From positions 3,696 to 67,695 of the forward strand of contig JAFYWN010000018.1 in assembly GCA_017558005.1 (NCBI GenBank): a stretch of DNA of 64,000 nt. Direction: 5' to 3'. The notes below the pieces were generated by a model that saw only the letters and a list, made by a program, of their open reading frames with translations, was not told where the DNA came from and made no database searches. The first letter of the stretch is position 1. Every line of letters starts with the position of its first letter. A program made the position numbers and the translations under genes. This DNA is from Kiritimatiellia bacterium. GTDB taxonomy: Bacteria > Verrucomicrobiota > Kiritimatiellia > RFP12 > DVOR01. This document shows positions 1-64,000 of this stretch, in pieces.

Positions 1-1
1 A

Positions 2-895
2 TGCGCCTGTAAGGCCTTTGTGGATAAGATGGGGATTCCCTGTCTTACACCCAAAAAGGTGAACGCAGAAGACAGTTTGGCCCAGATTGCCGCTTGGTTG
101 CCAGATGTCATTGTGGTCGTGGCGTATGGACAGATTTTGAGCCGAAAGCTCTTGGATATCCCCACGTTAGGGTGCATCAATATCCACTTATCGTTGTTGC
201 CACGTTATCGTGGTGCTTCTCCTATCCATGCTGCATTATTGGCAGGAGACAAAGTGACAGGTGTTTCGGCAATGTTGATGGACGAGGGAATGGATACGGG
301 GCCCGTGCTCAAGTCGCTTGAGACGCCTATTCAGGACGAGGATACACTCGAAACGCTCCATGACCGTTTGGCTGATTTGGGCGCGCAACTCTTAGTGGAC
401 GTTTTGCCTGAGTGGGCCTATTTCCGCGTGCGACCTACGCCACAGAATCCTGACCAAGTGGTAACGGCTTACAAGATTAAGAAAACGGATGGGCTCTTGC
501 ATTGGTCTGAGCCAACGGAAACAACGCTCCGAAAGATTCGTGCGTACACACCCTGGCCCTCATGCTTTACCTACTTCCCGCCAGATGAGAAGGAAAAACA
601 ACAAAATCCCGAGGCGACCACTGGAAAGATGTTGAAGGTGCTTTCGGCGAAGGCAGAGGCGGTGCCTGTAGATGCAGAAGCGGCTATCCCTGGTACCGTG
701 CTTGAATCTGGCAAAAATGGTTTGTTAGTGCGTACGAGCGATGGCGCATTACGCATTTCACGAATCCAACCCGAAGGTGGCAAGGCCATGGAGGTTCAGG
801 CGTGGTTGTGCGGACATGCAATCCCGCCAGGCATGGTCTTCATTACGCCGCCGCCTCCTGCGGCGCAACCCATCGCCGCCTATCGTCGCACCTAA
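2..895 (+). CDS. fmt: Methionyl-tRNA formyltransferase, 5'-truncated by the window edge
   Basis: Frame of ORF 20..895 stays open back to base 2. Motifs VVVAYGQIL, INIHLSLLPRYRGASPI, MDEGMDTG, IQPEGGKAM. Confidence 0.93.
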   Translation, partial: CACKAFVDKMGIPCLTPKKVNAEDSLAQIAAWLPDVIVVVAYGQILSRKLLDIPTLGCINIHLSLLPRYRGASPIHAALLAGDKVTGVSAMLMDEGMDTGPVLKSLETPIQDEDTLETLHDRLADLGAQLLVDVLPEWAYFRVRPTPQNPDQVVTAYKIKKTDGLLHWSEPTETTLRKIRAYTPWPSCFTYFPPDEKEKQQNPEATTGKMLKVLSAKAEAVPVDAEAAIPGTVLESGKNGLLVRTSDGALRISRIQPEGGKAMEVQAWLCGHAIPPGMVFITPPPPAAQPIAAYRRT

Positions 896-945
896 TTGAT
901 GGTGGCGTGCCTTGAATAATCAATTTTAACTGAAGGTTTCATACT

Positions 946-2628
946 ATGGAAACAGCACAACGTAAGACAATTGTTATTGGCCATCGTAATCCGGATACAG
1001 ACTCAATCGTTTCTGCTATCGCTTATGCAGAGTTAAAGCGTCAGCAAGGATTGACCAACTGTATGCCTGCACGTGGTGGTAAGTTGACGCCGCAGACGGA
1101 ATACGTTTTGACACGCTTTGAAACACCTGCGCCGACCTTTATTCCCGATATGTTGCCGAAGGTGGAATACTTTTTGCCTGAAGGCACTCCCACCACAGTG
1201 CAGGCGAATACCTCCTTGTGGGATGCATTGGAACTGATGGATAAGAATCGCCTTTCGGCTATCCCTGTGGTGGATTCAGAGGGGTATTACCAGGCTTTTC
1301 TCACGCACAACACTTTTACGGAAAATATCATTCACAAGGCAGACCCGCATCGTAAGGCGATTATTCCAACCAGCATTAATTTGTTGGCGCATACCTTGCG
1401 CGCGCAACCGCTCCTGGTCTTTGATGGGAATGCGGTGGTGAAGAGCCGTGTCTTGGTCGCAGGTTCTACGAAAGAGGCCTTTGAGCAGATTTTAAAGACT
1501 GAAATCTCGAAGAATACGATTGCGATCATTGAGAATCGTTCTACGATTTTGGACCTTTGTGTGAACTACAAAGTGCGTGCAATCGTGCTTACGGGTGGTC
1601 AACCCCTGTCAAAGGAACTTCATGCCCGAGCAAAAGAAGCGGGCATTTCGGTGCTCATTTCGCCGTACGATATCGCAAGTACTGTCTATTTGACGTTGTA
1701 TTCAATGCCGGTGAGTACGATGGCAACGACCGCCATCAAGGCGGTGCATCACACGGCTTTGGTGCGAGATGTGCAGCAGGCGGTTAAATCTTCGCCGTCG
1801 CGTTCGGTGCCGGTCATTGATGATAATGGCAAGGTCGTGGGAATCTTGAGTGAGCGAGACCTCTATAAGCAACCGAATGTGGACGTCATTTTGGTGGACC
1901 ACAATGAGCTTTCGCTTGGCGTTGAGGGCTTGGAGCAATTCCGCATTGTGGAAATCTTGGACCACCACAAGTTAGGTAATTTCCCGACGCATGAGCCGAT
2001 TGAATTCATCAATCGCGTGGTGGGCTCCACGTCTACAATTGTTGCTTGCCTTTATCAAGAACGTAAGGCCGTGCTGTCGCCCAACATTGCAGGGTTGCTC
2101 CTCTCGGCAATTATTACCGATACGTTGGGGCTAAAATCCCCCACGACGACAGACACAGATCGCAATATGGCCGAGTATCTTTCGGGGCTCTTGAATCTTG
2201 ATGTGGAAGAATTGGCGCATGACATCTTCTCGCATGCCGCACGTATTGTGGATCTTTCCACCGAAAAATTGCTCACGTTGGACGCGAAGCACTACGAAGA
2301 AGGAAATATCGCCTTTGACGTGGCGCAGATTGAAATTAGCTCCTCTGACGAATTGCGTGGTCGTTTGCCCGACTTGTTGGCCGGCTTGAAGGATCATTGC
2401 CGTCACGAGAAGCTCTATTTTGCCGCCTTGATGGTGACCGATATCGCCGCATTGAACTCGGTGCTCTTGGTCGCAGGCGATTCACAATTTGTCTCAAAAA
2501 TTCCCTTCCCGCATTACGAAAATCAGGAAAATGCCTTCCTCTGCCGTGGCATCATGTCTCGTAAGAAGCAGCTCTTGCCGCTCTTACTCGAACAGATCTC
2601 AGTGCTTCAGACGTCTTCGTTGAGGTAA
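946..2628 (+). CDS. ppaC: Family II (DHH) Mn-dependent inorganic pyrophosphatase with CBS-DRTGG-CBS insert
   Basis: GHRNPDTDSIVSA, VDHNE, DHHKLG, IITDTL, GIMSRKKQL; central CBS-like segments and a DRTGG-like IVLTGG. Confidence 0.88.
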   Translation: METAQRKTIVIGHRNPDTDSIVSAIAYAELKRQQGLTNCMPARGGKLTPQTEYVLTRFETPAPTFIPDMLPKVEYFLPEGTPTTVQANTSLWDALELMDKNRLSAIPVVDSEGYYQAFLTHNTFTENIIHKADPHRKAIIPTSINLLAHTLRAQPLLVFDGNAVVKSRVLVAGSTKEAFEQILKTEISKNTIAIIENRSTILDLCVNYKVRAIVLTGGQPLSKELHARAKEAGISVLISPYDIASTVYLTLYSMPVSTMATTAIKAVHHTALVRDVQQAVKSSPSRSVPVIDDNGKVVGILSERDLYKQPNVDVILVDHNELSLGVEGLEQFRIVEILDHHKLGNFPTHEPIEFINRVVGSTSTIVACLYQERKAVLSPNIAGLLLSAIITDTLGLKSPTTTDTDRNMAEYLSGLLNLDVEELAHDIFSHAARIVDLSTEKLLTLDAKHYEEGNIAFDVAQIEISSSDELRGRLPDLLAGLKDHCRHEKLYFAALMVTDIAALNSVLLVAGDSQFVSKIPFPHYENQENAFLCRGIMSRKKQLLPLLLEQISVLQTSSLR

Positions 2629-2632
2629 ACGT

Positions 2633-3490
2633 ATGCAGTTATCGGTTGCCGAACCGCATGGGATGTGCTCGGGTGTCGCTCGCGCTTTAGAAATCGCACA
2701 TCGCACATTAGATGCGTATCCTGCGGACACCTTATGGTGTTTTCACGAATTAGTGCATAACGAACACGTTGTTGCGGAATTACAACGCCGTGGCGCGATT
2801 TTCGTAGACGATATTGAGGTCATCCCACAAGGTGCGCGCGTCCTTTTTTCTGCGCATGGCGTGAGCCCTGCCGTGCGCAAAGCAGCAGAAGCACGGCAAC
2901 TTGAAATTGTAGATGCCACGTGTCCCTTTGTGGCAAAGGTCCACGCAGAAGCGCGTCGATTTGCGACCGAGTCCGCTCCGATAGCCTTAATTGGACATAA
3001 GGGGCACGATGAAGTGGTGGGCATCCTTGGCGAGGCGCCAGAGCGTATTCATGTGATTGAAACGTTGGAAGATGTGGTGACATTGCGACAAACCCTAAGC
3101 GAAAAGACATTGATGGTCTTAAGTCAAACCACGGTAAGTGAGGCGATGTATGAAGCGCGTGTGGCGGAGTTGAAGCAGGCGGGATTTGACGTTTGCTTCC
3201 CCAATGCCTTGGATATCTGCTATGCCACGCGCGAACGCCAACAGGCCGTTCGTGAACTTGCGGCGCGTGTGGAGTGCGTCTTAGTGCTTGGGTCACGGAA
3301 TTCCTCGAACTCAAAGCGCCTCGTTGAGGTGGCTGAAAGTGTGGGGTGCCGTGCACATTTGATTACTGCGCCCGATGACCTTGAGCAAATAGATTTGACT
3401 GGCGTGCAACAACTGGGCTTAACTTCTGGTGCGTCTACCCCTGAAGCACTCTTAAATGAATTACGTCAACGTCTGGAAGTCGCTCATTAA
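2633..3490 (+). CDS. ispH: 4-hydroxy-3-methylbut-2-enyl diphosphate reductase
   Basis: PHGMCSGV, ELVHN, SAHGV, DATCPFV, GHDEV, ICYAT, SSNS, TSGASTPE. Confidence 0.96.
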   Translation: MQLSVAEPHGMCSGVARALEIAHRTLDAYPADTLWCFHELVHNEHVVAELQRRGAIFVDDIEVIPQGARVLFSAHGVSPAVRKAAEARQLEIVDATCPFVAKVHAEARRFATESAPIALIGHKGHDEVVGILGEAPERIHVIETLEDVVTLRQTLSEKTLMVLSQTTVSEAMYEARVAELKQAGFDVCFPNALDICYATRERQQAVRELAARVECVLVLGSRNSSNSKRLVEVAESVGCRAHLITAPDDLEQIDLTGVQQLGLTSGASTPEALLNELRQRLEVAH

Positions 3491-3508
3491 TTTCTCTCCT
3501 CGCCGACG

Positions 3509-5740
3509 ATGTTTGCCCAAATTGCCATTGAACAAGTGCCGAATATGCTCTTTACGTACAAAATCCCTGAGGGGATGGAGGTGCGTGTGGGGCAACGTGT
3601 CTCTGTGCCATGGCAGCGCATTTATCGCTTGGGCTATGTCATTGCTTTGACCACAGAGTCGCCGTATCGGCCAAAGCCATCTCAGCACCTTCTTCAAGAC
3701 GATTTATTCCAAGCCGAAGATTCAGCCAAAATAAAGGCTATTCATGCGATTGATGATGAATTGCCTTACTTTTCTGAACCCTTGATTAAGTTGTTGAGGT
3801 GGTTGGCAGACTACTATTCGGTTGGGTTTACCTTGGCATTAAGGAGTGCGCTCCCTGCGCCTGTGCGAGCGGGACGAGTAGGGGAGAAGGCTGTCTTTAT
3901 GGTTGCGCCGGTGGAGCCCTTGCCCACACAGTTGCCACCACTCTCAAAGCGTCAAGCCGAACTCTACAAAGAGATTGTGCGAATTGATGGCGGACGGATG
4001 GTACAAGTGTGCGAAGAATTGGGGACAACACCCGCCACGTTACGTAAATTGGCGCAACTCGGTTACATCACGTGCGAACAGGTGGTGGTCGCAAGAAGTC
4101 CACTGCAGGGGCGCCACGTGCTTCCTTCAAAGCCACTTCAGTTAACCGAGGGGCAGGCACAAGCATTAGCAACAATTCTTCAGGCCACCCGTCCCGTGCT
4201 CCTCTTCGGGGTGACGGGCTCTGGAAAGACAGAAGTCTATATGCAAGCAATCGCAAAGACGTTGGAGGAAGGACGTGATGCGATTATGTTGGTGCCAGAG
4301 ATTTCGCTCACGCCCCAAACGGTTAGCCGATTCGCGTCTCGCTTTGGGAAAACGGTTGCCGTCTTGCATAGTGCGTTAAGTGATGGCGAACGTCATGACG
4401 AGTGGCATCGTATTCGTCGTGGCGAGGCGCGCGTCGTGGTGGGACCGCGTTCGGCGGTCTTTGCGCCTGTGCGAAATTTGGGTCTCTTGATTGTGGATGA
4501 GGAACATGACAGCGGTTATAAACAGGATGAAAGTCCGCGTTATTCCGCACGTGATGTCGCCGTTGTGCGTGCCACCATGGAACATGCAAAGTGTATCCTT
4601 GGATCTGCTACGCCCTCACTTGAGAGTTGGCGAAATGCGACTGAGCTTGGAAAATACACCCTCGTACGAATGTCTGAACGTGCGGGCGGTGGGATGCTCC
4701 CTGTCGTAACGGTATTAAACATGCGCGATGCCGCACCTGCGGGCGGGCCAACGCCCATCTTTAGTCCGCCGCTCATTGATGCCATGCGGAGTCGCATCGA
4801 GCGTGGCGAACAGATTATCCTCTTCTTAAATCGTCGCGGGTATGCACCCACCTATCAGTGCGATGCTTGTAAGGAGTCGGTGATCTGTTCAAAGTGTAGC
4901 GCCAAGATGACGTATCATGTGAAGGATGACACGCTTCGCTGTCACCTCTGTGGCACTTGGCAACGTCCTCCAATGCGTTGCCCATCGTGTGGGATGCCGG
5001 TCTTTAATCGGTTGGGATTTGGCACGCAACGCGTTGAGACGGCCCTCCATGCGATTCTGCCACAGGCGCGAATCATTCGTATGGATGCAGATAGTACCTC
5101 ACGACGTCATAGCCATGATGAACTCCTCTCTGCCTTTCGTGCGAAAGAAGCCGACATTTTGCTCGGTACACAAATGATTGCGAAGGGGTTGGACTTCCCG
5201 AATGTGACCTTGGTCGGCATCTTGGCGGCAGATCGTTCTTTGGACATCACTTACGATTTTCGCGCAGCAGAACGTACCTTTCAGTTGATTGCCCAGGTTT
5301 CTGGACGTGCAGGACGAGGCTCTTTGCCAGGGGAAGTGGTGGTACAAACCTTCCAACCTGAACACCCTGCCATTCGCTTAGCGGCGTTATGTGACTATGA
5401 ACAGTTCGCGCAAGAAGAGCTTGAGTTGCGTCAAGATTCAGGCTTGCCTCCCTATAAAAAACTTGCCTGTGTGACATTTGCAGGAAAAGATTCAGATAAG
5501 GTTGCCGCTGCGGCAACTGCGGCAACGCGTCGATTTAATGCTTGTCGTGGATTAGAGGTCACCCCCGCAATGCCCGCCCCATTGGAAAAGAAAGAGGAGT
5601 GGTGGCGTTGGCAGATTCTCTTGCACGGGGAGAGCGCGAAGGGAATTGCGGCTGCGTGTGATCATGTCCTCCCTAAAGAGACGCGAATAACCGATGACCT
5701 GAGAATTTTGGTTGATATTGATGCCGTCTTCCTCGCATAG
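3509..5740 (+). CDS. priA: Primosomal protein N' (helicase)
   Basis: GVTGSGKTEVY, VDEEHD, LGSATPSLES, four CxxC motifs, GTQMIAKGLDFP, QVSGRAGR. Confidence 0.96.
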   Translation: MFAQIAIEQVPNMLFTYKIPEGMEVRVGQRVSVPWQRIYRLGYVIALTTESPYRPKPSQHLLQDDLFQAEDSAKIKAIHAIDDELPYFSEPLIKLLRWLADYYSVGFTLALRSALPAPVRAGRVGEKAVFMVAPVEPLPTQLPPLSKRQAELYKEIVRIDGGRMVQVCEELGTTPATLRKLAQLGYITCEQVVVARSPLQGRHVLPSKPLQLTEGQAQALATILQATRPVLLFGVTGSGKTEVYMQAIAKTLEEGRDAIMLVPEISLTPQTVSRFASRFGKTVAVLHSALSDGERHDEWHRIRRGEARVVVGPRSAVFAPVRNLGLLIVDEEHDSGYKQDESPRYSARDVAVVRATMEHAKCILGSATPSLESWRNATELGKYTLVRMSERAGGGMLPVVTVLNMRDAAPAGGPTPIFSPPLIDAMRSRIERGEQIILFLNRRGYAPTYQCDACKESVICSKCSAKMTYHVKDDTLRCHLCGTWQRPPMRCPSCGMPVFNRLGFGTQRVETALHAILPQARIIRMDADSTSRRHSHDELLSAFRAKEADILLGTQMIAKGLDFPNVTLVGILAADRSLDITYDFRAAERTFQLIAQVSGRAGRGSLPGEVVVQTFQPEHPAIRLAALCDYEQFAQEELELRQDSGLPPYKKLACVTFAGKDSDKVAAAATAATRRFNACRGLEVTPAMPAPLEKKEEWWRWQILLHGESAKGIAAACDHVLPKETRITDDLRILVDIDAVFLA

Positions 5741-5838
5741 CATCGAAATCTTCCCCTCACAACACCTCAACTTCATGCGCTTCAAACAAATCAAAGCGCA
5801 GTCCACTATAAGACGAAAGTGTCGTCTCAGTAAAGATA

Positions 5839-5930
5839 AACGCCGCTTCACGATAGAGAAGAATGTCTCTTCATGGCAGAGGTAAATGTCTCTTCACGGC
5901 AGAGGTAAGTGTCTCTTTATGGTAGAGATG
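5839..5930. repeat. Degenerate 23-bp tandem repeat, 4 copies
   Basis: aacgccgcttcacgatagagaag / aatgtctcttcatggcagaggta / aatgtctcttcacggcagaggta / agtgtctctttatggtagagatg, between convergent priA and mutL. Confidence 0.75.
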
Positions 5931-6103
5931 AGTGCGTAGTTGATTGCAAAGATAAATGCTTATCTGTCACAAAAACTAAACCTTCGTCTTCAAACAAACA
6001 AAAGTTTGGCCCAATGCTTTGATGGATTGAAATAAAGCAAAGAAGCGAGAATGTTTGGCCGAAGGTGAGTCCTTTCGGCTAACGTGGGTGGATTAAGGAT
6101 GGA

Positions 6104-7957
6104 TTAGTTGCGCTGGAAGCGACGTGCGAGTTCGCGGTAGGTCGTCAAAATCATGACGGGGCGACCGCGTGGGGTAGTGTAAGGCATCGCACATTGAGAG
6201 AGGTCACGAAGGAGAAGCTCGGCCGCTTCGCGTGTCTTTATAGGGAAGGTACGTGCAACTGCGGAGGCCGCGGCGCGAGCCGCAACTTCTTGTCGCCAGT
6301 GGTCAATCCCTTTACGAACGCCAGTCTTATCTAATTCTACGGCAATCTCGGGAATGAGTGTGCTGGGTGGAATCTCCGCCAAGGCTACAGGCAAGGCATC
6401 AACGAGGAAGGTGTTGGAAGAAAACGCACTAATGCCAAAGCCGCAAGCTTCTAATTCTGGTAGAAAACGTGAGACGCGATCGGCATCTGAAGGGCTCAGT
6501 TCAAGTGTTTCAGGGATGAGCAATGGCTGGGTGGCGGGTTGGTGGGCTTGCTTGATGAAGCGTTCATAGGCAATACGCTCTAATGCGGCACTTGCATCAA
6601 TGGTAACGTAACCCTGTTCGGTGATAACCAACCAATAGCCAGACTCAAGCACATCAGCAATGCGCAACCACGCGAAGTTGACCTTGCCCATGGGTTGCGC
6701 TTCAGGTGGCGTTGCAGGCGGAACAATCGGCGCAATGCGTTCGGGAGGAGCGCTGACGGGTGGGAAGGGGGCGGGTGGAGGCGTCGGGAAGTGGATGTGC
6801 TGTTGGGTCGCAGGCGGCACAACGGGGCGAGGTGCTTGCGGTGTGGGGAGCGGCGTCACTGGCGAAAGTGGCGCTGGTGCGACGGCACTGACACTCCTTG
6901 GCGGTTGACTCGGTTGGCTTGGTGTGGGGGGCTCAACCTGTGGTGTGGGCGCCTGAAAGAGATTCAGCGCTTGGGCAATCGCATTGGTGACGGCGTCAAT
7001 AACACGGTTGCCATGACGAAAACGCACTTCGCGCTTGGCAGGATGTACGTTGACATCCACCGCCTCAGGGGGTAAATCAATAAACAAGACGAGAGACGGA
7101 CGACGATCGCGCAGGGGCCACACTTCGCGAATGGCGTATTGAATCTGTGCAGCCGTCGCAGGACGATGGTTGACAAAAACGTACTGTTCAGGGGTGCCGA
7201 GGGCAGGGGCGTCCACGCGAGAGATGTACCCCGTAACGGAGACCTCGTTCTCGGTGTGTTGGATGGTCGTGAGGGTGCGTGCTAAGGGCGCACCAAGTAA
7301 GGTGCGGATGCGGTCATCCAAGGTGTCTCCTTCGGGCAGACGAAAGAGGTCTTTTCCGTCTGCTCGTAGGCGAAGGGCCACGTGGGGATGCGCTAAAGCA
7401 ATGGCCGTTAGGGCTTGTCGGATGCGCGAGAGTTCTGTTGCAGGGGCGCGGAGAAACTTTCGGCGCGCGGGGAGGTTGAAGAAGAGATCGCGAATCTGAA
7501 GGGTGGTGCCAATAGGATGGCCTGTTTCAGAAACGTCTTCAAGGGTGCCGCCGATAGCCGTTAATTGTGTGCCACTCTCTGCTTCGGCACAACGCGTCAT
7601 TAATGTAAAACGAGAGACGCTGGCAATTGAGGGAATCGCTTCACCACGGAAGCCAAAGGTGTTGATCTGAACGATATCTTCGGAGTCGGAGATTTTGCTT
7701 GTGGCTTGACGTTCTAAGGCTGCCAGGGCATCTTCGCGCGACATGCCATAGCCATTGTCTTCGACCTCAACGAGTTTGGTGCCGCCACTTTCAATTGAAA
7801 CCGTAATCCGTGTTGCGGCGGCATCGAGCGCATTTTCCACGAGTTCTTTCACGACAGAGGCGGGACGTTCAACCACTTCGCCTGCAGCGATTTGGTTGGC
7901 AACCGTTTCTGGTAATTTTTTTACGGCGCGCCGTTGTCCGAAAGATGGCAGACTCAT
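6104..7957 (-). CDS. mutL: DNA mismatch repair protein MutL, with Pro-rich linker and degenerate C-terminal endonuclease motifs
   Basis: IAAGEVVERPASVVKELVENALDA, DNGYGM, TFGFRGEAIPSI, VDVNVHPAKREVRF. Confidence 0.96.
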   Translation of the reverse strand: MSLPSFGQRRAVKKLPETVANQIAAGEVVERPASVVKELVENALDAAATRITVSIESGGTKLVEVEDNGYGMSREDALAALERQATSKISDSEDIVQINTFGFRGEAIPSIASVSRFTLMTRCAEAESGTQLTAIGGTLEDVSETGHPIGTTLQIRDLFFNLPARRKFLRAPATELSRIRQALTAIALAHPHVALRLRADGKDLFRLPEGDTLDDRIRTLLGAPLARTLTTIQHTENEVSVTGYISRVDAPALGTPEQYVFVNHRPATAAQIQYAIREVWPLRDRRPSLVLFIDLPPEAVDVNVHPAKREVRFRHGNRVIDAVTNAIAQALNLFQAPTPQVEPPTPSQPSQPPRSVSAVAPAPLSPVTPLPTPQAPRPVVPPATQQHIHFPTPPPAPFPPVSAPPERIAPIVPPATPPEAQPMGKVNFAWLRIADVLESGYWLVITEQGYVTIDASAALERIAYERFIKQAHQPATQPLLIPETLELSPSDADRVSRFLPELEACGFGISAFSSNTFLVDALPVALAEIPPSTLIPEIAVELDKTGVRKGIDHWRQEVAARAAASAVARTFPIKTREAAELLLRDLSQCAMPYTTPRGRPVMILTTYRELARRFQRN

Positions 7958-9771
7958 GCCCGTTGCTCCTGGATAAATTGGCGAATTTTCGTCAGGAGTG
8001 AGGCTTGATCAAGCGCTCCCCATGTGCGCAATTCTTGTTCGGAACCTTGTGGCACGAAGTGGTCATCCCACCCCAAAATCAACACCGGAGCATCATGCGT
8101 TTCGGCAACCGCCGAACCAAATCCCGCCTGAATCGCCGCATTTTCCAAGGTGATTAAGGGGCGACCTTTGAGGTTGTTCAAGCACTCTGGCAATGGTTTG
8201 ATTCGCTCAATGGCGATGTAGGGCAGACCCAATTCGGTGGCGATAGGTGCCGCCCAGGTTGCCGTATCACCCAATGCAAGGAGGCACGGGGTCTTTAGGG
8301 TCTCTGGAATCGGCAAGGATTCGGGCAACTGTTCACAAATGGGACCACGTGGATAACGGATGATAACAGCATCATTGCCCGTTAATGCTTCACGCATTGC
8401 CTGCTTTAAGCCCGCACGGGTGGCTGGCGCATAGAAGGTTAGATTCGGAAGCGCACGGAACATCGCAATGTCATAAAGACCATGATGGGTCGGACCATCT
8501 GCCCCAACGACGCCCGCACGGTCCAAGCAGAGCGTGACGGGTAAGTGAGGCAAACAAATGTCGTGCATCATGCAGTCAACGGCACGCTGGGCAAAGGTTG
8601 AGTAAATCGCCACGAAGGGGCGAAGCCCTTCTGCGGCAAGTCCTGCCGCAAAGGCAAGCGCATGGGCTTCACAAATGCCCACGTCATAGGCACGTTTGGG
8701 GAATTTACGGAAGAAGTCGCCAAGGCCTGTCCCGTCGCGCATTGCAGCGGTGACTGCAACAATCCGTGGGTCTTCTGCCGCTAATTCACACAAGATGGCC
8801 CCAACTGCATCCGACCAACTTTCTGGTGCTTGCGCTTTCCCTTGCGCTGAAGTGTGTTTTGACCAAGGTGCCACGCCATGCCATTTCGAGGGATCGCGCT
8901 CTGCAGGGGCGTAACCCTTCCCTTTGACCGTCGCAATATGAAGCGCGACAGGGACGTGACCCTCCGCCGCAGCGCGCAATGCTCCGCAAAGTGCGGGGAT
9001 GTCATGACCATCAATGGGGCCGATGTAACGCAACCCAAGGTCTTCGAAGATAGCCGAACGGTGACGCAATAAAAGGGGTTTTACTGCACGCTTGAAGGCT
9101 CGATAGAGGGATTTGAGCCCCGTAAGGCGGAGCTTATGACCCGCAAGTTCCGCTGCGGCACGAATACGGTTGTAACGAATCCCTGCAATACGACGAGCAA
9201 ACATGCGTGCAAAAGCGCCGACATTCTGCGAAATGCTCATCCCATTGTCATTGATAACCAAGATCATGCGTTCGGTGGTGTGGCGAATCGCATTGAGCGC
9301 TTCAAGGGAGATGCCATTGGTTAATGAGGCATCACCTACAACCGCTAAGATGGCTTCGGTCCCATTTCGGGCGTCACGTGCTGCCGCCATGCCTAATGCC
9401 GTGGAGAGGGCCACACCTGCATGACCGCCAACGGTAGCGTCAAAGCTTGACTCGGCAGGGAAAGGAAAGCCGCGCACTCCGCCGAATTGGCGTAAGGTGT
9501 CCATCTCTTGATTGCGCCCCGTGAGCATTTTCCACGCATAACTCTGATGGCCCACATCCCAAATTACCTTGTCGGTCGGGAAATTAAAGACGCGACAAAG
9601 TGCGATTGTGAGTTCAACAGTACCTAAGCTTGGGGCGAGATGGCCTCCTGTTCGGGAGACCACATCAATCATCCGCTCACGGATTTCGGTTGCCAAACGA
9701 GGAAGCGCGTCCTCTGGCAGAAGACGAACATCCTCGGGGGTGTGGATTTGTTCTAAAAGTGTTTCGGCCAT
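7954..9771 (-). CDS. dxs: 1-deoxy-D-xylulose-5-phosphate synthase
   Basis: GGHLAPSLG, WDVGHQSY, GDASLTNG, GPIDGHD, DRAGVVGADGPTHHG. Confidence 0.96.
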   Translation of the reverse strand: MAETLLEQIHTPEDVRLLPEDALPRLATEIRERMIDVVSRTGGHLAPSLGTVELTIALCRVFNFPTDKVIWDVGHQSYAWKMLTGRNQEMDTLRQFGGVRGFPFPAESSFDATVGGHAGVALSTALGMAAARDARNGTEAILAVVGDASLTNGISLEALNAIRHTTERMILVINDNGMSISQNVGAFARMFARRIAGIRYNRIRAAAELAGHKLRLTGLKSLYRAFKRAVKPLLLRHRSAIFEDLGLRYIGPIDGHDIPALCGALRAAAEGHVPVALHIATVKGKGYAPAERDPSKWHGVAPWSKHTSAQGKAQAPESWSDAVGAILCELAAEDPRIVAVTAAMRDGTGLGDFFRKFPKRAYDVGICEAHALAFAAGLAAEGLRPFVAIYSTFAQRAVDCMMHDICLPHLPVTLCLDRAGVVGADGPTHHGLYDIAMFRALPNLTFYAPATRAGLKQAMREALTGNDAVIIRYPRGPICEQLPESLPIPETLKTPCLLALGDTATWAAPIATELGLPYIAIERIKPLPECLNNLKGRPLITLENAAIQAGFGSAVAETHDAPVLILGWDDHFVPQGSEQELRTWGALDQASLLTKIRQFIQEQRA

Positions 9772-9781
9772 AGTCCGAAAA

Positions 9782-11923
9782 TTAATAACCTAAGAATTGA
9801 TAGAAGCGCGAACGCAGGTCGCCATTGACATTTACCGGTTCATCCGGGCCACCGCGCAAATCAATGTAGTCAGAGAGAATGTAGAAGGCTTCACGCAACA
9901 CGGGATCGGTCTTAAAGGTGGGACCTTCTTTACGATTAATCCCTGCGCCACCGAGTGCCTCTTCTTGCAATTTTTCAATTGCACGTTCAGCGCGCATACG
10001 GGTGCGACGTTCTTCAAGTTTGAGCGGCACGGTCTTTTCTGCATTGGCTTTTCGGACGTGCTCAACGAGTTGCTGCGCTACGGTTGCCTGTTCGTCGTTT
10101 TCGATACGCTTTTGGGAGGCGGCCTTCAAACGTGCGAGGAAGGGGGTGACGTCGGAGGTGCGTGCGTAGTAGGCGGGCTGTACGGTGCTATAGGGGAGTG
10201 CACCGGGGAGTTGGTCTTCGCCGAGCTCAAGAGCATCGTAAATGGAGGAGATTACGATATCGGGTTCTACGCCACGCAACTGTGTGGTGCCACCATTAAT
10301 ACGATAGAAGCAGGCGGTGGTGATGCGGTCTGCGCCATAGGTGCTGGTCGGCTTACCGAGTTGTTGCACTGTTTGAACCGTGCCCTTGCCATGCGTCTTG
10401 GAGTCACCGATGATAATTGCGCGACCATAATCTTGAAGTGCGGAGGCCACAATTTCAGAGGCGGAAGCCGAATTACGATTCACCAATACGACGACAGGCT
10501 TGCGGAATGCAACGCGCCCCGCGCCATTGAGTACGTCCACATTGCGCGCATCACGCACCTGGACGACGGGACCTGTCACAAAGAGGGAGGTCATGGAGAG
10601 TGCTTCAAGGAGCGAACCACCACCATTGTTGCGCAAGTCAATGACGAGGCCATCCACGTGTTCGGTGTTGAATTGTTGGAGATACACGAGCAAATCGCGG
10701 GTCATGGAAGATGCTTTTTCGCTCTTTTCGCCGCCAACCGTGCCAGCATAGAAGGCAGGAATGCGGACATAACCAAGCTTGCGTTCGCCAGATTTAAGTT
10801 CAAGGCGTTCAACGTGCCCTGTAACGGCCTGCTGTTCCAAGCGAATTTCATCACGGATGAGGTCCACAATCTTCGTGCGCGTGCCGCTCTTGTCGGAGAC
10901 CGGAATCACTTTAAGCGTCACCTTGCTTCCCTTCGGGCCGCGAATTTTACGCACTGTGCGGCTCAAGGGCTTGTGGGAGATGTCTTCAATCGGACCATCC
11001 CCTTGGCCAACGCCAACGATGCGATCGCCAACGCGTAAACGAATGTCGCGGGTGTCATTTGCCGCAGGTGCGCCAGGCATGAGTTCTGTAATGCGGATTA
11101 ATCCATCATCATAACGGAGTGTAGCGCCGATGCCACACAAGGTCAAATTCATGTCCATGCTGAACTCTTCAAAGTTCATCGGCGACATGTAGTCGGTGTG
11201 CGGGTCATAGGCCATCGCCGCTGCCGAGAGAATGCGCTGCAGGGCACTTTCGGCATCCAATTCTACATAGACATCCTTGAGTGTGCGATAACGTTTTGCA
11301 ATAATCTCTTCCGTGGGCAGGGAAAGATTTTCGTCTGCAGAGTAGTCTTCTTCGGCTTCGCTCTTTGCAGGTTCGTCCTTTTTCGGGTTGACCGCCTTTT
11401 CTTCAGCGTCTAATTCCTTTGCGAGTATCAGGGCGAGGTATTCATTCTTCAACATGGCATACCAAAGCTTGCGCTGCGCTTCGCGATCGGTAGGACGTTC
11501 TGCGTCACGACGTTTCCACTGGAAATACTCAGACTTCGTGAAGTCAAACGGCTCTTTCTGTTCAAGCACCTGGTGGATGTAGTCGCAACGTTCCACAATG
11601 CGATTGCGCACCAGCTCAACGAGTTGATACCCGAAGGCCAAATCACCCTTGCGCAACAAATCATCCATTTGGGTTTTCAAGGGTTCAATAGCCTTGAGGT
11701 CTTCTTGGGTCAAGAGCGTGTGATCATAGTCAAGCGAGTTAACGAGATTTGTCCATGCTACGGCAGAGAGACGATCGTCAAACTGTTCGCCCGAAAGATG
11801 CATTGAATTGAGTTGGCGCACCATGCGACGTGCGATTTCAGGATAGACCGCTTCGGGTTTCAATGCCTCTGCGAAGAGGGGTACGGCGAGGAGGAGAAGA
11901 AGAAGTGAAGAGAACTTTTTCAT
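9782..11923 (-). CDS. prc: C-terminal processing (tail-specific) protease, S41 family with PDZ domain
   Basis: Signal peptide MKKFSSLLLLLLAVPLFA (start taken at 11923). YDPHTDY, DLRNNGGG, SASASEIV, THGKGTVQ. Confidence 0.87.
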   Translation of the reverse strand: MKKFSSLLLLLLAVPLFAEALKPEAVYPEIARRMVRQLNSMHLSGEQFDDRLSAVAWTNLVNSLDYDHTLLTQEDLKAIEPLKTQMDDLLRKGDLAFGYQLVELVRNRIVERCDYIHQVLEQKEPFDFTKSEYFQWKRRDAERPTDREAQRKLWYAMLKNEYLALILAKELDAEEKAVNPKKDEPAKSEAEEDYSADENLSLPTEEIIAKRYRTLKDVYVELDAESALQRILSAAAMAYDPHTDYMSPMNFEEFSMDMNLTLCGIGATLRYDDGLIRITELMPGAPAANDTRDIRLRVGDRIVGVGQGDGPIEDISHKPLSRTVRKIRGPKGSKVTLKVIPVSDKSGTRTKIVDLIRDEIRLEQQAVTGHVERLELKSGERKLGYVRIPAFYAGTVGGEKSEKASSMTRDLLVYLQQFNTEHVDGLVIDLRNNGGGSLLEALSMTSLFVTGPVVQVRDARNVDVLNGAGRVAFRKPVVVLVNRNSASASEIVASALQDYGRAIIIGDSKTHGKGTVQTVQQLGKPTSTYGADRITTACFYRINGGTTQLRGVEPDIVISSIYDALELGEDQLPGALPYSTVQPAYYARTSDVTPFLARLKAASQKRIENDEQATVAQQLVEHVRKANAEKTVPLKLEERRTRMRAERAIEKLQEEALGGAGINRKEGPTFKTDPVLREAFYILSDYIDLRGGPDEPVNVNGDLRSRFYQFLGY

Positions 11924-11961
11924 ATGAGGTTTATTTTTAATGATTGTCAAAGAAAAACGCA

Positions 11962-12675
11962 TTAAAGTCCTTGCGTAATGGTGAGCGAACCCAAACGGGC
12001 CACATAGACTGCGACTTCGGTCGCATCAAAGAGGGTGGGTCCCGAGGTCAACATTTCGGAAAGGTTGAGGTGTGAACAGATCTTGACCTCATCAATTTGC
12101 TGTGGCGTGGAGAGGAATTGTGGCCCCGCGAAGCAAAGTACGCCATGGACGTCATCCGTCGCCGTCTCAAGATAGTCATTGAGTGCCGAGATGAGCGTGC
12201 GGACTTGGAGGATGGGCGACTTCATGAGCGGTCGGCCATTGGCAAGTAGCTGTCCATTATCAATGGAGACATCGCCACGCCAATGTTTGGTCTCAATCAC
12301 GAAAATGCCTTGGGGCCCCACCGCAACGTGGTCTACATCAGAACCATCGGGCAAAATTAATCCATTGAATACCGTCCAAGTGGCAGGTAGGCGAACCAAT
12401 TCGCCTGCGACCATCTCTTCTCCGCGTGCGCCCTTGAAATAACCATAAACAAGGTTCGCATGGTGAAGTCTAAAGAGGAAGAGGCAGGCAAAGGCCGCAA
12501 GAAAGAGGATGAGACCAATCCACCACGGCAGAATATCCATATTACCTAATAAGACCCCTGCGGCGAAGCCAAAGAGCACGCCGAAAAGGAGCACCGGAAT
12601 AAAAATGCGGCGGAGGCCCCGCTTACGGGCGGCATCTCCGGGGATGCCACGCATGGTTGCACGCGTTTCTGTCAT
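11962..12675 (-). CDS. NERD (nuclease-related) domain protein with two N-terminal TM helices
   Basis: GARGEEMVA...DVDHVAVGPQGIFVIETKHW is the NERD PD-(D/E)xK-like pattern. Confidence 0.78.
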   Translation of the reverse strand: MTETRATMRGIPGDAARKRGLRRIFIPVLLFGVLFGFAAGVLLGNMDILPWWIGLILFLAAFACLFLFRLHHANLVYGYFKGARGEEMVAGELVRLPATWTVFNGLILPDGSDVDHVAVGPQGIFVIETKHWRGDVSIDNGQLLANGRPLMKSPILQVRTLISALNDYLETATDDVHGVLCFAGPQFLSTPQQIDEVKICSHLNLSEMLTSGPTLFDATEVAVYVARLGSLTITQGL

Positions 12676-12684
12676 AAACTATCC

Positions 12685-13797
12685 TTAACGCAGTTTTCTA
12701 AAGAGGACAATTGCCGCAAATCCGAAGAAGAGCGAGGGCAACATCACTGCAATCGTTGGCTTAATCCACCCTTGGTTGGTGAGCAGCATCGCCAACGCCG
12801 TAATTGCATAGTAGGCAAGGAAGAGGCTAAGGGCCAACAAAATGCCACGGAATACGGATTGACGTCCTGATGCAATCCCTGCAGGAATTGCAAAGAGGGT
12901 CACCAAGATGATGGAGAAGGGGGCGGCGTAGTGGTTGTACGTCAAATAGGAGTCTTCGTGCTTTTGACGACGGGTCAAGCCCGTACGTTCACGTTCTTTT
13001 CGGTTAATCTTTCGGTCTGCCGCAGAGGAGAATTCGGCATCGGAATTTTGAACAACGATTTGACGCGGAATGATATCCATTACATAGAGTTGCTTGATTG
13101 CCGAATGAACGGGCTGATTGTCTGGCGGTGCAATCACTTCATCGAGTTCATTGAAATAGGTTGCCTTCACACCACCCTGTAACCACCATTCATTGTCTAA
13201 CCAACGTGCCTCAGGTGCTTCGTAAGTAACGCGGCGGGAGCCGTCGTCACGAAAGAGCGTAACGCGCACATCGCGCAAGACTTCCGGTTTGTTTGGGAGG
13301 AATTCGCCAATCACTAATTGGAAGCGACCAGAGGGATCAAAGTAGGCGCGACCCTTTAGCGGTTCACGACCCGTTGAGCGGAAGTCTGAGTTCTTGATCA
13401 CCATTGCACGTGCCGCGGCGGTGGGCTTGAAGAACTCCGTGTTGAGGAAGGAGAGCCCCGCGGCGAGGCAGGCGGTTAAGAGCACGGGCGCCACGATGGT
13501 CGACATCCCAATGCCACCTGCGCGCATTGCAATGAGTTCGCTATGACGGCAGAATTGCCACATGGTGTAGAGCGTGGACAAAAGGAAGACTGCCGGCAGA
13601 AGCCACTCTAAGTACATCGAGAGCGTGCCGATGATAAAGTCGCTTGCCACCATGAAGGTAACTGCCGACTTCGGATCAAAGCACGCACCAATGAGGTCAA
13701 AACTCATGAAGAGAATGGTCAATGCGCAGAGCCCAAAAAGGCACATGGTTGCCGGAAGGGCAAAACTACGTAATACATAACGGAAGAGAATACTCAT
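12685..13797 (-). CDS. LptF/LptG-family LPS export permease
   Basis: LPAVFLLSTLYTMWQFCRHSELIAMRAGGI; 3 TM + periplasmic domain + 3 TM; ends PSLFFGFAAIVLFRKLR. Confidence 0.82.
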   Translation of the reverse strand: MSILFRYVLRSFALPATMCLFGLCALTILFMSFDLIGACFDPKSAVTFMVASDFIIGTLSMYLEWLLPAVFLLSTLYTMWQFCRHSELIAMRAGGIGMSTIVAPVLLTACLAAGLSFLNTEFFKPTAAARAMVIKNSDFRSTGREPLKGRAYFDPSGRFQLVIGEFLPNKPEVLRDVRVTLFRDDGSRRVTYEAPEARWLDNEWWLQGGVKATYFNELDEVIAPPDNQPVHSAIKQLYVMDIIPRQIVVQNSDAEFSSAADRKINRKERERTGLTRRQKHEDSYLTYNHYAAPFSIILVTLFAIPAGIASGRQSVFRGILLALSLFLAYYAITALAMLLTNQGWIKPTIAVMLPSLFFGFAAIVLFRKLR

Positions 13798-14345
13798 TGT
13801 CCGACGACCTTTCCAAGTGAGAGTGCGGCGATGATGCAGAGCACACCGGCGAGTGTAAGGAGTGCCGCTACGGCAAGCCGAAGCGTGCGATATTCCGACA
13901 GGCGTTCGCAGGTGACGCGAACCGTCCAGGGATGAAAGACGGCAATCATACCGAGGGTTAAGCTAATGTACCCAAGCGTAATCGGAATCAGACGAAGTGT
14001 GGTTACATAGTCGCGCGTGAGCAGGATGACGGGCATCGGCCAGAGCATCATCAATCCGCCAATGGCGCGTGCGCACAAAAGATTGTCCAAAAAGATGCAA
14101 ATCAAGGGCGTAAGCACCACGCAGGCCACGAGTAATTTGGTCGGCGTGAGGAAGGCCAAGAAGTCAATTGGATGCATCCGAAGGGTCAGGTAGGTCCACG
14201 TCATGCAGAGGAGGGTCAACGTAACCCCTGCGATGCGATGGCGTGGCAACTTCAGCAGGGCGGTCTCGGCCTTCGGCAGAAAGAGTGCGCCGCCGAGCAG
14301 GAGAAGAATCACCGCGAGGGTGAGGATTGCGACTTCAGCAGTCAT
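13794..14345 (-). CDS. Hypothetical multi-pass membrane protein
   Basis: Hydrophobic ORF translationally coupled on both sides; start moved to MTAEV at 14345. Confidence 0.6.
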   Translation of the reverse strand: MTAEVAILTLAVILLLLGGALFLPKAETALLKLPRHRIAGVTLTLLCMTWTYLTLRMHPIDFLAFLTPTKLLVACVVLTPLICIFLDNLLCARAIGGLMMLWPMPVILLTRDYVTTLRLIPITLGYISLTLGMIAVFHPWTVRVTCERLSEYRTLRLAVAALLTLAGVLCIIAALSLGKVVGQ

Positions 14346-15519
14346 GCGTTGCCTCCTTTTGTGCCTTTTCTGCACCTTCGGTTTCGGGCATATGCACAAA
14401 GCGTTCGGTAGAGGCGCGCCATTCATCCCACGAGGCCTTGATGAATGCCGTCAATGGGATGGCGAGTAGCAACCCCAAAAAGCCGGCAAGTTGCGTCCAG
14501 AAGAGAAGGGCGAAGACGATTTGCCAGGCGGAGAGTTTCATGCGATTGCCCTGAATGTAGGGCTGCATAACGTAACCATCAAAGGTTTGAATCACACAAA
14601 AGACGGCAAAAATGCCGCAGGTGTAAGCAAACCCCGCATGGAAGAAGGCCACCGGGAGGGCAACGCAAAGGCCCGCCGTGACGCCAAGGTAGGGGATAAG
14701 ATTAAGCAGGCCTAAGACAAAGCCGATGATAAAGCCGTTGGGCAGTCCAAAGAGTTGGAAGGCCGAACCATAAAGGACGCCCTGGATGGAGACGTCAATG
14801 ATTTGACCACGGAAGTAGGAGACCATGATCTCATTGAAGTTGTGGAAATAACGCGCCATCGCTACGCGGCCACCGGTGCTGATGAAGGGAAGCAAACGCG
14901 CAAAATCGTCGCCACTCAATGGCTTCTTCATCACGAAGATAATCCAATAGAAGAAGGTGAGCAACCACAACATTGCTGCCGACCCCGCAGAGAAAACTGC
15001 GCCTCCCATGTGGACGCCTTTACCTGCGACTTCCATTAATTTCGACCAAGAGAGTGCACCGTCTTTTCCTAAGACATCAGAAAGATTGGGCAGGACGTTT
15101 TCAACGATGTCAGCAGAGTCGGGAAAGGCCTTTGTGAGGGCTTCGCGAATCCCTTCAACAATGCGCGGGAGCGCATGGGCGAGGTTGCTACCTTGTTCAA
15201 CGATAAATGCACCGAAGAACCAACAGAGTAAGAGCAGGGGAATTAAAAAGGAGAGCGAGAAAGCAATCACCGCCCATACTTCTTTACCGCCAAACCAACT
15301 CCGAAGGCGTGCATACCAAGGGCGTGTCAGCAGGCTTAGGAAGAACGCCACAATGACCGGTCCCACGATATTGAGAAAATAGTTCATCCCCTTTAAGAGC
15401 CCCATTAAGAAGAGGACGACGCTGATGACCAACGTTGCTCCGCAGAGGAGGGTTAGGGAGGCGGTAATAATCCGATTTTGAGCGGATGAAAAGGTAAGTG
15501 TACGTTTGGACTGGTCCAT
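14335..15519 (-). CDS. AI-2E (PerM) family transporter
   Basis: YFRGQIID, GLLNLIPYLG, QTFDGYVMQPYIQG, GFLGLLLAIPL. Confidence 0.85.
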   Translation of the reverse strand: MDQSKRTLTFSSAQNRIITASLTLLCGATLVISVVLFLMGLLKGMNYFLNIVGPVIVAFFLSLLTRPWYARLRSWFGGKEVWAVIAFSLSFLIPLLLLCWFFGAFIVEQGSNLAHALPRIVEGIREALTKAFPDSADIVENVLPNLSDVLGKDGALSWSKLMEVAGKGVHMGGAVFSAGSAAMLWLLTFFYWIIFVMKKPLSGDDFARLLPFISTGGRVAMARYFHNFNEIMVSYFRGQIIDVSIQGVLYGSAFQLFGLPNGFIIGFVLGLLNLIPYLGVTAGLCVALPVAFFHAGFAYTCGIFAVFCVIQTFDGYVMQPYIQGNRMKLSAWQIVFALLFWTQLAGFLGLLLAIPLTAFIKASWDEWRASTERFVHMPETEGAEKAQKEATHDC

Positions 15520-15520
15520 G

Positions 15521-16294
15521 TTAATTTTCCTTCACGGAGAAAGAGGCAGAGCGGATGGTAGAAATGCACAACTTTGTTACGCGGCGCATGCCATCACGTT
15601 GGATACGAAATTCACGTGGCACCCACCGTCCTTCTTCACGACCGATGCGTTGCACCCACATGCGGCGCACGGCACGACCGTGTGCATCGGTTTGTTCGGT
15701 CTGCACCAAATATCCAGTAGAGATGTCAATCCACAAAAGAATGGTGTGGAGCCCTGTGACGCTCTCTGGCGGCAGGACTTCAAGGACGACACAGTTGCGT
15801 CCGCCCTGACGCGCTTTGAGATTGCGCGAGGTAAGTTCTTCTTCGGAGAGTTGCCGCACGTCGTTCCACCAAAGGTAGTTGAAGGTCAGGTCGACCCACG
15901 TTAAATCGCTGTCACCCACCGGGGTGTTGAGGCGCACATCTTCAATGACCTTGCCGTCAGACCCCGTCAGGGCCAATGTCGTCTTGCCATTGGCACGCGT
16001 CAAATGGGCGTGTTGCAATGGGGTGGGATCGTCTTCTTTGAAGATTTTGCAGGTTGCTTCCGGATTGCCTGCGCGCCAATCAAGGGTCAAGGTATACGGA
16101 CGCACCACGGCATTTTGCCCACGGGCTTCGGCTGTCTCAAGGGTGCCTGCCACGTCAATGTGTTCTTGTGGGAACATACTGCGCGCCTGAATGAGCATCA
16201 TTTTGGGCGTCAGACCATCAATTGCGTTCTCTGCGTGTAGAAAACTTCCGCAGAAAAGCAGTGCGAGGAGGGGAATAAGGGTGTGTTTCTTCAT
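15521..16294 (-). CDS. Outer-membrane lipoprotein-sorting (LolA-like) protein
   Basis: Signal peptide; GDSDLTWVDL, LLWIDISTGYLVQTEQTD, WVPREFRIQ. Confidence 0.62.
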   Translation of the reverse strand: MKKHTLIPLLALLFCGSFLHAENAIDGLTPKMMLIQARSMFPQEHIDVAGTLETAEARGQNAVVRPYTLTLDWRAGNPEATCKIFKEDDPTPLQHAHLTRANGKTTLALTGSDGKVIEDVRLNTPVGDSDLTWVDLTFNYLWWNDVRQLSEEELTSRNLKARQGGRNCVVLEVLPPESVTGLHTILLWIDISTGYLVQTEQTDAHGRAVRRMWVQRIGREEGRWVPREFRIQRDGMRRVTKLCISTIRSASFSVKEN

Positions 16295-17397
16295 AAGCGA
16301 TTAACCCTGCTTAAGAATGCTGGTGTAAACTTGGCTTCAGAAAGCTTTCTGAGCCACAACGCACGAAGGATGTCGTAGTTCAGGAGGTATTCTTGACGGC
16401 AAATGGGGGGCAACGACCCTAATGCGTGGGGCGTTTCCAGATTGAGGAGGCTCTGTGGACAAAGTGCATCGCGAACGGAGTCAAAGCAGTCATTGAAGGC
16501 GTATGCCGGATCGTCAATGGGCTCAAGCGCACCACAGGAGCAGCCTGTCCAGTAGGAGGAGAGGAGGTTTTGCGCTTCTCGTTCAGGGACAATTAAGGCG
16601 TGGCGGCAAAGGAGAAGCGCACGCAGTAATTCGTCGTAAAGGTGGGCCACGCGATCATGGGCCAACCGCATCCGTGCGCGCATTTCCTGACGGGCTAAAC
16701 GAAGCAAAAAGGCTTTATAGTCTCGCACGATGGCGTCGGTCGGCAGGTTGAGCGAAAAACGATTGTAGAGAATGAAAATGTCGCCAGCGGGCGGTTCTTC
16801 ATTCGGCATGTATTCCGTTAGGACGCCCTTAACTTCTGCCGCGCGACAGAGTTGAGGCAGATAGTTGAGAGAGGCTAATCCCGAGAGGTGAATCCAACTG
16901 CGAATGCGCAGCCCCGTCCCCGTCAGTGTCGGTTGGGAGGTCAGATAACCGAACTGTTCGTCGTATGCGAAATGAAAGACTTCTGCGAAGCGATCGGTAA
17001 AGCGTTCCAAATCGGCTACCGCTTCATTAAAGTCAAGTTCGGCACTGGTGACCGAGAAGGTAAAGTGGTTGCAGGCCATCAGTTCACACCAGAAGGTGCG
17101 AATGCCGCTATCGCAGGCGACCTGAAAACGAAGCAGGCGATAGGCAGGGTGACGTTCTTCGACATCCGCAAGGCCATAACGATGCTCGGCGATGTGTGCA
17201 AAGGCGAGGTCATCCGTCAAATCATCAAAGGGATGAATGTCCGCAATTTGGGTGAGCCAGGCTTGAATCGGCACGGTCGTCGCACGCGTGGATTGCGTTG
17301 GGAAGGGATATTGCGCGACATTACGAACGAGGACAATCTGCGTTTTGAGGCAGATGGTCTTTAAGGCCACTTCTGCAGCGTGAGACTTAGGCTTCAT
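16291..17397 (-). CDS. mcsB: McsB-like ATP:guanido phosphotransferase homolog, catalytic motifs degenerate
   Basis: LVRNVAQYPFP, FAYDEQFGYLTSQPTLTGTGLR, ARQEMRAR; directly downstream of mcsA; GGAGG 6 nt before the ATG at 17397. Confidence 0.75.
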   Translation of the reverse strand: MKPKSHAAEVALKTICLKTQIVLVRNVAQYPFPTQSTRATTVPIQAWLTQIADIHPFDDLTDDLAFAHIAEHRYGLADVEERHPAYRLLRFQVACDSGIRTFWCELMACNHFTFSVTSAELDFNEAVADLERFTDRFAEVFHFAYDEQFGYLTSQPTLTGTGLRIRSWIHLSGLASLNYLPQLCRAAEVKGVLTEYMPNEEPPAGDIFILYNRFSLNLPTDAIVRDYKAFLLRLARQEMRARMRLAHDRVAHLYDELLRALLLCRHALIVPEREAQNLLSSYWTGCSCGALEPIDDPAYAFNDCFDSVRDALCPQSLLNLETPHALGSLPPICRQEYLLNYDILRALWLRKLSEAKFTPAFLSRVNRL

Positions 17398-18010
17398 CTG
17401 CATCCTCCGACGCCGTATTGTCTTCTGACGGCGATTCAAGTGCGCGAAGGGCTTGCATCAACTTCTTTGCCTCGTCAAACTGCTCTTTTTCGATGGCTTC
17501 TTGTAATTTGCGCTTCAAATCGCGAAGTTGGAACTTCGCAGAGAGCCATGCCGGCGGTTTCCCGCGAAAGCTAGTGCATCCCTGTAAATCTTTAAAGAGC
17601 ACTTTGAGTTCTTCGCGAAAGACATCGTAACAATGTGCGCAGCCCAAATGGAGTGAAAGCTGCACTTCATCTTCTGCAAGGCCACAGTGCGGGCAGGTTT
17701 TGAGTTGGATTAAATCGTCGGGTTGCGGGTCGGGACGTTCCGGATTGTCCCCAAAGAAGGGATTGTCCGCCGGCGAAAGCCCCATAAGCTTTTCTTCCAA
17801 TTCTGGCGGAATCGGTCGGGGAAAATGCTTGTCGGGTGGCATGAGTGGCGAAGCATCCATCGCTGCCACTTGAATGCCGTGCTGCTGTTCAAACGCACGT
17901 TCTCGCGCAGCGCACGATTCGCAGACATAGAGCTCTTCGCGCACACCCGCATCGGTCTGACGATAGAGCACGGTCTCTGCGTTGTTTTGATGACAAAGTT
18001 CGCATTTCAT
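17387..18010 (-). CDS. mcsA: McsA-like protein (CxxC motifs plus UVR domain)
   Basis: MKCELC, VCESC, CPHCG, LGCAHCY, LQEAIEKEQFDEAKKL. Confidence 0.83.
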   Translation of the reverse strand: MKCELCHQNNAETVLYRQTDAGVREELYVCESCAARERAFEQQHGIQVAAMDASPLMPPDKHFPRPIPPELEEKLMGLSPADNPFFGDNPERPDPQPDDLIQLKTCPHCGLAEDEVQLSLHLGCAHCYDVFREELKVLFKDLQGCTSFRGKPPAWLSAKFQLRDLKRKLQEAIEKEQFDEAKKLMQALRALESPSEDNTASEDADEA

Positions 18011-18027
18011 TCCACGAAACTCCCGAC

Positions 18028-18564
18028 TCAATCGTTTGTGCAAAACGCCTGAATCTGCGCAAAAAGTTCCTCTGGCTCTGGCAGGCGACCCGTTCCCGTA
18101 ACACCACAGGCCAAATCCCCCTCAGCGGGCGTCAACATCTTGGCGCCACGCGCCATTAATGTCGCTGCATTAGCTTGCGTAGCGGGGTGTTGCCACATGT
18201 GGGTATTCATCGAGGGGGCCAAAAGGAGCGGCTTCGTACATGCCAGCGCCGTTTGGGTCAATAGGTTGTCTGCCAATCCATTCGCCAACTTTGCCATTGT
18301 GTTTGCCGACAGCGGCGCAACGACAAAGACGTCACACCAATCGGCCATCTCAATGTGGCGCGGATGCCAATCGGATGATTCAGCGAAGGCGGAACGTTCC
18401 ACCGGATTCTGCGAAAGCGTACGCCACGTGATTTCACCAACGAAATCCAGGGCTCGATCCGTTGCCACAATGCGCACATTCCATCCCGCGCCCTTCATCA
18501 AGCGAACGAGCGTGCAGACTTTGTAACAGGCGATTGCGCCAGTAATGCCGAGTAAAACGTTCAC
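18028..18564 (-). CDS. coaC: Stand-alone phosphopantothenoylcysteine decarboxylase (CoaC flavoprotein half of CoaBC)
   Basis: GITGAIACYK, VAPLSANTMAKLANGLADN, APSMNTHMW, LACGVTGTGRLPEP; ends without a CoaB domain. Confidence 0.86.
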   Translation of the reverse strand: MNVLLGITGAIACYKVCTLVRLMKGAGWNVRIVATDRALDFVGEITWRTLSQNPVERSAFAESSDWHPRHIEMADWCDVFVVAPLSANTMAKLANGLADNLLTQTALACTKPLLLAPSMNTHMWQHPATQANAATLMARGAKMLTPAEGDLACGVTGTGRLPEPEELFAQIQAFCTND

Positions 18565-18593
18565 GACTCTTCCTCTACTTGGATCAAAATGCG

Positions 18594-19223
18594 TTAGAGC
18601 AAACCGCCACGCACCAAGACAATGTCACGCAGACGACGATAGGCCAAATCCAATTCGTCATTCACCACACGATAGGTGAATTCACCTGCGCGATCCATCT
18701 CACCCTGAGCATTCTTCAGGCGCAATTCAATCGTTTCCTTGCTATCCTCAGCACGCCCTTCGAGACGACGACGCAATTCTTCAATGCTCGGCGGCTCAAT
18801 AAAAATGTCCGTAAACCCTTCACGGAGGGGATCACCCGCAGGCAATGCCGCGATGTAACGGCGCACCAAGTCCGCGCCCACCACGTCAATGTCCAATAAA
18901 ACACTCTGCCCTTCGGCAAACGCCTCGCGAATCGGATCTGCAGGCGTGCCATATGAATTACCATGCACCACCGCATGCTCTAAAAGAAGCCCATCCTTCA
19001 CGCGACGATCAAATTCCTCCTGCGTCAGGAAGAAATAGTCAATGCCATCCTCTTCCATGCCACGCGGAGCACGCGTCGTGCAAGAGATGGAGTAAGTGAT
19101 TTCGGGAAATTCTTGCAACAACAAATCGCAAAGCGTTGTCTTACCAGTCCCACTCGGGGCGCTCATCACAATCAATAACGGTTTCATCAGTCTTCTCTTT
19201 TTCCGTTGGTTTTCCATAAACAC
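18594..19223 (-). CDS. gmk: Guanylate kinase (start may be 19187)
   Basis: SAPSGTGKTT, SCTTRAPR, EDGIDYFF, YGTP, LDIDVVG. Confidence 0.96.
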   Translation of the reverse strand: MFMENQRKKRRLMKPLLIVMSAPSGTGKTTLCDLLLQEFPEITYSISCTTRAPRGMEEDGIDYFFLTQEEFDRRVKDGLLLEHAVVHGNSYGTPADPIREAFAEGQSVLLDIDVVGADLVRRYIAALPAGDPLREGFTDIFIEPPSIEELRRRLEGRAEDSKETIELRLKNAQGEMDRAGEFTYRVVNDELDLAYRRLRDIVLVRGGLL

Positions 19224-19514
19224 GCATTATACCACAAATTCGCCCGCCCATACGTATACACGCGCGCAAAATTATTATTAAATTTCTGTGCTCACCCCTG
19301 CCGCAGTGGGCAGGGGCTACGATAATGACAACCACTCCCACAGTCCCACCGTCACTCCTCGAACGCTCTTCATCCCCGCCTTGCCTCGTCACTTCATCTT
19401 CAAAAATTCTTATCTCCACACACACTTGCAGTGTAGCAAAAAGGAAAAGGTAAGTCAAATCGTTATTTTAGAAAAAGGTGAAATAAGATAAAAAACGGGC
19501 TAAAATCAACCCTG

Positions 19515-19597
19515 AATATTAGCGAAATTGCGACTCAATTTCGCTAATATTGCCACCCCAATTTCGCTAGTATTGGGATCCAATTTCGCTAGGATTG
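19515..19597. repeat. Iteron-like 17-bp repeat: one inverted and three direct copies
   Basis: caatttcgctaatattg (19536), caatttcgctagtattg (19559), caatttcgctaggattg (19581); perfect 16-bp inverted copy at 19515-19530. Confidence 0.85.
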
Positions 19598-19637
19598 ACC
19601 CAAAATTTCTCCAGTCCGCCCCCAAAAAAGGGTAAAT

Positions 19638-19872
19638 TGTTGATAACTTTTCCTCCCCTCATGACCCATTTTTTCGCAAGGAAGCCGCTGTAGCGGAGTT
19701 GATTTCGCCTCATTTTCTCACTATCTCTTTCTCCTTAAAGGAGTTATGCTTTTTTAACACCCTCGCCATTTTCACCTCAAAATCCGCCAATCCACCGAAA
19801 ATTTTTCAAAAAACTGCGTCGAAAAACCTGCATTGTTGATAACTTGTTGATAACTCAAAAAAGTTTTCAACA
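19638..19872. promoter_or_regulatory. Cluster of DnaA-box-like 9-mers
   Basis: TTATCAACA on the minus strand at 19638-46, 19834-42 and 19845-53; TTTTCAACA on plus at 19864-72. These are 1-2 mismatches from TTATCCACA. Confidence 0.55.
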
Positions 19873-19985
19873 GCCGAAAAATCGCTAAAATTCCCCCAAA
19901 AGTGACAAACCTGCGTATGGGATTTTGAAGGAGAAAGAAGTGAGAAGTGAGGATTGAGAGAAGTGAGAAGAAAGGAGTGAGGAGA

Positions 19986-20061
19986 AGGGTGGGGGCTGTC
20001 TTCGCCCCCACACCCCTAAGGCAGGACTGAGTCCTGCACGCTACGCATCCTGACGGATGCT
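19986..20061. repeat. REP-like cluster of three GC-rich hairpins
   Basis: gtgggggc-tgtcttc-gcccccac; gcaggac-tga-gtcctgc; gcatcc-tgac-ggatgc. The first motif recurs at 56145-56170. Confidence 0.6.
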
Positions 20062-20146
20062 TTTACTGGTGCTCACGGAAAAAGAGGGGAGTGAGAGTAA
20101 GAAGTGAGGAGAAAGAAGCGTGGGGGCTACGTTGTAAATGATTAAT

Positions 20147-20280
20147 CTATCCATAATCTATCCGTAACCTATCTGAGCGACGGGCCGTTGCCCGTCTCAT
20201 CTATCCACCGATCTATCCACTATTGATCCACCTATCCATCACCTATCCATCCACCACTCTATCCACCGATCTACTATCCA
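20147..20280. repeat. CTATCC short-repeat tract, often 11-12 bp spacing, interrupted by a hairpin
   Basis: ctatcc at 20147, 20158, 20201, 20213, 20232, 20243, 20259, 20274; variants at 20169 and 20224; gacgggc-cgtt-gcccgtc hairpin inside. Confidence 0.75.
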
Positions 20281-20503
20281 TCCTTTCGTAAAAGTACCCA
20301 TAAAAGTTACCGAAAGCACTTTGAGGAATTCTTTTGCTTGCATATGAGATGGGGTAAATGGTAGGATATGGATGGTCCGTGGGAGTACGTACTTAAGGTT
20401 GCGTTACCTAAATGAGGGCGTACACTGCAGACGGACGTGTATCCAGTTGATGGCGTGGCTATGGCCACATGAATGACACTTTTATAAAGAAAGGAATAAG
20501 TAA

Positions 20504-21772
20504 ATGAATCTGAAATCCCTAATGGTGGCAGGCGTGAGCCTCGTGGCACTGATGGTGCAAGCGGCTGTGAATGTGACCAACGTGAAGGTCCAGCAACGTT
20601 ACCCCTGGAATGGCAAGGTAGACATTGATTACACTGTAACCTGTGATGATGCAGATGCCGACATCTGGGTCTATCCCATGGGCTTTGACCAAGATTCGAA
20701 AGCCTCCATGGCCTGTCGCGCCCTTGAAGGGGATGGGGTTGGAGCGCCGGTGAAGGCGGGTACCCATCGCATGACGTAGGATGTCTCAGCAGACTATCCG
20801 AATTTTAACTCCACAGCCTTTACTGTTAAGATGACCGCCTTAACAGGGGGGGCGCCCTATTTGGTGGTAGATTTGAGTGGTGGCGTAGATGCGCAGACCT
20901 ATCCCGTGAGCTACCTCTCCAGTATCCCCGCTGGCGGCTGGAGTGAGGAATACAAAACGACTAAACTCGTCCTGCGCCTCATTCCGCCAGGTACCTTCAT
21001 GATGGGCAGCCCCACCGATGAATTGGGACATGGTTGGAGTGGTTCTAATTACGAAACACTTCACCAGGTCACCTTGACGCAACCCTTCTATATCGGCGTC
21101 TTTGAAGTGACCCAGAAGCAGTACCAATTAGTTATGGATAGTGCTCCATCTGGCAACAAAGGTGATGCACGCCCAGTGGAGCGCGTTGCATATGACTATA
21201 TCCGTGGTACGGTTAATGGGGCGGCTTGGCCGAAGCATAACCAGGTGGATGCCAATTCCTTTATGGGCCGCTTACGCAGTAAGGTGAATCTGCTCTTTGA
21301 TCTGCCAACGGAAGCGCAGTGGGAATATGCCTGCCGCGCAGGGACCAGTACCGCGCTCAATAGCGGAAAGAATTTGACCGCGACAGGTAGTTGCGCTAAT
21401 ATGAACGAAGTCGGACGCTATAATTCCAATCAAAATGATGGCAAAGGTGGTTATAACAACTTTCACACAACGGTTGGCTCCTATCTCCCGAATGCGTGGG
21501 GGCTGTATGATATGCATGGTAATGTCGCCGAGTGGTGCTTAGATTGGTGGCAAAACAATCTTGGCGCTAACGCTGTGACCAATCCTAAGGGGCCGAATTC
21601 GGGGAGTTATCGTGTCATGCGTGGCGGCGCGTACTCTAACTACAATAGTTCAGGTTATGCTGCGGCGTGTCGCAGTGCCTATCGTAGCTACTTCCACAGC
21701 TACAACTATCCCTACCCTGGCGATGCGGAATACTACTATGGCTTCCGTGCGGTTTGCCTCCCCGTAGAGTAA
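20504..21772 (+). pseudogene. Secreted FGE-sulfatase (C-type-lectin fold) domain protein interrupted by an in-frame TAG at 20777-20779
   Basis: ORFs 20504-20779 and 20831-21772 are in one frame, separated by 17 sense codons. Signal peptide; PPGTFMMGSP, LPTEAQWEYACRAG, PNAWGLYDMHGNVAEW, RVMRGG, GFR. Confidence 0.8.
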
Positions 21773-21788
21773 TGGGAAAACGGAACGA

Positions 21789-21832
21789 TCATCTACGAAC
21801 AGGCCCTGGATGCGGTGTCGGTTCGTAGATGA
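21789..21832. other. 12-bp inverted repeat (stem-loop) just 3' of the FGE gene
   Basis: tcatctacgaac ... gttcgtagatga with a 20-nt loop. Confidence 0.7.
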
Positions 21833-21932
21833 AGGCTGGCGATGTGGGGTGTGTCTGTCATGAGAAATGCGAGCGGTCTTTGGGGGAACTCCTAAGGACC
21901 GCTATAGGACTCAAAACGCAAAGGACGTAAAG

Positions 21933-24900
21933 ATGACTACGCAAAAGACTTTTCGTGGAGTATTCCAGATGGTGTTGTTCCTTTTCTTGGGGTTGATGGC
22001 GCCTCAAGTAAAGGCTTCAACGGTTGCGCTTTTGAGTGATTCGAATACTGCAACGAATTGTACTGTGACGATGCAGGGGGTGGATGAGCAGCACAACCCC
22101 ATTTATTCTGTGATGCCGTGGGTGGAAAGTTCGCCGCGGATTCGGTTTGAGTCGCGTGCGTGGGCAGAGGAGGTGCGTTCTGCAGCATCGGCAGATCCGA
22201 CGGTGGTTGTGATGGGTGGGCGCTTGGGCGGGACTACGCCCACCTGGACCTCTGATAAAACCTTTTTAGTGATGAATTCGGTCTATGTGCCGAGCGGGGT
22301 CACCTTGACGATTCAGGCGGGCACAGTGGTGAAGTTCTGCCCAGGGACCTTTATTAAGATTGAAGATGGGGGCGCTTTAAATATCGTGGGCGCTGAGGGG
22401 CAAGATGTCATTTTGACGGCGGCGAATGACAATACGGTGGGCAGTCAAATTGTTGGGTTTGACGAGACACCCATCACGTTTGGCGGGATTGTGATTCAGT
22501 CGAGTGCGGCGAGTTTTAGCGAAAATGGGTATGTGCAGACACGTGGGTTTAAGTTTGGGAATTTCCCCACGTTGACATTGAATAACACGACCGCCTTTGC
22601 GTCGGGCGGGGTGGCGCGTATTCCCGTGACGCTCAATGGGGTGACGCGTGAGAAGATTTTTTCCATTGATTGGGTGGCCGAAGTCGATGGCGAGGCCTTT
22701 ACTTCGGGTAAGCTCACGTGGTCAAAGACGGGCGAGGGGACGAAGACGATTGAAGTGACTTTTGATGAGGCTTTTGCGTCTGCGCACGATGGATTCACGA
22801 TTCGTGTGGTGGCACATCGTGGGTGTAATGTCTCTTCGGAAACGTGTGCTGTGACCTTGAGTCAATGGGTAACTTTACCCATTGTGACTGGAATGTCAGA
22901 ATCCGCTGCAGTGGTCTATGAGGCGCGTGGGACTGCGACGGGCAAGCTCGTTCGTGGCGAAGTGACGCTGGGTGAACTCAAAGGGGGCGCAGCAACGCAG
23001 TGGGATACCACTGGCCTTTTGGATGGTTGGCAGACGGCAACTGTAGGTACAAATGCGACGGAGCTTTTGGTGCTCAATGATGCCACGATTGCGATTGAAG
23101 GGGGCCGTTTGGCTGCCGATACGACGTGGGATAACACGGTGACGCATTTGGTGCGCAATAGTGTCTATGTGCCGAGTGGGAAGACCTTGACGATTACGGC
23201 TGGTACAGTCGTGAAGTTTGGTGAAGGCACCTTTATCAAGGTGGAAGATGGCGGCAAGCTTACTGTCGTGGGTGCGGCAGGTCAGGATGTGATTTTCACC
23301 CCAGCGAATGATAACACTGTGGGGACAACTGTGCCCGGATTGGGTGATGAGACGATTACCTATGGTGGCGTGTGGGTGCAGTCGGGGAGTGCGACGTACA
23401 CGGATAATAGTTATGTGCAGTTGCGTGGGTTCAACTACGGGAGCTATCCCACGTTAACCCTAAATGATGCAACGCTATTTGCGACCGATGGAGTGGCCTA
23501 TTTGCCTGTGACGTTGAATGGCGTCACGCGAAATGCCGCATTCTCAATTGAGTGGGAGGCAGTGGTTGATGGTGAAGTCTTCCAGACGGGAGCATTGACT
23601 TGGTCTAAGACGGGCGATGGGACAAAGATTGTCGAAATTCCCTTTGATCGCACGTTTGGTGAGGCGCATGCCACCTTTACAGTGCGCATTGTAACGCATC
23701 GCGCGTGTAATGTGGGCCGCGGCGAGGCGACAGTCACCCTTTTGAAGCGTGAGACTTTAGCATTAGCAACCGATATCGCAACGTCACCTGCGGCACGCTA
23801 TGAAGGTCGTGAGGGGGAAACGGCAGCGATTGTGCGTGGTGAAGTAACCTTAGGCGAGCCCGAAGGGGGCGCAGCAACGCAGTGGGATACCACTGGCCTT
23901 TTGGACGGTTGGCAGACGGCAACTGTCGGCGAAAGCGATGCTGAACTCTTGGTGCTCAATGATCCGACGATTGCCATTGAAGGTGGTCGTATGACCGCGG
24001 ATGTGACGTGGGATAACACGGTAACGCATTTACTTCGTAATAGTGTCTATGTGCCGAGTGGGAAGACCTTGACGATTACGGCTGGCTCCGTTATAAAGTT
24101 TGGCGAAGGCACGTTTATCAAGGTGGAAGATGGCGGTAAGCTTAATGTCGTGGGCGCCGCAGGTCAAGATGTGATTCTCACCCCAGCCAATGATACTACA
24201 GTAGGGGCCCCTGTGCCCGGATTGGGTGACGAGACGATTACCTATGGTGGCGTGTGGGTACAGTCGGGAAGTGCGACGTACACGGATAATAGTTATGTAC
24301 AGTTGCGCCAGTTTAATTACGGGAACTATCCCACGGTGACCCTAAATGATGCGGTTGCACTGCGGAAGAATGGTGGCATTTATTTGGCGTTGACCTTGAG
24401 TGGCGCCACGCGCAATCAAGCCTTCTCTATTGACTGGAAGGCAACCGATGATACGGCGAAACTGGGACAAGATTATGCAGTTGCCTCTGGCTCGGTGACG
24501 TGGTCAAAGAGTGGTGAGGGGACGAAGTGGATTTATATCCCCCTCAACACAGATGAAGTCGCGGGAGAATCGCGCACCTTTACGGTGTCGATTGACGTGG
24601 CACGTGCAGTTAATGTGGCGCGTGGCGTGGCAACAGCACAGATTGATGAGTATGAAAATGCGGGCTTGAATGGTGACGAAGTGACGGTCACGGTGGGCAC
24701 TGAGTCCGCTGCGGCACCAATCCAAGAAGATATCGCAGAGCAGGTGCTCTTCTTGAACGACGTGGAAACAATTCAGTACAGTGGCCGTTGGCAGAAGTAT
24801 CCTGCAGAAGAAGCAACGAAACTGCGCGTCTCTTTGGCCACGGATAACGGCGTGACCGTCCTGAAGGAGACCACGCCAGACGATACAGGCGCATTTGATT

Positions 24901-27900
24901 TAACGCTCGCAGATTGGCCCGTGGGTTACTATACCTTGTCACATGAGGTTGAAAATGACTATGGCGAAGTGGTCGCCACGATGTCAAAGTCGTTTAGTAT
25001 TCTTGATCATGAAGATTATGAATGGCACGCTGGCACGTTGACGCAGAATGAACGCTGGACTGCGGATAAGGTGCATGTGGTTTATTCCACGGTCTATGTA
25101 CCAGCATTGTATACACTCTTCGTAGAACCCGGTGCCGTGGTGAAGTTTATGACGGGGGCGGGCATTGATATCTCGCAAGGCGGCGCCTTCTTTGGTGACT
25201 CCATCATCTTTACCCATGTGAATGATGATACGATTGGTGGTGACGTCCTCTCGGATGGGTATACTGTCGCGCCGCCGATGGATGCCTACTTCTTGAATGG
25301 TAGCTTCACCTTTGGTGATGATACGGAATTGCGTAACATTACTCAGAAGACTGCGCTCTCAGGTACGATCTCTTCAGATAAAAAGCTCTCCCGAGGATCG
25401 GTGTATCGTGTCTCTGGGACGTTGACCATTGCCAGTGGGGCGACGCTGACGATTCCTGCAGGAACGGTGCTGAAGATGGAGTCGGGGGCTACAATTAATG
25501 TGAATAGTGGTGCCACACTAAAAGCAGAAGGGACGCGCGCCCAACCCATTATCATGACCTCCATCAAAGATGACTCCGTGGGTGGAGACACCAATGGCGA
25601 CGGGAATAAGACAATGCCACAACCTGGTGATTGGCATCAGATTCGGGTCGCTGGAGGTACGTTTAATGCGAGCAACTTGTCAATGCTGTATTTAAGTAAT
25701 GGCAATAATCAGGGTGGTTTATTTGTGACAGGCGGAAGTGCGACATTAGATTTGTGCACAATCGCTCATTGCAAGTATGACGCGATGCGTTCCACGGGCG
25801 GTACGAGCTATGTTGTAAACTCTATTTTCACAGATGCATCAATTGGTGTGGCGCCGAATGGTGGATACGCCGAATACGTCAATTGTGTATTCCACTCCTT
25901 AACCACTGCGGTTCGTTGGCCTACAGGTAAATTTGTAAACTGTATCTTTAGTGAAGTTGCCTCTGTTTTCTTTGATTCTACAGGTTCAACTCCCATTCAA
26001 AATTGTGTTCTTTGGAATCCACAGGGATATGGGCCTCAATCAGTGAGTGTTACTGGCGCAAACGGCAACATTTGGGGCGATCCGCTCTTTGTGGATCCGA
26101 TGAATGGCGACTTCCGCATTGTGGAAGGGTCGCCGTGTGTGGATGCCGCCGATTCGATCGTGGCACCAGAAGTAGACTATTATGGTCAGCCACGTATTAC
26201 GATGACGGAGCAGGAAGAAGGCGCAGAACTGGTCGGTCAATTGGCAGATATTGGTATCTGCGAAGTGATGCCGCGTGACATCACCAGTGATATTGACTTG
26301 GTGCCGCTTAGCGTGCGTACGGCTTCTGAAGCAAAGATTGGTGAGCTACTCTTTGTGAAGTGGGAGGTGCAGAATGTTGGTGGTGCAGAGGTCTCAACTG
26401 CTTGGCGTGATACGATTCTCTTGGTTTCGGAGAGCGGTTGCACGGTGGCCTTGGGCGACAAGGTCGCAGGGAATCAGATCGTTGCAGGTGGTACAGTCTT
26501 CTGTTCGGGTTACTTTACGGTGCCTGCCATTGAAGAAGGCACATGGTATGTGAAGGTGAACGTCAATAGCTACCGCGACATCTTTGAAGGGTCGTTAATT
26601 CAAAATAATGCGTTGACGGGGGATCGTCCGATCACCCTTTCGTTGGACGCATTGGATGCGAATACCACGACAGAAGGCGTCGTGAATGCGAATACACCGA
26701 AGGTCTTGAAGTTTACCTATGACGAAGGTGACACCAATCGCATGATGACGGTGAAGGTGCCTGCAGGTGTCAAGGTGACATGGGGCTTCGATTTCGTGCC
26801 ACAGGGCGTCGCTAATTCGGGCTCGATGATTGCTGATGCCAATGGCGCCACGTTCCGCGTGCCTGAAGATGCTACAGATGTCTATGTCGTCATCGAAAGC
26901 GACACAACTGCAGAGTATGAAGTCTCGACCGACTCCACACAAATGGTGGTCACAAGTGTCTATCCGATGACGCTTCCCTCAAGTGGCAAAACGACCCTGA
27001 CCATCACCGGTGCAGGCTTTGATAAAGCATCCTCAATCGTTTTGTCAACAGGAGGCAAGGACTATGCCTTTGAATCGTTTGTTCAAAATGCGATGGGGAA
27101 TCTTGTCGCAACGGTGGACTGTGCCACCCTGCAAGCAGGAGCAGTGTATACCCTCACTGTCTCTGATGAAAATAATGCGGTATCTTTGACCAATGCCATC
27201 TCTGTCACAAAGGCAGAAGGTAAGGGTGAATTGGTGGCCAACTTGATTCTTCCTGAAAGTGCACGTCAAGGACGTATCGCAGTGGGGTACATTGAATACA
27301 CCAATGTTGGAACTGCTGATATGGACGCGCCAATTTTCAAGGTGATGGGGTGGCGTGAAGGTGGTCAAAAGACGGATATTGAGACGGCGCTATCTACCAC
27401 AATTGACGGTGAATTTACAGGTGAAATTCTCCTTGTAGGTATTAGCGCAACTCACCCAGCAGGCTTACTGAAGATTGGAGAAACGAATCGAATTCCTTTT
27501 TATTACAACGTTAACAGTGCTTTTAGCTTGAGATTGGCTGCGATTGACGCACAGTCGACATCTACACGTGATAGTATTTATCCTACATGGCAGTCGTTTA
27601 GCGAGGCAATCTCTGATGCAACAACAGAATTGAATCGTTTTGGAGAGTGTTTTGATTATAATGAAATTTATCGAGTTGCCATGCGAGCTGGTGTTGGTAA
27701 CGTTGTTACTACATTGCGTGGGCAAGTCTATTCAACTATAAGTGAGAGTCCTTGTGCGAATGTTACTTTACAGGTGTTTGAGTCAAATGCTGTCTTGTTG
27801 GAGAATATAACAACAAATGAAGATGGGTATTTTGAAATTAAGAATCTTAAAGTAGATGAAACATACACAATAGTTGCGAAAGGTAAATATCAATTTTCAA

Positions 27901-30900
27901 CAAATTGGTGCGCTAAAACTGCATCATTAGGAAGTGTAATCTTTTGGGTAGATCCATTAGGTGAGTTTACCTGTTCCGTAAAAGGTATTGCTGCTGATAA
28001 CGTTAATATTGTAGCTGTTGAAGTTAAAACAGGTCAGCGCGTGGAGGCTGATTTTGAAAACAATCTCTTCAATATAAAAGATTTAAGAGATGGCGAATAT
28101 ACTATTGGTGCTGAAATTAATGGGTATTATTGTTTAACCGACAATTACAACGTCACTGTTGATGATGGCGTAGCCTCTATTTCAAATGTTGAATTGGAGT
28201 TTGTCCCTTCTGGAGTCGTTGTTGGTACTGTCTTGAATGAAAAGGGAGTCCCTGTGCCCGCAGTTCAGTGTTTTGTTGAAAGAGAAGACGATGGAAAACG
28301 GTATGAGTTTTATTCAGATGAAAATGGACAATTTATAATTAACGTGCCTTCTGGCGTCTATATTGTAAGAACAGAAACTAACTATTCGCTTATCAAAGAA
28401 TATAAGATTACTGTAGTTAATCAACAAATTTCGCAAAAGGAGTTTATCGTTACGCCATGTCCCTTCATGCTTAAACCTGCAATGGGAATTGCTCCATTTG
28501 AATGTTCGTTGAAATGGAAAAAAGAATTTAATAATTATCCCGAGGCGATATCATTTGAATGGGATTTTGATAGTGACGGAGTCGTTGATTCAATTGAAGA
28601 AAGTCCAAAATGGACGTATACGAATGCGGGGGTGTATGACGTTACTTGTAATGTCACATTTGTTGATGGTACGCAAGTATTCTTTGCAAAAAAAGATGCG
28701 GTAGATGTATTGGCAGAAGAGATTGAAATACTTGCTGATGATACAGTGAAACTTGACAAATGGAGTGGTTGGGATATCATTGACGCAAGTGACGAATATA
28801 TCACAGTAAAATTTAATGAGCATTGTATCGCATCTTACTTGGACGTCGGAACGAAGATAATTCTTCCCGCGAACCCACTTTCACCATATAAAATTCTATC
28901 GCTTGAAAAGGTGGAAGACGATATGTTGTTGTTACAAGTTGAACCCATTTTCGTTGAACTTGCGTATGATACACTAGCAAAAACTTTTTCAGTAGAATTG
29001 ATGGCTGATGATAATGGATTTTATAATGGTGGCCACACGAAGTCGCTAACGCTCTCATCAGAAATTTCAAAATCTTTTTTGAATGACAAGCTTACGATTA
29101 CGGGGGGGGCATCCATTGGAGGTACTGCAACAGTTTTGATATATGAAAAAAAGCTTGAAAAGTGTGCTTTGAACGTAGAGGCAAAAGCAAGCCTTACAGG
29201 AACATTTAAAGTAGGGACAAATCTTAAAAAGGATGATGTAAAGAAGAAAAAGAACAAGAAAAAGAAAAAAAAGAAAAACGAGGATGACGATAGTAGATGT
29301 ACGATTGCGGAAAAGGTCATACTGGTTGGCTATGTTCCCATTGAGCTTAAACTTTACATCTTTGCAGATTGCGAGATTAGTATGTCGGGATCTATTACGA
29401 CAGAGGCGACTGCTTCTGTGGAGGCGGGATATTCTAAGGTTAAAGGGTGGTTTTCTGATGCTGAAGGAGATGCGAGTCTCGCGGACTTGAGTATAAATGG
29501 AAACGCTTCATTTTTCTTTGGTCTTGGGCTGGATGTCATCGCAGGGATGCCCAGCACCAAATTGACGAAATCTGTAAAACTGTCAGCATTAGACGGGACT
29601 TTTAAAGTAGGCCCTAATTTTTACGTTGATATTAAATATCATCCATCTGAGGATGAAGTGGCAGATGAGTACAAAATAGGTGCTGATATTAAATATGAGT
29701 TTACTGCAAATCTTTTAAATATTAAACTCTGGAACTTCTTGGATTGGAAAGCTCTTACATATACGGACGAACGCGCATGGCATATAATGATGTATACATG
29801 GAAGACTCCTATACCGTCATTTTATTGTGATGAGATTTATAGAGGGCAAAATCTTTCAACCGTTGAATTTAAACGAACAACTACGGTAGATCCTTTAGAG
29901 ACTCTGTTTAAATCCGGCTATTGGGAGATAAATGGTTGTGAATATCCTATTTCAACGTGGAATAATCAAACGGTGAGCCATGACTTCTATATCCCATCTG
30001 AGGATTCGGCAGATTCTGTTGAATATGATGTTGCGCTTTATGAATCATATAAGCCAGGGAATCCTCTATTTAGTAAATTAGTTCTGCCGGCATGTAAAGC
30101 AAATCGAACGACACTAACCTTTGGGACGGGGAAAGGTGAGGACGGTGGAGCAGGGTGGACCGGACTTGGAGGACATCAGGGAATACTTCCTCAATCCTGC
30201 GACCCCAATGAGATGGCGGGGCCGTTGGGGATTGGCGACCCGGAGACGGAACGTTTCGTCAAGCCGGGTGATTGGATGACCTATACGGTCTACTTTGAAA
30301 ACAAGAGTGATGCAACGGCTGCCGCGCAGGAGGTGCGTGTCACGAATCCGTTGAGTCAGTATCTTGATTGGTCGACCTTTGAGATGGGCGAAGTCTCCTT
30401 CAATAATCAAATTGACCTCGGGCTGAGTGGTAAGCAGACTGGGGCCAGTGAAGTCGCCTTGAATAACACCGCTTATAAGGTGAAGACGACTGTCGCTCTT
30501 GATCAAACAAAGGGTGAGGTGAATTGGTATCTGCGTATTGTGGACCCCTCCACGGAAACAACGTGGCCCGAGGATGTCTATGCGGGCATCTTGCCTCCCA
30601 ACGACGAGACGCATCGTGGTGAAGGTTACTTGACGTATCGCGTAAAGGTGCGTGAGGATGTACCCGCAGGGGTGCGGATTGATAATTCGGCAACGATTAT
30701 CTTTGACTATAACGAACCGATTGAAACAGACCCCGCGTGGTGGAATAGGGTGGTGCCGAGTCAGGTGCCGATGTCAATTTCTCCTGAAGCAACCCTCGTG
30801 GATGAGGGGGAAACGATCGAGGTTAAGGTCTTTGGCGGTGATTTGACGCGGCCGAGTTCGGCGCAGGTCTATTTGTCGTATCACACGGCAGCGGCTGCAG

Positions 30901-33900
30901 ACTTGGATTTGGCCAAGGCAACGGTGACGGGTGTCAATCAGACAGCGCCGAGTCGTACAAAGTTGGCCTTCCCCTTGACGTTGAATTGGGCCACGGGTGA
31001 AGTCGGCGAACAGACAATCCGAATCCCTGTGAAGGCAGACAAGACCGTGGAGGATGAGGAGACCTTTACACTTCAGCTCGCCAATCCAGAAAATATGGCA
31101 TTGGGGAGCAAGCAGGTGTGTATGGTGACGCTCCATGACACGAATGAAAAGGAACTGAAGGCAGCGGTGACGCCTTATAAACCGAAACCTGGCGAGTCGC
31201 CAGTGTCTCATCAGGTGACGGTTGGGCGGAATGATGGCGCTGCGGGCTTCGTGGCGGGGAGTGGTGAATATACCGCTGGCTCCAAGCTAACTCTCACCGC
31301 AGAGGCACGTCCGGGTTATGCCTTCGTGGGATGGGCCTTGAAGGAGGATCTTGAAAACCTTCTCTCCACCAATCCGAAGTATCAGATTGTGGTTGGTGAG
31401 GATGGCGACTATGTAGCTGTCTTTGAACCCATTCCCTATGTGCGTGGTCTTGCGACTCCGGCGGAGGGTGGTAAGGTGACGGGAAGCGGTTACTGTGCCG
31501 ACGGCAAGAAGGTGACCTTGAAGGCAAGCGCAAACAAGAACTTTGTCTTTAAAGGGTGGTATGCCGCCTCTGTGGAGAATCCGCAGACGCCTGATGAGGC
31601 GGTGTGCGTGGCAACAACGCCCTCGCTTGTGATTGATCGCACGGCAAAGCCGACGGCAAATTCAAAGACGTCAACGACGTTGACGGATATTGATGAGGAT
31701 GTCACCTTCTTTGCGCTCTTTGAAGGGGATCCACGCTTAGGTCTGACCATGATGCCTGAAAGCGCAGGTAAGGTGACGGGGGCAGGGCGCTATCTGCCAG
31801 GTACAAAGGTAACCCTGAAGGCAACGCCTAATAAGGGTTATGTCTTCGCAGGATGGTATCAGGATGAAGCCTTTACGATGCCGTGCGAATCCATGTTGGC
31901 GGACTATCGCAATCCAAGTTATACCTATGTGACGGGTGCAGCGGATGCAACACTCCATGCATGCTTTGTCCCCGCAGAAGAGGATCAGGTCTTAACATTA
32001 ACCGTTCAGAATAAGGTGAATGACGAGATTGCAGAAACCTTTACAATTAACGGAAAGGCTGAATTTGTACTTCTGGTGGACTCAAAGTCCTTGCCAAAGG
32101 CAACCGTGACAGGGCTTCCCACAGGCATGAAGTTCACGGCAACGCCTGTGATGGTGAAGGGGTCGAAGACCGAGGTGGAATATCCCATTAATACGATTTA
32201 TGGCACACCAACCAAGCCGGGCGTTTATACCGTAACAGTCTCGCTCACGAATAGCACAATTAAGAAGGCGATTACAAAGACCTTCGAAATTAACGTGCTG
32301 AACTTTACGGATGATTTGATCAAAGTAAAAGATTCTTACGGTCCATATGTTCCAGGTGTTTCGTATACCGTAGAGATTCCAGAAGCCGCAGGTTGCACGG
32401 TGACAGGTTTGCCCACTGGCATGAAGTGGACGGCAAAGGATATTATAGATTTAAAAACGAAGGAAGTAACAACGCCTGCGAACTCGGTCTATGGCATTCC
32501 GACGACACCTGGCAACTACACGGTCTATTTCACGAAGACGGTGGATAAGGTGAAGCACACGGCTACAGCAACCTTCATCGTGGGGCCGTATCCGCAGTTA
32601 ACCGTGGACGTTCCTGTGTGCACAGACGGAACAATTGGCGGTAAGGTGACGGGTGCGGGTGGTTTTGCCGCGAATAAGAAGGTTACCTTGAGGGCAACGC
32701 CAAACAAGGGCTATGTCTTCGCCGGGTGGTACAAGGATGCTTTCTTTGAAACACCTTGCGATTCCACGATAATGGACTATCGCAATCCAAGCTATACCTA
32801 TGTGATGGGTGATTGCGACACGCAATTCTATGCCCGATTCGTCACCAAGGAAGATGAAGCGGATTACAAGATGGGAATCGCTTTGTATCCATTGGATGCG
32901 CCGACTTTGGAAATTGATGAACTCGTTTACAAGGCGGGTGAAGCAATTTTGCCGATTTGGGTGATGGTGGATTCGCTCACCTTGCCAAAGGTGACCGTGA
33001 AGGGTCTCCCGAAGGGAATGCAGTTTGATGCCAAGACCTTCACGATTTCGGGAATGCCAACGCAACCTGGCGATTACGTCGTCTACATTGAAGCGGTCAA
33101 TGCTTCGAAGTCGTGTGTGGCAGTTGCGGAATTCTACTTCACAATCACACACTATGATGCACATGGGCTCCATCAGGATGAAGAAAAAGTCCTGATGGTA
33201 GCCGCCTTTGAAGCGGGTGAAATCGTTTTGGATGAGAACTTTAGTGACTTGTTGAACAGCGTTTCCGTCAAGTCATTCAAATTGCCCAGTGGCTTAAGCT
33301 ACGATTCAAAGACGAATTCCATCAAAGGCAATGGTACGCTAAAGTGTGGCACCTACGTCGCAACACTTACCGATACTGAAGGCAAAGTGACCTCCTTCAC
33401 GCTCGTGGCGGAACTTACCGACGAGGATAAGTTCACGTATCGGAACGCCCTATCACTTAATCCAGAATATGCTTATGGTTATGAGGGTATTGTTCAAGGT
33501 GTTAACGCAGAGGTCTTTTGGCTTGAGGTTCTAAAATCTTGCGATGATTTTGGAGGTGGTTCTGACGTTTGTTTATTGGACGCAGAAGAGGCTAAGGCAC
33601 TAAGTATTAAGGTCTCTGGTTTGCCGACGGGATTGAAGGCAAACTTTGAAAAAGAGTATGTTGAGGAGTGGGAGGGTGATGAATATGTGAGAGATGTCTA
33701 TGCGTGCGATCTTTGGTTGGAAGGTAAGACCTCGGCTGCGCCTGGAGATTATCATGTAACTGTAACCATCACGAATAGTCGTACAGGACAAGTGGAACAT
33801 GTTCCTTCATTAATTCGCATCTATCCTCCACAACCTATTCAAACGACTTGGAACGCTTCGTTTTCAACAGAAATGGTTGATGAAGAAACTGGCGAAGTGC

Positions 33901-34238
33901 GCAATGCACATGCGGATGTGGTCTACACCATTGATGGGACAAGCGGTAGTGTGACGTATTCTCTCACCATTGATCCGAGCATAAGTAATCCCACAGAAAA
34001 ACCAATCACAAGGTCTGGCAAGTTCTCCCTTTGGTGCATTGGTGTAAGAGAAAACTTAGACGGAGAGACATACTACTTGTATGAGTTTGACCACATTACC
34101 ATGACAACCGAAGTCTATGCATGGATTAATATCAATGCGTCACATGAGATTCAGTCTCTCCACTTTGATTATTGGGAAGAGCGTCTCTCAGATGTATATG
34201 ACTGGGTCCTCTGGGAGTGGGATGATTCTCCTTGGTGA
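21933..34238 (+). CDS. Giant (~4100 aa) secreted multidomain surface protein/adhesin
   Basis: Signal peptide MTTQK...QVKA with AAGGA-like RBS (start at 21933). Repeated beta-rich units, Calx-beta-like, choice-of-anchor-Q-like (GDPLFVD...GDFRI...SPCVDA), CARDB-like, IPT/TIG-like, carboxypeptidase-regulatory-like, PKD-like, SCDPNE domain, InlB-B/Flg_new-like and putative-Ig (GLPxG) repeats. Domain names assigned by eye. Confidence 0.85.
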   Translation: MTTQKTFRGVFQMVLFLFLGLMAPQVKASTVALLSDSNTATNCTVTMQGVDEQHNPIYSVMPWVESSPRIRFESRAWAEEVRSAASADPTVVVMGGRLGGTTPTWTSDKTFLVMNSVYVPSGVTLTIQAGTVVKFCPGTFIKIEDGGALNIVGAEGQDVILTAANDNTVGSQIVGFDETPITFGGIVIQSSAASFSENGYVQTRGFKFGNFPTLTLNNTTAFASGGVARIPVTLNGVTREKIFSIDWVAEVDGEAFTSGKLTWSKTGEGTKTIEVTFDEAFASAHDGFTIRVVAHRGCNVSSETCAVTLSQWVTLPIVTGMSESAAVVYEARGTATGKLVRGEVTLGELKGGAATQWDTTGLLDGWQTATVGTNATELLVLNDATIAIEGGRLAADTTWDNTVTHLVRNSVYVPSGKTLTITAGTVVKFGEGTFIKVEDGGKLTVVGAAGQDVIFTPANDNTVGTTVPGLGDETITYGGVWVQSGSATYTDNSYVQLRGFNYGSYPTLTLNDATLFATDGVAYLPVTLNGVTRNAAFSIEWEAVVDGEVFQTGALTWSKTGDGTKIVEIPFDRTFGEAHATFTVRIVTHRACNVGRGEATVTLLKRETLALATDIATSPAARYEGREGETAAIVRGEVTLGEPEGGAATQWDTTGLLDGWQTATVGESDAELLVLNDPTIAIEGGRMTADVTWDNTVTHLLRNSVYVPSGKTLTITAGSVIKFGEGTFIKVEDGGKLNVVGAAGQDVILTPANDTTVGAPVPGLGDETITYGGVWVQSGSATYTDNSYVQLRQFNYGNYPTVTLNDAVALRKNGGIYLALTLSGATRNQAFSIDWKATDDTAKLGQDYAVASGSVTWSKSGEGTKWIYIPLNTDEVAGESRTFTVSIDVARAVNVARGVATAQIDEYENAGLNGDEVTVTVGTESAAAPIQEDIAEQVLFLNDVETIQYSGRWQKYPAEEATKLRVSLATDNGVTVLKETTPDDTGAFDLTLADWPVGYYTLSHEVENDYGEVVATMSKSFSILDHEDYEWHAGTLTQNERWTADKVHVVYSTVYVPALYTLFVEPGAVVKFMTGAGIDISQGGAFFGDSIIFTHVNDDTIGGDVLSDGYTVAPPMDAYFLNGSFTFGDDTELRNITQKTALSGTISSDKKLSRGSVYRVSGTLTIASGATLTIPAGTVLKMESGATINVNSGATLKAEGTRAQPIIMTSIKDDSVGGDTNGDGNKTMPQPGDWHQIRVAGGTFNASNLSMLYLSNGNNQGGLFVTGGSATLDLCTIAHCKYDAMRSTGGTSYVVNSIFTDASIGVAPNGGYAEYVNCVFHSLTTAVRWPTGKFVNCIFSEVASVFFDSTGSTPIQNCVLWNPQGYGPQSVSVTGANGNIWGDPLFVDPMNGDFRIVEGSPCVDAADSIVAPEVDYYGQPRITMTEQEEGAELVGQLADIGICEVMPRDITSDIDLVPLSVRTASEAKIGELLFVKWEVQNVGGAEVSTAWRDTILLVSESGCTVALGDKVAGNQIVAGGTVFCSGYFTVPAIEEGTWYVKVNVNSYRDIFEGSLIQNNALTGDRPITLSLDALDANTTTEGVVNANTPKVLKFTYDEGDTNRMMTVKVPAGVKVTWGFDFVPQGVANSGSMIADANGATFRVPEDATDVYVVIESDTTAEYEVSTDSTQMVVTSVYPMTLPSSGKTTLTITGAGFDKASSIVLSTGGKDYAFESFVQNAMGNLVATVDCATLQAGAVYTLTVSDENNAVSLTNAISVTKAEGKGELVANLILPESARQGRIAVGYIEYTNVGTADMDAPIFKVMGWREGGQKTDIETALSTTIDGEFTGEILLVGISATHPAGLLKIGETNRIPFYYNVNSAFSLRLAAIDAQSTSTRDSIYPTWQSFSEAISDATTELNRFGECFDYNEIYRVAMRAGVGNVVTTLRGQVYSTISESPCANVTLQVFESNAVLLENITTNEDGYFEIKNLKVDETYTIVAKGKYQFSTNWCAKTASLGSVIFWVDPLGEFTCSVKGIAADNVNIVAVEVKTGQRVEADFENNLFNIKDLRDGEYTIGAEINGYYCLTDNYNVTVDDGVASISNVELEFVPSGVVVGTVLNEKGVPVPAVQCFVEREDDGKRYEFYSDENGQFIINVPSGVYIVRTETNYSLIKEYKITVVNQQISQKEFIVTPCPFMLKPAMGIAPFECSLKWKKEFNNYPEAISFEWDFDSDGVVDSIEESPKWTYTNAGVYDVTCNVTFVDGTQVFFAKKDAVDVLAEEIEILADDTVKLDKWSGWDIIDASDEYITVKFNEHCIASYLDVGTKIILPANPLSPYKILSLEKVEDDMLLLQVEPIFVELAYDTLAKTFSVELMADDNGFYNGGHTKSLTLSSEISKSFLNDKLTITGGASIGGTATVLIYEKKLEKCALNVEAKASLTGTFKVGTNLKKDDVKKKKNKKKKKKKNEDDDSRCTIAEKVILVGYVPIELKLYIFADCEISMSGSITTEATASVEAGYSKVKGWFSDAEGDASLADLSINGNASFFFGLGLDVIAGMPSTKLTKSVKLSALDGTFKVGPNFYVDIKYHPSEDEVADEYKIGADIKYEFTANLLNIKLWNFLDWKALTYTDERAWHIMMYTWKTPIPSFYCDEIYRGQNLSTVEFKRTTTVDPLETLFKSGYWEINGCEYPISTWNNQTVSHDFYIPSEDSADSVEYDVALYESYKPGNPLFSKLVLPACKANRTTLTFGTGKGEDGGAGWTGLGGHQGILPQSCDPNEMAGPLGIGDPETERFVKPGDWMTYTVYFENKSDATAAAQEVRVTNPLSQYLDWSTFEMGEVSFNNQIDLGLSGKQTGASEVALNNTAYKVKTTVALDQTKGEVNWYLRIVDPSTETTWPEDVYAGILPPNDETHRGEGYLTYRVKVREDVPAGVRIDNSATIIFDYNEPIETDPAWWNRVVPSQVPMSISPEATLVDEGETIEVKVFGGDLTRPSSAQVYLSYHTAAAADLDLAKATVTGVNQTAPSRTKLAFPLTLNWATGEVGEQTIRIPVKADKTVEDEETFTLQLANPENMALGSKQVCMVTLHDTNEKELKAAVTPYKPKPGESPVSHQVTVGRNDGAAGFVAGSGEYTAGSKLTLTAEARPGYAFVGWALKEDLENLLSTNPKYQIVVGEDGDYVAVFEPIPYVRGLATPAEGGKVTGSGYCADGKKVTLKASANKNFVFKGWYAASVENPQTPDEAVCVATTPSLVIDRTAKPTANSKTSTTLTDIDEDVTFFALFEGDPRLGLTMMPESAGKVTGAGRYLPGTKVTLKATPNKGYVFAGWYQDEAFTMPCESMLADYRNPSYTYVTGAADATLHACFVPAEEDQVLTLTVQNKVNDEIAETFTINGKAEFVLLVDSKSLPKATVTGLPTGMKFTATPVMVKGSKTEVEYPINTIYGTPTKPGVYTVTVSLTNSTIKKAITKTFEINVLNFTDDLIKVKDSYGPYVPGVSYTVEIPEAAGCTVTGLPTGMKWTAKDIIDLKTKEVTTPANSVYGIPTTPGNYTVYFTKTVDKVKHTATATFIVGPYPQLTVDVPVCTDGTIGGKVTGAGGFAANKKVTLRATPNKGYVFAGWYKDAFFETPCDSTIMDYRNPSYTYVMGDCDTQFYARFVTKEDEADYKMGIALYPLDAPTLEIDELVYKAGEAILPIWVMVDSLTLPKVTVKGLPKGMQFDAKTFTISGMPTQPGDYVVYIEAVNASKSCVAVAEFYFTITHYDAHGLHQDEEKVLMVAAFEAGEIVLDENFSDLLNSVSVKSFKLPSGLSYDSKTNSIKGNGTLKCGTYVATLTDTEGKVTSFTLVAELTDEDKFTYRNALSLNPEYAYGYEGIVQGVNAEVFWLEVLKSCDDFGGGSDVCLLDAEEAKALSIKVSGLPTGLKANFEKEYVEEWEGDEYVRDVYACDLWLEGKTSAAPGDYHVTVTITNSRTGQVEHVPSLIRIYPPQPIQTTWNASFSTEMVDEETGEVRNAHADVVYTIDGTSGSVTYSLTIDPSISNPTEKPITRSGKFSLWCIGVRENLDGETYYLYEFDHITMTTEVYAWININASHEIQSLHFDYWEERLSDVYDWVLWEWDDSPW

Positions 34239-34249
34239 CCTAAAAGACC

Positions 34250-34279
34250 AAGTGGACAGGGAAGGGCCCCTGTCCACTT
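34250..34279 (+). terminator. Intrinsic terminator after the giant gene
   Basis: aagtggacaggg-aagggc-ccctgtccactt followed by ttgttt. Confidence 0.75.
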
Positions 34280-34317
34280 TTGTTTATCAACAATTGCATA
34301 ACGTTCTAGTTTTCGGC

Positions 34318-34346
34318 TTGTACTTTCCAATAAAAGGGTGTAAAGT
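34318..34346 (+). promoter_or_regulatory. Sigma70-type promoter with extended -10
   Basis: TTGTAC-17 bp-TAAAGT with TG before the -10; the same layout is conserved at 56962-56990. Confidence 0.65.
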
Positions 34347-34422
34347 ATAGAGAGATTGTTCAACTTGAGGCTGTTGGTTTCTTTTGCCACGCATTGAATT
34401 ATTTTACGAAAAGAGGTATCGA

Positions 34423-37400
34423 ATGAAAAAGTTCTTACTCGCCCTTTGCCTCTTGATGGGTCATGCCGCCCTCTACGCAGCCACGGATCTTCTCTCCACT
34501 CCGTCTGCTCATGGAAGTGATTTTGTGACAGTTACCTTTAATGCGAATGGTGGTACTGGTGGTGCGACGATTACGCAAATGCCTGGAAGTAAGCTTGAGG
34601 CACCCATTGTTGCGCGCCCAGGGCATATTTTCGTTGGTTGGGATCCTGAAGTGCCGAAAGTCGTACCTCGCGAAGCGAGAACTTACACGGCAAAGTGGAG
34701 AATGTTTGAGGGGGAATGGGCTGATATTGGTTTTGTTAGGGGTAAGTCAAATTCCAACTCCCTCGTATTCATTGACAAATTTTATACCAACAACCCATCG
34801 TTAGAGGATGAACTGGGGAGATGTACGGTTATTGGCCTTCCTAAAGGAATTACCTTTAAGCAAAGGGATTATCCTGACGATCTTGAATTTTTAATTTCAG
34901 GTAAGACGAGTGTTCCCGTGGGGGACTATCCAGTGTTGTTTCAATTTGAAGATTCCTCCTACATATCGGCTAAGATAAAGGTGCGAGATCCCCTTCCCTC
35001 ATTTACCGCGACTTACAAAAGTACCACGAAGGAAGTGCCTGTAGGTTGGGATTATGGGGATGATTGGCCTATGGAGACAAAGGCTAATGTAGATGTTGAG
35101 TATCAGGTGGTCAACGGAGAGCTGAAAAAAATTAAGTACAAAAGTTCATATTTTGATAAAGATTATGGTTCTTGGAATCGTGAGTATGAAATCTCTGATA
35201 CTAAGTACTGGGCGGTTATCACAAGGGATGGTAAAGAGGCTATAGCCGTGGGTGGAAGGTATGATTATCCAACGAGGGGTGGTGTTGAGTATGAGTGCCT
35301 TTATGCTGCGATTCTTTTTTGGGATGACAATACTGTAACAGGTGGCGTGGGATATGATTACGAGGAGGATGCGAGGGGAAATATTTACATCATTGAAGGG
35401 CATGGTAACTGGGGCGGCGCTCCCATTGAGGTAAAATGCACGAGCTACTTTGGTGTTGAGAATATTGGGAGTGGATCCGGCAAAACAACACATTCAGGCA
35501 CGGTTGCGTTAGGCAATTCAGTGACGTTAAAGGCCACGGCAGATAAGGGAAGTCTCTTTGCTGGATGGTATTCGGATCCCGAGGGGCGACGTCCCTTAAA
35601 AGCGGCAGTAGATTATCGCACGACATCTCTTTCGCATACAATTACTAACGCTTTTGAAAAAGTGTATGCAAAGTTTGTCACAGCAGAAGAGGACCACTTG
35701 TTAACGTTAACTGTGAAAGGGAAAGAAATAACCGATGGCTCACACACCTTTATGGTGGATGGCCCGTTTGTTTTGACCTTTGACGTTGGCTCAAATTCAC
35801 TTCCGAAGGTTTCAGTAAAGGGGCTCCCCGCTGGGATGAAGTTTACTGCTACGCCAGTGATGGTCAAGGGTTCAAAGACGGAGGTGGAATATCCTGCGAA
35901 TAGCATTTATGGTACACCGACGAAGCCGGGTATTTATACGGTGACGGTCTCGCTTACGAACACGACTGTGAAGAAGGCAATTACAAAGACCTTTAATATT
36001 AAGGTGCCGAATTTGACAGCGCCTGACATTGATATTGACGATTGCTACGGAGAATACATCCCTGGCGTTTCGTACACAAAGCCGATTCCTGGAGCAGAGG
36101 GTTGTACTGTGACGGGCTTACCTGCAGGCATGAAGTGGACGGCAAAGGATATTTACAAGAAGGGTTCTAAGACGGAAGTTGAAACGCGTGCGAACTCGGT
36201 CTATGGAGTGCCGACAACGCCTGGTAACTACACGGTCTACTTCACAAAGACGGTGGATAAGGTGAAGCACACAGCTACGGCGACCTTCATCGTGGGACCG
36301 TATCCGCAGTTAAGCATTACAGTAAATGATGAAGCTGGTGGTAAGGTAACTGGCACAGGTGGCTTTGCTGCGAACAAGACGACAACTTTGAAGGCAACGC
36401 CGAACAAGGGTTATGTTTTTGCTGGATGGTACGAAGATGCAACCTTTGAAAACCCGTGTGACTCCACTTTAGTGGATTATCGCAATCCAAGCTATACTTA
36501 TGTGATGGGAGCAACAAATAAGACCTTCTACGCTCGCTTTGTCCCAGCAGAAGAGGATCACTTGTTAACGTTAACTGTAAAAGGGAAAGAAATAACCGAT
36601 GGTTCACACACCTTTATGGTGGATGGCCCGTCTGTTTTGACCTTTGATGTTGGCTCAAATTCACTTCCGAAGGTCTCTGTGAAGGGGCTCCCCGCTGGGA
36701 TGAAGTTCACGGCGAAGCCTGTGATGAAGAAGGGTTCGAAGACGGAGGTGGAATATCCTGCTAATACGATCTATGGGACACCAACGAAGCCTGGTATTTA
36801 CACCGTAAAGGTGGCACTCACGAACACCACAATTACGAAGGCTATTACGAAAACCTTTAACATTGAAGTGCCGAATTTGACCGCAGCGAATGAGTATTTT
36901 AATGTTACGCTTCAAAATGGTTCTGGTGACGCATACCAACTTGTTGCAGGGGATGCGAATGTGAGCAGTTTGCCCTCGCTTACGTTACGTGATCCGAACT
37001 GTAAACTTGCGGTGAGCGGTTTGCCAGCAGGATTGAAGTACGATGCAAAAACAGGTCAGATTGTCGGCGTGCCGACAAAGACCGGAACCTTTACGGTGAC
37101 CTTGACCGTAACAGAGGGGACGCAAAAGATTGTTTCAACGATAACAATCAAAGTTACAACTTTGCCCTCTTGGGCAATCGGAACTTTTGGAGGCGAATTA
37201 GAAAACCAATGGCTTGAAGACGATGGCCCTGCGTATGCATATGGAGATGCCTATCTTGAGATTGATGACGAAGGCTATGTGTTTGGACAGATTGAATTGT
37301 GGGATGACTACAGTTACACATACAGCGATATCGCGACTAAGGCGACCGTAAAGATATTGGCGGATGGTTGTTGTTTGCTGAAAATTCCTGCAGATATCTA

Positions 37401-37932
37401 CACAGAAATGATCGATGAAGGCTATACGTACCATGAGGGACGTTACACATTGGAAGCAACGATAGATAAGACGGGCTATCTTTCGCTGGACTATGGTCGT
37501 CGCGATTATGGTGAGTTTCTTCACGGAGACTTATTTCAATGGGGTGATTCTTTGCCCTCTTGGGTGACGGGAACATACTCCTGCGATTATCTCGAGAATG
37601 GATGGTGGTGTGACGACTGCGATCAAATGGAATACGCATATGGTAATGGATGGGTTGAGATTGATGCGGCAGGCAATGTTTTGGGGAAAATCAATCTTTG
37701 GGATGATAGCTCCTATACATACGCAGACGTTGATGCTAAGGCGGCCGTAAAACTTAAAGATGATGGTACGTATTCTTTGAAGTTTAGTGTGAATGTTTAT
37801 ACAAAGCATCACGACGGCAGAACCGAATATGAAGGTCGCTTTATACTTGAAGTAATCGTAAATGATGAGGGGAAACTTTTGCTTGATTACAGAGACCCGA
37901 GCGATTACGTAAGAGGAACCTTTTGGAAATGA
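34423..37932 (+). CDS. Secreted surface protein (~1170 aa) with InlB-B-like and putative-Ig repeats, paralogous to the giant protein's stalk
   Basis: AAGAGG RBS, signal peptide MKKFLLALCLLMGHAALYA; GYVFAGWY, GLPAGMKF...YGTPTKPG repeats; internal 864-bp duplication; duplicated LPSW..GT C-terminal domain. Confidence 0.85.
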   Translation: MKKFLLALCLLMGHAALYAATDLLSTPSAHGSDFVTVTFNANGGTGGATITQMPGSKLEAPIVARPGHIFVGWDPEVPKVVPREARTYTAKWRMFEGEWADIGFVRGKSNSNSLVFIDKFYTNNPSLEDELGRCTVIGLPKGITFKQRDYPDDLEFLISGKTSVPVGDYPVLFQFEDSSYISAKIKVRDPLPSFTATYKSTTKEVPVGWDYGDDWPMETKANVDVEYQVVNGELKKIKYKSSYFDKDYGSWNREYEISDTKYWAVITRDGKEAIAVGGRYDYPTRGGVEYECLYAAILFWDDNTVTGGVGYDYEEDARGNIYIIEGHGNWGGAPIEVKCTSYFGVENIGSGSGKTTHSGTVALGNSVTLKATADKGSLFAGWYSDPEGRRPLKAAVDYRTTSLSHTITNAFEKVYAKFVTAEEDHLLTLTVKGKEITDGSHTFMVDGPFVLTFDVGSNSLPKVSVKGLPAGMKFTATPVMVKGSKTEVEYPANSIYGTPTKPGIYTVTVSLTNTTVKKAITKTFNIKVPNLTAPDIDIDDCYGEYIPGVSYTKPIPGAEGCTVTGLPAGMKWTAKDIYKKGSKTEVETRANSVYGVPTTPGNYTVYFTKTVDKVKHTATATFIVGPYPQLSITVNDEAGGKVTGTGGFAANKTTTLKATPNKGYVFAGWYEDATFENPCDSTLVDYRNPSYTYVMGATNKTFYARFVPAEEDHLLTLTVKGKEITDGSHTFMVDGPSVLTFDVGSNSLPKVSVKGLPAGMKFTAKPVMKKGSKTEVEYPANTIYGTPTKPGIYTVKVALTNTTITKAITKTFNIEVPNLTAANEYFNVTLQNGSGDAYQLVAGDANVSSLPSLTLRDPNCKLAVSGLPAGLKYDAKTGQIVGVPTKTGTFTVTLTVTEGTQKIVSTITIKVTTLPSWAIGTFGGELENQWLEDDGPAYAYGDAYLEIDDEGYVFGQIELWDDYSYTYSDIATKATVKILADGCCLLKIPADIYTEMIDEGYTYHEGRYTLEATIDKTGYLSLDYGRRDYGEFLHGDLFQWGDSLPSWVTGTYSCDYLENGWWCDDCDQMEYAYGNGWVEIDAAGNVLGKINLWDDSSYTYADVDAKAAVKLKDDGTYSLKFSVNVYTKHHDGRTEYEGRFILEVIVNDEGKLLLDYRDPSDYVRGTFWK

Positions 37933-37934
37933 AC

Positions 37935-37960
37935 ATTGGGGCGCCTTCGGGCGCCCTAAT
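37935..37960 (+). terminator. Terminator-like hairpin with C(UUCG)G loop
   Basis: attggggcgcc-ttcg-ggcgccctaat right after the stop codon. Confidence 0.7.
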
Positions 37961-38080
37961 CTCTTTAAATTAAAATAAGAATGGGGAGCACGGGGTGAAG
38001 GAGAAGAAGAACCCAAGGGGGCGTCTAACTTAGGAAGAATTCTCAAATAGTAGAATTTTGAGTTATTTTCTTTTAAATTG

Positions 38081-38089
38081 TGCTATACT
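38081..38089 (+). promoter_or_regulatory. Extended -10 promoter element for argG
   Basis: TGCTATACT ~37 bp before the ATG; AAGGAG RBS follows. Confidence 0.55.
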
Positions 38090-38125
38090 TTCGCACGTTT
38101 TTATTTAATTAAGGAGTAAAACCTC

Positions 38126-39367
38126 ATGGCAATGGTTTTGGATGACCTCAAAGGTATGGTGGCTGGCACTTGCGTTTCCGGTGGTTTGGATTCGCGTACA
38201 ATCGCTAAGGTGATGATGGAAGCTGGCGTGAAGGTGATCGGTTTCACGGGTGGCATTGGCCAGCCTGACGAAGCAGATATCAATGACGTGGCAAAGCGTA
38301 TGGCGCCGACGGGCATTGAAACGATTATCGTTGATTTGCGCAATGAAATGGCTGATGCATGCTTGGAAGCAATTAAGTGCCAGGCAATGTATGATGGCGG
38401 TTATTGGAATTCCACTGGTATCGGTCGCGCAGTGACCATCAAGGGTTTGATTCCTGAGATGAAGAAGCGTGGCGTGCAGGTGTTGGTGCATGGTGCAACG
38501 GGTCGTGGTAATGACCAGATGCGCATTGAACGTTACACCAATGTGTTCGCTCCTGAAATGAAGGTGTATGCTCCGTGGCGTGATGCTGGTCTTCTTGAAA
38601 AGTTCCCTGGCCGTACGCAGATGGTGGATTACCTCGCCCAGTTTGGCATCGTAGCTTTCGCGGGTGGCAAGAAGAAGTATTCGACTGATGCTAATATGGC
38701 GGGTCTTTCTCACGAAGCAGAAGATCTCGAAAGCATGGAAACGTCCATGCAGATCGTTGAACCGACCATGGGCGTGTGGCCGTGGCAGGCTCCTGACAAG
38801 TTTGAGCAGGTTTCCATCCGCTTCGCTAAGGGTCGCGTGGTGCAGATTAATGGCAAGGATGTGACCCCGCTTGAAGCGATGATGCTCGCAAATGAAATCG
38901 GTGGCCGCAATGGTATCGGTATGAAGCACGCGCTTGAAAATCGTATCATCGGTACGAAGAGCCGTGGCGTGTATGAAGCACCGGGTATGGAATTGCTCGG
39001 TACGGCAATCCGTTATGTCTATCAGGCAACGATGGATCGTCGTGCGACCTTGTTCTTCACGCAGTTGTCTAAGTTGATTACTGATGAAATCTACGATGGT
39101 CGTTACTACGATCCGACCTGCGTGGCAGCTCGTAATGCGGTGGATACGCTCGCGCAGTACGCAGATGGCACGGTCAAGCTTAGCCTCTACAAGGGTAACA
39201 TCATCTTTGATGCACTCACGGACTGCCCGCATACCATTTATAATGAAGCAGACTCTTCGATGGAAGCTTCTGATGGTGTGAATCCGGTTAGCTCGCAGGG
39301 CTTTGCTGAAATTCAGTCGGTGGAAGCACGCATGTTGGCGCTCTCTGGCCAGATTGAAGGTCGCTAA
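38126..39367 (+). CDS. argG: Argininosuccinate synthase
   Basis: SGGLDS, HGATGRGNDQMR, YSTDANM, ENRIIGTKSRGVYEAPG. Confidence 0.94.
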   Translation: MAMVLDDLKGMVAGTCVSGGLDSRTIAKVMMEAGVKVIGFTGGIGQPDEADINDVAKRMAPTGIETIIVDLRNEMADACLEAIKCQAMYDGGYWNSTGIGRAVTIKGLIPEMKKRGVQVLVHGATGRGNDQMRIERYTNVFAPEMKVYAPWRDAGLLEKFPGRTQMVDYLAQFGIVAFAGGKKKYSTDANMAGLSHEAEDLESMETSMQIVEPTMGVWPWQAPDKFEQVSIRFAKGRVVQINGKDVTPLEAMMLANEIGGRNGIGMKHALENRIIGTKSRGVYEAPGMELLGTAIRYVYQATMDRRATLFFTQLSKLITDEIYDGRYYDPTCVAARNAVDTLAQYADGTVKLSLYKGNIIFDALTDCPHTIYNEADSSMEASDGVNPVSSQGFAEIQSVEARMLALSGQIEGR

Positions 39368-39392
39368 GGCGCGATAGACTTCAATTGAAGTA

Positions 39393-39430
39393 GAAAGAGG
39401 CGTTATCCCGCTCGGGCTAACGCCTCTTTC
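39393..39430 (+). terminator. Intrinsic terminator after argG
   Basis: gaaagaggcgtta...taacgcctctttc, 13-bp stem. Confidence 0.75.
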
Positions 39431-39540
39431 ATTTGGGTGCATAATAAATAATTGCATACATGAAATAGAGAAATACTTTTTGATGTAATGGTGATTGTTT
39501 TTTGATAGAATTTAGACAATTTTTTCAAAAGGAGTTTTCG

Positions 39541-40416
39541 ATGCTTAAGCTCAAAGGTGTTTTCACTGCTTTAGTGACGCCGTTTAATGACGACGGAACG
39601 GTTGACTATGGTGCATTGCGCGCGAATATTCAGTGGCAAATTGAAGAAGGCGTGTCGGGCATGTGCCCAGTGGGTACGACGGGTGAGTCGCCCACGCTTA
39701 GCCCTGAAGATCACCTCAAGGTGATTGAGGCCACCGTTGATGCGGTGAATGGCCAAGTGGCAGTGATTGCAGGCACGGGTGCAAATTCCACCGAAGAAGC
39801 GCTTCACTTGACAAAGGAAGTGCAGGATTTGGGTGTTTCTGCAACGCTTCAAGTGACTCCTTACTACAACAAGCCGAATGCTGAAGGGCTTTATCGTCAC
39901 TTTGCTGCAGTGGCAGATTTGGGCGTGCCGGTGGTGCTTTACAATGTACCGGGGCGCAGCGCAAAGGAAATCCCGCTTTCGGTGGTGGCCCGTTTGGCTC
40001 AACATCCCAATGTGTGCGCAATCAAAGAAGCAGCAGGGAGTGTCGATCGCGTCTCGGCAATCCGTCAAATCGCACCTGATTTGACGATTTTGTCTGGCGA
40101 CGATGGTTTGACATTGCCGATGATTTCTGTGGGTGCAGAGGGCGTGATTTCGGTCTGCTCTAATGTGATTCCGCGTGAAATGAGTCAGATGGTCGCCTAT
40201 GCGCTTGAGGGTGATTATGCTGCGGCGCGTACCTTGCATGAGACCTACTATCCGCTCTTCCGTGATATGTTCTGCGATACGAATCCGATTCCTGTGAAGG
40301 CGGCTCTTGCCATGATGGGACGCATTCGTCCGGTTTATCGTTTGCCGCTCTGCGAGCCCGATGCTGCGAATGCGGAATTGATTCGCAAGACCCTCACGAA
40401 TCTCAACTTGATCTAA
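39541..40416 (+). CDS. dapA: 4-hydroxy-tetrahydrodipicolinate synthase
   Basis: TALVTPF, GTTGESPTL, TPYYNKP, LYNVPGRS, IKEA, TNPIPVKAAL; AAGGAG RBS before 39541. Confidence 0.96.
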   Translation: MLKLKGVFTALVTPFNDDGTVDYGALRANIQWQIEEGVSGMCPVGTTGESPTLSPEDHLKVIEATVDAVNGQVAVIAGTGANSTEEALHLTKEVQDLGVSATLQVTPYYNKPNAEGLYRHFAAVADLGVPVVLYNVPGRSAKEIPLSVVARLAQHPNVCAIKEAAGSVDRVSAIRQIAPDLTILSGDDGLTLPMISVGAEGVISVCSNVIPREMSQMVAYALEGDYAAARTLHETYYPLFRDMFCDTNPIPVKAALAMMGRIRPVYRLPLCEPDAANAELIRKTLTNLNLI

Positions 40417-40423
40417 GGAGTCG

Positions 40424-41197
40424 GTGATGAAGCTTGCTATTCTTGGCGGTGCAGGTCGAATGGGGCGTATGCTCATTGACTGTGCCAAGGAAATGAATCT
40501 GCAAGTGATTGCAGTGACGGAAGCTCCTGGCAGTGAGTGCATTGGCAAGCCTGCCACGGGGGCGATTCGTTTCCAAGAGACGTGGCCTTGTGATGCAGAT
40601 GCAGTGATTGACTTTACGTTTCACACCTGCGTGAAAGAAAACCTCGTCAATGCCGTAAAATGTCGTCAGACGTATGTGCTTGGTACAACGGGATTGACGG
40701 CTGACGAATTGGCAGCAGTGGATGCCGCAGCGAAGGAGATTCCGATTTGCTTTGCGCCGAATTTCTCGCTTGGCGTGAATTTGCTTTTGGAACTTGTTCG
40801 CCGTGCCGCTTCCGTGCTTGATGCGTCTTATGATGCTGAAATCGTTGAGATGCATCACCGTCACAAAAAGGATGCCCCGAGTGGTACTGCGCTTGGCTTG
40901 GCTCAAGCATTGGCGAAGGGCCGTGGCGTAAATTTGGATGATGTGGCGTGCTATGGTCGTGAGGGCATTGTAGGCGAACGTCCCATCGGCGAAATCGGCG
41001 TGCATGCGATTCGCGGTGGTTCTGTGGTGGGCGATCATACGGTGATGTTTGCCGCAGACGAAGAACGTGTTGAAATCACGCATAAGGCCGTTTCCCGTGC
41101 TGCATTTGCAAAGGGTGCGTTGAAGGCTTCTCAGTGGTTGGAAGGTCGTCAACCTGGACTTTACAACATGCGCCACGTACTTGGCTTTGAAGACTGA
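40424..41197 (+). CDS. dapB: 4-hydroxy-tetrahydrodipicolinate reductase
   Basis: GGAGRMG, IDFT, GTTG, APNFSLGVN, EMHHRHKKDAPSGTA. Confidence 0.96.
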   Translation: MMKLAILGGAGRMGRMLIDCAKEMNLQVIAVTEAPGSECIGKPATGAIRFQETWPCDADAVIDFTFHTCVKENLVNAVKCRQTYVLGTTGLTADELAAVDAAAKEIPICFAPNFSLGVNLLLELVRRAASVLDASYDAEIVEMHHRHKKDAPSGTALGLAQALAKGRGVNLDDVACYGREGIVGERPIGEIGVHAIRGGSVVGDHTVMFAADEERVEITHKAVSRAAFAKGALKASQWLEGRQPGLYNMRHVLGFED

Positions 41198-41212
41198 CCC
41201 CTGAGGTGCACC

Positions 41213-41656
41213 ATGGCGCGAGCCGTTCTTGCACTTGGCAGTAATCTTGGAGACCGTGAGGGCTTTTTGGCCTTTGCGGTCTCTTCGCTTTCCGCTTTGC
41301 CCAATACGCGCGTGCTTAAGCAATCTGCCTTACGTGAGACTGAGCCCGTGGATGTGCCAGAAGACTTTACGGAGTTAAAATTCCTTAATGGGGCGGTGTT
41401 GATTGAGACCCAACTCTCGCCAGAGGTTCTTTTGGAGGCGGCACTTGCGATTGAAGCAGAGGCTGGACGCGTCCGAACCGTTCGCAATGGCCCGCGCCCC
41501 TTAGACGTAGATTTGATTCTCTATGAAGGGGAACGTCGCGCAACCGAACGCTTGATTTTACCCCACCCGCGCGCACATTTGCGTGATTTTGTCTTGGATC
41601 CTTTGCACGATTTAGGTTTCACTGCGATGGATGTGATGGAGAATCGATTCCCATGA
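41213..41656 (+). CDS. folK: 2-amino-4-hydroxy-6-hydroxymethyldihydropteridine diphosphokinase
   Basis: LALGSNLG, FLNGAV, GPRPLDVDLI, LPHPRAHLRDFVL. Confidence 0.94.
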   Translation: MARAVLALGSNLGDREGFLAFAVSSLSALPNTRVLKQSALRETEPVDVPEDFTELKFLNGAVLIETQLSPEVLLEAALAIEAEAGRVRTVRNGPRPLDVDLILYEGERRATERLILPHPRAHLRDFVLDPLHDLGFTAMDVMENRFP

Positions 41657-43869
41657 AGCGCTGTCATTTAGGGGTGATTGTTGCAACGGTGCTTCTCGGG
41701 GGCATTGGATGGTATTTTTTCTCCCACGCACTAGAAGTACTCCCTCATGAGGAGACAAGTGCTGGGACGCATTCAACTTCCTCCTCATCTCCAACACAAT
41801 GCATAGCCGAAAGCGTCAAAGTGCCCTGTGGTAATGTAGCTTATGCGTTACGCAAATTAGACGAAGCGCATGGTGATGCTGTCTCTTTTCTCTTCTTATT
41901 GGAGACGCCTTCGGCGGCGGATGAACTTTTACGTGTTTATCCCACGTTAACCCCTTTATCCAAAGGCGAACGGGTATTGACCTGCTCTGTGCCACAGAAG
42001 ATTGCGCGAAAGTGGTTGGAGCAGGGGCTGTTCTGCCAGGGAATTCTTGGGTTTGATGCCGAGATGCCGGTGGAACTCTATGGTAGTGAAGCAACGAAAG
42101 ATCGTTTTGTCGGGACCGCTTCGCTTCAGCAAATCTCCACCTTAGATGGGCGAGGTGAGGTGGTTGCGGTGATTGATTCGGGGATTAGTACGGGGGATGC
42201 GAGTACATTTCATCCTGAATTACTTCCTGCGCTCTATGGGATGACCGTTGAGCCTTCTGTTTCTTCTGCAAAAACTGCGACACCACATGATAATGCAAGT
42301 AACTCTCATGGAACGCATGTGGCGGGATGTATTGTTGCGCAACAGAAGCACTATCAAGACGTGCGTGGCACAGCGCCAGGTGCGGCACTTTATTTCCAAC
42401 GTTTTATTGACAATATCACCTTTAGTGATATCTCCAAACACTTTACGAGAAGCCAAGAGGTAGGGGCTTCGATTGTGAATTGCTCATGGGGGCATTCCAC
42501 TTCACCCACCAAAAATAAGTACAATGGTTATAGTCGCATGGTGGACCAATTTGTGTGGGAAAATCCAGAGATGTTACTCTGTTTTGCCGCAGGGAATGAC
42601 GGGTGTGACCTTAATGGCGATAATGTGGTTGATTTAGAATCAATTTATTCAAGTGAGGCCTATGCCAAAAATGTTATTGTCGTTGGCGCACAAGAATCCT
42701 ATCGGCCAACCTACAATTATGTTGTTCCTACGGAACCCTTTAAGGGAAGTCTCCTGAGGTCAGACTGGCTAGCGAAGCCATATGATGGCAATAGCGAGCA
42801 CCATGGGATGTTTGCCTCCTCTTCACGGGGACCATTATCAGATGGACGCATTGCACCAATGTTAGTTGCGCCCGGTACCGCCATTTATTCCACGCTCAAG
42901 GATGGTTCGGTTGGAGATCTCTGTGGCACCTCAATGGCATCCCCCATTGTAGCTGGCGCAGCGGCAGTCTTGCGTCAGTATCTTCGCGAGGTACAGAAAA
43001 TTGAACGTCCTACTGCGGCATTAATGCGTGCGGGCTTAATTTTGGCCTCTAAAACGCTTTCACCAGGTCAATTTGGCACTGGTGCCACCCGAGAAATCCC
43101 AGAGGAATCGCCGAATAACGTAGAAGGGTGGGGTGCATTGCGCTTAGGGGAAATGTTGCGATGTGGCGAACAATCAACACCAGAAACACTTTTCTTTAAA
43201 GACCGTATTTCGCTCGCAAAGACAGGTGACGAAGTCACGTTTGAAATTGATGACGCAATTTTTGGAATATCGTTAACCGTGGTCTTGTCGTGGATTGATG
43301 CACCTGCGACGAGTGGTACGACTGCCAATGTCTTACAAAACGATTACGATTTAATCTTAATTTCACCTGAAGGGGAGAGCATTTCATTAAATGATCACAC
43401 CAATCCAATCGAACGCATTACGGTTAATACAGGCTATGGATTTGCCCCGTGGAAGATTAAGGTTCGCGCAAATAAAATTGTAAAGAATGGTCCAGGGAAT
43501 CTCGCGGCTCTCGCTTGGCGTGTTGCAACGTTTGAGACGCCCGCCCCCCTTCCTAAGCCAACATCCGAGACGAAAAAGGTGCCCGTTAAGATTTCTCTAC
43601 CAGAAGGGCACCGTCCTTACTTAGATTATCCTGTGTGGCCTGCGCCAGGTACGCATCAGATTCCCATTGGGGAAACGATTCGCTTTCGCGGCGGTCGGAA
43701 ATTGCCACGAACGAATACCACGTCTACGGCATTGGCAGGTTGGATAATCAAACTGCAAGAGGGCACGCGCACGTGTGGCAAAGAAGATGTTTTCTCTCGG
43801 CGTATTGATGAAGCACAAGAGGTGCGATGGTATGAATCCCTTCCCGGTGCGGGGCTTTATCTACGATAA
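41653..43869 (+). CDS. Secreted subtilisin-like S8 serine protease (KP-43-like)
   Basis: Catalytic triad VIDSG / HGTHVAG / GTSMASP; AAGNDG, AKNVIVVGA, SSRGPLSDGRIAP, EGWG, LSWIDAP. Confidence 0.9.
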   Translation: MKRCHLGVIVATVLLGGIGWYFFSHALEVLPHEETSAGTHSTSSSSPTQCIAESVKVPCGNVAYALRKLDEAHGDAVSFLFLLETPSAADELLRVYPTLTPLSKGERVLTCSVPQKIARKWLEQGLFCQGILGFDAEMPVELYGSEATKDRFVGTASLQQISTLDGRGEVVAVIDSGISTGDASTFHPELLPALYGMTVEPSVSSAKTATPHDNASNSHGTHVAGCIVAQQKHYQDVRGTAPGAALYFQRFIDNITFSDISKHFTRSQEVGASIVNCSWGHSTSPTKNKYNGYSRMVDQFVWENPEMLLCFAAGNDGCDLNGDNVVDLESIYSSEAYAKNVIVVGAQESYRPTYNYVVPTEPFKGSLLRSDWLAKPYDGNSEHHGMFASSSRGPLSDGRIAPMLVAPGTAIYSTLKDGSVGDLCGTSMASPIVAGAAAVLRQYLREVQKIERPTAALMRAGLILASKTLSPGQFGTGATREIPEESPNNVEGWGALRLGEMLRCGEQSTPETLFFKDRISLAKTGDEVTFEIDDAIFGISLTVVLSWIDAPATSGTTANVLQNDYDLILISPEGESISLNDHTNPIERITVNTGYGFAPWKIKVRANKIVKNGPGNLAALAWRVATFETPAPLPKPTSETKKVPVKISLPEGHRPYLDYPVWPAPGTHQIPIGETIRFRGGRKLPRTNTTSTALAGWIIKLQEGTRTCGKEDVFSRRIDEAQEVRWYESLPGAGLYLR

Positions 43870-43904
43870 AAGCAAAAGTTTTTTAGGGTTTCAGACTTGG
43901 GAAA

Positions 43905-43934
43905 TTGAAGTTAACGGCCGAAATGTGCTAAACT
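43905..43934 (+). promoter_or_regulatory. Sigma70-type promoter for purF
   Basis: TTGAAG-18 bp-TAAACT with TG extension. Confidence 0.5.
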
Positions 43935-43968
43935 AAAGCAGTTCATTTGTTCATCTTAAGGAGCACTT

Positions 43969-45456
43969 ATGGGCGGATTTTTTGGAGTCGTGGCGCAACA
44001 AGGCTGTGTGCCAGACGTATATTTTGGAACAGACTACCATTCACACATGGGAACGGTACGTGGTGGTATGGCATTTTTCGCCGGTAACACCTTCCATCGC
44101 TCTATTCACAACATTCAAAATACGCAATTTCGTGCGTGCTTTGAGCGAGCAGCCAAACGCTTTGCAGGCTTAAATCCCAATTATGGTATTGGTGTAATTA
44201 GTGACCATGACGATCAGCCCATCTTGGTGCGTTCGCATTTGGGAATGTACGCATTGGTTTTGGTGGGATTGATTACAAATCTCCCTGAAATCGTTGCGGA
44301 GTTGGAAGAAAAGCGCAATACGCACTTCTGTGAATTAGGTAAAGATGGCGAAATTAATCCCTTGGAAGTGATGGCGGTGTTGATTAACACGCAAGACTCC
44401 ATTGAGGAAGGTATTCGCTACGCACAGTCGCGCATTGAAGGTTCAGCATCGATGCTCGTGCTTTCGGCGAAGGGTATTTTGTATGCGGCGCGTGACCGTT
44501 TTGGTCGAACACCTGTCGTTTTGGGACAGAAAGACGATGGCGCTTATGCCGTAACGATGGAAACTGCCGCATTCCCCAATTTGGGTTATCGCCGATTGCG
44601 AGACTTGGCGGCTGGAGAAGTGGTCGCAATTTCTTTGGATGGCATTCAGACGGTCATTGAAGGTCGTGACGAATCGGCAATTTGTGCATTTTTGTTTATC
44701 TACTACGGCTATCCTGCGAGCACCTATGAAGGCGTAGGGGTTGAACGCACCCGTTATCGCAATGGCGCTTACCTCGCACATCAGCATCCTGTAAACGCCG
44801 ACCACGTGGCAGGGATCCCAGACTCTGGTGTGGCGCATGGCCTTGGATATGCCTTCGAAAGTGGCATTCGCTACGCACGTCCGTTCGTGAAGTACACGCC
44901 TACCTGGCCGCGTAGCTTCATGCCGCCGGACCCCAGCTTGCGTCAGAAGATTGCCAATATGAAACTTCTGCCGGTGCCTGAATTGATTGAAGGCAAGCGC
45001 TTGATTTTCTGTGATGACTCGATTGTACGTGGTACGCAGCTCCGCAATCAAGTGGGACGCTTGTATGATGCTGGGGCAAAGGAAGTCCATGTGCGCATTG
45101 CTTGTCCGCCGCTTCTCTACAAGTGTAAGTTCTTGACCTTCTCGCGAACGGAAAGTGTGATGGATTTGGTCACACGTCGTCTGATTCTTGAAATGGATGG
45201 CCCTGACGCTGACATTGAAAGTTATCGTAATCCGGACGGCGAACCTTACAAACGCTTGGTCGAGGAAATGCGTCGTCGATTGAATATGACCTCTTTGGCA
45301 TTCCAGCGCGTGGAAGATGTGGTAAAGGCAATCGGCATCGGTAATAAGATCTGCACGTATTGTTGGACGGGTGAGGATATCTCCCTCAGCGGTCGTGGCG
45401 GGTGTAAGGGCAATTGTGCCGGATGCGGCGATCTCTGCGCAATGCGTAAAAAATAA
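43969..45456 (+). CDS. purF: Amidophosphoribosyltransferase-like protein lacking the N-terminal catalytic Cys
   Basis: ARDRFGRTP, CAFLFIYYGYP, IPDSG, DDSIVRGT, RIACPP, CTYCWTG; N-terminus is MGGFFG. Confidence 0.88.
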   Translation: MGGFFGVVAQQGCVPDVYFGTDYHSHMGTVRGGMAFFAGNTFHRSIHNIQNTQFRACFERAAKRFAGLNPNYGIGVISDHDDQPILVRSHLGMYALVLVGLITNLPEIVAELEEKRNTHFCELGKDGEINPLEVMAVLINTQDSIEEGIRYAQSRIEGSASMLVLSAKGILYAARDRFGRTPVVLGQKDDGAYAVTMETAAFPNLGYRRLRDLAAGEVVAISLDGIQTVIEGRDESAICAFLFIYYGYPASTYEGVGVERTRYRNGAYLAHQHPVNADHVAGIPDSGVAHGLGYAFESGIRYARPFVKYTPTWPRSFMPPDPSLRQKIANMKLLPVPELIEGKRLIFCDDSIVRGTQLRNQVGRLYDAGAKEVHVRIACPPLLYKCKFLTFSRTESVMDLVTRRLILEMDGPDADIESYRNPDGEPYKRLVEEMRRRLNMTSLAFQRVEDVVKAIGIGNKICTYCWTGEDISLSGRGGCKGNCAGCGDLCAMRKK

Positions 45457-45473
45457 TTGATTAAGGTGCGCGC

Positions 45474-46673
45474 GTGGCCAAGAAGAACAAAGTTCGTGCG
45501 ATTGAACGGCTTGAAAGCTATCTTATCCCGCTAATTCAGTTGGAAGGCGCTGACAAAAATGTGACCGACTTCTGGCCGAAGGTGCTTTTGGGTTTTCTCA
45601 AAGGCATTTCGAAGATTTTCAGTGCGGTGGTTTGGTTACGCATGCGCTTTTTTGCAATTGGCGTTTTACGTCGGTATCCCTTAGGTTGCCAAGTGATTAG
45701 CGTGGGCAACGTTACGGCGGGTGGCACGGGTAAGACGCCTGTTGTGGAAATCTTTGCGCGTGAACTAACGCGTCAAGGGCGTAAGGTGGCCATCCTTTCT
45801 CGTGGCTATCGCAGAAAGGAAAAACCCTTTTTGCAGCGTATCTTCTCCGAAAAGATTGATCCACCCTTAGAGGTTAGCGATGGTCGCCACGTCTTATTGG
45901 ACTCTGAGACTGGCGGTGACGAACCCTATATGTTGGCAAGCAATTTGCCGGGGGTTGTTGTTTTGGTGGACCGTGATCGTGTAAAGTCAGGACGTCATGC
46001 AATTAAAAAATTCGGTTGTGACACCTTAATTCTTGACGACGGCTTCCAATATCATAAATTGAAACACTCTCACGATATCGTATTGGTAGACAAGACGAAT
46101 CCCTTTGGTAATGGTAATCTCTTGCCGCGTGGCGTTTTGCGTGAACGTGTGCAAAATATTAAACGTGCGGACTTCATCTTCATCACGAAGAGCGATGGGA
46201 ATTCGGCTGCTTTACGCAAGCGCTTAAAAGAATTAAACCATCACGCAGAGATTATCGAGTGTCGCCATGCGCCAAAGCGCCTAAAGAATGTCTATGCACA
46301 AGGCGACGAAGAACTGTCATGGTTGAAAGGGAAGCGCATTTTGGCATTGTCGGGTATTGCGGTGCCACAAAGCTTTGAAAACTTCTTAAAACGTTATGAC
46401 GCCGAATTAGTGGAATGCGTCCGTTATGCCGACCACCACCGTTATGCCACGCAGGAAGTGATTAATGTGGTTAATCGTGCGGCAGACCTCGGGTGTGATG
46501 CGATGATCACCACGGAAAAGGATGCGGTTCGTTTCCCGAAACTTTCCACTACGGCGGTGCCAGTTTACTATCTACGAATTGAAATTGAAATTTTGCGTGG
46601 TGCAATCAATTTCCATGAAGCCGTTAGCCATATTTGCGGCAAGAAAAACACTTGGATGCCGGACCAAAAATAA
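45474..46673 (+). CDS. lpxK: Tetraacyldisaccharide 4'-kinase
   Basis: SVGNVTAGGTGKTP, LSRGY, GDEP, LDDGFQ, YADHH, TTEKDAVR. Confidence 0.94.
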   Translation: MAKKNKVRAIERLESYLIPLIQLEGADKNVTDFWPKVLLGFLKGISKIFSAVVWLRMRFFAIGVLRRYPLGCQVISVGNVTAGGTGKTPVVEIFARELTRQGRKVAILSRGYRRKEKPFLQRIFSEKIDPPLEVSDGRHVLLDSETGGDEPYMLASNLPGVVVLVDRDRVKSGRHAIKKFGCDTLILDDGFQYHKLKHSHDIVLVDKTNPFGNGNLLPRGVLRERVQNIKRADFIFITKSDGNSAALRKRLKELNHHAEIIECRHAPKRLKNVYAQGDEELSWLKGKRILALSGIAVPQSFENFLKRYDAELVECVRYADHHRYATQEVINVVNRAADLGCDAMITTEKDAVRFPKLSTTAVPVYYLRIEIEILRGAINFHEAVSHICGKKNTWMPDQK

Positions 46674-46685
46674 CCGGAATACAAA

Positions 46686-48242
46686 ATGAAACTACTTGGT
46701 AAAGTGGGAATTGTAAGCGCGATGACAGGCATCAGTCGCTTGTTTGGACTGATGCGTGAAATGTTAATGGCGCATTTTTTCGGCACAAGCACGCTGCAAA
46801 GCGCCTTTGTTATCGCATTTCGAATTCCCAATCTCTTTCGCCGCTTGTTTGGTGAAGGCGCCCTCGGTGCGGCATTTATTCCTGTTTTCGCCGAGGTAGA
46901 ACAGACTGAAGGACACGAAAAGGCGCAACAATTCTTCGCGAATGTATTGGGCTTATTAGTCTGCGTCTTAGGCTTCTTGGTGGGCCTTGGCATTTTGATT
47001 ACATGGGGCGTAGAAGGTTTTTGTGACGAAAATTCGCGCTGGTATGAAGCAATGCCATTAATGCGAATCATGCTTCCATATGCACTTTTGATTTGCATTG
47101 CGGCAATCGTTTCTGCAGTCCTGAATGTGCGAGATCGCTTTGCGATTTCCTCATTAACGCCGGTCGTTCTAAATGTTGTTTGGATTGTTGTGCTCGTGAG
47201 CATTTGTCCTTTCTTGCCCTCTGAGGGGTATTGGCGAATCGGCACGGTGTGTTGGGGAATTTTGCTCGCAGGCGTTGCTCAAATTCTCTTCCAACTCCCT
47301 GAGTTAAAGCGCGTCGGGCTCTCCTTGCGCTTTAGTTTTAAAGGGTGGTGGTCTTCACCCCATCTGAAAAAAGTCCTTTTGCAAATGGGCCCCGCATCAT
47401 TTGGCATTGCTTTGGCGCAGATTAATATTTGCGTGGATGGGTGGTTAGCATTTTACGGTGCGGCATGGGCACCTTCGGCATTGGAATATGCCGATCGAAT
47501 CATCTATTTGCCCTTGGGATTATTTGGGACAGCCTTTGCAACGGTTCTTTTGCCTACTTATAGCAGGCAGGCGGCCAACCAAAATGTACCAGAGATGGTA
47601 GAGACATTAGAGCGTTCCTTGCGGACACTTGCAGTTATTATGGCCCCGATGGCGGTGGGGTTAATGGTGCTTGCGGGACCGATTGTCGCATTGATTTATC
47701 AACGCGGTGCCTTTGATGGTCAATCCGTTTGCTGGACGGCGCGCGCCGTAATGGCTTATGCGCCAGGTCTTTTGGCCTTTTCTGCCGCAAAAACCGTGGT
47801 GCCAATCTTCTATGCTTTTAAGGATTTAAAGACGCCGGTACGTGTGGCGTCATGGTGTATCTTGGGTAATTTTGTGCTCAATCTTCTCTCGGTCATCTTT
47901 TTGCCAGAGGGGTGGAGACACGTTGGTATCGCAGTAAGCACCTGCGTTAATTCGTTGGTCAATACGGCGATCTTGCTGTATATCCTCCATCGTCGAAAGA
48001 TTTCAATTAATATTTGGGGATGCAGTTGGGTACTCGTTAAAACCTTGGTCGCCGCGAGCTTGATGGGAGCACTTGTAACCCTGTGTTACAATTGGCTAAA
48101 TAATCTGCTTCCCGCATGGATTTCGTTGTTTACGGCGATTGCCGTAGGGGGTGGTTTTTATTTCCTTGCTATGGCACTCTTGACGCCCGCCACGTTGCGA
48201 GAAGTATTGGCAGATTTCAAATTCCGCCGAAAAAGAAGTTAA
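46686..48242 (+). CDS. murJ: Lipid II flippase MurJ
   Basis: SRLFGLMRE, AFRIPNLFRRLFGEGAL, YADRIIYLPLG, FYAFKDLKTPV. Confidence 0.95.
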   Translation: MKLLGKVGIVSAMTGISRLFGLMREMLMAHFFGTSTLQSAFVIAFRIPNLFRRLFGEGALGAAFIPVFAEVEQTEGHEKAQQFFANVLGLLVCVLGFLVGLGILITWGVEGFCDENSRWYEAMPLMRIMLPYALLICIAAIVSAVLNVRDRFAISSLTPVVLNVVWIVVLVSICPFLPSEGYWRIGTVCWGILLAGVAQILFQLPELKRVGLSLRFSFKGWWSSPHLKKVLLQMGPASFGIALAQINICVDGWLAFYGAAWAPSALEYADRIIYLPLGLFGTAFATVLLPTYSRQAANQNVPEMVETLERSLRTLAVIMAPMAVGLMVLAGPIVALIYQRGAFDGQSVCWTARAVMAYAPGLLAFSAAKTVVPIFYAFKDLKTPVRVASWCILGNFVLNLLSVIFLPEGWRHVGIAVSTCVNSLVNTAILLYILHRRKISINIWGCSWVLVKTLVAASLMGALVTLCYNWLNNLLPAWISLFTAIAVGGGFYFLAMALLTPATLREVLADFKFRRKRS

Positions 48243-48403
48243 AACGTGAATCAAAACGTGTAACTTGTGCTAAAAGTTGCGAATATTTCGTTGAAAAAGG
48301 TTGCGCAATCGCATTTTTTTTGTCATACTCTTCACAATCCCTCTAAGGTTGAGGGCCTAACAATAAACACAACTATAAAAACACAAAAGAAGGAAAATCC
48401 AAA

Positions 48404-49261
48404 ATGGCAATTCGTGCAATGATTTTTATTGACGGATGTTGGCTTTACAAAGGACGTCAAGCATTGTTTGACAAACTTGGTGAAAAGGGATTTGAAGTTG
48501 ATTACAAGCGCATTCCCGACATAATTGCGCAGTCTTTGGCGGAAATCAGTGGTCAGGAGGTAGACATTGTTCGTACCTGCTACTATGGCACCATTCCCGT
48601 AAATAAAATTGGCTATAATCCTGCTAAGCAGAAGATTTTCTATGATTTCCTCGGCGAACAGTGTGGCTATGAAATGGATATCACGGAGATTGATTTCCGT
48701 AAAGAACCGAATGCACTGCCGGATGCAAAGTGGGTCAATGCAAACCTTGCTTCTGAAATGACCTATCTCGCGACACAATCTGGCGCCTATGATGTGGCGG
48801 TTTTGGTCGCAGGGGATGTGGATTATGTGCCTGTGTTGCGTCGTATTCGTCGCTTGGGCAAGCGTGTCCAGTTGGTTGCAATGAATCCGATCCGCGGCCA
48901 TGTCATTTCTTGCAAGACGTTGCTTTCGGCTCCCGGTTGCTTTGACTTCCCGCACATCTTCATGGATGAACACGCAAAGGAATTCCGTTTGCAGCGTGAC
49001 ATGCAGAAGCGTTGCTGCATGAATTGCGGCGTGGAAGAAGAAACCACGTGGGCAGGGGAAGAGTTCTACTGCGCAGAATGCCGTGCAAAGCGTGCTCGTA
49101 AGACGCGTACCTGCGACAGCTGTGGTAAGGAAGAGGAAACAACTTGGGATAAGGACTTCTTCTACTGCTCCGAATGCCGCGCAAATTATCGTTGCGCAAA
49201 TGCTGAAGGTGACGCAGAAAAGAAGACGACGCGTCCCACCTTGACGCCTACGGTTGAATAA
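48404..49261 (+). CDS. NYN (LabA/DUF88) domain protein with two C-terminal zinc-ribbon repeats
   Basis: IFIDG, VLVAGDVDYVPVLRRIRRLGKRV; two CxxC-x14-CxxC units. Confidence 0.8.
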   Translation: MAIRAMIFIDGCWLYKGRQALFDKLGEKGFEVDYKRIPDIIAQSLAEISGQEVDIVRTCYYGTIPVNKIGYNPAKQKIFYDFLGEQCGYEMDITEIDFRKEPNALPDAKWVNANLASEMTYLATQSGAYDVAVLVAGDVDYVPVLRRIRRLGKRVQLVAMNPIRGHVISCKTLLSAPGCFDFPHIFMDEHAKEFRLQRDMQKRCCMNCGVEEETTWAGEEFYCAECRAKRARKTRTCDSCGKEEETTWDKDFFYCSECRANYRCANAEGDAEKKTTRPTLTPTVE

Positions 49262-49281
49262 TCAATTGGTGCGTTAACACG

Positions 49282-49319
49282 AAGCGAGAGGCTTTAAAAT
49301 GGCCTCTCGCTTGTTTTTT
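49282..49319 (+). terminator. Intrinsic terminator after the NYN gene
   Basis: aagcgagaggc...gcctctcgctt followed by gtttttt. Confidence 0.8.
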
Positions 49320-49483
49320 GTAGTCTATACACTTGGTTTAATTTGTCTTAGTTGGGCTCCAAATGATACATGGAACCATAAAAATGGAGCATTTTATGGC
49401 TTTTGATATGCGGATTTGCTTGATTTTTTCAATGAAGTATCGAAATATGCTATACTATTTGTACTGATTTTAAGGAGGTTTTT

Positions 49484-50326
49484 ATGATCCTTCATTTTAC
49501 AAAGATGCACGGCGCAGCGAATGACTTTATTATGCTTGATGACCGTGAGAAGACTGTGCCTTGGCAAGATTATGTATTGATGAGTTTGCTTGCCGCTCGC
49601 CGAACAGGCGTGGGATGCGAAGGCATTATTTTGATTCAAAAGTCTAAGCGTGCAGATTTCCGGATGCGTTTTTTGAACCCTGACGGCACCGAAGTGGATA
49701 TGTGCGGTAATGGGGCGCGTTGCGCGGCATGGTTCGCGCACAAGATTGGGGCCGCGCCTCGCTCAATGACGATGGAAACCTCGTGTGGCTTGCTGGATGC
49801 AGAAATTCTGGATGATTGCAACGTCAAGGTTTGGATGCCTGAACCCACAGCACGCTCGTATGGCATTAAGATTACAGTGGATGACAAGGTGATTGAGGGG
49901 GATTACATCAATACAGGTGTGCCACACTTTGTCGTACATACTGAAAGCCCTGAAGCAATTGATATTGATACTTTGGGCCGTGCCATCCGCCTCCATCCCG
50001 CATTTGCACCAGAAGGGGTGAACGTTGACTTTGTAGCCTTGCGCGAATCGAATCGCTTGAGCATGCGCACCTATGAACGTGGTGTTGAGGCAGAATCTGG
50101 CGCCTGTGGCACGGGTGCTGTGGCTGCGGCGATTACAACCGTTGAAGCGCATGCAGGTACCTTGCCGATTACGGTGCGCACGAGCGGCGGATTTATGCTC
50201 AATATTGATGCTGATTGGCGAAATAATCGTTGCACCGGGTTGACCCTTACGGGGCCAGTTCGCGAAGTCTATCAGGGCTCCATTGATTTGGCGCTTTTGG
50301 GAAATGACTTAGCGGGTATTGAATGA
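49484..50326 (+). CDS. dapF: Diaminopimelate epimerase
   Basis: KMHGAANDF, MCGNGARC, GVPHFV, ERGVEAESGACGTG; TGCTATACT promoter element at 49448. Confidence 0.96.
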   Translation: MILHFTKMHGAANDFIMLDDREKTVPWQDYVLMSLLAARRTGVGCEGIILIQKSKRADFRMRFLNPDGTEVDMCGNGARCAAWFAHKIGAAPRSMTMETSCGLLDAEILDDCNVKVWMPEPTARSYGIKITVDDKVIEGDYINTGVPHFVVHTESPEAIDIDTLGRAIRLHPAFAPEGVNVDFVALRESNRLSMRTYERGVEAESGACGTGAVAAAITTVEAHAGTLPITVRTSGGFMLNIDADWRNNRCTGLTLTGPVREVYQGSIDLALLGNDLAGIE

Positions 50327-51039
50327 ACTTAATTTTAGTTACTGCAGAAGAAGCCGCCTCTGGCACTTGCACGCTTACAGATAACCGCGCAGAGCATTTG
50401 CGTAAGTTTCTGCATGCAGCGCCCGGAAGCACTTTTCGGGTGGGCATCATTGATGGTCTTCAGGGCGAAGCTACCGTGACGGAGGTCACGGATGCCACTG
50501 TGACGTTCTCGCTTGTTTGTGAAGAAGCGCCGCTTCAACCGTGGTATGACTTAATCTTGGCACTGCCACGTCCGCGTTCACTGCGTCGTATTTTATTTCA
50601 AAGTGCTGCGATGGGCGTTCGAAATGTCTTCATTGTGGGTGCAAAAAAAGTGGAAAAGAGTTATTTTTCCATGCACTTATTGCGTGAAGAGGAGTATCGC
50701 CCCGTCTTACTTGAGGGGTTAATGCAGGGCAAGAGTACGATTTTGCCGAAGTTGACCATTGTGCCGAAGTTTCATGAGTTGTGGCCATTGCTGCCAGAAG
50801 AGGATACGCTGCGCTTGATTGCAAATCCCGCCGAGCGCAATACGTTGTCGGCAGATGCGAAGGGCTTCCCCCTCATTGCCGTTGGCCCCGATGGTGGATG
50901 GACTGAGGCTGAAAATCAAGCCTTCGCCGAACACGGCTTCCAGCCTTTCACCTTAGGCTCGCGTCCGTTGCGAACAGATACTGCGGCGATTGCACTTCCT
51001 GCTGTAATCCAAGATCGACTTTACTTCAGAGAGAATTGA
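50323..51039 (+). CDS. rsmE: 16S rRNA m3U1498 methyltransferase
   Basis: VGPDGGWT, LGSRPLRTDTA SPOUT motifs. Confidence 0.85.
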   Translation: MNLILVTAEEAASGTCTLTDNRAEHLRKFLHAAPGSTFRVGIIDGLQGEATVTEVTDATVTFSLVCEEAPLQPWYDLILALPRPRSLRRILFQSAAMGVRNVFIVGAKKVEKSYFSMHLLREEEYRPVLLEGLMQGKSTILPKLTIVPKFHELWPLLPEEDTLRLIANPAERNTLSADAKGFPLIAVGPDGGWTEAENQAFAEHGFQPFTLGSRPLRTDTAAIALPAVIQDRLYFREN

Positions 51040-51059
51040 ATTCGGATTGAGAATGGGCG

Positions 51060-51944
51060 ATGAGTAATCTACTGATTGCGTTTTCTTTAACACTGATTGC
51101 GGGTCTTTCAACAGGGCTTGGGGCAGTCTTTGCGTTCTTTTCCAAGCGGACCAATACGCGTCTGCTTTCAGTGTGCACGGGTCTCTCTGCTGGGGTGATG
51201 CTCTATGTTTCCTTTATGGAACTTTTACCTGGTGGGATTCAGGAGATTATTGAGGGTGGAGCAGGGGAGCGTGCCGCTTCATTTTGGGCGATTGTAGCCT
51301 TTTTTGTTGGGATTGCACTCATCTTCTTGATTGACCGCTTGGTGCCTGATGCAGAGAACCCACACGAAACGCATGCTGCGGCGGAATATGCAGAGTTGCG
51401 TGACGAGGAGGCTGAAACGCCCCCAGAAGCATTGCACCATGTGGAAGAGACGCAACGTCATCAAGCGCATAAACTGTTGCGCATGGGGATGTTTACTGCG
51501 ATTGCAATCGTGATTCACAACTTCCCTGAAGGGCTCGCCACCTTTTTAACGGCGCTTGAAAAACCCGAATTAGGCGTGGCCATCGCAGTGGCAGTGGCAC
51601 TGCACAATATTCCAGAAGGCATCTCGGTCTCTGTGCCAATTTACTACGCTACGGGCAGTCGCATGAAGGCATTTGTGTGGTCTTGCCTCTCAGGTCTTGC
51701 CGAACCCATCGGCGCATTTTGCTTATGGGCCGTGCTCGCGTGTATTTACCAAAATCCGCTCTTTACACCTCCCGTCTTTTTGCTCGGCTTAATTTCTGCC
51801 GCAGTGGCGGGCATCATGGTGTTTATCAGCTTAGACGAATTATTGCCTGCTTCAAGGTCCTATGGTCGCGGCCACGACTCGCTCTACGGGCTTGTGGCAG
51901 GGATGGCGATTATGGCAATTAGCTTGATTTTGTTGGACGCTTAA
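51060..51944 (+). CDS. zupT: ZIP-family zinc transporter
   Basis: LSAGVMLYVSF, IHNFPEG, LHNIPEG, SGLAEP, DELLP. Confidence 0.92.
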   Translation: MSNLLIAFSLTLIAGLSTGLGAVFAFFSKRTNTRLLSVCTGLSAGVMLYVSFMELLPGGIQEIIEGGAGERAASFWAIVAFFVGIALIFLIDRLVPDAENPHETHAAAEYAELRDEEAETPPEALHHVEETQRHQAHKLLRMGMFTAIAIVIHNFPEGLATFLTALEKPELGVAIAVAVALHNIPEGISVSVPIYYATGSRMKAFVWSCLSGLAEPIGAFCLWAVLACIYQNPLFTPPVFLLGLISAAVAGIMVFISLDELLPASRSYGRGHDSLYGLVAGMAIMAISLILLDA

Positions 51945-51971
51945 TGCGTGAACTGACAGAGGAGTATCTCA

Positions 51972-53279
51972 ATGCACACTCATCTGGCCAAAAAGAGCAC
52001 TTGTTTCGTATTGCGATTCATGTTATGGTGTGTCGTAGGTATCTTTGCCGCTTCCACCCTCGTGGCGGCGCCTGACGCGCCAGATGAGTTTCGCTTCCGC
52101 TTAGGACCGTTTTTTGAGTGGAATTCAAAGAATGGTGAACTTACACGTTTTGCGATTCGCCCGTTTTACGCATGGGAAGAGTCTGATTTTGATGCACGTG
52201 ACAAAGATATGGACGTACTTTGGCCCTTGTCACACTTTGGGTGGCGTGGAGATGAATTTCACTGGCGTGTCTTGATGACCTTTTGGCAAGAGGCAGATGT
52301 CACCGAACGCCGCAGCCGTGATTACTCATTGGCGATTCCTCCCTTCTGGGTGAATGGACGTGACCAGGATGAAAATTATTGGGGTTTGTTTCCGGTCTAT
52401 GGTCACATGCCGAAGGCCTTTTTTGTTGAAGATATTCGCTGGGCGATGTTTCCGCTTTGGTTGCGCTATCGCACGGGCGGAAGTCGTGGCATCAAACGTG
52501 ACTACTTTGTCTGGCCATTCTTCTCTCTCAAGTATGATGAAGACAAGACACGTTGGGCGCTGTGGCCGCTTTATGGTACGAAAAAGGAACCCGATTTTGA
52601 ATCGCGCTTCGTGTTGTGGCCGATTTGGAATGACCGCACCTTTACCGCCCCTAATCATCAGGGCACAGGGGTGATGTTGTGGCCGCTCTTTGAACGGGTT
52701 AATACAAACACCGAACAATCCTACGGACTCTTGCCACCCTTTTTCCGATATACATCCACGACGTCAGACGCGCGCTTATTGCGTTGCCCTTGGCCGCTCT
52801 TTGAACGCTACACCGATCCCAAAGAGAGCACTTGGAAGTTTTGGCGTATTTGGGGGATGACCCATCGTGGCTCGCGAGATGGGTGGTGGTTCCTTCATCC
52901 AATTATGGTGAAGAAGCAACAAAAAACCGTGAATCTCTACACGCGTTCATTCCGTTTTTGGCCCTTTTACACCAATGAGGTCTCTTACGGTTATGACGTT
53001 GATGGCAATCCTCATCTGCAAACAAGTTATTTTCGTATCTGGCCCTTTTATTCGAGTTCCTACAATGAACGCGAAGGCTTAAAACGAAAGGGATTGGTGC
53101 TTTTCCCGATTCGTGACGTGCCCGCGATTGAGCGTAACTGGGCTCCTTTCTGGACCTTCTACACTGCGCGTCAGGAACCTGGTTCAGACGAAATTTTGCA
53201 TGAATTGTTTTGGGGTTTAATTTGGTGGCGGACGCATCCTGATCCAGAAGAACCAGAAATCCCAGGGGAGGAATCGTGA
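51972..53279 (+). CDS. Hypothetical secreted protein built of aromatic-Pro (WP[FL][YFW]-like) repeats
   Basis: Signal-peptide-like N-terminus; about 16 motifs such as LWPLS, VWPFF, LWPLY, FWPFY; stop is 1 nt before mlaE. Confidence 0.7.
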   Translation: MHTHLAKKSTCFVLRFMLWCVVGIFAASTLVAAPDAPDEFRFRLGPFFEWNSKNGELTRFAIRPFYAWEESDFDARDKDMDVLWPLSHFGWRGDEFHWRVLMTFWQEADVTERRSRDYSLAIPPFWVNGRDQDENYWGLFPVYGHMPKAFFVEDIRWAMFPLWLRYRTGGSRGIKRDYFVWPFFSLKYDEDKTRWALWPLYGTKKEPDFESRFVLWPIWNDRTFTAPNHQGTGVMLWPLFERVNTNTEQSYGLLPPFFRYTSTTSDARLLRCPWPLFERYTDPKESTWKFWRIWGMTHRGSRDGWWFLHPIMVKKQQKTVNLYTRSFRFWPFYTNEVSYGYDVDGNPHLQTSYFRIWPFYSSSYNEREGLKRKGLVLFPIRDVPAIERNWAPFWTFYTARQEPGSDEILHELFWGLIWWRTHPDPEEPEIPGEES

Positions 53280-53280
53280 G

Positions 53281-54066
53281 ATGACAATCATTCGAGAACC
53301 CGAAGGCGGGACCCTTGCCAACTTTTTTAGCGTATTAGGTCGTGCCGTACACTTAACCCTTCAAGCGCTTTGTGGCTTGCCAGGGGTCTTATTCCGCAGA
53401 GAGTCTCGGCAGACCTTTTTACAGCAGTTATACGTTATCGGTATCGGTACGTTGCCGGTCGCGACCGTTGTCGCGATGTTTACGGGGATGATTTTGACGC
53501 TGCAATTGGGCATTGCCTTCAAACAATTTTCTCAAGAATTGATGGTGGCCTACGCCTTGTCATTTGCGATGTTACGCGAAATGGGCCCCTTTATGACGGG
53601 GATTATTCTCGCTTCCTGCGTAGGCTCTGCGATGGCAGCCCAGCTCGGCACCATGAAGATCAATGAAGAAATCGCCGCATTGGAAATGATGAGCATTGAT
53701 CCTGTCCGCTTTTTGGTAGCCCCTCGTATGTGGGCTTTAGTTATCATGGCGCCCTTGCTCTCCTTCTTTACGTGCATTATTGCATTTTTGGGCGCAGCAT
53801 TCGTTGGGTATACGCAGCTCAATGTACCCTTCTTGCAGTTTATCTTTGAAATTGTCTCCGTCGCAGAGGTGAAAGATCTCTACGTTGGCCTCCTTAAAAC
53901 GGCCTTCTTTGGCGTGCTCATCTGCACAATTTCGTGCTCCGTAGGTTTTGCCACCATACAGGGAGCCGCAGGGGTAGGTGCCTCAACGCGTCGTGCCGTA
54001 ATTTATTCCTTCCTGGCTATCCTCGCAGGAGGTTATTTCGTAACGAGGTTCTTCTATGTCTTCTGA
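53281..54066 (+). CDS. mlaE: MlaE-family ABC permease
   Basis: REMGP, GSAMAAQLGTMKINEEIAALEMMSIDPVRFLVAPR, GVGASTRRAV. Confidence 0.92.
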   Translation: MTIIREPEGGTLANFFSVLGRAVHLTLQALCGLPGVLFRRESRQTFLQQLYVIGIGTLPVATVVAMFTGMILTLQLGIAFKQFSQELMVAYALSFAMLREMGPFMTGIILASCVGSAMAAQLGTMKINEEIAALEMMSIDPVRFLVAPRMWALVIMAPLLSFFTCIIAFLGAAFVGYTQLNVPFLQFIFEIVSVAEVKDLYVGLLKTAFFGVLICTISCSVGFATIQGAAGVGASTRRAVIYSFLAILAGGYFVTRFFYVF

Positions 54067-54832
54067 GCATAAACTCGATAGCCCCTTTGCGGTTAGTTTT
54101 GACAATGTTGTCAAAACATTTGGCGATCGCCGTATTTTGAATGGGCAAACCTTTTCTGTTAAAGCGGGCGAACTCTTCGTGATCATTGGCCCCTCTGGCA
54201 CCGGAAAGAGTGTGACGCTTAAATTGATTGCAGGGCTCTTACGTCCAAGCGCTGGCACCGTCAAAGTCTTAGATCAAGAAGTTGCCGCACTTTCTCCCCA
54301 AAAACTCTCCGCATTACGCCGTCGCGTAGGCCTCCTCTTTCAAGGCGGCGCACTCCTCGGATGGAAAACATTGGCAGAAAATATCGCCCTGCCATTGGCT
54401 GAACATGGCGGTGTCTCACGCGCCGAGATTGATCGTCGCGTAACCGAAGCACTGGCGGAAGTGGGGCTCCAAGAAGCAGGCGCACTCTATCCATCCGAAG
54501 TTTCTGGTGGTATGCTAAAGCGTGCTGCATTTGCACGTGCAATCATTGAAAATCCAGATGTGTTGCTCTTCGATGAACCCACCTCGGGCCTTGATCCTGT
54601 TATGGCATTTACGATTGACTCGCTCATTCGCAAGATTAATCGTTCGCACCATGCCGCTTGCATCGTCGTTACCCACGACCTCGTGGGCGCATTACGCTAT
54701 GCAGATCGCATTGGATTCCTTAAAAACGGACAATTTTTGACCATTGGCACACCAGAAGAAATCATGCACTCTGAACTGCCAGAAGTTAAAGCATTTTTAA
54801 ATCCCGAACACTCGGAGGTCGTTTATGGCTAA
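54056..54832 (+). CDS. mlaF: MlaF-family ABC ATPase
   Basis: GPSGTGKS, LFQGGAL, SGGMLKR, FDEPTSGLDP, VTHD. Confidence 0.9.
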   Translation: MSSEHKLDSPFAVSFDNVVKTFGDRRILNGQTFSVKAGELFVIIGPSGTGKSVTLKLIAGLLRPSAGTVKVLDQEVAALSPQKLSALRRRVGLLFQGGALLGWKTLAENIALPLAEHGGVSRAEIDRRVTEALAEVGLQEAGALYPSEVSGGMLKRAAFARAIIENPDVLLFDEPTSGLDPVMAFTIDSLIRKINRSHHAACIVVTHDLVGALRYADRIGFLKNGQFLTIGTPEEIMHSELPEVKAFLNPEHSEVVYG

Positions 54833-55934
54833 TTCGCGCGGAATGATTAAAGAAGTAATGACCGGCATCTTCCTTGCGGTCATGGTCGCCTTGTTGGTTT
54901 TCTTCACCGTAATTATCAGCGGTGTGGATCTCTTACGCGGTAAAGACTCACGCGTTTGCTATGTCCAATTCGAAGACGTTGGCGCACTGAAAACGCAAGA
55001 CCCCGTCTATGTCCGTGGTCTTAAAGTGGGCAGTGTGCTTGGACTAAAGCTCATCTCCGGCGCAGTAAAAGTTAAGATTTCTTTGGATCCTAATGTCGTC
55101 TTGCATAAGGACTATAGCGTTACTGTCGGAAAAACCTCTATGTTAGGCGGCACCTGCCTCCAAATTACAGAAGGTGGCGCCGAGGAACTCCTCACGGATA
55201 TGACCCAGCTCACAGGTCAGACGCCCACTGATATGATGGCAGACCTTGGCGAACTCGTGAAGGGGTTGCGTGAAGCCGTTAATCCCGAAGAACTGCGTCA
55301 GACGGTGAGCAATATTCAAAAAGCCTCCGCCGATGTCGCCGTGTTAACCGAACGCATTCGTAAAGGAGAAGGCACCATCGGCAAACTTCTCGCCGAGGAC
55401 TCCACCCTCTATGATGATTTGACCGTAAGTATCAACAATCTGAAACTCATCACCACAGATATTCATGACGGAAAAGGCCTCCTCGGTAAGTTGATTAGCG
55501 AAGAAGACTCCACCTATGATGATTTGAGGGCTACGATTGCCAATCTCAATGCCGTCACCACCAACCTCTCCGAAGGTAAAGGGCTTTTGGGTAAACTCAT
55601 GCGTGAAGAGGATGAATCCTACAACGATTTGAAAGCCTCTCTTGCCAACATTCGTCAAGTTACCGAAAAGCTCAACGATCCCAAGTCTGGTTTTGGTCGA
55701 CTCCTCTCACAAGACTCCACCCTCGTAGGTGACTTAGAAGTAGCCGCCGCCAACATCCGCTCCATCACCGAAAAACTTGAAAATGGAGACGGCACCCTTG
55801 GTAAACTCGTCAATGACGACAGCGTCGCGACCGAACTTGAAGCCGCCATTAAAGACGTTCGTCAAATCATTGACAACATGCGTGACACCGCCCCCATTAC
55901 CACCTTTACCTCACTTTTCTTTGGCGGATTATAA
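54825..55934 (+). CDS. mlaD: MlaD/MCE-family protein with helical repeats
   Basis: TM anchor, MCE domain (VYVRGLKVGSV, SMLGG), five ~35-aa GxGxLGKL repeats. Confidence 0.88.
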   Translation: MANSRGMIKEVMTGIFLAVMVALLVFFTVIISGVDLLRGKDSRVCYVQFEDVGALKTQDPVYVRGLKVGSVLGLKLISGAVKVKISLDPNVVLHKDYSVTVGKTSMLGGTCLQITEGGAEELLTDMTQLTGQTPTDMMADLGELVKGLREAVNPEELRQTVSNIQKASADVAVLTERIRKGEGTIGKLLAEDSTLYDDLTVSINNLKLITTDIHDGKGLLGKLISEEDSTYDDLRATIANLNAVTTNLSEGKGLLGKLMREEDESYNDLKASLANIRQVTEKLNDPKSGFGRLLSQDSTLVGDLEVAAANIRSITEKLENGDGTLGKLVNDDSVATELEAAIKDVRQIIDNMRDTAPITTFTSLFFGGL

Positions 55935-55962
55935 AAATAATCGCACATTATCGCAACAATTG

Positions 55963-55971
55963 TGATATAAT
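55963..55971 (+). promoter_or_regulatory. Extended -10 promoter element for tRNA-Pro
   Basis: TGATATAAT 16 bp upstream of the tRNA. Confidence 0.7.
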
Positions 55972-55986
55972 GTGCGCAACTTTTTA

Positions 55987-56063
55987 CGGAGCGTAGCGCA
56001 GCCTGGTAGCGCATCTGCTTTGGGAGCAGACCGTCGGGGGTTCAAATCCCTCCGCTCCGACCA
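55987..56063 (+). tRNA. tRNA-Pro (anticodon TGG), CCA encoded
   Basis: Acceptor stem cggagcg/cgctccg, D-arm gcgc-agcctggta-gcgc, anticodon arm tctgc-tttggga-gcaga, T-loop gttcaaatc. Confidence 0.97.
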
Positions 56064-56257
56064 CCTTTTTAAGCGACGATGTATCCATCGCCGCTTTTTT
56101 ATTTTTCCTTCCCATTAAATCCTAATTGTCCCTCCGCTGCGGGTAGGGTGGGGGCTAACTTCGCCACACCTTCAAGCATGGAGCGCCGCACACCTCAAAG
56201 CCTCTTCTGCCAGACGCTCCTCATTTTCTCTGCCCATAAAGCCCTCAATCCTGAGAT

Positions 56258-56278
56258 AAAAGGGCGAAACCCTTTTTT
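56258..56278 (+). terminator. Terminator-like hairpin that is also the left inverted repeat of the array
   Basis: aaaaggg-cgaaa-ccctttttt. Confidence 0.6.
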
Positions 56279-56299
56279 AATTTCTAAGAAAGTGAATCC

Positions 56300-56431
56300 A
56301 AGTTTGTAACAAACTGAACTTGAGTTTATAACAAACTAGATTTGCGTTTGTAACAAACTAGATTTAAGTTTGTAACAAATTGGATTTAAGTTTGTAACAA
56401 ACTGAACTTAAGTTTGTAACAAACTGAACAT
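56300..56431. repeat. Six 22-bp tandem units, each built on the palindrome AGTTTGT-A-ACAAACT
   Basis: aagtttgtaacaaactgaactt and variants at 56300, 56322, 56344, 56366, 56388, 56410. Confidence 0.92.
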
Positions 56432-56708
56432 TCATTTCGCCCTTTTTCATTTCTTCAATACTTTGTACTCTATTTGCCATTCCGTAACTTATTCATTTAC
56501 AATAATTTATCTTGAATATTTTATGGCGGGTAATTTTAGGCTTAAAATCAGTACAATCTGTACTATCCGTGCAAAATTTAAACAGTACAATTTTTGATGG
56601 GGCAAATTAATTTAAGGGAAAATTTCCGCTCGGGAAGAAATCTCAAATACTACAATTTTTGGCCGGGAACTTTTTAGACCTGTTTAGAAAATTCTAGAAA
56701 ATAGTACG

Positions 56709-56782
56709 AAGGGTCGAAGAAATGAAATGTAACAAATTGGATTTAAATTTGTAACAAACTGAACATTCATTTCGCCCTTTTT
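56709..56782. repeat. Second, shorter copy of the array (about 2 units) with the same right-end tail
   Basis: tgtaacaaattggatttaaatttgtaacaaactgaacattcatttcgcccttttt matches units 4 and 6 plus the tail of the first array. Confidence 0.88.
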
Positions 56783-56961
56783 GCTCAGAGGTTTCTCCGC
56801 TATGGAAGTGATCAGTGGTTAATTCATCGCTAAAAATCTCCAAGCCGCAAACAATTTATCTATCCTTAATTTGCCTGAACGACGAGCGCTTGTCCATCTC
56901 ATTTATCCCTAAGCTTTTTTACTAAGAATATAAACGTTCAAGATGAAAAAATACTTTTGAC

Positions 56962-56990
56962 TTGTCTTTTTATTTAAAAGGGTGTAGAGT
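56962..56990 (+). promoter_or_regulatory. Sigma70-type promoter, paralogous to 34318-34346
   Basis: TTGTCT-17 bp-TAGAGT, shared aaaagggtgta.agtata. Confidence 0.65.
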
Positions 56991-57084
56991 ATATGTGAGG
57001 ATATGATGTTAAGATGAGGCGGTACTCTTATATCATGCATTGAAATTATCATGCATTGAAATGTTTTACGAAAAGAGGTGTAAA

Positions 57085-60000
57085 ATGAAAAAGTTTTTAT
57101 TTATGCTTTGTCTACTGATGGGGTATGCCACCCTTCACGCAGACACGGCTAAAGTTAATGGTATTACTTGGCATTACCAAGTCTCAGATGGTGAAGCAAA
57201 GATTTATAACGATTATTACACTTCTGCAATACCATCCTCTGCCAGTGGCGCAATTACCATTCCCTCCACCCTTGGCGGTTACCCTGTGACCTCCATTGGG
57301 GATTATGCGTTTTATGAGTGTGGTCGGTTATCCTCGGTGACGATCCCTGAAGGCGTGACCTCCATTGGGGATTATGCGTTTGAGGATTGTTGGAAATTAA
57401 AAAAGCTTGATATTCCTTCCACTGTTAAATCTATTGGCCGTTACTCCGGAGAGGGAGAAGTATTTGCCTATTCCTTTGATTTGAAAATTACGGTTGCTGC
57501 AGAAAATCCAAACTACACCTCCAAAGATGGCGCATTATTTAATAAGGACATGACCACGTTGTTGCGCGGACCTGGCGCAACAGCGAATTATATAATTCCT
57601 GATGGTGTGACGGATATCGCGGACTTCGCCTTTTGTGGGAGTGAACGTTTAGAGTGGGTTACAATACCTGCCTCGGTGACTTCACTAAGTTGGAGTTCTT
57701 TTGATTCTTGTACATATGTAAGAATTAAGGTAAAAAATGGAAATAAGCACTACATAGCCTCAAGCGAAGGTGCGTTGTTTGATAAAGCAATGACAACGTT
57801 AATTCGTGGACCGGGTAAAACGGCTCACTATAAAATCCCTCACGGTATTGAGGTTATTGGAGTACGCGCTTTTAAGTGGACAGATATCAAAACTGTAGAA
57901 GTCCCTAATAGCGTAACAATAATTGAGGAAGGTGCGTTTTTTTCTTGTACAAAACTAGCCTCTATTTCACTTCCAAATAGTGTGAACAGAATTGAACGTG
58001 GAGCTTTTGATTGTTGTGAAAGTTTAACGAGTCTTACAATCCCTGCAAGCGTGACTATGTTAGGCAGTACGTTTGTTAGTGGCGACTGTGTCAAATTGAA
58101 ATCCATTTACTTTGAAGGAGTGCCGCCCAGTGATGAGTATGGAGATTATAACTGGGCCTCGGACTGGTGGGAAGTTCGCCCCTGGAAATTGACGGGCTAT
58201 TATCCCCCTACTTGTGCGTTAGATTGGGAAGAAATTATCGATAAGGACGGGTACATTTACGACCTTAAAATGGAACTCCTATCTAAGTCCGTTACTATTA
58301 CATTTAACACAAACGGTGGCAATAATCATCTTGGACAAACGGGAAAGATTCAGGAAAAAACGACATTTGGTTCTGTATTAGTAGCGCCAATAGTGACACG
58401 ACAGCATTATACATTTACGGGATGGTCTCCTGCATCGACGGGCATCGCGCCTGCAGTAAATACCACTTACGTAGCGCAGTGGGAGCCAATCATTAATATG
58501 GGTGGGGATGTTGAGCCCCGACAGATTACTTATACGATTAAGAATAAACAAGCCACCATTACCGGATGTTCGGAAAACATCTCGGGATGGTTAGATATTC
58601 CCGAAATGATTGGGGATGCCGTGGTAACTGCTATTGCTGCGAATGCGTTTAAGGAACAAATGGGTTTAACCGCTGTAACTTTCCCAGATACGATTACGTC
58701 AGTTGGAGCAGATGCATTTAAGGGATGTATCAATCTTGCGACTGATAACCTCATAATGCCGTCAATGTTAAAGACATTAGGCAAAGGCGCCTTTACGGGA
58801 TGCATGGCAGAAGCCATTAATCTCCGCCCCGGATCAGTGTTCACAATGGATGATTTGGCAGGATACAAGCTTAATACAACGGCTTCAGGTGCTAAGTTAA
58901 ACGCAAAAACTGGAATTTTAACAGCCACCTTTACAAAGCCAGGCGAGTATGAAGTCGTTTTATCAAAACCTGGATACGGAATAAAAGCGGTATCATTTAA
59001 TGTTGGAGCACTGCCTATACTTTCGCTTTCAATGGACGGTGGCGATGCCAAGTGCAAGGTTAGTGGTGCGGGTGCCTATTTAGTTGGCAGGAAGACCACA
59101 CTGAAGGCTACGGCAAGTAAGGGCTATGTTTTTGCTGGGTGGTACAAGGATTCATACTTTTGGGAATCTTGCGATTCCACTTTGGTGGACTATCGCAATC
59201 CGAGTTACACCTATGTGATGGGTGAAGAGGATACGCAGTTCTATGCTCGCTTCGTCACCAAGGAAGATGAGGCGAATTACGAAATGGGAATTGAACTCAT
59301 TGATGAATTCTACAATTCCTTAGGCGATTATTTACAGGTACGCGCGGGCGAAGTGATGGAGCCAGTTAAGGTTTGGGTTGATTCTTTGACCTTACCCACC
59401 GTAACGGTCACAGGACTTCCGACGGGTCTAAAGTTTGATGCTAATACCTTTACGATTTCTGGTAATCCCACGAAGCCAGGTTTTTATCCGATTACGATTG
59501 AAGTCAAAAATGCCTCAAAGAGTCGTAGCGCATTTGCGATTGTGAACTTGGAAGTTCGCCATTTTGATGCCCATGGGCTTCATGGCGATTGGGAGGATGC
59601 AGAGCCTATTGTGGTGGATGCATTTACAACAGAGCCGTTTAACTTAGAGGATTGGTTTGGCGGTTTCTTCAAAGATATTCCAATTAAATCGCTGAAGCTT
59701 CCTGCGGGACTCACCTACAACGCAAAGACTGGCACAATCAACGGCAATGGGAAATTGAAGTGTGGTTCGTATACAGTCACCTTGACGGATAAAGCGGGTC
59801 AAGTTACCACCTTCACCCTCGTGGCAGAACTTGACGAAGCGGATATGTTTACTTATGAAGACTACTTTACGCCTAACGAAGAATGGGGAGGAGTATATAA
59901 CGGCGTTGTTCAAGGAACTAACACTGATATTTGGTGGATATCAATTTTAAAGTGCAAAGAAGAGTCGGAAAATTGGTGGGATTGGGATCGTTGTCATTTA

Positions 60001-60606
60001 GATATGGCAACGGCTCAGGCTCTGAGTGTTAAGGTTACTGGCTTGCCAAGTGGTTTAAGAGCCAGCTTTGAAAAATATTGTTCGGAAGAAAAGACCTATG
60101 AATGTGACATCTACTTAGAAGGCAAAACTTCTGCAGCGCCAGGCGATTATCCCGTGACCGTTACAATTAGTAATTCGCGAACGGGGCAAGTTGAGCATGT
60201 TTCTTCCGTAATACGCATCTTTCCGGCACCCTCCATTCAAATGAAAAAGAAATTCACGCTTGAGGCAGATGATTATTATGACGAAAACGGAAAACCGCTA
60301 GAGGCGCATGCAGAGGTAACTTATACCATCAATGGAATAAGTGGGACTGCAGCCTATAAGGTGACAATGGAGCGTCCCAATGGAAAACAGTTTACTACGT
60401 CTGGAAGTCTTCCACTAAACGACATTTTTGTAACAGCAACAGTTCCCCCAACCGGCTACCTTGAGTATAGTTATTATTTTTACACTGCAACATCTATAGC
60501 AGAGGCTGATATTGGGATAACACTCAATGAAGATGGGGTAGTCGACTTCTCTTGGGTATGGCTTGGGTATACCCAAGACTATTCATTTAGTTGGTATCCT
60601 TGGTAA
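57085..60606 (+). CDS. Secreted BspA/LRR_5-type leucine-rich-repeat surface protein with InlB-B-like and putative-Ig stalk
   Basis: AAGAGG RBS, signal peptide MKKFLFMLCLLMGYATLHA; VTSIGDYAF / VTIPEGVTSIG / SISLPNSVNRIERGAF repeats; the C-terminal ~500 aa is colinear with the giant protein's C-terminus. Confidence 0.88.
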   Translation: MKKFLFMLCLLMGYATLHADTAKVNGITWHYQVSDGEAKIYNDYYTSAIPSSASGAITIPSTLGGYPVTSIGDYAFYECGRLSSVTIPEGVTSIGDYAFEDCWKLKKLDIPSTVKSIGRYSGEGEVFAYSFDLKITVAAENPNYTSKDGALFNKDMTTLLRGPGATANYIIPDGVTDIADFAFCGSERLEWVTIPASVTSLSWSSFDSCTYVRIKVKNGNKHYIASSEGALFDKAMTTLIRGPGKTAHYKIPHGIEVIGVRAFKWTDIKTVEVPNSVTIIEEGAFFSCTKLASISLPNSVNRIERGAFDCCESLTSLTIPASVTMLGSTFVSGDCVKLKSIYFEGVPPSDEYGDYNWASDWWEVRPWKLTGYYPPTCALDWEEIIDKDGYIYDLKMELLSKSVTITFNTNGGNNHLGQTGKIQEKTTFGSVLVAPIVTRQHYTFTGWSPASTGIAPAVNTTYVAQWEPIINMGGDVEPRQITYTIKNKQATITGCSENISGWLDIPEMIGDAVVTAIAANAFKEQMGLTAVTFPDTITSVGADAFKGCINLATDNLIMPSMLKTLGKGAFTGCMAEAINLRPGSVFTMDDLAGYKLNTTASGAKLNAKTGILTATFTKPGEYEVVLSKPGYGIKAVSFNVGALPILSLSMDGGDAKCKVSGAGAYLVGRKTTLKATASKGYVFAGWYKDSYFWESCDSTLVDYRNPSYTYVMGEEDTQFYARFVTKEDEANYEMGIELIDEFYNSLGDYLQVRAGEVMEPVKVWVDSLTLPTVTVTGLPTGLKFDANTFTISGNPTKPGFYPITIEVKNASKSRSAFAIVNLEVRHFDAHGLHGDWEDAEPIVVDAFTTEPFNLEDWFGGFFKDIPIKSLKLPAGLTYNAKTGTINGNGKLKCGSYTVTLTDKAGQVTTFTLVAELDEADMFTYEDYFTPNEEWGGVYNGVVQGTNTDIWWISILKCKEESENWWDWDRCHLDMATAQALSVKVTGLPSGLRASFEKYCSEEKTYECDIYLEGKTSAAPGDYPVTVTISNSRTGQVEHVSSVIRIFPAPSIQMKKKFTLEADDYYDENGKPLEAHAEVTYTINGISGTAAYKVTMERPNGKQFTTSGSLPLNDIFVTATVPPTGYLEYSYYFYTATSIAEADIGITLNEDGVVDFSWVWLGYTQDYSFSWYPW

Positions 60607-60702
60607 CGATTGCCCAAAAAGATCGCACGACTAAGAAGCTCTGTCAATGAAGGTGTTTATCATTTTAACGCACTAACATTCCAGTTGTGTTCGGGTGCTA
60701 AT

Positions 60703-60738
60703 AAATTAGGGCGACGCGAGTATCGCGTGCCCTAATTT
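60703..60738 (+). terminator. Long hairpin, probable terminator
   Basis: aaattagggc-g-acgcga-gta-tcgcgt-gccctaattt. Confidence 0.7.
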
Positions 60739-61098
60739 TAACTCGGTGGCGAAAGTTAATTGCGTATTGACCGAATCTCCACCCAGTAACCGTCTACACC
60801 TTGATGAAGTGGGGGCCCATTTTAGGATTTCAAAGCAAATTTCCTCCATTGTTTTATGGCGTGAAATGCATGCCGTTGTAATTGTCTGCCTCAAAGGCTA
60901 AGTGGAAATCTTCGTTACCTAGGCTATGTAATGTCGTATGGTCGCGCAACCAAGTGTATTCAAAGACAAATTTCTCTTCCATCGCCCAAGTGAACTACCC
61001 GTCGACAATGTAAATTGTGTAATATTCACTATGAAAAGTGTTTAAAATGTGTTGAGAGGGGTGTGGATGTGGTATACTAGAGGTGTTCGTTAACGGCA

Positions 61099-62067
61099 AT
61101 GAAACTGATTACACCTGAAGCCTATTTAGAGCGGTTGCACACCTCAAATGTTGAGGGGGCGGTGCCGTATTTTCTTTTTTATTCAAGTCTTTTGGATGGT
61201 TATGTGACGGATACTGCGCTGATGCAGGTGCCGTTTCATGATCATTTGGTGCATCGTGGGGATGGTGTTTTTGAGACATTGAAGTGTGTTAATGGTGCGG
61301 TCTACAACATGGATGCGCATTTGCAGCGATTGCAACGGAGTGCCCATGAGATTGGGCTTGGATTCCGTAAGGGCTTTGAGGCATTGCGTCAGCTGGTATT
61401 AGAGGCGCTTGAGACGGCGGCCCAACCTGAGTGTTCGGTGCGCATTGTATTGAGTCGCGGACCTGGTGGAATGGGTGTGGCACCTTCGGAGAGTGCTGGG
61501 TCTGCGCTTTACATTTTGATTTATGGTGCTGGAACGCCATTTATGAAGAAGCATCCAGAGGGGGCAACATTACGTAAAAGTAATGTGCCGCCGAAGCAAC
61601 CCTACATGGCACGTATTAAGACGTGTAATTACATTCCGAATGCTTTAATGCGCGCAGAGGCGATGTTGCATGGGGTGGATTGTGTGGTTGGCGTGGATGA
61701 GGCAGGGCACATCACGGAGAGTGCCACGGAAAATATCGGCATTATTTCGAAGAGTGGTCGCTTAGTTTTCCCGTCGCCTGATACAATTTTACCGGGAACA
61801 ACGATGATTCGCGTAGCAGAATTAGCGCAGACCATCAGTGATGAGGGTTTGGTACGTGGCGTCGTGTTTCGTCCGATTCGCGAAGAGGAATTGGCTGAAG
61901 CGAAAGAGATTTTGATTGTTGGTACGACCTGGAATGTTGCCTCTGTGGTGCGTTACAATGGAAATCCGGTAGGTGATGGCTTGCCGGGGCCTGCGGGTCG
62001 AGTTTTGAATGAGCTTTTGGAACGTGATACGTTAGAGAATACAAATCTGCGTGTCCGCTATATGTGA
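61099..62067 (+). CDS. Class IV PLP aminotransferase (IlvE/D-Ala aminotransferase/ADC lyase family)
   Basis: DHLVHRGDGVFETL, IKTCNY, ESATENI, ILPGTT, VVRYNGNPVGDG. Confidence 0.87.
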   Translation: MKLITPEAYLERLHTSNVEGAVPYFLFYSSLLDGYVTDTALMQVPFHDHLVHRGDGVFETLKCVNGAVYNMDAHLQRLQRSAHEIGLGFRKGFEALRQLVLEALETAAQPECSVRIVLSRGPGGMGVAPSESAGSALYILIYGAGTPFMKKHPEGATLRKSNVPPKQPYMARIKTCNYIPNALMRAEAMLHGVDCVVGVDEAGHITESATENIGIISKSGRLVFPSPDTILPGTTMIRVAELAQTISDEGLVRGVVFRPIREEELAEAKEILIVGTTWNVASVVRYNGNPVGDGLPGPAGRVLNELLERDTLENTNLRVRYM

Positions 62068-62095
62068 TTGACATACTATTGAATGAGGTACGCTA

Positions 62096-62554
62096 ATGAG
62101 CACTTATGAGAATATGCTTGATCGAGCAATCGTAATTAATTCGTTGAAGAGCGAGGATATTTTTAGCGCCATCGCAGAATTGACCGATGCGCTTGTGGCG
62201 GCAGGCGCTTTGGCAGAAGATAAGCGTGATGAAGCGAAGCAGGCAATTGTGCGCCGTGAGATGTCGGCTTCTACGGTGATGACCGATGAAATTGCGTTGC
62301 CGCATGGCCGAACGGATGTGGTGGATGAATTTGTGTGCGCAATTGGTTTGCATAAGGATGGCTTTGCGGCAGATGCGCCTGATGGACAACCGACGCGTGT
62401 GGTTATTTTGATGTTGGTGCCGCCTGCGGCAGGTTCGGGATATACCACTTTCCTTGGTACCATTAGCCGTACGTTAATGGATGACGACAAGCGCGCTGCA
62501 ATGATTGCCGCAACGGATCGTGATGCGGTGCTTTCGATTTTGCGAAGCAAATAA
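62096..62554 (+). CDS. Stand-alone PTS IIA domain protein (Fru/Ntr type)
   Basis: RREMSASTVM...IALPHGR (phospho-His motif), APDGQPTRVVILM. Confidence 0.85.
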   Translation: MSTYENMLDRAIVINSLKSEDIFSAIAELTDALVAAGALAEDKRDEAKQAIVRREMSASTVMTDEIALPHGRTDVVDEFVCAIGLHKDGFAADAPDGQPTRVVILMLVPPAAGSGYTTFLGTISRTLMDDDKRAAMIAATDRDAVLSILRSK

Positions 62555-62659
62555 GTTTTTTTAAAACGTAAGAATGTAAGGGCGCGCACTAAAGCGTTGC
62601 CCAAAGTTTGCGGAATATGACGACAGAGCGTCAACCGCATAGATGAATTAAGGACCCCT

Positions 62660-64000
62660 ATGTTTAATCCTGTTTCTAATCGCCCAGACTTCGCGAAGAA
62701 TGAAGAAGCTGTTTTAGAAAAATGGGCACGTGAAAACACCTTTGCGGAAAGCCTTAAGAAGCGTGAAAACGCGCCTATTTTCCGTTTTTATGATGGACCT
62801 CCTTTCGCAACGGGTTTGCCACACTATGGCCACTTGTTGGCGGGTACGATTAAGGATGTGGTGCCGCGTTATCAAGCAATGCGTGGGTATTATGTGGAGC
62901 GTCGATTTGGTTGGGACTGCCATGGTCTGCCGATTGAGGCTTTGGCACAGGATGCGCTCGGCGTAAGTGGTGCCTATGAAATTCGTCAACACGGTATTCA
63001 TGCATTTAACGAACAGTGCCGTTCAATGGTGTTGCGCTATGTGGAACAGTGGCGTAACACGGTGACGCGCATGGGGCGTTGGGTTGATTTTGACAATGAC
63101 TACAAGACGATGCAACCCTCCTTCATGGAGAGTGTGTGGTGGGTCTTCAAGCAGTTGTGGGATCAGAATCGTGTCTATCGTAGCCATCGCATTATGCCGT
63201 ATTCGTGGAAGTTGTCGACTCCGCTCTCCAACTTTGAGGCAGGCAACAACTACAAGGATGTGCAAGATCCGGCCGTAACGGTGCGTTGTCGCATCACTGA
63301 AGGTGCACGCGCGGGCTGGGGTGAAGAAGCGTATCTCTTGGTGTGGACGACGACGCCATGGACATTACTCACGAACTTTGCCATTTGCGCGGGTCCCGCG
63401 ATTGATTACGTAGCAGTACGTGACAAGGCGGATGGTGCCGTTTACATTCTGGCAGAGGCTCGTTTGAGCGCAGTCTTCAAGAAAGCTGATGCGTATGACA
63501 TCTTGGAAACCTTCAAGGGTGAAGCTTTGAAGGGTATCCGTTATGAGCCGATCTTCCCTTACTACAAGGATAAGCCGAATGCCTTTGTGGTATTGACGGA
63601 TGATTACGTCACCACCACAGATGGCACAGGCTTGGTGCACAATGCGCCTGCATATGGTGAGGACGACTTCCGCGTTTGTGCGGCGGCGGGAATTACAATT
63701 GAAGACCCGATGGATGAGAGCTGCGCCTTTACGGCACCTGCTCCCGAAGCATGGCGTGGTCGTTTCTGCAAGGACTGCGACAAGGATATCATCAAGGAAT
63801 TGAAGGCGAATGGAAAGTTGGTCCATCAGGCCACAATCGTCCACTCGTATCCCTTCTGTGATCGTACAGATACGCCACTCATTTACCGTGCAATCGATGC
63901 GTGGTATGTGAAGGTGGAAGATTTACACGAACGCCTTGTGGAAAACAATGCTAAGGTGCATTGGCAACCGGAAGCTGTGGGTGCGAACCGTTTTGGCAAT
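62660..64000 (+). CDS. ileS: Isoleucyl-tRNA synthetase, type II, running off the window (absent from the ORF track because it has no stop)
   Basis: My translation from the ATG at 62660: MFNPVSNRPDF...FYDGPPFATGLPHYGHLLAG...GWDCHGLPIE...VWTTTPWTL...GTGLVHNAPAYGEDD. Confidence 0.95.
   Translation, partial: MFNPVSNRPDFAKNEEAVLEKWARENTFAESLKKRENAPIFRFYDGPPFATGLPHYGHLLAGTIKDVVPRYQAMRGYYVERRFGWDCHGLPIEALAQDALGVSGAYEIRQHGIHAFNEQCRSMVLRYVEQWRNTVTRMGRWVDFDNDYKTMQPSFMESVWWVFKQLWDQNRVYRSHRIMPYSWKLSTPLSNFEAGNNYKDVQDPAVTVRCRITEGARAGWGEEAYLLVWTTTPWTLLTNFAICAGPAIDYVAVRDKADGAVYILAEARLSAVFKKADAYDILETFKGEALKGIRYEPIFPYYKDKPNAFVVLTDDYVTTTDGTGLVHNAPAYGEDDFRVCAAAGITIEDPMDESCAFTAPAPEAWRGRFCKDCDKDIIKELKANGKLVHQATIVHSYPFCDRTDTPLIYRAIDAWYVKVEDLHERLVENNAKVHWQPEAVGANRFGN

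Follow-up and report, generated by a model that had tools for sequence, protein, structure and literature searches.

Capped arrays of 22-bp palindromes in an uncultured gut Kiritimatiellia lineage and their association with a 283-bp MITE

Described repeat systems and the array family

Closest in architecture to the locus studied here are the BOX elements of Streptococcus pneumoniae (boxA-boxB(n)-boxC), i.e., dispersed, intergenic, non-coding repeats with conserved inverted-repeat-like end modules around variable tandem internal modules (PMC3049150). Their module number is strain-variable, they show strong fold-back and they are clustered with other small repeats (PMC3049150). All of this likewise applies to the array family reported here, which shows the same plan of end modules and variable tandem inner modules. 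In contrast to boxB, which measures 45 bp and is not a simple palindrome (PMC3049150), the unit is here a 22-bp palindrome. Furthermore, the family is confined to one species-level Kiritimatiellia lineage and shows no duplication for its minimal element. We set the array beside BOX by architecture, i.e., by analogy only; the host organisms are not related, and the units differ in size.

REP/BIME clusters are the insertion targets of IS1397, ISKpn1, IS621 and ISPpu9/10 (PMC1525189, PMC2817692, PMC3333891). As there, we find short extragenic palindrome arrays that are specific insertion sites of mobile elements and lie at strain-specific segments. However, the units are direct at a fixed 22-bp period with the same spacer-defined polarity instead of alternating with variable linkers, the arrays have no link to the RAYT-like genes of the genome, and the invader is a transposase-less MITE with its cargo composites, whose 7-bp duplication is centred on the palindrome. 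The array is not a member of the REP/BIME family.

With regard to the invader, IS30 uses nearly palindromic hot spots, targets its own inverted repeats, causes prolific rearrangements and duplicates 2 bp (PMC9333248). Symmetric targets are also preferred here, and, as in IS30, the ends are highly recombinogenic and lead to composites, deletions and shuffled flanks. The MITE (termed B in the following) differs by a duplication of 7 (6-8) bp, and no intact transposase was found, such that we treat IS30 as a lead and not as a membership. Target duplications of more than 15 bp are known from the IS1202 family (PMC10132070). Long direct duplications are present here, too (25 bp at a 361-bp module, 51 bp at the B copy of the window), but TGT...ACA ends and a transposase are lacking and there is no sign of a relationship.

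Tandem repeats phased at about two helical turns are furthermore known from plasmid iterons and centromere repeats (R6K and pSC101 iterons; R1 parC; F sopC). The arrays reported here differ in that they occupy many chromosomal loci, have palindromic instead of directional units and come with no rep or par gene; no match was found among 72,556 plasmids and 50,697 phages. MIRU-type VNTRs of mycobacteria share the many dispersed intergenic loci and the strain-variable tandem unit number, while their 46-101-bp units are non-palindromic, are often translationally coupled in operons and have no caps.

To map the family, we searched a two-unit array pattern in 151 genomes of the order, 185,579 species-representative genomes, metagenomes, IMG/VR, PLSDB (plasmids) and INPHARED (phages). 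Within the order, two genomes carry arrays, i.e., the genome under study (G000; a short-read MAG of 2.05 Mb in 37 contigs, about 90% complete) and its sister genome (G023; MAG JAZUPT01, Candidatus Spyradenecus sp.), which is the nearest among the genomes compared. A third genome (G012) shows one borderline hit with 2 mismatches. JAZUPT01 is the sole carrier among the species-representative genomes, and the array is also present on five contigs of a single metagenome, which stem from a strain with 95-97% identity to the genome under study. The pattern has no match in IMG/VR, PLSDB or INPHARED, and a plasmid, phage or viral origin of the arrays was rejected on this basis. The family is a young, lineage-specific, non-coding interspersed repeat and only as old as the species.

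A genome-wide search for further copies, as proposed by the first-pass annotation of the window (i.e., of the whole stretch of 64,000 nt that was analysed), yielded eight loci in the genome under study (C1:31075, C5:371, C9:35071, C13:181, C15:60422, C20:65670, C35:19942 and the window; C numbers denote its contigs, while L numbers below denote contigs or loci of the sister genome or the metagenome). These GTTTGTAACAAAC arrays have the same caps, an inverted pair of 12-14 bp (AAAAAGGGCGAAAT ... ATTTCGCCCTTTTT), and account for about 0.04% of its sequence. In the sister genome, about 17 array loci were counted, and every copy examined is intergenic. Caps and array occur within at least two sets of flanking arms (window/C9 type, C35 type). 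Among 98 catalogued units, 59 have the canonical core, while the spacers vary. The genome holds other classes of palindromic 22-bp arrays, namely IIb (AAATCCATTGGATTT) and IIc (ATTTCAGTGAAAT), with the GTTTGTAACAAAC arrays being class IIa.

The first-pass annotation had named a neutral local VNTR as the case that would speak against its reading. A VNTR unique to the window's intergenic region would fit the unit number varying among relatives, but it is extremely unlikely given that the same caps and units are found at the eight loci and at about 17 in the sister genome, that insertion polymorphism is observed and that the array moves inside an inserted module (see below).

At six probable orthologous loci, the unit numbers of the genome under study and its sister are 7(+2) vs 3, 3 vs 5, 2 vs 4, 4 vs 2, 4 vs 2 and 4 vs 4, i.e., they are unequal at five of the six, with all counts derived from short-read MAGs. 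In most arrays the cap-proximal unit is a TCTWAGA variant. The arrays are therefore polar, with a stable end unit and expandable canonical units. Unit number would change by slippage or unequal exchange, and such fast change could serve to provide strain markers for this gut lineage. The array is probably an interspersed repeat of BOX/BIME-like type, whose core is prone to slippage and which serves transposons as a landing pad, i.e., a new example of selfish DNA of a known kind. As such, it would be without a dedicated host function, and neighbouring genes may be affected incidentally. The family gives a concrete non-model example, from uncultured gut Kiritimatiellia, of small palindromic repeats that organise genome plasticity.

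The window array and its split by B

Features of the locus are collected in Table 1.

Table 1. Coordinates of the features at the array locus (positions refer to the window)
Feature	Position	Strand	Evidence and remarks
tRNA-Pro(TGG)	55987..56063	+	ARAGORN; Rfam tRNA 64 bits; upstream context
Left arm common to window-type copies (C9:35032-; sister genome L032)	56216..56257		blastn vs own genome; three-way alignment
Head cap AAAAGGGCGAAA	56258..56269		inverted repeat of the tail; 7-mer AGGGCGA at 56261-56267, in 22-bp register
Variant first unit AATTTCTAAGAAAGTGAATCCA	56279..56300		centre TCTAAGA; unit catalogue
Six 22-bp units	56301..56432		15-bp palindrome AGTTTGT-A-ACAAACT (centre 7-mer TGTAACA) + 7-bp spacer
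Tail cap CATTTCGCCCTTTTT	56433..56447		7-mer TCGCCCT at 56437-56443
283-bp MITE B	56445..56727	+	TIR TTTCATTTCTTC...GAAGAAATGAAA; six AGTACA boxes
Sigma-70-like promoter match in B, TTGCCA-18-TACAAT	56474..56503	+	consensus scan; predicted; reads towards the LRR gene
Direct duplication of the array end (TGTAACA ... TCGCCCT), formerly 'element 2'	56728..56778		51 bp (7+2x22); abuts right end of B
Right arm common to C9:35175-35260 and the sister genome	56779..56869		runs into degenerate REP-like TAACCTATCC/hairpin motif
Strain-specific segment with BspA-type LRR surface-protein gene (57040/57086-60606)	56870..61012	+	Pfam LRR_5 8e-60

In the whole array (56258-56447), the cap AAAAGGGCGAAA and the inverted cap TTTCGCCCTTTT (56435-56446) enclose one variant unit, followed by six units of 22 bp. 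The first-pass description of the caps, the six units and their positions holds in our sequence check, and the tRNA-Pro that it had placed upstream was also found. For 56300-56429, Tandem Repeats Finder reports a period of 22, 5.9 copies, 87% matches and 0% indels. A seventh, variant unit (starting with AATTTCTAAGAAAG) lies between the head cap and unit 1. Nine 7-mers start at 56261, 56283, 56305 ... 56437, each exactly 22 bp on, in the order AGGGCGA, TCTAAGA, six times T[G/A]TAACA, and TCGCCCT. That is, the caps are in the same register as the units, because the cap 7-mers fall at 22-bp spacing with the unit centres. When allowing for up to 2 mismatches, GTTTGTAACAAAC has 14 strand-hits in the window compared to 1.85 expected, and none of 100 shuffles reaches 14. 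The spacers of the arrays are 7-9 bp long and themselves repeated, which supports the earlier exclusion of a CRISPR, where unique spacers of about 30 bp are expected. The head cap AAAAGGGCGAAA is also part of a small hairpin followed by a T-run.

The first-pass annotation had described the element as present twice, the second time with a degenerate left end. This was revised, since the supposed left end (aagggtcgaagaaatgaaa) is the right TIR of B. Of this MITE, at least 11 copies with 82-93% identity are found when comparing 56000-57100 to the whole genome (blastn). Its TIR is perfect over 12 bp and imperfect up to about 24 bp. The short palindromes noted between the two supposed elements (agtaca-atc-tgtact) do exist, but they are internal to the dispersed B and not separate features. 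To the right of B, 56728-56778 reproduces 56371-56443 with one mismatch and one 22-bp unit fewer; the 20-mer ACATTCATTTCGCCCTTTTT is identical at 56428-56447 and 56763-56782 (2 matches vs 0.02 expected). B therefore lies between two direct copies of the array end. On the left, it is joined one extra T past the tail 7-mer TCGCCCT, while its right end directly abuts a unit 7-mer (GAAATGAAA|TGTAACA). The 'two elements' are thus one array split by a 283-bp MITE plus its 51-bp flanking duplication.

The orthologous locus of the sister genome (L032) agrees with a single array. Genome and sister are 95% identical across the upstream gene and the tRNA, and the sister locus consists of left arm, cap, a variant unit, two canonical units, tail and right arm, i.e., the array is uninterrupted and neither B nor a second element is present. 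Either B entered in the lineage of the genome under study, or B was lost from the sister by recombination between 51-73-bp direct repeats; both histories fit the two genomes compared. Downstream of the right arm, the sister genome has 366 unrelated bp in place of the LRR-gene segment. Synteny resumes only at window position 61013, so the 4.1-kb LRR-gene segment is specific to the genome under study; it is a difference separate from the insertion of B.

Arrays as joining sites for B and its composites

We surveyed copies of B across 28 genomes of the genus. The distribution is patchy, with B found in seven genomes (5-30 copies in six, a single copy in the seventh). B thus shows the TIRs, high copy number, patchy distribution, target duplication and empty sites of a MITE, with the 7-bp duplication at an empty site coming from B-bounded composites and not from a single B. 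For single copies, we observe the direct flank repeats CAATAGG, CCATGC, GGATGA and TAGTAC. A direct 6-8-bp flank repeat is kept by only about 7 of 45 copies; many copies are therefore inner members of composites or recombined. Simple cut-and-paste insertion does not account for most B copies. The borders of B are synteny breakpoints between the genome and its sister. Two loci (L074 and L075 of the sister vs C30 and C14) were considered as simple insertions or deletions, which was rejected since they are segment replacements and not clean insertions.

Two composites can be compared with their empty counterparts. The first (C1:31172-33025) comprises B, a gene for a 469-aa Alginate_exp-like porin and a right-end fragment of B. 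It interrupts a variant unit at its centre (...caaTT TCTTAGA | composite | TCTTACA AACTGGGATTC...), while the empty counterpart in the sister genome reads ...caaTT TCTTAGA AACTGGGATTC... with a single TCTTAGA, such that the pair reveals a 7-bp duplication of the palindrome centre. In the second (C5:475-1736), two copies of B enclose a 208-aa NUDIX gene. This composite is located at a cap 7-mer (AGGGCGA | ... | AAGACGA AATCAGC...), again with a 7-bp duplication, and its empty counterpart is a metagenome contig (L106, 97% identical over 10 kb) with an intact cap and five units. The hot spots are located where strain-specific genes for surface proteins and metabolism are found.

Further junctions in the sister genome are TGTTACA|B (L052) and AGGGCGA|B|TGTTACA (L086), where in the latter exactly one 15-mer is replaced by B. 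In the genome under study, B is present at four of the eight IIa array loci. Across six genomes, a 22-bp-periodic array abuts an end of B in 9 of 50 distinct copies, compared to 0.065% of random 66-mers. The array is found at the left, promoter-upstream end in eight cases and at the right end in one. Arrays of classes IIb and IIc are hit by B likewise, at the edge of the 7-bp centre, and the outward 7-mers adjoining B lean to YCANTGR. On the level of sequence comparison, the 7-bp centres, including the cap 7-mers, are thereby identified as the positions at which B and the composites bounded by it preferentially join with their ends.

This joining preference may reach further. The arrays could serve as phased landing pads in a gene-capture system built on repeats, in which the ends of MITEs and composites join independently at the edges of the 7-bp centres, duplications and deletions are quantised as 7+22k bp, cargo is delivered preferentially and pads are kept for harmless insertion. 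We consider this tentative extension rather unlikely. With the centres two helical turns apart on one face, duplications and deletions of 7+22k bp would be expected. The observed values of k are 0 (7 bp, two composites), +2 (51 bp, window) and -1 (loss of exactly one 15-mer, L086), where the apparent quantisation (7, 51, -15 bp) refers to few cases in short-read MAGs. Strain-specific cargo (porin-like, NUDIX, perhaps the LRR adhesin region) would go preferentially to the pads, which might persist by channelling insertions into harmless intergenic sites. If the 7+22k rule is true, it would be informative on the capture of periodic targets by a transpososome.

The 22-bp arrays could also be by-products of MITE transposition chemistry instead of independent elements, namely tandem 'pseudo-junctions' or footprints in which a 7-bp target is joined to 15 bp from fused termini of the element. 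The exchange of exactly one 15-mer for B at L086 would fit this. The arithmetic is suggestive (22 = 7 + 15), the IIb 15-mers (ATTTCAAAGTCAAAT, GTTTGAGTTTGAAAC) are bounded by TTTCA/TGAAA-like pentamers that resemble the termini of B, and in genomes without IIa, B copies likewise adjoin 22-bp arrays, which differ in sequence. On the other hand, the IIa 15-mers (AACTGGATTTGAGTT) are unlike the termini of B, and IIa arrays exist without B at empty sites. When we tried the footprint model with the 15-mer as fused B termini, the fit was loose for IIb and absent for IIa. Moreover, we know of no bacterial mechanism that leaves footprints of fixed length, and we consider such an origin distinctly unlikely.

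With regard to the mobility of the arrays themselves, metagenome contig L110 carries a 361-bp non-coding module in which two caps enclose three units and are bordered by a left and a right arm. A direct duplication of 25 bp (CTCTAAAAATAACAGT[T/C]CAAAATTT) surrounds this module, and the genome under study provides the uninterrupted empty site (C10:19024-19049). The array family therefore spreads at least within such modules. For the bare cap-array-cap unit, no target duplication flanks the caps at about 20 loci examined and no empty site was found. Thus, the target duplications and empty sites that the first-pass annotation had suggested looking for in relatives exist for the 361-bp module (25 bp) and for the B composites (7 bp), while none were found for the bare unit. 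The MITE-like reading of that annotation is supported in part: the unit is short, non-coding and multi-copy, and it forms a dispersed, cap-bounded (TIR) family with variable unit number and insertion polymorphism; a parent IS with matching ends was not found, i.e., no cap pair encloses a gene and no transposase is associated.

Regulatory, RNA and enzymatic readings

The first-pass annotation had offered an operator or a centromere-like array, or a structured ncRNA, as functional readings. For the former, a lineage-specific dimeric protein would bind each palindrome on one helix face every two turns, and the array would be a cis-regulatory site, either an operator or an upstream activating array, whose unit number would tune the gene downstream (in the window, the LRR adhesin, through the promoter of B). 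Several observations are as expected from a protein-binding array: the period is exactly 22 bp without indels, the palindromic core is conserved (see the unit catalogue above) while the spacers are variable, and arrays are found upstream of genes or promoters at several loci (e.g., the C15 array about 110 bp before TTGACG-17-TATACT). In addition, the arrays prefer the promoter-upstream end of B, and B points at gene starts, as a gene start follows on the right in 7 of 10 copies that were scorable on that side.

However, unit number drifts freely at the probable orthologous loci of genomes that are about 95% identical, and distance and orientation to promoters are not fixed. The family is restricted to two species-level genomes and one metagenome strain. 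No candidate binding protein was found, and none of the array copies has a rep, par or regulator gene next to it, the neighbours being unrelated housekeeping or surface genes. Furthermore, the unrelated palindromes of IIa, IIb and IIc share the architecture within one 2-Mb genome, such that several dedicated proteins would be needed. We thus regard an operator as unlikely. The centromere alternative finds no support either, given 8 to about 17 loci per genome and the lack of plasmid or phage relatives. Under the preferred reading as an interspersed repeat, an incidental effect on neighbours is conceivable, since the promoter-like site in B is directed towards them; the sigma-70-like motif is kept in most copies. 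For the LRR gene, a regulatory side-effect is conceivable in this sense.

Concerning RNA, the array could act as a multi-hairpin terminator, insulator, mRNA-stabilising element or sRNA, as do some REP, BIME and Correia elements. The predicted folding is very strong and the caps pair, closing the structure (-66 and -62 kcal/mol on the two strands, z -8.0 and -7.7). A T-run follows the structure in either direction, and most copies lie between co-directional genes. Yet, the stability is equal on both strands, as for any DNA palindrome. The equal folding is no sign of a strand-specific RNA, because DNA palindromy gives the same result. Apart from the tRNA, a permissive Rfam scan of the window gave nothing at gathering score. 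Below threshold, the array matches only miRNA models, driven by its palindromes, and the flanks have a few further hits; no family is above noise. The C9 copy is located between divergent genes.

A compensatory change from GTTTGTAACAAAC to GTTTCTTAGAAAC was also considered as a sign of structure. The change is real, but it was discarded as evidence because half-changed units (GTTTCTTACAAAC and alike) occur just as often as compensated ones, and because the copies share their descent. An RNA role is accordingly graded as very unlikely. In summary of these readings, a false lead is removed, as none of our findings indicates a centromere, operator or RNA gene.

As to the enzyme that moves B, a trans-acting DDE transposase, possibly related to IS30, would recognise the symmetric centre and short inverted flanks. 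In the genome under study, no TIR pair of B encloses a transposase. The ORF beside the C20 array is, as we take it from reading its sequence, a GDPD-type enzyme and not a transposase. RAYT-like Y1_Tnp genes are located at C14:83923-85104 and C15:56569-57585, and Y1_Tnp-like genes are also found in the sister genome. A RAYT/REP link to the arrays was rejected, since the RAYT-like genes of the genome under study are flanked by a different palindrome, i.e., by TAACCTATCC...GACGGGCCGTTGCCCGTC repeats and not by GTTTGTAACAAAC units.

B does not qualify as a derivative of the IS30 family: the duplication is 7 bp instead of 2-3 bp, and a remnant is found in place of an intact transposase. This remnant is an about 100-aa C-terminal part of an IS30-family transposase (C2:137640-138150; NCBIfam NF033563, E 4e-19), and it follows a module whose end resembles the left end of B.

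Placement and cargo of the 283-bp MITE

We compared the ends of copies of the 283-bp MITE from six genomes (loci L042-L105). With regard to the 22-bp arrays, these adjoin its left end much more often than its right end, i.e., in eight cases versus one when a strict threshold is applied. Within the same six genomes, the genes on either side of the MITE usually run in one direction, and its right end points to the start of the downstream gene. Two composites bounded by MITE copies or fragments carry cargo genes in the source genome (see table). Close relatives lack both the porin and the NUDIX gene at the corresponding sites.

Genes and remnants in the source genome (C, contig)
Feature	Location	Setting	Evidence
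Alginate_exp-like outer-membrane porin gene	C1:31527-32936	cargo of MITE-bounded composite	signal peptide
Nudix_N/NUDIX hydrolase gene	C5:823-1449	cargo of MITE-bounded composite	
MITE-related end module (GTATTAATTTTCCGTGTTTTTGTACT...), then IS30-family transposase C-terminal remnant	C2:137640-138150		NCBIfam NF033563, E 4e-19
BspA-type LRR surface-protein gene and flanks	window 56870-61012		domains LRR_5, He_PIG, Flg_new
RAYT-like Y1_Tnp gene	C14:83923-85104	outside window	Pfam 24-28 bits (range for both genes)
RAYT-like Y1_Tnp gene	C15:56569-57585	outside window	Pfam 24-28 bits (range for both genes)

A MITE-like end beside an IS30-family remnant

The MITE-like end and the IS30-family remnant on C2 are possibly a relic of the MITE's autonomous parent. 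The source genome holds this segment twice, i.e., on C2 and, as a second copy, from C33:21540 onwards. In the sister genome (Candidatus Spyradenecus sp.), C32:1-509 matches C2:138064-138200 directly followed by a match to C2:136965-137331, an order which suggests that the segment is arranged there in tandem or circularly permuted.

Segments present or absent between relatives

A non-coding module of 361 bp with a three-unit array is found in metagenome contig JAEIGA010005199 (positions 437-797) as an insertion flanked by a 25-bp direct duplication, relative to C10:19024-19049 of the source genome. This module lacks terminal inverted repeats; a tRNA T-arm-like AGGTTCAAGTCCC stands at its start. 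At the locus where the window carries the LRR gene with its flanks, the sister genome has neither, but 366 unrelated bp; synteny is restored from window position 61013 with 98% identity.

Repeats of 22 bp and REP-like palindromes

The most frequent tandem-repeat period of the source genome is 22 bp (TRF, whole genome, 79 rows), and such repeats also occur at window positions 19505-19610. Beside the palindromic classes, AATTTCGCTGATATTG-type units form over 40 arrays, which adjoin TTGTTGATAAC boxes; the motif ATTTCGC also occurs in the caps (inverted ends) of the studied palindromic arrays.

TAACCTATCCATAATCTATCTGACAGACGGGCCGTTGCCCGTCTCATCTATCT-type palindromic repeats stand on either side of the RAYT-like gene on C14, which together look like a classical RAYT-REP layout in a Kiritimatiellia genome. 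Degenerate copies of this type are located at window positions ~56850-56915 and 20135-20206.
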